Source: Ranitomeya imitator
Taxonomy: Eukaryota
Assembly: GCF_032444005.1 (NCBI RefSeq)
Contig: NC_091283.1
Coordinates: 627,998,001-628,062,000 of the forward strand
Length of the DNA: 64,000 nucleotides
Direction: 5' to 3'
Positions 1 through 64,000 of this stretch are shown here, one piece after another. The notes beneath the pieces are model-generated. The model was not told the DNA's origin, made no database searches, and saw only the letters and a program-made list of their open reading frames with translations. The position numbers were made by a program, and so were the translations under genes. The first letter of the stretch is position 1; each line of letters opens with the position of its first letter.

Positions 1-1150
1 CATTAGACGACTTTATTCTTCGAGTTGGTGCGATTAAAACGATACTAAATTTATATTGTGTTTTTATATTTGGCTTGCTGTCACACACTAAAAACGCTTT
101 TTATTGCTCATCGCCATATTTTGACAGCTGCAATTTTCCTATATTTCTGCCGACAGTCATGAGTGGGTTTGTTATTTTGCGGGACAAGTTGACGTTTTTA
201 TTGGTACCATTTTTGGGCACATGACATTTTTTGATCGCTTTCTATTCCAATTTTTGGGGGGCAGAATGAACAAAAACCAGCAATTCAGGATGAGGTTTTT
301 TTTGGGGGGATGGGTTTATTCATGTGATAAAATTGTTAAGGCAGTTTTATTCTTTGAGTCAGTACGACTACAGCGATACCACACCTATAACTTTTTTATG
401 TTTTGGCACTTTTACACAAACTTTTCCATCGCTTTATTCTGAGAGCTATAACTTATTTTTCCGCTGATGGAGCTGCATGGCTGATTGCTTTTTTGAGGGA
501 CAAGATAACGTTTTCAGTGATACAATTTTTGATTTACATTCGTCTTTTCGATCACGTTTTATTCCACTTTTTGTTCGGCGATATGATGAAAAGCATTGTT
601 TTTTGCCCAATTTTTTTTTTTTTTTTTTTACAAGTGTTCACTGAAGGGGTTAACTAGTGGGACAGTTTTATGGGGCAGGTCATCCAGGACATGGCAATAT
701 CAAATACCGGTATGTGTACTTAAATTTCTATTTTTCTGTAAAAAAAATAAACAAATATCAGTACAATATATATTTCTTTTAATAGTTTTTTTTATTTAAT
801 ATTTTTACAATTTTTTTTATTATACTTTGTCCCATTATGGGACTTGGACTTTTAGCAGCCTGATCGCTGATATAATCCATTGCAGTGCACAAGCATGGCA
901 ATGGATTACAACTGTTAGTACTGCACTGACAAGCCCGAGACAGTGCTTTGCGCATCATCTTAGGGGCTTGCCGTAGCCTGGTGACCTGAATGTCATCATG
1001 ACAAAATAGGGCCCCCACGTTGCCATGGGGGTTAAAGTACTGGGAGCAGTGTGGTCACGGCTCTTGCACTAAGTGCCGGGTGTCAGCTGTCAGAATCAGC
1101 TGACACCCGGCAGCGGTCGCATGCGTACAGCTTGTGTGTGTGCAAAATCG
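1..1150. mobile_element. Internal fragment of the piggyBac-like non-autonomous family (runs off the window start)
   Basis: Segments near 180-290 are reverse-complement similar to 60214-60310; ends not seen. Confidence 0.55.
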
Positions 1151-2180
1151 CCTGGTCGTACTCAGTATGTTCAAGGTTGGTAAGTACCAATCGACCAAGA
1201 CAGAGTACATCCAAGCAAGTGAACAGGTTAACACCTAAACATCTGTCCCTTCTATTCTGCATTCTCTTCCTGTGTCACACTGACTGTGTCCCAGTCATGA
1301 CATCCATCCAGTCATGTCTATGTGTGGGTCACACATACCGTGTGAAAACAGACATGTGCCCTGCTCCATAGATTATAACGGGTGTGCGTGAGTACGTATG
1401 AAAAATAACACCACACCTATTGGAAACACAGACATGTGAGGGGGCCTAAGAGTGCACACCAAAGTTTCTAATCAATAGGGCTCCCACTAATCACATTCTC
1501 TACGAATGAGTGGAGTGTTCTTGTACTGTACTCTGCCCTAAACGCTGTAGCCCCACCGTGCATGCACTACTACTTCTCCTTTTAACTGGAGGACAAGAAA
1601 CCCGCTAAGTGACTCTCTCATTCATTCTAATACTTTGGCTATTGCAATGTTGCTTCTCTCTACTAGGAATCTGTGTAAGTAGCCTCCAATTACTGTAGAT
1701 TTACCTCACTGTACCAACAGTGCATACATGATGGACGTACACGTGGAATAGTTCACAGGCTAAATGTCCTGGCCGGCCCACTGTGTATAGTCTGGCCTGT
1801 CAGGTTGCTGTACGTGAGCCAGGCAGTAATATAAGGCATTATATGGACATATAATAGGACCCGGCTGAGTACACCTCTCACAAAGTTCGAGTACACCTCA
1901 TACTCCGTATTTAGTAAATATGGAGGGTTCTGCCATCACTTCTCTGCAGGAGAAATTGATTAGACAAGAATTCTATCTGGATCCATTTCATATCTGTGTT
2001 TTCCTAATCCCAGCCCCATTCATTTCTATAGACTGGCTCCAAGGCATACTCAGTAGCTGTATTACAGTAATGTCCGTTCTTCACCACCCCCTCCACCTGC
2101 GAGAACGCACATTAAGACCAACAGTTCAATGTTACTGCTGGCATAAACAGTCCATTTATCCACCCACTAATCAGGAAGTC

Positions 2181-2683
2181 AGGCAGGCTGGACAGCGGCA
2201 CGGTCGGGCAGCCATGCTGGCAGGACAGCGGCACGGTCAGGCAGTCAGGCTGGCTGGACAGCGGCACGGTCGGGCAGCCAGGCTGGCAGGACAGCGGCAC
2301 GGTCGGGCAGTCATGCTGGCAGGACAGCGGCACGGTCGGGCAGACAGGCTGGCTGGACAGCGGCACGGTGAGGCAGCCAGGCTGGCTGGACAGCGGCACG
2401 GTTGGGCAGCCAGGCTGGCAGGAGAGCGGCCTAGTCAGGCAGTCAGGACAGCGGCACGGTCAGGTAGTCAGGCTAGCGGCACGGTCAGGTAGTCAGGCTG
2501 GCTGGACAGCGGCACGGTCGGGCAGTCAGGCTGGCAGGACAGCGGCACGGTCAGGCAGTCAGGCTGGCTGGACAGCGGCACGGTCGGGCAGCCAGGCTGG
2601 CTGGACAGCAGCACGTTCGGGCAGCCAGGCTGGCTGGACAGCGGCACGGTCAGGCAGTCAGGCTGGCTGGACAGCAGCACGGT
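2181..2683. repeat. GC-rich ~33-bp minisatellite (GGACAGCGGCACGGTCGGGCAGCCAGGCTGGCT)n, ~15 degenerate copies
   Basis: Visible periodicity; 11-aa period in the overlapping ORFs. Confidence 0.9.
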
Positions 2684-3585
2684 TTTGAAGCCAGAAGATT
2701 AGAATAACCCTTAAAATCCAAGCAGTTTCGTCGTCTTCATCTGAAGGGAGGTGGGGATCTGTCAGATCCTACAGACAATAGATCTGGCAAGTCCCTCATC
2801 GATATCATGGCACTATCATCCAATAAAAACATTCACAAAGTTTAATAAGTAAAATCGTTTAAAACACTCAGACAAATCTCTAAACATTGTCAAAACTGGA
2901 AGTGCAAGTGTAGACAAGACTTTGGGGGGAGAGGCTATTTAGTGTTTAAGGCGTAAAGGCAAATCATGTTATAAGAGGAAGCTGTTGAATATGGGGTGGG
3001 GGAGAGCGTGTATACAGATTTATGATAGAGAGAACCACATATGGAGCTGTGATCAGTCTTCAGCCTGCTCTTCTATAAATATTGCCAATAACATAAAATT
3101 AGCAAGAATACTGGGGTGCTCTGGAGGTCCGTAGCAATGGATGAAAAGCTGCAGGTTACTATGCTCGGATCCTGAACTACTGTAACTTAAGGCTCTCCAG
3201 CTATTTTATAACTACAAGCCCCAGCATGCCATGATGATCGACAGCTTTCGTAGCCTCCTGGGAGTTGTAGATCTGAAATGGCTAGACCGAGATAGCTTGC
3301 CAAACACTGTCCTAGAAAAGGAATCTGAAGGACACAGACAGACGTGGCAGGGTCTCAGAGTAACAAGAGATGTTACGGTACAATAGGAAGATTTAAAAAC
3401 TATTTAAAAGAAGAAATGTTTTCAGTGAGAATATTAAAAGGGTAGCCGAACATGGAGATGTGTTCCTTCATTTGAACCATATGTACAAAAGGGAAAGAGT
3501 CCCTATAGATTATGTATGGTATGTACACCCAATGGAAACCAAGCCTGTAAAGCTGCCAGTAGACATTAGATGAAGATGTGCCGTC

Positions 3586-4272
3586 TAGAGATTAGCATGA
3601 TAAGTGCTCGTTTCTCAAGTTTGCCGAGAGTGCTTATGTATGTACCGAGTATCGCGGGTGCTCGAGTGACGTGCGGCCGCGGGTGCTCGAGTGACGTGCG
3701 GCCGCGGGTGCTCGAGTGACGTGCGGCCGCGGGTGCTCGAGTGACGTGCGGCCGCGGGTGCTCGAGTGACGTGCGGCCGCGGGTGCTCGAGTGACGTGCG
3801 GCCGCGGGTGCTCGAGTGACGTGCGGCCGCGGGTGCTCGAGTGACGTGCGGCCGCGGGTGCTCGAGTGACGTGCGGCCGCGGGTGCTCGAGTGACGTGCG
3901 GCCGCGGGTGCTCGAGTGACGTGCGGCCGCGGGTGCTCGAGTGACGTGCGGCCGCGGGTGCTCGAGTGACGTGCGGCCGCGGGTGCTCGAGTGACGTGCG
4001 GCCGCGGGTGCTCGAGTGACGTGCGGCCGCGGGTGCTCGAGTGACGTGCGGCCGCGGGTGCTCGAGTGACATGTGGCCGCGGGTACTCAAACATTTTCAT
4101 GGCTGTCAGACATCCACAAAACATGCAAGGATTGCTTGTGTTTGTCAGGCAATACCCGCATGTTTTGTGGCTGTCTAACAGGTGCGAAAATGCGTATGCG
4201 GGGACAAACATCTCAGCGCATACCAGAGCACCCTAGGAAAACTCAAGTAACGAACACTTGCGCTCATCACTA
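3586..4272. mobile_element. MITE-like element with AG(A/T)GATGAGC-type termini hosting the 25-bp array
   Basis: Left TAGAGATTAGC, right GCTCATCACTA; superfamily not assigned. Confidence 0.55.
3653..4088. repeat. 25-bp tandem array (CGCGGGTGCTCGAGTGACGTGCGGC)x~17
   Basis: Nearly invariant units; five CpG, one XhoI site per unit and a NotI site at each junction. Confidence 0.97.
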
Positions 4273-5012
4273 GTGCTGCCATGTGTGACTGTTGGAGAAG
4301 GTCATAGTATGCCACCAACATCCAAGGAGGCAGAAAAGCGACAAATACCACTACTGTTGCATGCAGACATCGTGTGGCTGAGCCCTGGTACAGATATCAC
4401 ATTGGGGTCTGGTAGGTGTCAGCGATGTCTCAGAGCAAATGTCGTTTGTTATGGATAAGAATGACCTAATGTCTATGGTCAGTTTTACGGACACCAGAGA
4501 CACTGGTGATGCTGCCCCTCTCCCTAATACAGGAATCATGGGGACGGCGATATACAAAGATCCAATAAAATTTGACTCAACCTAACAACACAAACTAAAA
4601 CCATTTTGGGGATATGCAATAGTCAACCGTTAATAAGCATATTGTTTTGCATATTTTGACTTTCCAGGGGACTTGTCACACTGAATTAGCAAAGCATATA
4701 AAAGCAGAGTGGTGCCCTTAAACATGAAATCGTTATCTATTCTCCATTTTGGCGACCGTCCCAGTGTCATGCCAGTGGCATTGCACGCTTATCATAAGAT
4801 AAGACGCTGTGGTGCTTTTAGTTAAAAGAAGGCTGGTCCCTGCCACGGCAGCTTTAGATAACGGAAACTTTCTGATGGCTGAATAAATTACCTAGAGAAA
4901 TGGTATTTTAAGACATCAATGTGATTAGAAGTGGCAGCGCTAGGCCCAATATATTCTGTTCAGGGGGAACATGACAGATCCTAATATCCTATTCTACTGT
5001 CCTTATGGATTG

Positions 5013-5027
5013 CACGCCATCTACTGG
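5013..5027 (-). promoter_or_regulatory. CTCF-like motif CCAGTAGATGGCGTG
   Basis: Close match to the CTCF core consensus; motif only. Confidence 0.35.
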
Positions 5028-5138
5028 ACATACTGTGTATAATGCACATGACGGGACCCCTGGTATATGGTGGATGAGAGCACTTTGTATCACTGAACTG
5101 GGACAGAGAATAGTATTAGGAGTACGGGGAGTGGAGTC

Positions 5139-15882
<10,744 letters not shown>

Positions 15883-15937
15883 CCTGAGACTCAGTGTCAA
15901 GCGACCGGAAACGCCCCACAAGCCGCAGCCACCTCCC

Positions 15938-16003
15938 CCGGAAGTGACGCCGCCGAGGGACCAATCCCATAGCAACCACAAGCTTCGAGGCGGCGGCCAT
16001 TTT
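15938..16003 (-). promoter_or_regulatory. PCYT2 proximal promoter motifs in a CpG-rich patch
   Basis: ETS-type CCGGAAGTGACG 15938-15949; CCAAT 15961-15965; RFX-like half site CCATAGCAAC 15967-15976; YY1-type AAAATGGCCGC (minus) 15993-16003. Confidence 0.65.
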
Positions 16004-16078
16004 TGTTCAGGGCAGCTTCCAGTTGCGGCTGCACAATATAGACCACACGCAAGAGATCATTCTGCTAAAAAGATTTGT

Positions 16079-16094
16079 TTTATTTTTTTTTATT
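16079..16094 (-). terminator. SIRT7 polyadenylation signals (two AATAAA)
   Basis: Minus-strand AATAAA at 16089-16094 and 16079-16084, about 65-80 nt after the stop, followed by the GU-rich run tcttgcgtgtggtct. Confidence 0.7.
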
Positions 16095-16157
16095 AAAACA
16101 CGGAAATTACAAAAAGATCAAATGTGCAAATATTTCCTGCATACAGCAGTCAGGGCA

Positions 16158-16344
16158 TTAACACTTAGATTTCCTCCTTCCTTTGGTGCATCCTTTACCA
16201 AACCAGCCACCACTAAGCGCCTCTGATGGCGGCTGGTGTGACCGCACGTCTGGCGTCTCCGCTGCCTTTATGAGTTTACGAGTATGGCTAGCCTCTTCTC
16301 CTGGGCGCAGGGGTACAGCCATGGAGAAGATTGGGTCCGTGGAC
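16158..16344 (-). CDS. SIRT7: SIRT7 exon 10 coding part ([20 protein letters not shown]...[17 protein letters not shown])
   Basis: Acceptor ctcctctag|; TAA at 16158-16160; C-terminal GGWFGKGC plus basic tail. Confidence 0.95.
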
Positions 16345-19300
16345 CTAGAGGAGAGGGTGTAGTTAGTAACCCACCATAGGTATGGGCGACACACATGGGA
16401 CAAGGACACCAGGTCGGAGCTGGGGCCTAACACAACGTCAGTCATGCTACACTTTACATTGTGCCGTCCCTCGGCTATCCCTCCTGGGAATGGATGAGTA
16501 CATGGACGCTGGGGTGCTCCAGATGTGCTGCTTTATGGGAAATTAAAGTATGGGCTAAAACCTACATAATAAGATCTTAAAGGGGTTGTCCCCTTTCAGA
16601 AAACCTTGGTCTATAAATTGCGAGTGTATAAAAAAACAAAAACGGACTGAGTATTATGAACATACAATGAATGCGGCACCAGCTCTCCACCGCCGCTGCA
16701 GCCAATCAGCTTAGCGGACTGCAGGACTGTTAAAATGACATCAGCGCTGCAGACAAACAACTATTACTAGAGAAGCGGGGGAGAGCTGGAGCTGCACAGT
16801 AGTGTATGTCATAGTCTGGAGTCACAACTTCTAGCCCAAGCGGTTCTGAATGGGGACAATCCCTATAAATGTCAGCAGTGTTTCTCATGGGACTCCGAAC
16901 ATTGCACACAAAATCTGACCAGGTTTAGGTCAGGGAACAGGTGTAAGGGACCCCCACCACACAGGTACCTGGGGTAAAGCTGGCTGGACCCATTTTAGAC
17001 GGGCTAAGTGACCATGTAGGGTATCCCAATTAATAGTGATAGGAGCAAGACCAGGCAGTGTACATTTTAATGCCAACTCCTTGTGTTCCCCCTAGAGATA
17101 AGCGGGAATTTGAGGAATTTGTCCTGGCTAGCTCCCCTCTTCCTAACCAGAACACGTCATCAGACACACTGGAGAGCGATTGGCTGAAGGGGCTGGCCAG
17201 CACTTGGAAAACTCCTTCTCAATTACAACATTCTCCCACATAAAATAAAAACTTCGATTCAACATCGGCTCTGGTTCACAAGTGACATTCTGTCACGTGA
17301 CCTCTGCAGCCAATTAGATGCCTCTTCCCTCACTTCCTTTGCATGAAACGGACATCTGGAAGAAGTGAGAGCTGTTCTGTTGCTGCTCTCTGACTACCTC
17401 CGGATGTCAGTTACGTCTGAAGGAAGAGTGAAACAGCGTCTGATTGGTTGCAGGGCTCACGTGACATAACGATGTGCTGATGACTCTAAAATGGCGTTGG
17501 CACCAGAGGAGAGTATAAGGCAGTGGTGGCGAACCTACTGCACGAGTGCCAGAGGGGGCACACAAAGCCCTCCCTCTGAGCACGAGCGCCATCTCCTCAA
17601 AACTAGCGCCGTCACCACTCTCCTCAGCCCACTCGTAATCTCCCTCGTCACTCATCACTAGCGCCGGCGCCATGGCCACTCTCCTCCGCTCCTAACTCTC
17701 CCATCAGGCCGCACGCCATTCCATGAGTCTGCGCACATGAGGGCTGAGGAGAGTGGCAGCAGCACGACTGCCGAGATGACGCACGTGCCCACAGGTAGGG
17801 CTCATATATGAAGAGGCCAGATCAGCGTTGGAACGGGCAGAGGCGAGTAGTTTTTTTTTTTTTTTTTTTTTTTTTAACGGGAGGCCATTATAGTATGGAG
17901 CATCATGTGGGGCCATTATACAGTAAGCAGCTTCACGTGGGGCCATTATACTGTATGCAGCATCACGTTTGGCCATTATACAGTATGGAGCATCATGTGG
18001 GGCCATTATACAGTATTGAGTATCATGTGGGGCCATTATACAGAATGGAGCGCTATGTGGGGCCATTATACAGAACTGAGCATCATGTGGGGCCATAGTA
18101 CTGTATGGAAGGCAATGCAGGACCCTATTATACTGTATAGAGCACTATGTGGAGCACATTACACTTTATGGAGCACTATGCAAGGCCCACAACACTGTAT
18201 GGAGGACTATGTGGAACCATTGTACTGTATGGAGGACATTTTGTGCACATTATACTGTATGGAAAGTTGTGTGGGGATTACCTTTGGAAAATCACACTGT
18301 GATGGGGCCATCATTCTTTGTTATTCTACAGTATAGACGCTATAGGGCGCTAATGTAGGAGCTGTTTTTCTAATCTAACACTTCAGTATTCCGGTTAAAT
18401 TGCCGTGTTGGCACTTTGCGATAATTAAGTGGGTTTCAGATTGCAGTTTGGGCACTTGGTCTCTAAAAAGTCCGCCATCACTGGTATAAGGTGTCTGTAT
18501 TCTACATAGGGGAAGCCATCTGATGTATTATGGCCATCATAAAAGTCAAAGTGGGACGAAATTGCAAATTTGCACACCAAAGATCTTGTGTGTAATAGAT
18601 AGCACGGATCCTTTGGGCCAACCATTGTTGGGGGCCTCAGCCCACAGGCCCTCCTTATATACCCACACGGTATATATTAATTTAAAAAGAATCACCTGTT
18701 ATATTCTGGAATGTCCAACTTCAGCTCATCCATCAGACGTCTCATGACCTCATCACATTTTCCATGGATTTTCTGGGTGGCTAGTGCATCTTTAGGTGTC
18801 CACTGAGGAAATATATAGTGCCGATGGGTGACAATGGCGCTCCTGATCCTGTCTACACTTCACATTATCACCTTTTACACAGGCAACGATTTATCCAAGG
18901 AAAGTTATTTCTGAACAGGCTGTTAGGGATCCAGCACGACAACACCTCAATGCTCCGCGGTGCAGAGTGTGACACTTTCTAAAAAAAAAAATACTGCTAT
19001 GCTGACAACTAGAAATAAAAAGAATTGACTCCAGAAAACGGTTCTACGTGACATGCAATCCATTGATCATTTATGACCTCAACGATCAGAAATGGCGTCA
19101 TTCTAGTCTCCAAATAGATGTGACGGTAACCAGCAGATTGAGCACACTGCTTATGTGACAACCATGTAGTACCCGAATCCGTCCTCTTTGTATAGGAGAA
19201 ATGCAAGAAGCGGCTTCTTGTGTTGCCCGATTGTCACAGCACCAATATTGTCCGATTTGTTTGCTGCAACTTCTGCAGTAAACTTTCATTTTCAGGTCAA

Positions 19301-22300
19301 AGACGAGAACTCTAGCAAGACCGACTTAAGACAAGAATTTCCACTGGCTCTTACCTGCAAATTTACAATGTAAAGCTTGGGCCGCCGTGTGCTAGGTCTA
19401 TTCATCCCCCATAGACAGTGGTATTTCTTCAAGATCTGAGGAGGAGATCATGATCAGTCACAAGTAACAGAGCAGGACAGAGCAGTGAGGCGTAAGGGTG
19501 AAACATCTCACATGCCTGGTAACTAGAGCCTCTGCATGACACCACGGCAGCCATTTACATTCTGACCCAGGTAAGACGTGGTTAGCTGCAGAAGATCATA
19601 CATAACACACGAGATTGTCACCTATGGCTTTCAAGCCATCAACAAATCACAAGTCCAATAATGCAGTGACATCCTGACGCTTTCATGCTGGCATTTGTGG
19701 TTACACAACAACTGGAAAGTGACAGGTTGCAGATCAATACTTTAATATTGCTCCTTTCAGGATAATCTTTCAGTGTAAAGAGGCTGCCGATCACCCGAGA
19801 AAGGAGCAAAACGCTCTTTCACATACAGCGCAAAAGATCATCGTTCTCAGCAGCACATTGTCCAGTGTAAACAGGAACCGTGCTGCCGAAAACAATGGCT
19901 CTTTTGCAGAGACTTAATTATGCACCTTGCACAGCGTCTGCCTGTCCAAACAGATAATTATCATTAACGCCTTTGGTCGGTCCATGTAAACTTTTTTTTA
20001 GACTTCGGCTACATTCACATATTAGTTTCCATTTTTACATCCTTGTAAAACAGATGGTTGTGTCACCTGCATCTCCCCCAGTTTCGTCTCTCCTTTTTTT
20101 TTTCCCCAACACTGAAGCCGGTAGACTGTCTGCACTTTATGAATTAACTCTTAACAGTTGGATCAGTTAAAAACTAATGAAATGTTAAAGTAAAAGTCTG
20201 CCTTCAGTTTGTCATCTTTACTGATCTCAGTGAACTTTAATAGACGATTCTAAACTGCACAATGGATGAGAATAGGACTTGTGCTGAGTCCCATGGACCA
20301 GAATCCTTTTTAAACCGGATGTGTATATGGATCAATGAAACCACGGGTATGAGCACAGCCGTGTAAAGTATGGTCAGCACCCAGATGAGGACAAATGAAT
20401 GTGTGAATATAGCCTTTAAGTTGTGTTGTGTGCATAATGGAGTCAGGAGACAAAGGCTGTAGGCTCAATGGACGACAACTATCTCATGTGTACGGTAACT
20501 AAGTGAAATTAATACAAAGATTATTTTATGTTTATTAAAGTAAAGTCCCATTAAGACGAGCGGACTATCAGGAACAAGTGTTTCTTAGAAAATTTGTTCA
20601 CAGATAATGGCTTGTGTAAATAGGCTGGCAATCATCTGACAAGCAAAATCCTCATTCATTGGGCGACAGCATTGCTCAATCATTAACATCATAGACAGAC
20701 ATATTGGATGCGCACACACCATAGGCAGACATTGCTCATGCAGACGAGTGTATAAATCAGATATGTTCATATACATTTTTTAATGTAGATGTATGAAAAC
20801 TGACTGCAAGGAACATAACACGGATGTAAAAAACAGACATAAGAATGAAAATAGTCTGTGTTTTCTGGACAATTTTAATCATCTGCACCTGGTCTGCGTC
20901 ACATTTTTTGTGCTTCATGTACCTTCAGGCTGGAGCCGAGGCAGAGAATGACATCGGCCTTTTCTGCAGCTTTCACGGCCCCCACCCAGTTGAGCGGCTG
21001 CGACAACTTCCCTCGCTCTCCAAAGTGAACAATAGAGTCTCTCAGCTCCCCCCCACACTTGTGGCAGGAACGGCCAGTGTTGTGCTTGTGAAGGGCTGTC
21101 CTCTCCGTCACATCAAACAGTCGCACATACTCTCGGGGAGGTGAACATGATGTGCACACCTACAGGAGAAAGCACACCACTGAGGGCACCACCAAACAAG
21201 GGAACAAATTCTTCTAAAACGCCACATGCCATTTTATCCTTACACAAATGAGGTGTTGTCTGATGGAGCATGTTTCCTGGAGGCAACACTTTTTTGTGTA
21301 CCCTTTTAGGACACACAAATATGATAAGGTTGGGTCTTTGACTCTGGATCCCCCAATAAGAGTAATTAACAAAAAGCATCTCTGTGCAGACGCAACCCCT
21401 CCATGCCCTGCACGTCATACTATCATGGCTGGCAATACTACATGACATGCATGGCCAAATGGAGGACTTCTCTGACTGGTGTGCACCAGTGTCATTTACT
21501 CCCATTATAACAAGAAGAATAATTTTAGGATTATAGATTAACAGAGTTTATGTTTTCAGGAAAGCTGTCAATATAGTCTCCATAGTGGTTTTGCCGTCTT
21601 CCTTAATGGTGCCATATTCCTTTATCTACATAATGGAACTATGTGGATTCTAATGAGAAAAGCTATTAAATAAGCAGTGCAATGTGTCCGCACTAATTAA
21701 CTACTCACGGCTCCAACTTCAAGCCCAAATGCTTAATCTTCCAAAAACGTATGCATAAGAAGGCAGAATCCCTGGACACTTGGATGTATGCAAGTCAATT
21801 AGACCTTCATGTAATAAAACTGAAAGTGAAGGCTGCAGTTAAAGACATTGTCCACTACTTCATGTCTGAACAATTGGGACCTGACACCCAGCACCCACGC
21901 CGGTCAGCTGTCATCGGTCGGAAATACCTGCAGAGCTGGCCGTCTTCTAGTATCGGCTGTGGCTTGGTACTACACATCCTCCTCCTATTCAAATCAATAG
22001 TAGGCGGATGTGCAGTACCCTGCGGCGACCATTATCAGAAGACGGAGCAGCAACACGAGTGAGAATTTCCAGCTGGCGCCAACACCAACTGCAGCTGATC
22101 GGTGATGGTGCCGGGTGTCTGACCCTGAACAGACAGACACTGATGGTCTATCCTAAGGATAGGTCATCAGTGCTAAAGAAGTGGACAACCTCTAAACAAA
22201 TGCTCACAGACACATAGGCCACGTGCACACGGTCAGTATTTGGTGAGTTTTTACCTCAGTAAGTGTAAGCCAAAACCAGGAATGAAGCAATCTGAGGAAA

Positions 22301-25300
22301 AGTATAAGGCCACGTGCACACGGTCCGTATTTGATCAGTATTTTACCTCAGTAGGTGTAAGCCAAAACCAGGAGCGGGTGATAAATACAGAAGTGGTGAC
22401 GTGTTTCTAATAGACTTTTCCTCTGATTGTTCCTCTCCTGTGGGGGGCTCATTCTGTATATAGGGGAAGCAGAGTTAATTTCAGCTTATTAGTTCAGCCC
22501 TCCACAAGTGTCTCTCATGTAGCCTCTTGGGAAAATTGCCCAACCCTAGTCTAAAAGGTCCTGTCGCTATTGATGACACCCTCTAGAAGGTTAGACAGAT
22601 ATGATCCTGATCCAGCAGCATCACCACACCGTACATACACGCCACTTGTCACCAAGGGCTAAGAATCTATTCTACTATAGATCATCACATTAACAGCGCA
22701 CGCACAGAAAATATAGCATTTCACCAATAGGGCCTGATGAGGTGTACAGCAGTCCGTTATTAATCAGGGAGCACTGCTGGCTGCTGTATACAGATGCAGA
22801 TACAAGAGACCTGTTCAAAACGGACGAGAAACTGAGTCTGCCATGCGCTTCTCTTAACCGAACGGCACAATAAATTAACTCTGTGATCTTATGATTAATA
22901 GTAAAGATGACCGATCACTGAAAATAGAGTAGCATATTCAGGCAACAGGTTCACTTTCACACCCTTCAATAGCACGTTATTCAAAATCACAATCAACAAG
23001 CCGAGCCAGTCCTTACCTCTATATACATGTTTCCGTGGACTTCAGACGTGGCGTCTCGTGGTAAGCCGCTACGAAGATGAAGCCCGTCACAATTTTGCGA
23101 GACTACATGCTGCACCTAGTAAGACCATATATTTTAATAAAAATGGTTGCAAGATCCAGAAGTCATCATATCTGACTTATGGGAATATGTACAGCCATAC
23201 GACAAGCTGTCACTGCAACCTATGGGCTGGCGAGGCACTGGGTAATGCACCAGTCTGGAGCTCACAAGGCATTACACAGTGGTCACCATAGGGGGAGGGG
23301 AGTCGTAGACACCTACCAGCCCAGCTCTGTGTAATCGAGCAATGCACATGTGTGTAAAGGTCGGCTGCGCTTCACTCAGATCACCAGTGCTGTGAAATAA
23401 AGAGCACACACTTAATAAAAGTCCCCATTGGAAATGTCTGATGAGAAGATTCACACATCAAATCCCCTCACCTCACACTCCTGCCCTTATTCAGAAGGGT
23501 CCACACACCACTTGGTCCACGATAGTCTGGAATGGCAGCTGCCTAGTAAACAAAGCAGACATTGTTTATTATGTACGTGTTACCATGACTGGAAGCCATC
23601 TTCTAGTCTAAAACGTTTTAAACCATAAACACTAGTCACAGCCCTCATTAGCATAGGGAAAGCGGAGGTTCTAAATGCTTTTGTGTTTATTTAGAATATA
23701 ACTATAGGATTAGTAATGGATAGATTTCTTATAGACACCTCTCCATTACTAATCCGTGGGCTTGATGTCACCAGACAATACAAAGGTGACATCAACCACA
23801 TAAATATTACCCCCCTTGCCATCTAATAGATGTGTATTTTCAGGATGGCTGCGGGCTGCTATTTTTAGGCTGGGGGAGGACAGGTCAATATTCATGGCCC
23901 CTTACCAGCCTGGGAATACCAGCACCCAGCTATCTGCTTTAGCTAGGCTGGTTGTCACAAATGTGGGGAGGGACATCATGCAGTTTCTTTAAAATCATTT
24001 AAATTAAAAAAAAAAAAAAAAAACAGCTAGGCACCAGCCTTGCTAACGCTGACACCTGAGGGTTGCAGCCCACAGCTGTCAGTTTTGTCTGGCTGGTTAT
24101 CAAAAATACAGGGGAACTCACACCGTTTTGTTTTTTTAATTTATTTATAATACAGGCAACAGCTGATGAATATTCCCAGCTGCTGACTGCTCTCAACGTT
24201 ACTAGATGGCAGAAGGTCTAGGCTGATGAGAGTAATAGTCCCATCAGCCGCCGCCTGCTCTCGCTGTTATCAGTTAATTATTACTCTCAACATTCTCCCC
24301 TGCTCGCCGACAGAACAGGGGAGAATGATGAGAGCAGTCTTCAGAAAATAGTGCTGGGGAATAGCGCTAACTGTACCGCTGCTTCCCGTGTCATCCGTGT
24401 GCGGATACGTTTTGTGGTCCGTGCTGCTGTTAAAAAGTGGATATGTCAGCGTATTTTGCCCACAGACACATGGTCCGTGGAAACACACTGACATGTGCAC
24501 AGACCCATTCACTTGAATGGGTCTACGTGTGTAAGTGTCTCTGGTACGTATGAAAACTGTCACCACACGTAGCGGTGACACTGACGTCAGAAAGAGGCCA
24601 GACTAAAATGATGAGTGCAAATGTACATTTTCTTTTTTCATTGGCCCTGCCTGGGATATCGTGACTGGAGGAAAAGGTGGGGTGAGTGGACAGTTTACAA
24701 ATGAGGATGTAGGGAAAATCTTTGTATATTAATCATTCACTTTTTTATGTAACAAATAATATAATTAACATCTACCAGATGTAAAATCTAACAATCGAGC
24801 ATAGTTTGTCCTGAGCCCAAAAGAAGATGTCCATGCTATGTTGACTACCGCACATCCAGTTGAAGTCTATTGAGACGCACAGTCGGGTCTGTAAGCGGCA
24901 AAATGGAGGCCAGCGGCTGACATCAGCGTGCACATGACAGGGGAGGCAAATGGCAGGGAGGTCATGCTCTCTTGTTGCATACTGAAGTCGGCGGCCAGCT
25001 TCAGAAGAAGATGCCGCACAGTGGGGGAGCGGAGGGAAAGTGAGCATATTATTATTATTATTTTTTTTTTTTAAATCAGTGGCCATACTGCTATGTGGAT
25101 GACTATGGGCTGAGCATTATACTATATGGAGGACTATGGGCTGTGCATTATACTATAAGGAAGACTATGGGCTGTGCATTATACTATAAGACTATGGGAT
25201 GCATTATACTATAAGGAGGACTATGGGCTGTGCATTATACTATATGGAGGAGTATGGGTGTCATTATACTATATGGAGGACTATGGGCTGTGCATTATAC

Positions 25301-28022
25301 TATAAGGAAGACTATGGGATGCATTATACTATAAGGAGGACTATGGGATGCATTATACTATAAGGAGGACTATGGGCTGTGCATTATACTATAAGGAAGA
25401 CTATGGGATGCATTATACTATAAGGAGGACTATGGGATGCATTATACTATAAGGAAGACTATGGGCTGTGCATTATACTATAAGGAAGACTATGGGATGC
25501 ATTATACTATAAGGAGGACTATGGGATGCATTATACTATAAGGAGGACTATGGGCTGTGCATTATACTATATGGAGGACTATGGGCTGTGCATTATACTA
25601 TATGGAGGACTATGGGATGCATTATACTATATGGAGGACTATGGGCTGTGCATTATACTATATATTTTTTATATTATATGTATTATTATTCAGAATGGGG
25701 CCTAAATCTTGCACCAGGGACCATAAGACTCTAGTTACGCCACTGCTCCTTACCGTGCTGATCCCAGCTCCAGTGTAGATCACCATATCCTCTGCTCCGC
25801 GTACAGCTTCTGCCAGCTCCAAAACCTTTTTCTGAAGGATTTCAGCTCCATCAACAACCTAAAAAAGGCACAAATATGAATCACAATGTATATTCACTAC
25901 ATAATTAGCAACTTTTGTTCTGTGCTCTATGTTGCCACGTGAAACACCAACAATATCATCATCAGCATAACTAATGTATTCTCCAAGAGGACATTGAAGG
26001 TTTTTTCTTGCATAATGTCTAATAACTTACAACACTGATATAATGTAATGCACACATTACACAGGCGATACTGCCATGCACACATTACACAGGCGATACT
26101 GCCGTGCACACATTACACAGGCGATACTGCCGTGCACACATTACACAGGCGATACTGCCGTGCACACATTACACAGGCGATACTGCCGTGCACACATTAC
26201 ACAGGCGATACTGCCGTGCACACATTACACAGGCGATACTGCCGTGCACACATTACACAGGCGATACTGCCGTGCACACATTACACAGGCGATACTGCCG
26301 TGCACACATTACACAGGCGATACTGCCGTGCACACATTACACAGGCGATACTGCCGTGCACACATTACACAGGCGATACTGCCGTGCACACATTACACAG
26401 GCGATACTGCCGTGCACACATTACACAGGCGATACTGCCGTGCACACATTACACAGGCGATACTGCCGTGCACACATTACACAGGCGATACTGCCGTGCA
26501 CACATTACACAGGCGATACTGCCGTGCACACATTACACAGGCGATACTGCCGTGCATACATTACACAGGCGATACTGCCGTGCACACATTACACAGGCGA
26601 TACTGCCGTGCACACATTACACAGGCGATACTGCCGTGCACACATTACACAGGCGATACTGCCGTGCACACATTACACAGGCGATACTGCCGTGCACACA
26701 TTACACAGGCGATACTGCCGTGCACACATTACACAGGCGATACTGCCGTGCACACATTACACAGGCGATACTGCCGTGCACACATTACACAGGCGATACT
26801 GCCGTGCACACATTACACAGGCGATACTGCCGTGCACACATTACACAGGCGATACTGCCGTGCACACATTACACAGGCGATACTGCCGTGCACACATTAC
26901 ACAGGCGATACTGCCGTGCACACATTACACAGGCGATACTGCCGTGCATACATTACACAGGCGATACTGCCGTGCACACATTACACAGGCGATACTGCCG
27001 TGCATACATTACACAGGCGATACTGCCGTGCACACATTACACAGGCGATACTGCCGTGCACACATTACACAGGCGATACTGCCGTGCATACATTACACAG
27101 GCGATACTGCCGTGCATACATTACACAGGCGATACTGCTACTGACGTGTATAATGGCAGTATCACCCATATAACGTATATACAGTATTATCACCCATATA
27201 TAATGTTAGCATACGCTAACGGACTGCATTAACGCAATGTCCAAAAAGGGATCGCGTTTAGCGATCGCGCTAGCGCAGATGCCCGATCTGCGCTAGCGAG
27301 AACGGACCCAAAAACGCTGCAGACAGCGTTCGAGGTCCGTCACAAAATGACGGAACATTGCTAACGCATGCCAAAAATGGCATGCGTTACATACATTGCG
27401 GTCAATGGGTGCGCTAACGGATCCGTTACATTGCGTTAGTGGCGCTATGTAACGGATTCCGTTAGCGAACACCCACTAACGCAATGTGAACCTAGCCTTA
27501 TCCGCCAGAACACACAGCCTGTGATTGGCTGCAGCGGTCAAGTCACTTTAAGCAGTGCAGCATTAATAATCATCCAATGAGTCGCTGCTGCAGCCAATCA
27601 CAGGCCGCTGGTAGGGCACTGCTCCATCCATGCTGGACGCATCCCATCCCCCGCTAATGCCTGGCATAACCCTTTCCTGTCCTGGGGGTAACTGCCCGCT
27701 GACCACCGTGCTCCGCCCGCACACACTGACCTCCTGCTCCCGGTACCGCAGCCGTTCTCTCCGCTGCCGCTGCCTCTCCAGCTCCTGCACCAGCTCCGCA
27801 CAGCTCTCCAGCAGCTCCCGCTCCCCGGGACTCCGCTCGGCCGGCCGCTTGTGCAAAATCCGGGAGATCTGCAGGAAAGCAGCGGGTCAGAAGGTGCAAA
27901 GCTCTGGGTCCATCGGCCGTAGCCGTGAGACCGCGCCGCCATACCTGTCTCCGCCGCTCCCGGTGCTGCTCGCGCCGCACAATTTGTTCTCGGGCTTCTG
28001 CTTTCCGCTCTGCACGGCCCAT
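16158..28022 (-). CDS. SIRT7: NAD-dependent protein deacetylase sirtuin-7, complete 10-exon gene model, 1176 nt CDS = 391 aa
   Basis: Join (minus) of 27945-28022, 27731-27868, 25754-25858, 23472-23542, 23317-23389, 23017-23115, 20923-21159, 19355-19435, 18696-18802, 16158-16344. Contains GAGIST NAD-binding loop, IPDYRG, QNCDGLH, catalytic His (EVHGNM), zinc ligands CTSC/CHKC, and LGSSLK. Confidence 0.97.
16581..16864. mobile_element. Kolobok/T2-type MITE in SIRT7 intron 9
   Basis: TTAA|AGGGGTTGTCCC ... GGGACAATCCCT|ATAA (right TSD mutated). Confidence 0.7.
17521..18483. mobile_element. Non-autonomous hAT element (963 bp) with an internal 30-bp minisatellite, SIRT7 intron 9
   Basis: TIR CAGTG(G/A)TGGCG(A/G)AC; perfect 8-bp TSD GTATAAGG (17513-17520, 18484-18491); array of GGGGCCATTATACAGTATGGAGCATCATGT-like units ~17885-18260. 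Confidence 0.9.
18696..18802 (-). CDS. SIRT7: SIRT7 exon 9 ([36 protein letters not shown])
   Basis: 107 nt; WTPKD and HGKCD motifs; donor AG|GTGATT (phase 2). Confidence 0.96.
19355..19435 (-). CDS. SIRT7: SIRT7 exon 8 ([27 protein letters not shown])
   Basis: 81 nt; acceptor ctcctcag|, donor |gtaaga. Confidence 0.96.
20007..20414. mobile_element. Older Harbinger-like MITE in SIRT7 intron 7
   Basis: TIR GGCTA(C/T)ATTCACA; TSD imperfect. Confidence 0.55.
20923..21159 (-). CDS. SIRT7: SIRT7 exon 7 ([13 protein letters not shown]...CHKC...LGSSLK)
   Basis: 237 nt; four zinc-binding cysteines; matches ORF 20899..21159. Confidence 0.97.
23017..23115 (-). CDS. SIRT7: SIRT7 exon 6 ([33 protein letters not shown])
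   Basis: 99 nt; QNCDGLH and catalytic HG; donor |gtaagg. Confidence 0.97.
23317..23389 (-). CDS. SIRT7: SIRT7 exon 5 ([24 protein letters not shown])
   Basis: 73 nt; acceptor ttcacag|, donor |gtaggt. Confidence 0.95.
23472..23542 (-). CDS. SIRT7: SIRT7 exon 4 ([24 protein letters not shown])
   Basis: 71 nt; IPDYRGP motif; donor |gtgagg. Confidence 0.96.
25085..25662. repeat. 29/31-bp minisatellite (GGAGGACTATGGG[CTGT/AT]GCATTATACTATA) in SIRT7 intron 3
   Basis: Alternating 29- and 31-bp units. Confidence 0.93.
25754..25858 (-). CDS. SIRT7: SIRT7 exon 3 ([35 protein letters not shown])
   Basis: 105 nt; YTGAGIST motif; donor |gtaagg. Confidence 0.96.
26048..27138. repeat. 28-bp tandem array (GTGCACACATTACACAGGCGATACTGCC)x~39 in SIRT7 intron 2
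   Basis: Near-identical units; only a C>T variant in a few units. Explains the 346-394 aa repetitive ORFs. Confidence 0.98.
27731..27868 (-). CDS. SIRT7: SIRT7 exon 2 ([20 protein letters not shown]...RYREQE)
   Basis: 138 nt after a 76-nt intron; acceptor cctgcag|, donor |gtcagt. Confidence 0.93.
27945..28022 (-). CDS. SIRT7: SIRT7 coding exon 1 ([26 protein letters not shown])
   Basis: ATG at 28022 with an in-frame upstream TGA; donor CAG|GTATGG; resembles human SRSERKAAERVRRLREEQQRERLRQ. Confidence 0.9.
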
Positions 28023-28039
28023 ACCGGTAACTTGGAAAC

Positions 28040-28165
28040 ACCTTCCGCTTCCGCGAGCGGCTCCGAACCGGATGAGACGTCATTCCTGCTGCACTGAGGG
28101 GCGGCCACGTGACCGGCAACAGAACGCGTAGAATCTGCCCTGAGAACGGCCCTCCTAGCAACCAG
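28040..28165 (-). promoter_or_regulatory. SIRT7 promoter motifs / CpG island edge
   Basis: Tandem ETS GCGGAAGCGGAAG near 28043-28055; CRE-like TGACGTCT near 28075-28082; E-box GTCACGTGG near 28105-28113; CpG-rich 27700-28160. Confidence 0.6.
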
Positions 28166-29074
28166 AGTCTAACTCTCACAACCAATCACATTTCAGCTCT
28201 CATTCGTACAAAGCAGATTAGCAAATATAATCTGACACTTGATTGGTGGCTGGGCACAGTTGTGGCATATACACAGGGGGGCATACGCCTATGTCAGGAG
28301 CACTAGCCACTGACACTCCATGGGTGGCCGCACATATGTGTATGGAAGATATGGAGATTAAAGTAGAGACAAAAACTCAAATACACACATGTTTATACAT
28401 ATAAAAAAAATTGATCAATGGTAAATCACCTGTAACCAACATTGTTGTTCACAGAAACATATAAAAATAGTTCTGGTTTCATCTGTAATAAAAATAATCA
28501 ATTTTTCATCTTAATTTTAATCCATATGTCTCTGTTTTTATATATCAGTGGTTTTTAAAATTTACGAGACCAGTTGTCTATGTGAAAGAATTACGATATA
28601 TATGTAAAAATCAGATGGTTTAAGATGGGAGAAACCCCTTAAAGTATGATTAGATTTTTTGGGGCAAATTAGGGCGTATTCGGAATAGGATATGCACTGA
28701 GCGTAATGGAACGGACACATTAATTCATCTAAAACCTGGATGTAAGACTAGTTCTATTCAATTCTAGGGGTCTGTGTGCCGTCAGGTTTTCAAAGGGATA
28801 ACTCAGAGACAATAAATCTCATGGTCCAGTCTTGGACTGACCCCCGGAGAACAGGTAAATGCCCCGGGGGGCCCCTGTGGAGGAGGACATCACTCGTTCC
28901 CCAACATGAGCAGCAGTGGTCTCATTTGATTTCCTTTGTATACAGAGGGGCAGCATCTCATTACTCATGTGACAAACTACCCGGACTATTATATAGGATC
29001 AGAGGCAAATTTGTGAAAGAGGGTAATGTAATATTTGCATGTAGGTTAACAGTGGGCCCCCAGAGCCAATGTTA

Positions 29075-29495
29075 GGCTACTTTCACACTAGCGTTAACTG
29101 CAATCCGTCACAATGCGTCGTTTTGCCGAAAAAACGCATCCTGCAAAAGTGCTTGCAGGATGCGTTTTTTCCCCATAGACTTGTATTGGCGACGCATTGC
29201 GACGGATTGCCACACGTCGCATCCGTCGTGCGACGGATGCGTCGTGCTTTGGCGGACCGTCGGCACAAAAAAACGCTACATGTAACGTTTTTTGCTGCCG
29301 ACGGACCGCTTTTTCCGACCGCGCATGCGCGGCCGGAACTCCTCCCCCACCTCCCCGCACCTCACAATGGGGCAGCGGATGCGATGAAAATCTGCATCCG
29401 CTGCACCCGTTGTGCGGCGCTTACAACGCTAGCGTCGGTAACCTCGGCCCGATGCACTGCGACGAGCCGAGCCCGACGCTAGTGTGAAAGAAGCC
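29075..29495. mobile_element. Harbinger/PIF-type MITE (421 bp)
   Basis: TIR GGCT(A/T)CTTTCACACT; TTA TSD on both sides; same family as 50187-50595. Confidence 0.85.
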
Positions 29496-29742
29496 TTACT
29501 GGGGGTCCTTGTCGTCCCACTCTGACACTGCTGTGGCAGGAGTATTCCCGACTGAGTCTGTGCACTTAGCTGAACATGTAGATCAGGAAAAGTACCCGGA
29601 GTCCTTCACAATATATCTCATTGATAGATCAAGCATTATTAATCCACAACTATCCCTTCCCGACTAGTTCTAAACTTGAGGGAACAATAAAGTACAGTAA
29701 CCAAATCAGAGATAGGCAGGAGCTAATACACAGTATGGGGAT

Positions 29743-30612
29743 ATATTTATTAACGATCTGGTAGCAGGTTTACAGAGTAAAATATCGATATTTGCAAATG
29801 ATACAAAACTATGTAAAGCAGTCAATACAAAACGGGAAACCACAGGGTAAATCTGACATGAAGGAGGACTTGGGGATCCTAGTTAATGATACACTTACCT
29901 GGAGCATCCAGTGTCAAACAGGATCATGGGGTGCATTAAAAGACATCTGGATACACATGATGAGAGCATTATACTGCCTCTGTACAAATCTCTGGTTAGA
30001 CCGCACATGGAGTATTGTGTGCAGTTTTGGGCACCGGTGCTCAGGAAACATATAACGGAACTAGAGCGAGTACAAAGGAGGGCAACATAATAAAGGGGAT
30101 GGGGAGTACAAAGGAGGGCAACAAAATTAATAAAGGGGATGGGGATTATATCTTACAGTTATTAGTTTCCTTAGAAGGACGAAGATCTGGGTATTTATTC
30201 TGTGACAGAATATAGGCTGAACTGGATGGACAAATGTCTTTTTTCAGCCTTGTTAGTAAGGCTAGGGTCACATTGCGTTAGCAGCAGCCCGTTCAGCGCA
30301 TACACTAACGGGCTGCTGCTAGCGCAAGTGCCTGCGCTACATCACGCTATCGCAGATGGAGCTTCTGCTAGCTCCATCTGCGCTAGCAGTGACGGACCCG
30401 GAAACGCTGCAGCCAGCGTCTCGGGTCCGTCACTCAATGACGGCGCATCACTAGCGCACGCCCATTTTGGGCGTGCGCTAGGCGATGCGTCCGACATTGC
30501 ATTCAATGGCGGCGTTAACGGAGTACGTTACACAGCGTTATGCCGCGGTGTAACGTACTCCGTTTAACGTTGCCCCTGAACACAATGTGAACCAAGCCTA
30601 ACTATGTTATTA
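29743..30612 (+). mobile_element. Degraded, internally deleted CR1 3' fragment with its tail interrupted by a MITE
   Basis: Similar to the 36520-40223 CR1 (IFADDTKL-like region, HMEYCVQFW region, CTATGTTA tail). Confidence 0.85.
30260..30598. mobile_element. Harbinger-type MITE (339 bp) inserted in a CR1 tail
   Basis: TIR GGCT(A/T)GG(G/T)TCACATTG; TAA TSD; related half element ends at 27497. Confidence 0.85.
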
Positions 30613-31451
30613 TGACTGTGTCGTGGGAAAATGTGCCCTACATCAGTGTGTCTCTACTCATCCAATATCTTCTGGCTGGTCTCACGCCTACCCTGACTCA
30701 TATTTATTCCCGATGTGGTTAGTGTGCCCACCAATTTAAGTGGGGGTTCAGCAAACACATTTTATTCTGTTGGAAAAAAAGGCTTTTTTTTTACTGATCC
30801 ATGCATAGTCTGCTTGCAATAAAATGACATCTGAACATGTCCATAGGGTACATAGTCTGTAATGGGTACATGTTGAAGTCAGAGTGAGACACGGACGGTC
30901 ATACGCTTCTCCCTTATTAAGGAAACGGTTATGTCCTGTGTATTGAAAAAAATGTCTTTTATCATGCATAGAACCTTACAGGCACCAAGGTGCAGGGTTA
31001 ACATATTGTAATGTAATTGGGATAATCATAATATGTGCAATTTCAGAGTCTTATAAGTACTTCGTTATGTGGTTCTCTCTGTGTTTTTGGAGAATTTCTC
31101 ATACTCCTGCACTGACTAGAAGAACTTGACTATCATATTAAACAGTGTCAATTTCTTTTAGCTGTGCAGGGATTAATCTGCTCTGCTGAGAGCTCCTGGA
31201 AGCTTTCCTGTTCTCAGCTGTGCACTGTTAGCCACTCCCATCTCCTATATATTCTAGGCCCCGGCTGCACTCATTGTCAGAGAAAGCTTATGTTGCATGC
31301 AGGGCCGGACTGGGACTAAAATTCAGCCCTGGCATTTGAAGTCACACAGGCCCACTTGTCGCATGGTGACTGTATAATATCTTTGTACACTTGTAGGTTA
31401 CAAGAAGTGAGGGGAGTGTAACACGACTATATAACATATAATTATAGATGC

Positions 31452-31662
31452 ATCAAAAAAGTAACTCCGGCACACAGTAAAAGTCAATTCGATTCACACA
31501 TGAATTTATTAGAAATTTCAATAATATTCTTCATCCAAAGACTATAAATTTAAACCGCATACGTAGTGAAAAAAAGGGACAATAATACTCTCCAAGTAGT
31601 AACTTCACAGTAAATTATTTCAACGTTTCGGCTTGTGAGCCTTTTTCAAGAGAAACCTGTAC
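31452..31662 (-). mobile_element. Penelope-like element terminal (pLTR) fragment with a minimal hammerhead motif
   Basis: Minus strand: TTGAAAA-A-GGCT-CACA-AGCC-GAAA-CGTT, then AATAAA (31505-31510) and a GTGCCGGAG..TTTTTT end. Confidence 0.7.
31621..31656 (-). ncRNA. Candidate minimal type I hammerhead ribozyme (U3:A8 core variant)
   Basis: Core TTGAAAA/GAAA; 4-bp stem II GGCT/AGCC; palindromic AACGTT stem III; stem I only partly paired. Confidence 0.5.
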
Positions 31663-31679
31663 ATGTATCAGTGTTGGGA

Positions 31680-31910
31680 ATCCGGGTGCATCAGGTCCGT
31701 AGTGAGGTTTGAGATGAAGTGGGATGGAATCGGGTCAAGTGCACAGGTGGTGAGATGTGATCTTGAGAGTAGAGTGGAGAGTCGATCTTCTGTAATGGTG
31801 GAGAAGTTGGTTTTGGAGGTGGAGGGCTGGGAAGTCGGGAGGAAGGGCTCTGGGGGTTGTTCACTAAAACTGTCTCTGATGTTATCAATCTTCTGCTTGA
31901 AAAATGAGGC
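31680..31910 (-). mobile_element. L2-clade LINE ORF2 fragment (antisense)
   Basis: Minus strand reads ...LLSRSHLTTCALDPIPSHF..., homologous to the start of the plus-strand L2 at 32060. Confidence 0.65.
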
Positions 31911-32059
31911 AAATTATAAGACATATAGTATAATGATGCCACTCCAGAGCATAATGCAGCCCCCCATAGAATATAATGTAGCCCCTCCATAGAATACAAC
32001 GCAGCTCTCCTCATATAGTATAATGCAGCCCCCTCATAGAGTATGATGCAATCATCCCT

Positions 32060-32809
32060 CATAGACATCACCGAAGGGGGGCTTAATTGTCTCCTCTCCA
32101 AATCGCACCTCACCACCTGTGCGCTCAACCCCATCCCATTCCACCTCCTCCCCAACCTCACCACCACACTTATCCCATTCCCTAACCAACCTCTTCATCC
32201 TATCACTATCTTCTGGCACCTTCCCTTCTGCTTTCAAACATGCCACAATCACGCCTATCCTTAAAAAGCCAACCCTCGATCCAACTGCTATGTCCAGCTA
32301 TCGCCCAATATCACTGCTCCCATTCGCGTCCAAACTCCTGGAGCAGCACGTCCACTCTGAACTTTCCTCCCACCTCTCATCTAACTTGCTCTTTGACAAT
32401 CTACAATCTGGTTTCTGCCCCATCACTCAACTGAGACAGCCCTGACCAAAATCACTAACGACCTACTTACCACCAAAGCTAATGGACAATACTCTATACT
32501 CCTCCTTCTAGACCTGTCTTCTGCTTTCGACACAGTTGACCACTGCCTCCTACTACAGATCCTCTCCTCCTTTGGCACCAAAGGCCTCGCCCTATCCTGG
32601 ATCTCCTCGTACCTTTCCAACCGCACATTCAGCGTTTCCCACTCCCACACTACCTCCTCATCCCATCCTCTCTCTGTTGGAGTTCCCCAAGGCCCTGTTC
32701 TAGGACCCCTACTCTTCTCAATCTATACACTTGGCTTGGGACAACTCATAAAGTCCCATGGATTCCAGTACCACCTCTATGCTGATGACACTCAGATCTA
32801 CCTCTCTGC
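32060..32809 (+). mobile_element. L2-clade LINE reverse-transcriptase fragment (frameshifted)
   Basis: [65 protein letters not shown]. Confidence 0.9.
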
Positions 32810-33494
32810 CTGCATAGGCAGCATCAATAGTAAAAAAGTTGGAGACACACAGGGTTAATAGCAGCGGTAACGGAGTGCGGTACCCACGGCCCCGTTACTG
32901 CTGGCATTAACCCTGTGTGAGCGGTGACTGGAGGGGATTACGGAGCAGGCGCCGGGCACTGACTGCAGGGGAGTAGGGGAGGGACTAATCGGACTGTGCC
33001 CATCGCTGATTGGTCGCGGCAGCCATGACAGACAGCTGGCGAGACCAATCAGTGACGTGGGATTTCCGTTACGGAAGTTGCCGACAGAAAGACGGAAGTA
33101 CCCCTTAGACAATTATATATATAGATATATATAAATATATATATATAGCCACACACACATACATGTATATATATTGCATGGTCTCCTTTATTATGTATAT
33201 TGCCATCCCTTATTATACAGTGCCCTCTCTTGTTATATACAGCACCGTCTCTTACATATTGGATTATATAGAGCCCTGTTTTTTTATTACATACCGTCCT
33301 GTCTTGTTAGATGTATAATGCAATGAATGCTGATGGAGCATGGGAAAGCTTATTTTCTAATGGAGGAGCTGATGGACTGGTAGTCTGGACACCGGCTGCT
33401 CCATCAGCAGTCATTTTATATCTAACAAGAGAGGGGACTATGTAATAAAAGAGGGCGCTGTGAATAACAGCAATAACAAGAATACACTATGTAA

Positions 33495-34388
33495 GGCCTC
33501 TTTCAGACGTCAGTGTCTCCGGTACGTGTAGTGACAGTTTTCTCACGTACCGGAGACACTGACACACGTAGACCCATTCAAAATAATGGGTCTATGCACA
33601 TGTCTCCGTGTTTTCACGGACCGTGTGTCCGTGTTGAAAACACGGAGACATATCAGTTTTTTGCCGGAAGCACATACCGCAATACGTGCCGCACACGTGC
33701 ACACGGAGAACAGTGTGCACGTACCGCCCGCAGGAGAGACAGCGCTACAGTTAAGCGCTGTCCCCCCTGCGTGCGGTGCTGAATCCAGAATTCATCCCTT
33801 CTTCCCAGCAGCATTTGCTGGAAAGAAGGGATGAATCATCTTTTTTTTTTTTTTCACCTTAAAAATAAAGTTAATGCGTCCCCTCCCGCCTCCCATCCCT
33901 TGTGCGCTGGCCAGGAAATACTCACCCAGCTCCAGCGATGTCTCCTCTCAGCGGCTGCAGCCTGTGCTGTGTGAGCGGTCACGTGAATATGCGCATATTC
34001 CTCACTGTAATTAGCGGTCCCACGTGACCGTTCACACAGGAGAAGCTGCCAGCGCTGAGAGGAGAGAGGAGACATCGTGGGAGCTAGGTGAGTATTTCTA
34101 TGCAAGGGGCCGGGCGGCGCACGGGGGATGGAAGGGGGGAGTCACAAGAAAACTTTATTTTTAACAAAAAAAAAGAAAAAATTATCTTTCATCTCTTCTC
34201 TCCTGCGGGGGAGAAGAGATGAATGCGGCTTCAGCACCACACAGGGGGGACAGCGCTTAGTGTAGCGCTGTCTCCCCTGCACGGTCCGTGTGGTCCTCAG
34301 GCGGCACACGGATGCCGCACGTGTGCCACACTGATGTGCTACGTGAGCACACGGACACAGATAATTATCTGGACGTCTGAAAGAGGCC
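33495..34388. mobile_element. Harbinger-type non-autonomous element (894 bp)
   Basis: TIR GGCCTCTTTCAGACGT; TAA TSD on both sides; related right end at ~24575-24598. Confidence 0.85.
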
Positions 34389-34879
34389 TAAGAGACAGCA
34401 CTATACATAACAGCAGAGAAAGCTATATAATAAGGGACTGCACCATATATTATGTGCAATAATGATAATGTGTGCAAACTGTAAAGCGCTGCGGAATATG
34501 TTAGCGCTATATAAAAATAAAAAGATTATAGAAGAAGAAGATAGATTATATAACTAGAGAGGATGGTATGTAATAAGGGACAGTGTTATACATAATGAAA
34601 GAGGAAACTATGCAACTAAGGATGGTGTTATACATAATAAGTGAGTGCACTATATACAAAGGGACTGTGTTAGACATAATAAGTGAGTACACTATATACT
34701 AAAGGACTGTGCTATACATAAGTGAGTAAACTATATACTAAGGGACTGTGCTATACATAAAAAGTGACTATACTATATAATGAGGGATGGCGCTATGTAT
34801 AACAAGTGAGTACACTATTTACTAAGAGACTGTGTTAAACATAATAAGCGATAACGTCTTCCTCCACCTCCTCCTGTTG

Positions 34880-35495
34880 CTAAATCCATTATAGATCCTC
34901 ATTCCTTCCATCCCAATCCCCCACACCCCTCATTGTTTCCCTCCCCCCACATCCCATTATTGTCCTCTCCCCCACCCCATCATTGCCCATTCCACCACCT
35001 CCATCATTTCCTCCTCCCCCACCACCCCGATTATTGCCCTTTCTACCACCCCCATCATTGCCCATTCCGCCACCTCATTATTGCTTTCTCCCCACCACCC
35101 ATATCATTGTTCTTTCCCCCACCTCCATCATTGCTTTCTCCCCCACCACCTCTATCATTGCCCATTCCACCACCTCCATCATTTCTTCCTTCTCCACCAC
35201 CCCCATTATTGCCCTTTTACACCACCACCATCATTGCCTTTTCACCACCACCCCCATCATTGTCCTTTCCAGTGCCACCATCATTGCCTTTTCCTCCACC
35301 ACCCCCATCATTGCCCATTCCACCTCCATCATTTCCTCCTCCCCCACCACCCCCATTCTTGCCTTTTCCACCACCCCATCATTGTCCTTTCTACCATCTC
35401 CATCATTGCTTTCTCCCCCACCACCCCCATTATTGCCCTCTCCGTCACCCCCATTGCCTTCTCCCCCATCATCCCCATCATTGCCCTCTCCTCCA
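34880..35495. repeat. C-rich low-complexity degenerate repeat (CCACCACCCCCATCATTGCC-like)
   Basis: Strand-asymmetric; explains the Pro/His-rich ORFs 34933-35659. Confidence 0.85.
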
Positions 35496-36671
35496 CCGAC
35501 AAACACACAGACACACACAGCACTATTCACTTCTCTGCACATTCCCTCTCAGTGACACACACACCAGAAAACACTTCTCACCTCTCCGCATGCTCTCCCA
35601 CAGCTTCAATATCACCTGCAGCTTCCTCTCTCTGGCACAGCGGCTGCGGCACTGAATGATGATGTTATCCAGCTGCGTCGCTGACTGCTGTCAGACAGGG
35701 AGCGTGGGCAGGAAGCAGGATGGATCCCTGCAGCTTTGCTGCCTACAAAGCGGAGCTGCAGGGATCTCTCCCTGCCCGCTACATATGAAGGCAATCTGGC
35801 CAGGGGCCCCCCGGAGCCTCGGGGCCGGATAAAAAGGCCAGGGTCACCAATCTAACCCAAGAAGAGGTGCGGAACGGGCTAAATAAGATTAAAATAGATA
35901 AATCTCCGGGTCCGGATGGCATACACCCACGAGTACTAAGAGAACTAAGTAATGTAATAGATAAACCATTATTTCTTATTTTTAGGGACTCTATAGCGAC
36001 AGGGTCTGTTCCGAAGAACTGTCGCATAGCAAATGTGGTGCCAATATTCAAAAAGGGCTCTAAAAGTCAACCTGGAAATTATAGGCCAGTAAATCTAACC
36101 TCTATTGTTGGTAAAATATTTGAAGGGTTTCTGAGGGATGTTATTCTGGATTATCTCAATGAGAATAACTGTTTAACTCCATATCAGCATGGGTTTATGA
36201 GAAATCGCTCCTATCAAACCAATCTACCGTAATCAGTTTTTATGAAGAGGTAAGCTATAGGCTGGACCACGGTGAGTCATTGGACGTGGTATATCTCGAT
36301 TTTTCCAAAGCGTTTGATACCGTGCCGCACAAGAGGTTGGTACACAAAATGAGAATGCTTGGTCTGGGGGAAAATGTGTGTAAATGGGTTAGTAACTGGC
36401 TTAGTGATAGAAAGCAGAGGGTGGTTATAAATGGTATAGTCTCTAACTGGGTCGCTGTGACCAGTGGGGTACCGCAGGGGTCAGTATTGGGACCTGTTCT
36501 CTTCAACATATTCATTAATGATCTGGTAGAAGGTTTACACAGTAAAATATCGATATTTGCAGATGATACAAAACTATGTAAAGCAGTTAATACAAGAGAA
36601 GATAGTATTCTGCTACAGATGGATCTGGATAAGTTGGAAACTTGGGCTGAAAGGTGGCAGATGAGGTTTAA

Positions 36672-36999
36672 AGGGACTCTGTCACCTGAATTTGGCGGGA
36701 CTGGTTTTGGGTCATATGGGCGGAGTTTTCGGGTGTTTGATACACCCTTTCCTTACCCGCTGGCTGCATGCTGGCTGCAATATTGGATTGAAGTTCATTC
36801 TCTGTCCTCCATAGTACATGCCTGCGCAAAGCAATCTTGCCTTGTGCCGGTGTGTACTATGGAGGACAGAGAATGAACTTCAATCCAATATTGCAGCCAG
36901 TATGCAGCCAGCGGGTAAGGAAAGGGTGAATCAAACACCCGAAAACTCCGCCCATATGACCCTAAACCAGTCCCGCCAAATTCAGGTGACAGGTTCCCT
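36672..36999. mobile_element. Kolobok/T2-type palindromic MITE (328 bp) inserted in CR1 ORF2
   Basis: TTAA TSD (36668-36671, 37000-37003); long TIR AGGGA..CTGTCACCTGAATTTGGCGGGACTGGTTT. Confidence 0.92.
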
Positions 37000-37208
37000 T
37001 TAACAATGATAAATGTAAGGTTATACACATGGGAAGAAGGAATCAATATCACCATTACACACTGAATGGGAAACCACTGGGTAAATCTGACAGGGAGAAG
37101 GACTTGGGGATCCTAGTTAATGATAAACTTACCTGGAGCAGCCAGTGCCAGGCAGCAGCTGCCAAGGCAAACAGGATCATGGGGTGCATTAAAAGAGGTC
37201 TGGATACA

Positions 37209-39606
37209 TAGTAACATAGTAACATAGTTAGTAAGGCCGAAAAAAGACATTTGTCCATCCAGTTCAGCCTATATTCCATCATAATAAATCCCCAGATCTA
37301 CGTCCTTCTACAGAACCTAATAATTGTATGATACAATATTGTTCTGCTCCAGGAAGACATCCAGGCCTCTCTTGAACCCCTCGACTGAGTTCACCATCAC
37401 CACCTCCTCAGGCAAGCAATTCCAGATTCTCACTGCCCTAACAGTAAAGAATCCTCTTCTATGTTGGTGGAAAAACCTTCTCTCCTCCAGACGCAAAGAA
37501 TGCCCCCTTGTGCCCGTCACCTTCCTTGGTATAAACAGATCCTCAGCGAGATATTTGTATTGTCCCCTTATATACTTATACATGGTTATTAGATCGCCCC
37601 TCAGTCGTCTTTTTTCTAGACTAAATAATCCTAATTTCGCTAATCTATCTGGGTATTGTAGTTCTCCCATCCCCTTTATTAATTTTGTTGCCCTCCTTTG
37701 TACTCTCTCTAGTTCCATTATATCCTTCCTGAGCACCGGTGCCCAAAACTGGACACAGTACTCCATGTGCGGTCTAACTAGGGATTTGTACAGAGGCAGT
37801 ATAATGCTCTCATCATGTGTATCCAGACCTCTTTTAATGCACCCCATGATCCTGTTTGCCTTGGCAGCTGCTGCCTGGCACTGGCTGCTCCAGGTAAGTT
37901 TATCATTAACTAGGATCCCCAAGTCCTTCTCCCTGTCAGATTTACCCAGTGGTTTCCCATTCAGTGTGTAATGGTGACATTGATTCCTTCTTCCCATGTG
38001 TATAACCTTACATTTATCATTGTTAAACCTCATCTGCCACCTTTCAGCCCAAGTTTCCAACTTATCCAGATCCATCTGTAGCAGAATACTATCTTCTCTT
38101 GTATTAACTGCTTTACATAGTTTTGTATCATCTGCAAATATCGATATTTTACTGTGTAAACCTTCTACCAGATCATTAATGAATATGTTGAAGAGAACAG
38201 GTCCCAATACTGACCCCTGCGGTACCCCACTGGTCACAGCGACCCAGTTAGAGACTATACCATTTATAACCACCCTCTGCTTTCTATCACTAAGCCAGTT
38301 ACTAACCCATTTACACACATTTTCCCCCAGACCAAGGATTCTCATTTTGTGTACCAACCTCTTGTGCGGCACGGTATCAAACGCTTTGGAAAAATCGAGA
38401 TATACCACGTCCAATGACTCACCGTGGTCCAGCCTATAGCTTACCTCTTCATAAAAACTGATTAGATTGGTTTGACAGGAGCGATTTCTCATAAACCCAT
38501 GCTGATATGGAGTTAAACAGTTATTCTCATTGAGATAATCCAGAATAACATCCCTCAGAAACCCTTCAAATATTTTACCAACAATAGAGGTTAGACTTAC
38601 TGGCCTATAATTTCCAGGTTCACTTTTAGAGCCCTTTTTGAATATTGGCACCACATTTGCTATGCGCCAATCCTGCGGAACAGACCCTGTCTCTATAGAG
38701 TCCCTAAAAATAAGAAATAATGGTTTATCTATTACATTACTTAGTTCTCTTAGTGCTCGTGGGTGTATGCCATCCGGACCCGGAGATTTATCTATTTTAA
38801 TCTTATTTAGCCGGTTTCGCACCTCTTCTTGGGTTAGATTGGTGACCCTTAATATAGGGTTTTCATTGTTTCTTGGGATTTCACCTAGCATTTCATTTTC
38901 CACCGTGAATACCGTGGAGAAGAAGGTGTTTAATATGTTAGCTTTTTCCTCGTCATCTACAACCATTCTTTCCTCACTATTTTTTAAGGGGCCTACATTT
39001 TCAGTTTTTATTCTTTTACTATTGATATAGTTGAAGAACAGTTTGGGATTAGTTTTACTCTCCTTAGCAATGTGCTTCTCTGTTTCCTTTTTGGCAGCTT
39101 TAATTAGTTTTTTAGATAAAGTATTTTTCTCCCTATAGTTTTTTAGAGCTTCAATGGTGCCATCCTGCTTTAGTAGTGCAAATGCTTTCTTTTTACTGTT
39201 AATTGCCTGTCTTACTTCTTTGTTTAGCCACATTGGGTTTTCCCTATTTCTAGTCCTTTTATTCCCACAAGGTATAAACCGCTTACACTGCCTATTTAGG
39301 ATGTTCTTAAACATTTCCCATTTATTATCTGTATTCTTATTTCTGAGGATATTGTCCCAGTCTAATAGATTAAGGGCATCTCTAAGCTGTTCAAACTTTG
39401 CCTTCCTAAAGTTCAATGTTTTTGTGACTCCCTGACAAGTCCCCCTAGTGAAAGACAGGTGAAACTGCACAATATTGTGGTCGCTATTTCCTAAATGCCC
39501 AACCACCTGCAGATTTGTTATTCTGTCAGGTCTATTAGATAGTATTAGGTCTAAAAGTGGTGCTCCTCTGGTTGGATTCTGCACCAATTGTGAAAGATAA
39601 TTTTTC
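37209..39606 (-). mobile_element. Inner young CR1 LINE, 5'-truncated, uninterrupted ORF2 from late endonuclease domain through RT to stop
   Basis: Minus-strand ORF segment 39606-37317 (~763 codons, no stops): LDLILSN..GNSDHN, complete RT, 3'UTR and (CTATGTTA)n tail at 37206-37227. Confidence 0.95.
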
Positions 39607-40789
39607 ACACATGATGAGAGCATTATACTGCCTCTGTACAAATCCCTAGTTAGACCGCACATGGAGTACTGTGTCCAGTTTTGGGCACCGGTGCTCAGGA
39701 AGGATATAATGGAACTAGAGAGAGTACAAAGGAGGGCAACAAAATTAATAAAGGGGATGGGAGAACTACAATACCCAGATAGATTAGCGAAATTAGGATT
39801 ATTTAGTCTAGAAAAAAGACGACTGAGGGGCGATCTAATAACCATGTATAAGTATATAAGGGGACAATACAAATATCTCGCTGAGGATCTGTTTATACCA
39901 AGGAAGGTGACGGGCACAAGGGAGCATTCTTTGCGTCTGGAGGAGAGAAGGTTTTTCCACCAACATAGAAGAGGATTCTTTACTGTTAGGGCAGTGAGAA
40001 TCTGGAATTGCTTGCCTGAGGAGGTGGTGATGGCGAACTCAGTCGAGGGGTTCAAGAGAGGCCTGGATGTCTTCCTGGAGCAGAACAATATTGTATCATA
40101 CAATTATTAGGTTCTGTAGAAGGACGTAGATCTGGGGATTTATTATGATGGAATATAGGCTGAACTGGATGGACAAATGTCTTTTTTCGGCCTTACTAAC
40201 TATGTTACTATGTTACTATGTTATTGCCTTCATCATTAGCTGCCCTGCAGTGGCCTCCCTCCACCTCTGGGCCCCAATGTAGCCGCACGGGCTGCACATG
40301 CGGTATGTCCGCCCCTGATGGCTTCTTTGCATCGTAGAGCATCAATTTGCATTTGTGGATTGCATGGCAAACGGTGATCACAGACATTGATTTCAGACAT
40401 TGAAGTATCCTGGAGCCCATGCAGTGATTTGCACCAAATCATTTTAATGCAGTGCCGCCTGAGGGCCCGTAGATCACAAGCATCAAATATTGACTGTCTG
40501 TCTGGTCCCTTGTGCACACGGATTGCTCCAGAATCTCTCAATCTTTTGATATTATGTACTGTAGCTGGCAGGATGTTCCAAATTGTTTCAATGTCACTTT
40601 CACTTTGAGGAAACAGTTTCTGAAATTATCTCAATTTTTTTACATAGTTGTTCACATATTTTGTGAACCCCTGACCATCTTTGCTTCTGAGAGCCTGTGC
40701 CTCTCTAACTCGCTCTTTTTATACAGTCATGCAACTTAATTGAAAATTGACCCTCCAGTCGTCTTTCAACCCGTGATCAGGACTGTGCT

Positions 40790-42056
40790 GCTAACTAAAG
40801 ACCTGTCTCTAAACTTCCCTTCATCTCTTAACTCTTGGAACATCTGGTCCACATACGTCTAGTCTCTCTAAGATAACGCTCTTCTTGACCCCTTTCAATC
40901 TGGTTTCCACTCCTTACACTCTACAGAAACTGCCCTTACTAAAGTCTCTAATGATCTACTAACAGCTAGATCTATTGGTCTCTGCTCCCTGCTGATTCTC
41001 CCGGATCTCTGCTGCATTCTACACTGTGGATCACCAGCTCCTCCTCACTTTACACTGTGCATTGGACCTCAAGGGCGCTCTCTTGGTTCTCCTGCTACCT
41101 CTCTGACTGCTCCTTGATTGTATCTTTTGCTGGCTCCTCTTCCCCCTACTGTCTGGGTTCCTCAAGGATCAGTCCTGGGCCCCCTCCTCTTCTCCCTACA
41201 TATTGCTCCTATTGGACAAACCATCAGTAGTACTGAAAACCAAATCTATCTGTATGCTGATGACACCCAATTATACATATAATGATTATAGTCTCCTGAC
41301 ATCACCCCTGCATTACTGCAAAATATCAGTGATTGTCCGCTGTCTCTAACATAATGTTGTCCATCTACCTAAAACTCAATCTGTCAAAAACTGAAGTCCA
41401 TCCACTAATCTACCTTTGCTTGACATTGCCATTTCCTTGTGTTTTTACCTATTACTCTCCAGTAACATGCCCGCTCTCATGGGGTTATAGTTGACTCAGA
41501 TCTTTCATTCTTCCCCCACATACGATCACTCGCTTGCTCATTTCACCTACACCTCAAACACTTCTGTACAATTCAACCTTGTCTTACCTTTGTCTCTGCG
41601 AAAACTCTGTAAGGCTACGTTTACATTTGCGTTCTGCCGGGCTGCGTCGGGCGCAGCCGCGGCGACGCATGCGTCATGCACCCCTATATTTAACATGGGG
41701 GCGCATGGACATGCGTTGCGTTGCGTTTTGTGACGCATGCGTCTTTTTTGGCGCACGCGTCAGAGCGCAGAGGACGCAGCAAGTTGCATTTTTTTGCGTC
41801 CAAAATCATGCCAAAAAAAGGACACATGCGTCACAAAACAATGCGTTTTGCATGCGTTTTGGTTTGCGTTGTGCGTTGGGTCGCCGACGCAGCACCGCAC
41901 AACGCAAATGTGAACGTAGCCTAACTCATTCATTCTTGTCTGGACTATTCCAACTCTCTACTTATCGGTCTCCCTCTTACTAAACTCTCCTCTCTCCAAT
42001 CCTTCCTGAATCTAGCAGCCAGGGTCATATTCCATTCCAACCAGTACACCGATGCC
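40790..42056 (+). mobile_element. Old degraded L2 LINE, 5' portion (continues at 47267)
   Basis: [37 protein letters not shown] remnants. Confidence 0.8.
41613..41921. mobile_element. Harbinger-type MITE (309 bp) inside the old L2
   Basis: TIR GGCTACGTT(T/C)ACATT; TAA TSD; same family as 54291-54592. Confidence 0.88.
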
Positions 42057-42711
42057 CAGTAGCGTAGCTACCGTGGGGCAGTGGCCCAGGGTCCCGCGCT
42101 CTGAGGGGGCCCACCCGGAGCTATGCTACTGTAAGTGTATCGGCGTGCACAGAGCGCCGATAGTTACATTCTGCAGCAGAGCAGGGAGACATGATCTCCC
42201 TGCTATGCCGCCAGCCGCTGTGCGGCCCCTGAGGAGGCGATGGGGGCCCTGTGCCAGCAGTGGGGCCCCCACCTGTCATCGCAGGGTTAGCTTGATGAGA
42301 GAGGGAGTGTTACGCTCCTTCTCCCATCATCCCCACTGACAGGGGGTAGCGATGACATCAGTACCCAGGGCCTGCTGTCTTTTGATGAGCGGGCGCTCAG
42401 AGCACCGCGGGAAGAAGGAAGAAAGGTGAGTCTTGTTTTTTTTTTTTTCATAGGGTGCATTATATTATACAGGCTGCCAAATGGGGGTGCATCATATTGT
42501 ACTGGCTGCCAAATGGGGGTGCATTATATTGTAATGGCTGTCTAATGGGGGTGCATTATATTGTACTGGCTGCTTAATGGGGGTGCATTATATTGTAATG
42601 GCTGTCTAATGGGGGTGCATTATATTGTACTGGCTGCTTAATGGGGGTGCATTATATTGTAATGACTGCCTAATGGGGGTGCATTATATTGTACTGGCAA
42701 ATTCTCTCTCT

Positions 42712-45700
42712 CCTAGCTTCAGGTGTTTTAATTATAGTAGGTCCAATACCCCTCCACAGAGAGAGAGAATTTGAGTCCAAGAAGAGGTTTCACATGTACC
42801 CATTCAGATGGAGACGTTTATTCTCAGCGAGGTAGGTCAAGCGTAGGACCTCGTATAAGAGAGATGCCGTAAAGTGGCTACGAGGTACACATAAAATTGG
42901 CCATTTTTATGCGCTAAAAGCTCTCATTTTTCATATTTCTAGTGCAGTAATGCAGTTCAAATTTCGTGTTTTCAAGTTTGCATGTTTTGGCGCTGCAGTG
43001 TGCTGCCCTATTTACTTAACTATATACGAGTTGGCGACTCTGGGTTCAGCACCTGTTCACACTCAGTCTATGTTTGGATGTGCAGATCAGGTTTTTGAAA
43101 TGTATTCTCTAGCCTTCTGATCGTGCACTCCCTGCCTCCTAGCTTCAGGTGTTTTAATTATAGTAGGTCCAATACCCCTCCACAGAGAGAGAGAATTTGA
43201 GTCCAAGAAGAGGTTTCACATGTACCCATTCAGATGGAGACGTTTATTCTCAGCGAGGTAGGTCAAGCGTAGGACCTCGTATAAGAGAGATGCCGTAAAG
43301 TGGCTACGAGGTACACATAAAATTGGCCATTTTTATGCGCTAAAAGCTCTCATTTTTCATATTTCTAGTGCAGTAATGCAGTTCAAATTTCGTGTTTTCA
43401 AGTTTGCATGTTTTGGCGCTGCAGTGTGCTGCCCTATTTACTTAACTATATACGAGTTGGCGACTCTGGGTTCAGCACCTGTTCACACTCAGTCTATGTT
43501 TGGATGTGCAGATCAGGTTTTTGAAATGTATTCTCTAGCCTTCTGATCGTGCACTCCCTGCCTCCTAGCTTCAGGTGTTTTAATTATAGTAGGTCCAATA
43601 CCCCTCCACAGAGAGAGAGAATTTGAGTCCAAGAAGAGGTTTCACATGTACCCATTCAGATGGAGACGTTTATTCTCAGCGAGGTAGGTCAAGCGTAGGA
43701 CCTCGTATAAGAGAGATGCCGTAAAGTGGCTACGAGGTACACATAAAATTGGCCATTTTTATGCGCTAAAAGCTCTCATTTTTCATATTTCTAGTGCAGT
43801 AATGCAGTTCAAATTTCGTGTTTTCAAGTTTGCATGTTTTGGCGCTGCAGTGTGCTGCCCTATTTACTTAACTATATACGAGTTGGCGACTCTGGGTTCA
43901 GCACCTGTTCACACTCAGTCTATGTTTGGATGTGCAGATCAGGTTTTTGAAATGTATTCTCTAGCCTTCTGATCGTGCACTCCCTGCCTCCTAGCTTCAG
44001 GTGTTTTAATTATAGTAGGTCCAATACCCCTCCACAGAGAGAGAGAATTTGAGTCCAAGAAGAGGTTTCACATGTACCCATTCAGATGGAGACGTTTATT
44101 CTCAGCGAGGTAGGTCAAGCATAGGACCTCGTATAAGAGAGATGCCGTAAAGTGGCTACGAGGTACACATAAAATTGGCCATTTTTATGCGCTAAAAGCT
44201 CTCATTTTTCATATTTCTAGTGCAGTAATGCAGTTCAAATTTCGTGTTTTCAAGTTTGCATGTTTTGGCGCTGCAGTGTGCTGCCCTATTTACTTAACTA
44301 TATACGAGTTGGCGACTCTGGGTTCAGCACCTGTTCACACTCAGTCTATGTTTGGATGTGCAGATCAGGTTTTTGAAATGTATTCTCTAGCCTTCTGATC
44401 GTGCACTCCCTGCCTCCTAGCTTCAGGTGTTTTAATTATAGTAGGTCCAATACCCCTCCACAGAGAGAGAGAATTTGAGTCCAAGAAGAGGTTTCACATG
44501 TACCCATTCAGATGGAGACGTTTATTCTCAGCGAGGTAGGTCAAGCGTAGGACCTCGTATAAGAGAGATGCCGTAAAGTGGCTACGAGGTACACATAAAA
44601 TTGGCCATTTTTATGCGCTAAAAGCTCTCATTTTTCATATTTCTAGTGCAGTAATGCAGTTCAAATTTCGTGTTTTCAAGTTTGCATGTTTTGGCGCTGC
44701 AGTGTGCTGCCCTATTTACTTAACTATATACGAGTTGGCGACTCTGGGTTCAGCACCTGTTCACACTCAGTCTATGTTTGGATGTGCAGATCAGGTTTTT
44801 GAAATGTATTCTCTAGCCTTCTGATCGTGCACTCTGCCTCCTAGCTTCAGGTGTTTTAATTATAGTAGGTCCAATACCCCTCCACAGAGAGAGAGAATTT
44901 GAGTCCAAGAAGAGGTTTCACTTGTACCCATTCAGATGGAGACGTTTATTCTCAGCGAGGTAGGTCAAGCGTAGGACCTCGTATAAGAGAGATGCCGTAA
45001 AGTGGCTACGAGGTACACATAAAATTGGCCATTTTTATGCTCTAAAAGCTCTCATTTTTCATATTTCCTCTTATTTCTTATTCTTATTTCCATATTGTAC
45101 TCTTGCAAAACTCTCCCCGCTCCAATCTGTCCTGAATGCTGCAGCCAGGATCATATTCCTCACCAACCGTTACACCGATGCCTCTACCCTGTGCCAGTCA
45201 TTACACTGGCTACCCATCCACTCCAGAATCCAGTACAAAACTACTACCCTCATCCACAAAGCACTCCATGGCTCAGCACCACCCTACATCTCCTCCCTGG
45301 TATCAGTCTACCACCCTACCCGTGCCCTCCGCTCTGCTAATGACCTCAGGTTAGCATCCTCAATAATCAGAACCTCCCACTCCCGTCTCCAAGACTTTAC
45401 ACGTGCTGCGCCGATTCTTTGGAATGCACTACCTAGGTTAATACGATTAATCCCCAATCCCCACAGTTTTAAGCGTGCCCTAAAAACTCATTTGTTCAGA
45501 CTGGCCTACCGCCTCAATGCATTAACCTAACGATCCCTGTGTGGCCTATTTATAATAAAAAAAAAAAAAGGTTCCTCGCATCATGTTCTCATACACTTTA
45601 TGCAGTATTAGCCCTCTGTGTCTGTACTGCTACATACTTAGGCAGGTAACTGGTTCATGCAGCTTTACATGAACACCTGAGCCTTACACTATAGCTGGTC

Positions 45701-46000
45701 CGAATAACTAAAGCAATTGTTACCATCCACCTCTCGTGTCTCCCCTTTTCCCCATAGTTTGTAAGCTTGCGAGCAGGGCCCTCACTCCTCCTGGTATCTG
45801 TTTTGAACTGTATTTCTGTTATGCTGTAATGTCTATTGTCTGTACAAGTCCCCTCTATAATTTGTAAAGCGCTGCGGAATATGTTGGCGCTATATAAATA
45901 AAATTATTATTATTATTATATTATTATTTCTAGTGCAGTAATGCAGTTCAAATTTCGTGTTTTCAAGTTTGCATGTTTTGGCGCTGCAGTGTGCTGCCCT
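42712..46000. repeat. 426-bp tandem array, ~5.7 near-identical copies (42712-45067 and 45931-46000), unclassified
   Basis: Unit starts at 42712, 43138, 43564, 43990, 44416, 44840; only a few differences seen. Confidence 0.95.
45068..45930 (+). mobile_element. Young 5'-truncated L2 3' end inserted in the last 426-bp unit
   Basis: ORF2 C-terminus (LHWLPIHSRIQYK); 3' stem-loop AGCGCTGCGGAATATGTTGGCGCT; (ATT)n tail; candidate TSD TATTTC (45062-45067, 45925-45930). Confidence 0.88.
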
Positions 46001-47266
46001 CATTATATTATACAGACTGCCTAATGGGGGTGCATTATATTATACAGACTGCCTAATGGGGGTGCATTATATTATACAGGCTGCCTAATGGGGGTGCATT
46101 ATATTGTACTGTCTGCCTAATGGGGGTGCATTATATTGTACTGGCTGCCTAATGGGGGTGCATTATATTGTACTGGCTGCCTAATGGGGGTGCATTATAC
46201 TATACAAGCTGCCTAATGGGGGTGCATTATACTGTACAGGCTGCCTAATGGGGGTGCATTATACTATACAGACTGTATAATGGGGGTGCATTATATTATA
46301 CAGACTGCCTAATGGGGGTGCATTATATTATACAGACTGCCTAATGGGGGTGCATTATACTATACAGGCTGCCTAATGGGGGTGCATTATACTGTACAGG
46401 CTGCCTAATGGGGGTGCATTATACTATATAGGCTGCCTAATGGGGGTGCATTATACTGTACAGGCTGCCTAATGGGGGTGCATTATATTGTACTGGCTGC
46501 CTAATGGGGGTGCATTATATTGTACTGGCTGCCTAATGGGGGTGCATTATACTATACAAGCTGCCTAATGGGGGTGCATTATACTGTACAGGCTGCCTAA
46601 TGGGGGTGCATTATACTATACAGACTGTATAATGGGGGTGCATTATATTATACAGACTGCCTAATGGGGGTGCATTATATTATACAGACTGCCTAATGGG
46701 GGTGCATTATACTATACAGGCTGCCTAATGGGGGTGCATTATACTGTACAGGCTGCCTAATGGGGGTGCATTATACTATATAGGCTGCCTAATGGGGGTG
46801 CATTATACTGTACAGGCTGCCTAATGGGGGTGCATTATACTATACAGACTGCCTAATGGGGGTGCATTATATTATACAGACTGCCTAATGGGGGTGCATT
46901 ATATTATACAGGCTGCCTAATGGGGGTGCATTATACTATACAGACTGCCTAATGGAGGTGCATTATATTGTACTGGCTGCCCAATGGGGGTGCATTATAT
47001 TATACAGGCTGCCTAATGGGGGTGCATTATATTGTACTGGCTGCCTAATGGGGGTCCATTATATTGTACTTGTACTAGCTGCCTAATGGGGTGCATTATA
47101 CTATACAGACTGCCTAATGGGGGTGCATTATATTGCACTGGCTGCCTAATGGGGGTGCATTATACTATACAGGCTGCCTAATGGGGGTGCATTATATTGT
47201 ACTGGCTGCCTAATGGGGGTGCATTATACTATACAAGCTGCCTAATGGGGGTGCATTATACTGTAC

Positions 47267-47895
47267 CCATAAAGCACTCCATGGTTCAGCACCACCCTAC
47301 ATCTCCTCCCTTGTTTTAGTGTACCACCCTACCCGTGCCCACTGTTACATTAACGACCTAAGACTAACAGCCTCAATAATCCGAATCTCCCACTCCCGTC
47401 TCAAAGACGTCTCGCATGCTGGGACAATTCTCTGCAACGCAGTACCCAGATAAATCAATTAATTCCCAAAACTCACAGTTTTAAGTTTGGTCTAAAAACG
47501 CATTTCTTTAGACTGGCCTATCGCCTCACCTCACTTAAGTAACTTTTACCATTTTGCCTTTACAAAATTCTCTTCCAAATCTGGACTCTCGTACCTTCTG
47601 TTTACACCCTCCATGGAGTTAATAGCAGTCTGTATCTGTACTTATGCAGATACTGGCTGGTGACCGGTTCATGCAGCATTATGTGGACACCCCATTTATT
47701 AGAATGATGGCTGGATCATGCAGGATAAACACTTTTTACCATTCACCTTTCATGCCCCCCATATTTCCTCATAGATTGTAAGCAGGGCCCTCACTCCTCT
47801 TAGTATCTGAATTATGTCTTTATTGTCTGTATAAGTCCCCTCTGTAATGTAATGTGCTGTGGAATATGTTGGCGCTCTAGAAATAAAAATTATTT
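47267..47895 (+). mobile_element. Old L2 3' portion
   Basis: Diverged copy of the 45250-45900 sequence, with a degenerate terminal stem-loop. Confidence 0.8.
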
Positions 47896-49775
47896 CATTA
47901 GTGCCACTTAATTTTCCAGTCTTTTGTTAACCCTCTCCCAACTTTGAGGTATGTTGCTGCCATCAATGTCTAACTGAGTTAATTTTTTTTTCAAATGAAA
48001 TGGTAAAATGTATAACTTTACACTTCTGATCAGTGTTGCATGTTCTTTTGTCAATATATTATGGCCACACATACACAGTGTCAGAACTTTTTTTGGGATT
48101 GGTGATGTACAATGGGGAATATGGTATTTAACCCCTTAGTGACTGAGCCAATTTGGTACTTAATGACCGAGCCAATTTTTACAATTCTGGCCACTGTCAC
48201 TTTATGAGGTTATAACTCTGGAACGCTTTAACGGATCCTGCTGATTCTGAGATTGTTTTTTCGTGACATATTGTACTTCATGTTATTGGTAACATTTCTT
48301 CGATATTACTTGCGATTATTTATGAAAAAAAAAAACGGAAATATGGCGAAAATTTTGCAATTTTCAAACTTTGTATTTTTATGCCCTTAAATCAGAGAGA
48401 TATCTCACGAAAAATAGTTAATAAATAACATTTCCCACATGTCTACTTCACATCAGCACAATTTTGGAAACAAAATTTTTTTTGTTAGGGAGTTATAAGG
48501 GTTAAAAGTTGACCAGCAATTTCTCATTTTTACAACACCATTTTTTTTTTAGGGACCACATCACATTTGAAGTCATTTTGAGGGGTCTATATGATAGAAA
48601 AAAACAAAGTGTGACACCATTCTAAAAACTGCACCCCTCAAGGTTCTCAAAACCACATTCAAGAAGTTTATTAACCCTTTACGTGCTTCACAGGAACTGA
48701 AACAATGTGGAAGGAAAAAATGAACATTTAACTTTTTTTTGCAAACATTTTACTTCAGAACCATTTTTTTTTATTTTCACAAGTGTAAAAACAGAAATTA
48801 AACCATAAATTTTGTTGTGCAATTTGTCCTGAATACGCTGATACCATATATGTGGGGGTAAACCACTGTTTTGACGCACCGCAGAGCTTGGAAGTGAAGG
48901 AGCGCCGTTTGACTTTTTCAATGCAGAATTGGCTGGAATTGAGATTGGATGCCATGTCACGTTTAGAGAGCCCCTGATGTGCCTAAACAGTGGAAACCCC
49001 CCACAAGTGACACCATTTTGGAAACTAGACCCCTTAAGGAACTTATCTAGATGTGTGGTGAGCACTTTGAGCCCCCAAGTGCTTCACAGAAGTTTATAAC
49101 GTTGAGCCGTGAAAATAAAAAAAAAAATCGCATTTGTTTACACAAAAATGATCTTTTCGCCCACAAATTCTTATTTTCACAAGGGTAACAGGAGAAATTA
49201 GACCACAATAGTTGTTGTGCAATTTCTCCTGAGTACGTCGATACCCCATATGTGGGGGTAAACCACTGTTTGGGCGCACCGCAGAGCTTGGAAGAGAAGG
49301 AGTGTCGTTTTACTTTTTCAATGTAGAATTGGCTGGAATTGAGATCGGACGGCATGTCGCGTTTGGAGAGCCCCTGATGTGCCTAAACAGTAGAAACCCC
49401 CCACAAGTGACCCCATTTTGGAAACTAGACCCCCCAAGGAACTTATATAGATGTGTGGTGAGAACTTTGAATGCCCAAATGCTTCACAGAAGTTTAGAAT
49501 GGAGTCGTGAAAATAAAAAATATTTTTTTTTCCACAAAAAAGATTTTGTAGCCCCGAAGTTTTTATTTTCACAAGGGTAACAGGAGAAATTGGACCCCAA
49601 AAGTTGTTGTCCAATTTATCCCGAGTACGCTGATGCCCCATATGTGGCGGTAACCCACTGTTTGGGCGCACGGCAGAGCTCAGAAGGGAGGGAGCACCAT
49701 TTGACTTTATGAGTGCAAAATTGGCTGTCGTGTTTGGAGACCCCCTGATGTACCTAAACAGTGGAAACCCCCCAA

Positions 49776-50671
49776 TTCTAACTCCAACCCTAACCTCAAC
49801 CCGATCCATAATCCTAATCATAACCCTAACGATAATCACAACCCTAACCCCAAAACAACTCTAATGTCAACCCTAACCATAACCCTAATCAAAACCCTAA
49901 ATCCAACACACCCCTAATCCTAATCTGAACCCTAACCTCAAACCTAACCCTATTCCCAATACACCCCTAATCCCAACCCTAACCTTAACCCTAATCCCAA
50001 ACCTAACCCTAATCCCAAGCGTAACCCTAATGCCAACCCTAACCCTAATACCAACCCTAATCCAAACCCTAACCCTAATCCCAACTCTAACCCTAACTTT
50101 AGCCGCAACCCTAGCCCTAACTTTAGCCCCAACCCTAACTTTAGCTCCAACCCTAACCCTAGCCCTAACTTTAGCCCCAACCCTAAGGCTACTTTCACAC
50201 TTGCGTCATTTGGCATCCGTCGCAATCTGTCGTTTTGGACAAAAAACGGATCCTGCAAATGTGCCCGCAGGATGCATTTTTTGCCCATAGACTTGTATTG
50301 CCGACGGATCGCGACGGATGGCCACACATCGCGTCCGTCGTGCACTGGATCAGTTGTGTTTTGGCGGACCGTCGGCACAAAAAAAGTTCAATGTAATGTT
50401 TTTTTTGTAAGTCGCGTCCACCATTTCCGACCGCGCATGCGTGGCCGTAACTCCGCCCCCTCATCCCCAGGACATAGACTGGGCAGCGGATGCGTTGAAA
50501 AACTGCATCCGCTGCCCACGTTGTGCACAATTTTCACAACGTGCGTCGGTATGTCGGGCCGTCGCAATGCGTCCAACGCAAGTGTGAAAGAAGCCTAACC
50601 CTAAATTTAGCCCCAACCCTAACCCTAAATTTAGCCCCAACCCTAACCCTAAATTTAGCCCCAACCCTAAT
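49776..50671. repeat. Degenerate (CCCTAA)n telomere-like array interrupted by a MITE
   Basis: AACCCTAACCCTAATCCC... runs; 24-bp higher-order unit CCCTAACCCTAAATTTAGCCCCAA at 50596-50671. Confidence 0.85.
50187..50595. mobile_element. Harbinger-type MITE (409 bp) inserted at the TAA of a CCCTAA unit
   Basis: TIR GGCT(A/T)CTTTCACACTT; TAA TSD. Confidence 0.88.
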
Positions 50672-53536
50672 TTTAACCCCAACTGCTTTCCCCTGCCGGC
50701 CGGCAGATGGCGACAGATGGCGGGCGCACTGCGCATGCCATTTTGTTTCCCAAAGAAGACGCCGGCGGGCAGGAGAGGACGCAGGAGGACCCAGCGACAC
50801 CGGTAAGTATAATAGGGTCCCCGAATCCCCCCATTGGAGGACAGAGAATTACATCAGAGGACAGAGAATTACACATCGCTTTTTTTTTTTTTGCGACCGC
50901 CGGTAAACAGTTAATTACCGGCGATCACAAAACAGGGGTCGGTAAAACTGACCCCGATCATGTTCTTTGGGGTCCCAAAGATCCTCCCGATGCCGGCCGG
51001 CGGGCGCACTGCGCATGCGCCCGCCATTTTTTTGCCTGAAAAAGATGGCGGCACCCATCGGGAGCCACGAGGAGCACCGGGGGAGACAGGTGAGTATTGG
51101 GGGGGCTATCGGGGACCCCATTTCTCTGTCCTCTGATGTGCAATCACATCGGAGGACAGAAATTAAAAGGGAAATCGATTTTTTTTTTTGCGATCGCCGG
51201 TAAACGGTTAATTACCGGCGATCGCAACTCGGGGGTCAGTAAAAAAAACCCCGAATCATGTTCTCTGGGGTCTCGGCTACCCCCGGCAACCGAGACCCCA
51301 GAGAAAATCTGACTCTGGGGGGCGCTATTCACTTTTTCCACAGCGCCGTTAATTAATGGCGCTGTGGTTTAAGTACCCTTAACTGCAGCCGTTAAAAGGC
51401 GTATCGGCGGTCGTTAAGGGGTTAAGATGGGGTTGTCTGACTAGTGGACATCTCTTAATGCAGAAATTCTAAGTGAACAAGGTCTTGGGCTGTGTTCACA
51501 TCTGCTTTTGGGAAGTCCATTTGTCTGTTCCATTTTAGGAACAATCAGAATTCAAAACAGACTCATTGCAGAACTGATGCAACAGAAGCAGAAGGGTCAC
51601 ATTGATTATTATGGGGAATGTCTGGGGTCCGTTATGTGAGTTGTTAGAATGGAGATTGAGAACTTTTTAACAAACGGGCAAATAAAGCTTGTAAACCATG
51701 ACGGTTGCCTAATATGGTTTCAAGTAACTCCTGAGCCATCGATATGGGTGACTAATAACAAATCGTCACTGTCTGAAAAGAAGCCGGCATCGTTTTGGAA
51801 TTTCGTCCGATAGTCGCTCGTAACCGACTGTATATGGGTCACTAAAAAAAGGATTGTTTGTGAAAGAATAGCGTACAGGTCATTATTTTCTCATTGTTCA
51901 GAATACTCTCTATTCTTTGTCAACTTTTTAAAAATCCCCCAAACCCAATCGCAGCTAAACTTACCAGGGATACTGAGAAGTGGGGCAAAGATTTCAGCAG
52001 GTCCCATTATAAAGTGCCAGTCATATATAGCCTGTCAATAGTGTTTCTTTACTTTTCAGTGGTATAGAAATGAGTCACCATCCCCTTCCTCCAATTAATT
52101 TCAGACAAACACAGCTCCTTATAAGATGTTTATTGGCAATATACAATATAAAATAGACCTTATATCAAACATACATAATATACAACAGAGGTACTCCCAA
52201 ACCATCCATAGCTCCAAACAGGCTCCTCCGAATCTCAAGCGGAGATCCAGGACAGCTGGAGATCATGGATCAGAAATGGACATCCCAAATATACAGAAAT
52301 AAATAACACCATATACACTTTTATAGTTATGTACAGATGAAAATGCTACAATAATTTAGCAATAAATACCAGTATATATGTCCGTGATACAACCTGCATC
52401 AGTGACTCGAAGACAGATTTTCAGGAAGGTGGGTTCAGCAAGGCCAACCATGGAAAAGCAAACACCCGAGTGTTCACAGCGAGACCACCACATGGCACAA
52501 TATATGGTAATGAGGAGTCAAGGCCCTATTCTCTCAAGGCCGAGGTTTACGCCATGGGATTTAATTCTACAAAGGGATCAGGCTTTTTCCTCCACTTTCG
52601 TATTCATACAATATAGAAAGATACTCAATATCCTGATTTATTAGAAAAGCTCTTCAGCTCAGTTGCTTTTGATAAGTGCTGGCATGAGGATTCTCACCAG
52701 GCATCTTATATTTATATCTATGGTTCGGCTCGGTGGTTACTGGTGTCCGGCTACTACCACGTTTCCCCCAAAAAAGCCCAACCACAATTGTGTGGGCTTT
52801 TTGGAGTATGCTTAAAATAGAAGCCTTACTCCAAAAATTAGCCCTAGTTGCAGTTCAATAAGAAAGTTTCCAGGCAGCTAAAAAAGTTAAAGAACACAGA
52901 AGGACCCTTCATCAAAGAAAGAAGACACCCCCAAAAGAATCGCACTCACCAGACCCAAAAACAATTACAATTAGAAAGTGCCAATGGGGGATGCGCTCTA
53001 ACACAAATCTGCGCCACGGTCAGGTCCCTCACCGTTCCGGCTGTATTGTACTGAAGCGCTCGGGTACCGGTATCACTCTACTCCCGAGCGATAGTGCGTC
53101 CGGTCACCAGGAGCAGCCAACCGCTGTCAGGGAGACCCGATTTGTGTGCGAGAACCCACTCACTTGGCAACTCTAGTTGTTTGGGATCTGGCGAGTGCCA
53201 TTCTTTTGGGGAGCGACTGCTTTCTTTCGAGGGGTAATCCAATATGAGCAATCAGTGCAAGTACATAGAGAATAATAATTTAAATTTAAGCAGGTAAATA
53301 CAAAATGATAATTAAAATATAAATATATGAATTAGCCAGTACATGGCACCACATAACAAATAAATAGGGAAAGATATGAACATATAAATTACGGTAGTAA
53401 CCCAGAGTGGAGTATTTCATCAAATGATAAGACCTACAATTTACCTAACATGAATATGATAAATAGATGTGGTACCAATTCCTTTTGGAAATTGTAGGTC
53501 TTATCATTTGGTGATTACTTCACTCAGGGTTACTAC

Positions 53537-53719
53537 CACGGCTGTGGAGTCGGAGTCCATTGTGGTGGAGTCGGTGTCATGGATATTGAGGAGTCGGAGG
53601 GTTTTTTTTAGCGCTGACAGGGCTGTGGAGTCGGAGTCCGGGTCCATTTTGGTGGAGTCTGAGTCATGGAAATTGAGGAGTTTGAGTCGGTGGGTTGGCT
53701 TACCGACTCCACAGCCCTG
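53537..53719. mobile_element. hAT MITE (183 bp)
   Basis: TIR CA(C/G)GGCTGTGGAGTCGG; perfect 8-bp TSD GTTACTAC. Confidence 0.9.
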
Positions 53720-54290
53720 GTTACTACCATAATTTGTATGTTCATATCATTCCCTATTTATTTGTGGTGTCATCTAATGTCTAAGTCATATTTATATTTT
53801 AATTTCCATTTTTTCAATAAATTGTATTGTAGCTACATTGACGGGCGCATACAATCAGGAGGTTAATTGCCAGTAGCCAGAGTCAGGATGGATGCCAAGC
53901 ATAAGGAACCATTGTAATAAATAAAGTATATTGCATGGTATACATTTTTTTGGAGTGACCTTCTGTATAGGTTCGCCTTAGGACTCTCCATGCTAAATGT
54001 TAGCCTTCTTGAACTACTTGCGCCATAATAGAACATGCTTAATTTGTACACTAAGCGCTACCTTACCAGGTGAGTATATTACTGGGAACCGGTCATCCCC
54101 AAACGTTGTTAGCTAGGAGATATTGGGTTAATAGCGGCTGTACTGAAAGGGCGACTACGTGGAGAAAATTAACTGTATTCCTCCTGGGGGCTGTCAGCTT
54201 TTAGTATAGAGGCACCGTTCGCAGCATTAAGAGCAAGCACTGGCACAATGAATGACAGCTCACATGGGCATCGTTGCCGGGGCGCGCTTA

Positions 54291-54592
54291 GGCTACGTTC
54301 ACATTAGCACTTCCCGACGCAGCGTCGGGAAACGCTGCGGCGACGCATGCGTCATGCGCCCCTATATTTAACATGGGGGGCGCATGGACATGCGTTGTGC
54401 TGCGTTGTGCGACGCATGCGGTTTTTTTGCCGCAAGTGTTGGGCGCAGAAAACGCAACAAGTTGCATTTTTTTGCGTCCAAATTTCGGCAAAAAAAGGAC
54501 GCATGCGTCGCAAAACGCAGCGTTTTTGCGTGCATTTTTATTTGCGTTGCGTCGCCGACGCAGCGGCGCACAATGCAAATGTGAACGTAGCC
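54291..54592. mobile_element. Harbinger-type MITE (302 bp)
   Basis: TIR GGCTACGTTCACATT; TTA TSD. Confidence 0.88.
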
Positions 54593-57592
54593 TTACAGTC
54601 ACAGCTCACAGTATACTGAGCGGTGACAACCCACTCTATGCACACCCCCATGACTGAAAGCCAGCAACCATTCTCGGCTTACACAGTATGATGCTCTGCC
54701 AAAATGATGATCTTTTAAGCAAGAAAACCAAGGGATCATTTTATGAAAGCCGGTTTCGCTCATTAATCGGGTGATCAGCGCTGTTTAGACCCTACGATTA
54801 TTGGGAATCGTGTAACTGCCCCCTTACTAGTGCTTACATTTTCTGTAAAAATATGACGACAGGTCAAATATTGGCACATCTACCTACATTTTGGGGGGCC
54901 CAGTTGACCATGTATGCTTTTTAAATAGTTGACTGCTATTTATCTGTTAATTTCACTGTAAATATTATGGGCAGATTGACCTAATTAACATAAAAGGATG
55001 CTCCACCAACATAAGGCTGTAAAATACTCCTATGATCTATGCTGATTACAATGGTCTTTGATTTAGGGAACCTGTCATGTTGAAAATGGTATCTGATCTG
55101 TAGGCCAGGTATTATAGAGCAGGAGCTGAGCAGATGGATAGACACTTTTGTGGGAAATGTTTCAGTAGAACGTTCATTTTATTCAGTGAAATCCTTGGTG
55201 TTTGTATACATACAAGTCCAGTGGGCGGTCCTACCAGTGATTGACAGTCTTCCCTGTATGACTGTGCTGGCAGAGAGAGTGGTCAGTCACTAGTAGGACC
55301 GCCCACTGGACTCATGTGTAGGAAGAAATTAGCTCGTTTTCTCCAGTAGCCGCACTTTCAGTAAGGTGGCCGGACATCTGTTCTTTTGCATCTGCACCAC
55401 TTTAAGTGACATGACTGGTACAGAGTGCCAAGGTATAGAAACATTTGAAAAACAGTATATTTAGTGAACGCTCAGCCCTGTTAACCTTTGGCATAATACC
55501 ATAATCTGATAACTAATCAGAAGGTCATCAATATGTGTGTAATATGCCATACAAAGCACAAATGTCTAGAATGGGCAGCAGCATCAAGAACGGGAGGTAA
55601 GAACGTTCCAGACGTGACCTTCTGTTAGTCTTGTTTCCCATCATATTTCAGGTCCATGTTCCCTCCTGTATTGGATTCCTCAGTTGGCAATGCAATGCAG
55701 ATGTGAACACAGACCATGGACAGTCACAACAATGTAAGCAACACACCTTATATACGTATGATTGGATATATTCGGTTGTATTGATCATTCTATGACAACG
55801 CATATTTGCGCCATAAAATATCCTATACATAACATAAATCAAAAAGAATTTTTGAAACCTGTTGGACCCTAATAATTTACAACATCATCACAATTAAAAC
55901 CAACTGGTTGCACACATATCACTATTAATACAGGGCTCCTCATTTTGCTTACAAAGCAAATTATTAGGAATGATGACATCATCAATATGTCCAGTGATGT
56001 CACGAATACTCATACCCATATTGGGCATCTGCTTTCTATGCTCTATGAACAGCTGTACCTTACAAATAACAGAATAATATACCCCATCTCACTTGTACAA
56101 TGCCACCAGTAGGAACGTGGCCAACATTACTCTGCAGATTCTGACTTTCATTAGACCCAAGTTGTGGAAGACCAGAAGTGGAAGGCGGTTTAGTGAACAG
56201 ATTTTAACTGGTACATTTTTTTCGGAGCTCAAAAGGTAATCTACTTGACTTAGGATCTACAAACGTTACTATCAAATGCTAATGATAAAAGGCTTTAAAT
56301 TGTGATATCTGATCATAAATTATAAATAAATTGGATCATGGCATGATTGGTATAGCTCCTCTCAAGACAATCCCACCACTATTAACCACCTTTCTGGTTT
56401 AGGTGGCCTCTGTTAAAAGTGTAGAAATGACCCTAGTGACTTTCATACAGAAAGCTTCAAGCGACTCTGTTAGCAAAGAATGACTGTTCAAACCAAGCAC
56501 TGGCACTCAGTAAGTCCCACCTACTTATTTTGCATCCATCTCCACCCTCTTGCTGGTCTATAAAGCCAGAGCTGTCGATCAAAAGAGGGGGCTGAGATAG
56601 AGGGAAAACAAGCGGGTGAAAAGGTGCACTTAAATGATTGGCCCCGCCATGGTGCACAAAGCGCTTGTACTTGGTTTGAACAGTCATTCGGTGCTGACAC
56701 AGTCCGTTTCAGCACAACTTACAAAGGTCTGGAAATTTTGGACTGGGCCACATGGTTATTACTCGATAAGTACAGTGTATATACCCTCAGAGTACAAAAA
56801 TGCTGTTCCCATCAAAGCAACGTGAAAGCAGCCATCAACATTTTCGAATACATAAAATTTGGCACAGAAACGCCACCAACTTCAAAAGATATCTCACCAC
56901 ATTGATAACAAACCATAACATTCACTAGCCCAAGTGACAACTGCACACTGACCACAACAGAACGCATACTCGGACAACACAGGACAGCACGCCGACCCAG
57001 AAGCTGCGTGACCACACAACCACGAATCCAAAAAGGAGCAGCATAGTCTGAAATCACAAACTACACGACACGCGGAAGAACTGCATACAAGGGCGCCAGT
57101 CACTATTCCACAAAGAAGCAGAACCACCGGCATCGCACAGTACAGACGGAGCCACAACACCGCGTACTTCAAGTATCCACTGCACACACCGATCCAGGAC
57201 GAGTAGCACAACCTGACGTCACACTATACACTGAAGGCTCAACGGGACGGAAACACAGACAAAGCCTACTTTCAAGTGTGGAAACTAAAGCTGGTGACTT
57301 TGCAGCTCTATCACTAGCCATTCTGATTGCCAAGGTTTGGACTGTGTGCTGACACACCGCGTCATGAAGCTTAGTGCGAGACCTCCCACTAATTGTCACT
57401 TCCACTCCTGCTGCAAAGACACAAATGCCGAAAAGTCATATTCCCAGCCACAGAACCCAAAACCCCAACTTCTTCTACAGATTATACCACCGAGTGTCTA
57501 GAAACCTTTCCAGTAGCTAAGGAAATCTTTGGGTACATGAGCTTTGGGAAATGCTTGGGGAGGTCAGTAGTGGCATCCTGTTTGGCGCACCA

Positions 57593-58045
57593 CTAAGAAC
57601 GTGCCTCTGTTTTAGACTTCACTATGGTAATGACACTAGTGGCAGCTACTTTCCCTGGTATAAGAGGCCTCATGCCAGGTGTATATGCCCCCCTCGGAGG
57701 GTTGATGGGATTCCTCGCTACAGTCCTGGCAAAGTTCTGCAGGGCTTCATACTTTGACCTTAGAGAGTCCAGCTCTTGGCGCATGCTAGCATTCTCAGAG
57801 GCGAGCTTCTCCACCTCCTGCTGCAATTCTGCCTTCTGCTTCTCCAGTTCTTCTTTTTGCGTTACCCGCTTTACCCTGCAGCTTGCAGCATAGCCACGGT
57901 TCTTTAGCGTACGTCGTCGTTGCTTCAGCTGGATGATCTCCTCCTTGGTCAAACCACGGAGATGCTGGTTCAGCTCCCGCACAGACATGGTGACCAATTC
58001 TTCATCCGTAAGACTGGTTCCATTCTCCCCGGGCTCCCTCTTTAC
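57593..58045 (-). CDS. MAFG: MAFG last coding exon (extended homology region, basic region, leucine zipper)
   Basis: Acceptor catttag|; TAG at 57593-57595; VKRE sumoylation-type motif at the exon start. Confidence 0.96.
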
Positions 58046-59477
58046 CTAAATGTAAAGCAGAAAAATAGTACAAATCGCACCAGAAAGATGCACACTAACG
58101 CTTGTCAAAGGTTTGATGTCCTAATATGCCATGTGATGGATGGTATTTATGGAAGTATTCATGCCCCTTAGTGGGTACACATCATCTTCATTGTGTTACC
58201 GGAGATCAAACTCCTCACAAGGCAAACGTCATCGTGAGGTTGTGTGAACTGACCCAACATCAAGGATGAAATGCCAGAAAACTACCAAATCAAGGGGACA
58301 GAAATAGTGAATCTATTGACAAGTCATTAAAACAGCAATGTTAGATGAAGGAAAAAAGATGGTTAGGGACAACTATACAATCTGGGGGCTTCTGTCATGA
58401 TCCCAATGGCAGGGGATCACAAAAGGACAAGCACAAAAACAAAACAAGCTCTAGGGTGATGGAACCTGAGCTGACCGCGATCCTGAACCTAAACACACAA
58501 CTAGCAGTAGCCGGGGAACGTGCCTACGATGATTCCTAGACGTCTCGCGCCAGCCGAAGGATTAACTTCCCCTATTAGAAGAAACACAGACCTCACTTGC
58601 CTCCAGAGAAACACCCCACAGAAATAGCAGCCCCTCACACGCAATAACGGTGAAACGAGAGAAAAGCACATACGCAGTTATGAAAACAGAATCAGCAAAA
58701 ATGAGGCCCGCTAAAGCTAGATAGCAGAGGATACAAAAGTGAACTGCGCGGTCAGCGAAAAACCCTTCAAAAAACCATCCTGAAATTACTTGAACTCATG
58801 TGCCAACTCATGGAACATGAGGAGTAATTTCAGCCCACTAGAGCAACCAGCAGCAAGGAATCACATATCTGCAAGCTGGACTAAGACAAAAATAAAGCAA
58901 AACGTGGAACAGGAAAAATCAAAACTTAGCTTGTCCTGAAGATAACAGACGCAGGGAGCAGAGGTAAAAAGACACGCTGATTACATTGATAGCCGGCGAG
59001 GAAATGACAAAAAAGCCAGGTTAAATAGGAAACTCCCATAACCTGATGGAACAGGTGGACACCAGAGACCGCAGAGAACACAAGTCACCCAGTACCATCA
59101 GTAACCACCGGAGGGAGCCCAAAAACAGAACTCACAACAGGCTTCACAGCAATTGATCCCCCATCATTCTATAAGTTATCACCACCCTGTGGAGCCAGAA
59201 TACTTTTTTAATTCTGAGGTGTGAAAGCAGCCTAAAAATTATCTTCTGGTTTAACAGCCTACTTACAATTCAGATGAATACAACTGTTGGAGACTATGGC
59301 AGCCTGGTCAACTTTAGTTTTGTGATCTCCAAGACAAAAGCTGAGAAGGCATTTGTCTTATGCACGGCACGTGGACCACCAGCAATGCATCCATGATTAG
59401 ATCCGGGGCCTACACCAAATGTAAGGGGGTGTTCTTACCTTCAGAGCTTTGCTGTTTCCCTTGCTGAGAGTCGTCAT
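57593..59477 (-). CDS. MAFG: Small Maf bZIP transcription factor MafG, 2 coding exons, 492 nt = 163 aa
   Basis: Join of 59439-59477 ([13 protein letters not shown]) and 57593-58045 ([31 protein letters not shown]...[14 protein letters not shown]...[10 protein letters not shown]). GT-AG intron. The N- and C-termini fit MafG rather than MafK or MafF. Confidence 0.96.
58393..59139. mobile_element. Solo LTR (747 bp) in MAFG intron between the two coding exons
   Basis: TG...CA ends (TGTCATGA ... TCACAACA); 6-bp TSD GGCTTC on both sides. Confidence 0.82.
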
Positions 59478-59502
59478 ACCCTGGGAACCGTGTGTCAGCA
59501 AA
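59439..59502 (-). CDS. MAFG: MAFG first coding exon (25 nt 5'UTR + 39 nt CDS, ATG at 59477)
   Basis: Acceptor ctctctgtag| at 59503; donor AAG|GTAAGA. Confidence 0.93.
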
Positions 59503-59719
59503 CTACAGAGAGAGGAAGCAATGTGTTAGTCTGACCTCGAAAACCTGGCCTCTCAGCACATCATCTCATCTGCCCCCTAACCTATTGCTGTCTATGTGTC
59601 CTGCGGTCCTGATCTCTCACCCAATTTAATAAAGATGAGGACAAAGGCAATTACAATCCCCAGTGGACTTAACTTTAAAAATAAGCTGGGAGGGAAAGAG
59701 AAGCCGAGCAGGCGAGTCA

Positions 59720-59732
59720 TGCTGAGTCAGCA
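59720..59732. promoter_or_regulatory. Perfect palindromic T-MARE (TGCTGAGTCAGCA) upstream of MAFG first coding exon
   Basis: Exact 13-bp match to the TRE-type Maf recognition element, 218 bp from the acceptor at 59503. Confidence 0.8.
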
Positions 59733-59996
59733 CAATGCTGTATCAGACAGCAGCACGCAGTATCCTGTGTGCAACCATATATATCCACAAAGACATGTAG
59801 CTGTATACACAGAGAATCGGAGCCAGAGAGAGAAAAGTGCTAGAGCTGGTCATACTAAGGCACAAAAGTCCCATGTACAGGAGCCACGTTACACGCGAAA
59901 CCAGGAATTCACATTCTCACACTGTGGTTGGTCTTTCATGAACAAATGTAGTTATGGGAACAATAATGCGTGTGCAAAAAAAAAGTCACTTACATA

Positions 59997-60205
59997 CAGT
60001 GCCTTAAAAAAGTATTCATTCCCCGTGAAGTTTTCAATATTTTTTTCAAGTTACACTCGCAAATTTAAATGTATTTTATTGGGATTTTATGCTCTTTACC
60101 AACACAAAGTAGTAAGCATTTGTGAAGTGCATGAGAAAGGATATATGGTTTTCTAATTATTTTAACAATATACAGTTAGGTCCATATATATTTGGACAAA
60201 GAAAT
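59997..60205 (+). mobile_element. Two truncated Tc1/mariner left termini
   Basis: TA|CAGTGCCTTAAAAAAGTATTC at 59997 and TA|CAGTTAGGTCCATATATATTTGG at 60173. Confidence 0.65.
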
Positions 60206-60213
60206 TCACGAAT

Positions 60214-61785
60214 TACTGGTTTTTGGTCATTCTGCCTAACAAAAATCGGAATAAAAAGCGATCAAAAAATGTCACGTGCCCGAAAATGGTACCAATAAAA
60301 ACGTCAACTCGTCCTGCAAAAAACAAGATCTCACATGACTCTGTGGACCAAAATATGGAAACATTATAGCTCTCAGAATTTGGAGACGCAAAAAATATTT
60401 TTTGCAATAAAAAGCATCTTTTAATGTGCGACAGATGCCAATCATAAAAATCCACTATAAATAGTAAATCAAACCCCCCTTCATCACCCCCTTAGTTAGG
60501 GAAAAATAATAAAATAAAAAAATGTATTTATTTCCATTTTCCCATTAGGGATAGGGTTGAGGCTAAAGTTAGGGATGGGGTTTGGATTACGTTTACAGTT
60601 GGGTTAGGGGTGTGTTGGGGTTAGGGGTGTGGTTAGGGTTGGAGTTAGAATTGGGGGGTTTCCACTGTTTAGGGACATCAGGGGCTTTGCAAATGCAACA
60701 TGACGTCCGATCTCAATTCTAGCCAATTCTGTGTTGAAAAAGTAAAACGGTGATCATTCCCTTCGGAGCTCTGCCATGCGCCCAAACAGTGGTTTACCCC
60801 CACATATGGGGTATCAGCGCAGTCAGGACAAGTTGGACAACAACTTTTGGGGTACAATTTCTCCTCTTACACTCGGGAAAATACAAAACTGGGGGCTAAA
60901 AAATAATTTTTTGGGGAAAGTTTTTATTCCAAAATTGTGCTGATGTAAAGTAGTCATGTGGGAAATGTTACTTATTAAGTATTTTCTGCGACATATCTCT
61001 GTGATTTAAGGGCATGAAAATTTAAAGTTGGAAAATAGTGAAATTTTCAAAATGTTTGCCAAATTTCTGTTTTTTTCCCAGAAATAAACGCAAGTAATGT
61101 CAAGGAAATTTTACCACTATCATAAAGTACAATATGTCACGAGAAAACAATGTCAGAATCACTAGGATCCGTTGAAGCGTTCCAGAGTTATAACCTCATA
61201 AAGGGACAGTGGTCAGAATTGTAAAAATTGGCCCGGTCATTAACGCCTTGGGGGTTAAAGAGAACCTGTCACCCCCCCCAAATCCAAGATGAGCTAAGCC
61301 CACCGGCATCAGGGGCTTATCTACAGCATTCTGTAATGCTGTAGATAAGCTCCCGATGTTACCTGAAAGATGAGAAAAAGAGGTTAGATTATACTCACCC
61401 AGGGGCGGTCCCGCTGTGGTCCGTGTCCGATGAGCGTCCGGTCCGGAGCCTCCCATCTTCTTAAGATCACGCCCTCTTGTCTTCATGATGCAGCCGCGAT
61501 TCCGGCGCAGGCGTACTTTATCTCCCTGTTGAGGGCAGACAAAGTACGCCTGCGCCGGAGCATGAAGACAAGAAGAGGACGTGATCGTAAAAAGATGGGA
61601 GGCCCCGGACCGCGACGCCCATCGGATCGGACCGCCTGCGTGAGTATAATCTAACCTCTTTTTCTCATCTTTCAGGTTAAATCAGGGGCTTATCTACAGC
61701 ATTCCAGAATGCTGTAGATAAGCCCCTGATGCCGGTGGGCTTAGCTCACCTTCCATTTTGGGGGTGATAGGTTCCCTTTAAGGGG
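60214..61785. mobile_element. Truncated, inverted copy of the piggyBac-like family, with a TTAGGG-like tract and a MITE in its terminus
   Basis: Reverse-complement similarity to 48132-48500 and 49600-49850; TTAGGG-like tract ~60540-60655; ends TTAAGGGG|TTAA. Confidence 0.75.
61259..61777. mobile_element. Kolobok/T2-type near-palindromic MITE (519 bp)
   Basis: TTAA TSD (61255-61258, 61778-61781); TIR AG(A/G)GAACCT(G/A)TCACCCCC with arms of >200 bp. Confidence 0.9.
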
Positions 61786-61789
61786 TTAA

Positions 61790-61950
61790 TGGTTGTCTGA
61801 GGAATGTTCTGCTGCACTGAATGAATTTTGGCACATCATCAAGATCCGCTGCTGGCAGCTTCCTCTGCAATTGCTGACTAATGATGTCCCATATGTGCTT
61901 GATGGGAGACAAGTCTGGAGACGCTGCAGGCCATGGTGGCACCTATAGGC
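61790..61950 (-). mobile_element. Tc1 transposase C-terminal fragment
   Basis: Minus strand reads PWPAASPDLSPIKHIWDII. Confidence 0.75.
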
Positions 61951-62146
61951 TGCTCACAGTACTAGGACCAACATGCGCCTGACCTCGTGGTGCTGACAGA
62001 GCCCCCGGGACACTTTGGACCTATGTATAACCATGAGACATGGCAGCCGACCTCTGTATGGACACAAGTCCCATCAGGAAGCGTCTGACAGGATGGACGG
62101 CAGCGCTATACAGGCGGCACCTCACACAAGGAATGAGTAGTGAGAT

Positions 62147-62161
62147 AGCGCCATCTAGCGG
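62147..62161 (-). promoter_or_regulatory. CTCF-like motif CCGCTAGATGGCGCT
   Basis: Close match to the CTCF core consensus; motif only. Confidence 0.4.
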
Positions 62162-62249
62162 GACACAGTCACTGTGCAGCAGCATCATGACAGCGCATCT
62201 GTGCAGCACCTACGTCACATATACCGGAAAATCTGCACTATCCCTGCAC

Positions 62250-62960
62250 GTCACGGCCGGGGGGAGGGGCACAACTGTCAGCCTTGGGGTCGAGGTTGTG
62301 CTGGGACTTGTGGTGATCCGGGGGCAGCTCATGGCCTGTAGGGCTTTTTCCCCTGCTCACAGCTGGCTGTTTGCTACAGCAGCACCATGTCCGGCCAGTC
62401 TGCTGCCATGTGCCTGTACGCGGCTCATTGTCTCAGAGACGCCAAAGTTTGGCCCAGATGCAGCAGCTGAGGTGAGGTGGGTGTCAGCCCCGGGGGGCAC
62501 AGAACACCGGCTCACTGCCCACCACACTGCCCACAGCCAGGACACCGGGCGGCCGGAGCCTCCAGCAGGCACCTGCCCCAGCCCCAAACCACCTGTCAAT
62601 CACAACTCCGCCCCTTCGTCTTCCTCATGACATCACGGCAGCAGTGACGTAACAGCTCGCATAACAGGGGCGTCCGCGGTGACCGAGCGCTGCCGGGGGA
62701 TCACGTGACGCGGCTCCGGGATCGATGACCCCTCACTTCGGTCCTCGGCGCTGGATCCTTGGTAGATGCCTGAGCACAGGGGGTTAAAGGACCTTTGTTG
62801 ATGTCATGGCCATGTGATCAGTCACATGTGGGGGAGGAGTCAGGCGCTGGGCTGTTCTGGGTAGGGGAAGCGCAGACCTGTGTGCCGGGGAGCAGGGGGC
62901 TGAGGCACAAAGTAGGGGGCTGTCTGCTCCGCACATAGCACTTAAAGGGGTAGTCACAAA
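62250..62960 (-). promoter_or_regulatory. Probable MAFG CpG-island promoter with a non-coding first exon (boundaries uncertain)
   Basis: GC/CpG-rich; GC box 62606-62614; TGACATCA 62628-62635; TGACGTAA 62645-62652; E-box CACGTG 62702-62707; candidate donors GCA|GTGAGC (62515) and GAA|GTGAGG (62736). Confidence 0.55.
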
Positions 62961-63639
62961 TGGGACCTAACACTTAAAGGGGTATTCCCAGAATTCACAA
63001 ATAGGACCATTTAAAGGGGTATTCTTAAATAGGATCTAACACTTAAAGGGTATGTCCAGAATTGAAAGTTGTCTATAGCCAAGGTACTGATCACTGCCCC
63101 CCAGCAGATCTGAGAGTGTGGAAGGCAAACATTGGTGCCCCCCACTCCAGTAAGGCCAGGTCCTGCAGAGCCCGCTTCCCAGGGACCCCCAGTGATCTCC
63201 ATATCCCGTGGGGAGACAAATAGGAACAGTGGCAGGAGGAGGCCCAGAGAAGCGCCATGGGGCAGCGCCAGTAACAAACCTGCCTCACCCGGGCAGGAGG
63301 TAACACACAGGCCCTGGTCCGATTCACACCACAATATTGGCAGAAAACCATAAATATTTGTGCAACATAAAATTGTGCGAAACCGTTGTGATTTCTGGAG
63401 CGGTCACTTTTCGGCAGATGGGGATGAGTCGTGGCTGCGCGATGTCGGCATCGGTATCACCAGAAATGTTACTCCAGTCCCCGACTGTCCCGGCTGAGAA
63501 CAAGCAGGTACCCACAGGACGCCGACACCCCACGCCCGTCGGCACGTCCTCTCCGCTACTGAATGCTCCTTGTCACAGAAGAACAGGAATTCTTGGTTTC
63601 CTCCTAACTCATCGGCCCCGACACTTTGTTTGAATGTGA

Positions 63640-64000
63640 CCTGGTTAATTATAACGGACCCCCCTGATCTACTGCTGATCTCTGACACCAATATGGTATT
63701 AGCTCTTCGATGACTGCACTAGCCCAAGGATTTTGGCCCACTCCTCCATCCAGATCTTCTAGGTTTTGGGGCTGTCACAGGGAAATATTGAGTTTCTGCT
63801 CCCACCAAAGATTTTCTATTGGGTTCAGGTCTGGAGACTGATTAGGCCACACCAGTACCGTGACATGCTTCATACGCAGCCACATCTTAGTTGCCCGGGC
63901 TGTGTGTTTCAGGTCATTATGCTGGAAGACCCAGTTATGACCCATCTTCAATGCTCTTACTGAGGGAAAGAGGTTGTTGGCCAAAATCTTGTGATACATG
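63640..64000 (-). mobile_element. Tc1 transposase fragment (runs off the window end)
   Basis: [17 protein letters not shown]...[15 protein letters not shown] in ORF 63775..63999. Confidence 0.85.

What the first reader, a model, noticed from the sequence alone, without database searches (positions are those of the whole stretch)
59712..59732. Perfect palindromic Maf recognition element inside MAFG: candidate autoregulatory switch
Seen: TGCTGAGTCAGCA at 59720-59732, 218 bp from the acceptor of MAFG's first coding exon, in unique sequence. It abuts a second TRE-like half site (minus strand TGCTGACTCAGCA-TGACTCGC). A uniform-base calculation expects about 0.002 such 13-mers per 64 kb. Established: this is the T-MARE consensus bound by Maf homodimers; NRF2-small Maf heterodimers prefer the asymmetric RTGACnnnGC form; mammalian MafG is known to be NRF2-inducible via an ARE near an alternative first exon. 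Inference: a fully palindromic site would favour MafG homodimer binding and hence negative autoregulation. It may also serve an alternative first exon (candidate donor TGG|GTGAGA near 59620).
Basis: partly seen in the sequence, partly recalled or inferred. Interest (0 to 1): 0.72.

Follow-up and report, generated by a model that had tools for sequence, protein, structure and literature searches.

The report
Conserved Maf site at MAFG's internal promoter
The perfect Maf-binding palindrome inside this frog's MAFG gene is real and has been kept almost unchanged in frogs, a turtle and a hamster, but it is most likely the frog copy of a feedback element already described in mouse and human MAFG, so it is solid rather than new.

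Summary
TGCTGAGTCAGCA lies at 59720-59732, is the only copy in the window (about 0.02 expected), and sits in single-copy DNA 218 bp upstream of the acceptor of MAFG's first coding exon (minus strand).

It is not a chance site. The same 13-mer lies 255-366 bp upstream of the start codon in four other frog families and a turtle. A hamster has TGCTGAGTCAGCG at 377 bp. In all seven species it is followed by TGAC and, 45-65 bp later, by an invariant ATTTTTAAAG.

In a third hyloid frog, complete mRNA contigs from four runs start just 3' of the site and splice to exon 2. The block therefore heads an alternative first exon. In this species only the upstream CpG-rich exon 1a was seen spliced.

Mammalian MAFG is already known to carry an NRF2/small-Maf-bound ARE at an alternative first exon. 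A 2026 preprint reports a canonical MARE near the end of human intron 1 and proposes MAFG self-regulation.

My verdict is a frog orthologue of a known feedback element. Interest is low to moderate.

The parts
59720..59732 (.). Palindromic T-MARE. It reads TGCTGAGTCAGCA on + and TGCTGACTCAGCA on the gene strand.
   Evidence: Searches give an exact, single match with 0.02 expected. It is identical in 4 other frogs and a turtle, and 12/13 in hamster.
59713..59719 (-). Abutting TRE-like site TGACTCG. Its centre is 10 bp from the MARE centre.
   Evidence: TGAC is invariant in all 7 tetrapods. TGACTCGCC is shared by 4 of the 5 frogs (Hyperolius differs by one base) and hamster.
59673..59684 (-). A/T-rich element TTATTTTTAAAG. 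It fits a TATA-like box, and its reverse complement TTAAAAATAR fits the MEF2 consensus YTAWWWWTAR.
   Evidence: ATTTTTAAAG is invariant in all 7 tetrapod sequences, 45-65 bp downstream of the MARE. Naming it TATA or MEF2 is inference.
59582..59713 (-). Inferred alternative non-coding first exon 1b. The 5' end is not mapped. The donor is CAATAG|GT at 59582|59581.
   Evidence: It is homologous to the 5' 144 nt of complete spliced mRNA contigs L008-L011 of another hyloid frog and to the Bufo gargarizans isoform X1 first exon. It was not seen in the four runs laid on this window.
59503..59581 (-). Inferred 79-nt intron between exon 1b and exon 2.
   Evidence: Searches show a gap in the transcript-genome alignment, flanked by GT..AG in the window.
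59439..59502 (-). MAFG exon 2, the first coding exon, with ATG at 59477-59475.
57593..58045 (-). MAFG exon 3 coding part, including the stop codon.
   Evidence: It is 99% identical to Dendrobates tinctorius MafG.
62593..62781 (-). MAFG exon 1a, non-coding, in a CpG-rich promoter. The donor is GACAG|GT at 62593|62592.
   Evidence: A contig of run X2 (272 nt) covers 62781-62593 with no mismatches, and its remainder fits exon 2 plus the start of exon 3. The region is conserved with Bufo and Gastrophryne. The junction matches the N-terminus MIDS|LLTHG of P0004. GC is 0.64 and CpG o/e is 0.59.

Best explanation
The 13-mer is a functional, deeply conserved binding site for Maf-family bZIP dimers. 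It sits at the head of an internal, alternative promoter and first exon (1b) of MAFG, in the last 220-260 bp of intron 1. It belongs to a small module made of the T-MARE, an abutting TRE-like TGACTCG in 10-bp phase, and an invariant A/T-rich element about 50 bp downstream. Small-Maf homodimers lack an activation domain and repress. CNC-small-Maf heterodimers either activate (NRF2, NRF1, NRF3) or repress (BACH1). These complexes compete for the site, so transcription of MAFG from this promoter depends on the ratio of CNC partners to small Maf protein. That makes a feedback loop on MAFG dosage: activating when NRF2 rises and self-limiting when MafG is in excess. Shown here: the site, its conservation, and its position next to a transcribed, spliced alternative first exon in frogs. 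Taken from the literature on mammals: occupancy and NRF2 dependence. Inferred: the same occupancy in frogs, and the sign of the feedback.
For: The site is exact and statistically unexpected. The same 13-mer is the only such match in the MAFG loci of Dendrobates, Bufo, Hyperolius, Gastrophryne and Pelodiscus, at 255-366 bp from the exon-2 ATG. Hamster has a 12/13 match at 377 bp. A snake model starting MLSQHD implies the same DNA. Invariant alignment columns cluster in TGCTGA.TCAGC.TGAC and ATTTTTAAAG. Between hyloid and ranoid frogs, only the exon-1a promoter, this block and exon 2 remain alignable 5' of the coding sequence. Complete mRNA contigs from four runs of another frog begin 3 nt after TGACTC and splice to exon 2. 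Gene models in Bufo, Gastrophryne and hamster start in or at this block. From the literature: MARE and ARE definitions and homodimers as repressors (PMC3488259); both dimer types bind both kinds of element and compete (PMC9756947); mafG has an ARE upstream of exon Ic, conserved between mouse and human and bound by NRF2 and small Mafs (review PMC9287733 citing Katsuoka 2005); a canonical MARE lies near the end of human MAFG intron 1 and MAFG self-regulation has been proposed (bioRxiv 10.64898/2026.05.26.724922).
Against: There are no binding or expression data for any frog. In this species the four runs laid show no contig over 59676-60069, and only exon 1a is seen spliced to exon 2; contigs drop rare isoforms, so this is a weak negative. 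The transcription start of exon 1b is unmapped. Two frog contigs include the A/T-rich element, so it is not a classical -30 TATA box for all transcripts. I could not read the primary paper. Hamster and turtle also carry asymmetric NF-E2/ARE-type sites (TGCTGASTCAT) in the upstream GC-rich promoter region, so the published ARE may be one of those instead.
Confidence: 0.8

Rival explanations
1. One reading: the site is mainly a negative autoregulatory switch. Its full palindrome is there to recruit MafG (small Maf) homodimers, which shut the promoter when MafG is abundant.
For: Both GC boxes, including the C 5' of each TGA that disfavours CNC partners, are invariant in 7 tetrapods. The extra amniote sites upstream are asymmetric CNC-sMaf type. 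MARE-like motifs with bilateral GC boxes mark MafG-only ChIP sites (PMC3488259). The homodimer binds MAREs better than Nrf2-MafG does (PMC9756947). MAFG knockout lowers methylation around the human intron-1 MARE (preprint).
Against: In frogs it is the only TGASTCA-core site 5' of exon 2, so any NRF2 input would have to use it. Per the review, the mammalian evidence is for NRF2-dependent activation. Heterodimers also bind palindromic MAREs. Nothing tested here gives the sign of regulation.
Confidence: 0.25
2. It is a target of large Maf activators (MafB, c-Maf, MafA, NRL), whose consensus is the same palindromic T-MARE. On this reading it drives tissue-specific MAFG expression and is not feedback.
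For: The sequence equals the T-MARE consensus. Selection on both half-sites fits any Maf:Maf dimer.
Against: No evidence was found in the literature searched. Small Mafs are far more broadly expressed (general knowledge).
Confidence: 0.1
3. It is an AP-1 (Jun/Fos) tandem TRE that gives MAFG an immediate-early or stress response independent of Maf proteins.
For: The core TGACTCA plus a second TGACTCG 10 bp away resemble tandem TREs.
Against: Selection extends to the flanking TGC/GCA bases, which AP-1 does not read. Jun-Fos bound such an element about 200-fold more weakly than the Nrf2-MafG heterodimer or the MafG homodimer (PMC9756947).
Confidence: 0.07
4. It is a chance palindrome with no function.
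For: None beyond the fact that short motifs do occur by chance.
Against: The window expectation is 0.02. An exact or 12/13 match at the same place in six other tetrapod loci has odds of about 6e-5 per species for a 500-bp interval by a uniform-base calculation.
Confidence: 0.01

Closest known systems
Mouse/human mafG ARE (Katsuoka, Motohashi, Engel, Yamamoto, J Biol Chem 2005;280:4483), as summarised in PMC9287733
   Same: A CNC/small-Maf site in MAFG's own 5' region, next to an alternative first exon and conserved between species. It is said to be bound by NRF2 and small Mafs and to give an autoregulatory loop. In hamster, the block orthologous to the frog site lies just upstream of the alternative first exon nearest exon II. 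That matches 'upstream of exon Ic'.
   Different: Identity with the published site is not proven. The paper was not available, and hamster has two further ARE-type sites 3.1 kb upstream. The frog site is a full palindrome, and the hamster copy ends in G.
Canonical MARE near the end of human MAFG intron 1 (bioRxiv 10.64898/2026.05.26.724922)
   Same: Same gene, same part of intron 1 and same consensus. It carries the same proposal that MAFG regulates itself negatively.
   Different: That work is on human cancer cells, its read-out is DNA methylation, and the motif was found in silico only. I did not fetch human sequence, so orthology is inferred from position and from the hamster and turtle copies.
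Tandem NF-E2/AP-1 sites of the beta-globin LCR HS2 (from memory, not tested)
   Same: Two TGASTCA-type cores spaced 10 bp apart and bound by CNC-small-Maf dimers.
   Different: The HS2 sites are asymmetric NF-E2 sites in a distal enhancer. Here the first site is a palindromic MARE, the second is imperfect, and the location is promoter-proximal.

Membership tests
T-MARE (Maf recognition element, TGCTGA(C/G)TCAGCA) | 13-bp palindrome with a TRE core and a GC box on both flanks | tested here: met
   Exact match at 59720-59732. The consensus is as given in PMC3488259.
T-MARE (Maf recognition element, TGCTGA(C/G)TCAGCA) | Occupied by Maf dimers in vivo | not testable with these tools
   No frog ChIP data are available. 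Mammalian occupancy is known only from literature summaries.
CsMBE / ARE (RTGA(C/G)nnnGC, CNC-small-Maf heterodimer element) | Core TGACnnnGC | tested here: met
   TGACTCAGC on the minus strand at 59721-59729. The same core is read on both strands of the palindrome.
CsMBE / ARE (RTGA(C/G)nnnGC, CNC-small-Maf heterodimer element) | A or G immediately 5' of TGA on the CNC side | tested here: not met
   C lies on both sides (TGC-TGA) in all seven species. The site is MARE-type, not heterodimer-oriented (criterion from PMC3488259 and PMC9756947).
Orthologue of the mammalian MAFG intron-1 MARE/ARE | Same sequence at the same position relative to exon 2, with shared flanks | tested here: met
   Hamster and turtle carry the motif plus TGAC plus ATTTTTAAAG at 377 and 366 bp from the ATG. 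The hamster locus is the true MAFG locus, with SIRT7 downstream.
Orthologue of the mammalian MAFG intron-1 MARE/ARE | Is the very site tested by Katsuoka et al. 2005 | tested here: inconclusive
   The primary paper is not held. The review says 'upstream of exon Ic'. Three candidate sites exist in hamster.
Alternative first exon / internal promoter | Transcripts that begin here and splice to exon 2 | tested here: inconclusive
   Met in another hyloid frog (4 complete mRNA contigs) and in the Bufo gene model. Not seen in this species in 4 runs. The start site is unmapped.
TATA box or MEF2 site (the A/T-rich element) | Consensus match and position about -30 from a start site (TATA), or YTAWWWWTAR (MEF2) | tested here: inconclusive
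   The sequence fits both consensus forms and is invariant. Two transcript contigs contain it, which argues against a simple -30 TATA.

The most novel reading that the evidence does not exclude
Tetrapod MAFG has kept both Maf half-sites of a palindromic MARE (12 of the 13 bases invariant, only the outermost base changed in hamster) at its internal promoter for about 350 My. Amniotes placed asymmetric, NRF2-type sites elsewhere in the gene. The palindrome would then be a dedicated sensor of small-Maf dosage, giving homodimer-mediated self-repression that is separable from NRF2 induction. In frogs, which lack the upstream sites, the one element would do both jobs.
Probability: 0.3. Interest if true: 0.5.

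Novelty: already known. Interest (0 to 1): 0.3.

Why it matters
Small Maf dosage decides whether MARE/ARE-dependent genes are activated or repressed, so how MAFG sets its own level is a real question in the NRF2 field. The frog site adds comparative weight. The element, its abutting half-site and an A/T-rich partner are under strong purifying selection across tetrapods, and both GC boxes are constrained. That points to a role for Maf:Maf dimers and not only NRF2-MafG. It also gives a compact module of about 70 bp for reporter and genome-editing tests. It does not reveal a new kind of mechanism.

Tried and rejected
- **Primary and review papers.** Katsuoka 2005 (JBC), the 2016 Gene review and the 2005 MCB paper are not held.
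- **Literature searches.** Searches for exon Ia/Ib/Ic details and for a printed mafG ARE sequence gave nothing beyond one review sentence.
- **Caecilian locus L005.** It is uninformative. Its gene model has an invented first exon, and the true exon 2 is not within 10 kb.
- **Catshark.** A 12/13 site lies 939 bp upstream of the ATG. Its flank resembles the amniote upstream NF-E2-type site more than the palindromic block, so I do not count it as an orthologue.
- **Other look-ups.** The bichir locus was too long to fetch. Two protein look-ups were not on record.
- **Blastn from frog to turtle or hamster.** It finds only exon 3. The module is too short for it and had to be found by motif and alignment.
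I rejected it as the conserved donor because related frogs read through the equivalent bases. It remains possible in dendrobatids.
- **A hairpin role for the palindrome in RNA.** I rejected this because a 6-bp stem with a 1-nt loop cannot form.

Full report
**1. The observation**

The 13-mer TGCTGAGTCAGCA is at 59720-59732. Allowing either central base, it is the only exact match in the window. Shuffles expect 0.02. With one mismatch allowed, nothing else appears.

On the gene strand it reads TGCTGACTCAGCA and runs straight into TGACTCG at 59719-59713. The looser ARE core TGACNNNGC is not enriched in the window: 32 matches against 27.5 expected. The signal therefore lies in the full palindrome.

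**2. Gene context**

MAFG is on the minus strand.
- Exon 3 holds residues 14-163 (58045-57596, stop to 57593).
- Exon 2 is 59502-59439, with the ATG at 59477.
- The protein is 99% identical to Dendrobates tinctorius MafG. The DNA is only 83-93% identical to that species. The window therefore comes from a related but different hyloid frog.

I laid contigs of four runs on 58100-64000.
- 58297-59281 and 60070-61842 are multi-copy repeats.
- 59282-60069, which holds the motif, has essentially no depth. That confirms it is single-copy DNA.
- One 272-nt contig of run X2 covers 62781-62593 without mismatch and stops at GACAG|GT. Its remaining 83 nt and the X2 depth over exon 2 fit exon 2 (64 nt) plus 19 nt of exon 3.

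Exon 1a therefore lies in the CpG-rich stretch 62400-62900 (GC 0.64, CpG o/e 0.59). Intron 1 is 62592-59503.

**3. Conservation**

I fetched MAFG loci through the protein hits. The exact palindrome is present once in each of the following, always on the gene strand side 5' of exon 2.

| Species | Locus | Distance from exon-2 ATG |
|---|---|---|
| Dendrobates | L001 | 255 bp |
| Bufo | L003 | 269 bp |
| Hyperolius | L004 | 283 bp |
| Gastrophryne | L002 | 289 bp |
| Pelodiscus (turtle) | L006 | 366 bp |

- The golden hamster (L007, the true locus, with SIRT7 downstream) has TGCTGAGTCAGCG at 377 bp.
- A garter-snake gene model that begins MLSQHD implies ATGCTGAGTCAGCAYGAY.
- In the seven-species alignment, invariant columns cluster in two blocks. 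One is TGCTGA.TCAGC.TGAC. The other is ATTTTTAAAG, 45-65 bp downstream.
- Between hyloid and ranoid frogs, only three things 5' of the coding sequence still align: the exon-1a promoter, this block (87% over 102 nt with Gastrophryne) and exon 2.
- A uniform-base estimate for finding TGCTGASTCAGC in a 500-bp interval is about 6e-5 per species. Chance is excluded.
- The frog-amniote split is about 350 My old (general knowledge).

**4. An alternative first exon**

Protein P0003, from RNA assemblies of a third hyloid frog, carries a 13-residue extension, MESDS-LLTHSSQG. Its four complete mRNA contigs from four runs (L008-L011) align to the window as follows.

| Transcript part | Window coordinates |
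|---|---|
| 5' segment (exon 1b) | 59713 to about 59582 |
| Gap (intron) | 59581-59503 |
| Exon 2 | 59502-59439 |
| Exon 3 | follows |

- The longest contig starts 3 nt after TGACTC. The others start 33-64 nt further in.
- The Bufo gargarizans isoform X1 (MDSKR-LLTHG) uses the same exon and donor.
- The Gastrophryne and hamster models start at ATGs that overlap the MARE or its 3' edge.
- The block therefore heads a transcribed, spliced alternative first exon (1b).
- The conserved donor corresponds to window CAATAG|GT at 59582|59581. It has a good consensus in this species and in Dendrobates, so it cannot be excluded here.
- In this window the Bufo ATG is ATA, so exon 1b would be non-coding.
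- No contig of the four runs covers exon 1b in this species. That is a weak negative, because contigs drop minor isoforms.
- The start site is unmapped. Two contigs contain the A/T-rich element, so it is not simply a -30 TATA box. Its reverse complement, TTAAAAATAR, also fits the MEF2 consensus in all seven species (inference).

**5. What is known**

- The MARE consensus is TGCTGACTCAGCA. Small-Maf homodimers lack an activation domain and are regarded as repressors.
- NRF2-MafG sites in vivo tend to have A/G 5' of TGA, which disfavours homodimers. MafG-only sites are MARE-like with two GC boxes (PMC3488259).
- Both dimer types bind both kinds of element and compete.
- The heterodimer binds MAREs more weakly than the homodimer does. 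Jun-Fos binds about 200-fold more weakly (PMC9756947).
- mafG itself is NRF2-inducible. The review PMC9287733 states that one ARE upstream of first exon Ic is conserved in mouse and human and is bound by NRF2 and small Mafs (citing Katsuoka 2005).
[quoted passage not shown] It reports that MAFG loss lowers methylation there, and it proposes self-regulation.
- By position, the frog-turtle-hamster block is this element.

One caveat remains. Hamster and turtle also have asymmetric NF-E2/ARE-type sites (TGCTGASTCAT) in the GC-rich upstream promoter region, 3.1 kb and 5.5 kb from exon 2. I could not read the primary paper. Which site Katsuoka tested is therefore not certain.

Frogs have no such upstream site within 4.5-8 kb. 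In all five frog sequences the MARE is the only TGASTCA core between the exon-1a promoter region and exon 2. Dendrobates has one more about 560 bp upstream of its MARE, and Gastrophryne has one about 4 kb upstream near the neighbouring gene.

**6. Mechanism**

The most likely mechanism is a promoter-proximal site where small-Maf homodimers and CNC-small-Maf heterodimers compete. MAFG output would then depend on the CNC:sMaf ratio.

The invariance of both GC boxes is more than an NRF2-MafG site needs. The only experimental evidence I could cite for mammals is activation by NRF2. In frogs the site probably has to serve both roles.

I put 0.8 on 'functional conserved Maf/CNC-sMaf site of the internal MAFG promoter'. 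I put about 0.25 on homodimer repression being its main role.

**7. Verdict**

It is the frog orthologue of an element, and of an autoregulatory idea, already in the literature.

New here:
- the depth and precision of the conservation;
- the three-part module;
- the link to exon 1b in frogs;
- the contrast with the asymmetric upstream sites of amniotes.

Noticed in passing
L007:5169-5310 and L006:4351-4506: The hamster and turtle MAFG loci carry extra asymmetric NF-E2/ARE-type sites (TGCTGASTCAT) in the GC-rich upstream promoter region, with the shared flank TCATCAGCATGAGGTCAC. Frogs lack them. A catshark site at L012:9062-9074 resembles this upstream site more than the palindromic MARE.
   Followed up: partly
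window 62593-62601 (minus): Exon 1a ends GTG ATT GAC AG|gt. In another frog the same codons start with ATG and give the N-terminally extended isoform [15 protein letters not shown] (P0004). Here the ATG is GTG, so no extension is expected. The exon 1b ATG of Bufo (MDSKR) is ATA here.
   Followed up: partly
window 62700-62709 (minus): GTCACGTGAT, a CLEAR/E-box-like motif (CACGTG core), lies in the exon-1a CpG-rich promoter. Mammalian long isoforms that start MNGAHVTKHHVTS imply similar CACGTGAC repeats in their upstream exon.
   Followed up: no
window 58297-59281 and 60070-61842: Intron 2 and the middle of intron 1 are filled with high-copy repeats, with thousands-fold contig depth in all four runs. 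They include a MITE-like element with 130-nt inverted arms at 61274-61403 and 61635-61764.
   Followed up: partly
window 63775-63999 (minus): A Tc1/mariner-type transposase fragment (…[15 protein letters not shown]…) lies upstream of the MAFG promoter and runs off the window end.
   Followed up: no
window 59592-59720 (minus): The ATG formed by GCATGAC at the 3' edge of the MARE opens a 42-codon ORF (MTRLLGFSFPPSLFLKL…). The ORF recurs as the start of the 'low quality' Gastrophryne MafG model (MTRLLGLSSPPSLFLKL…). It reflects DNA conservation of the promoter block, not a coding exon. It would be an upstream ORF if transcripts start 5' of the MARE.
   Followed up: partly
L005:10001-10040: The Microcaecilia 'MafG-like' model has an invented first exon (MVLRGYLCAGC). 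The real MTT… exon 2 is not within 10 kb upstream.
   Followed up: partly
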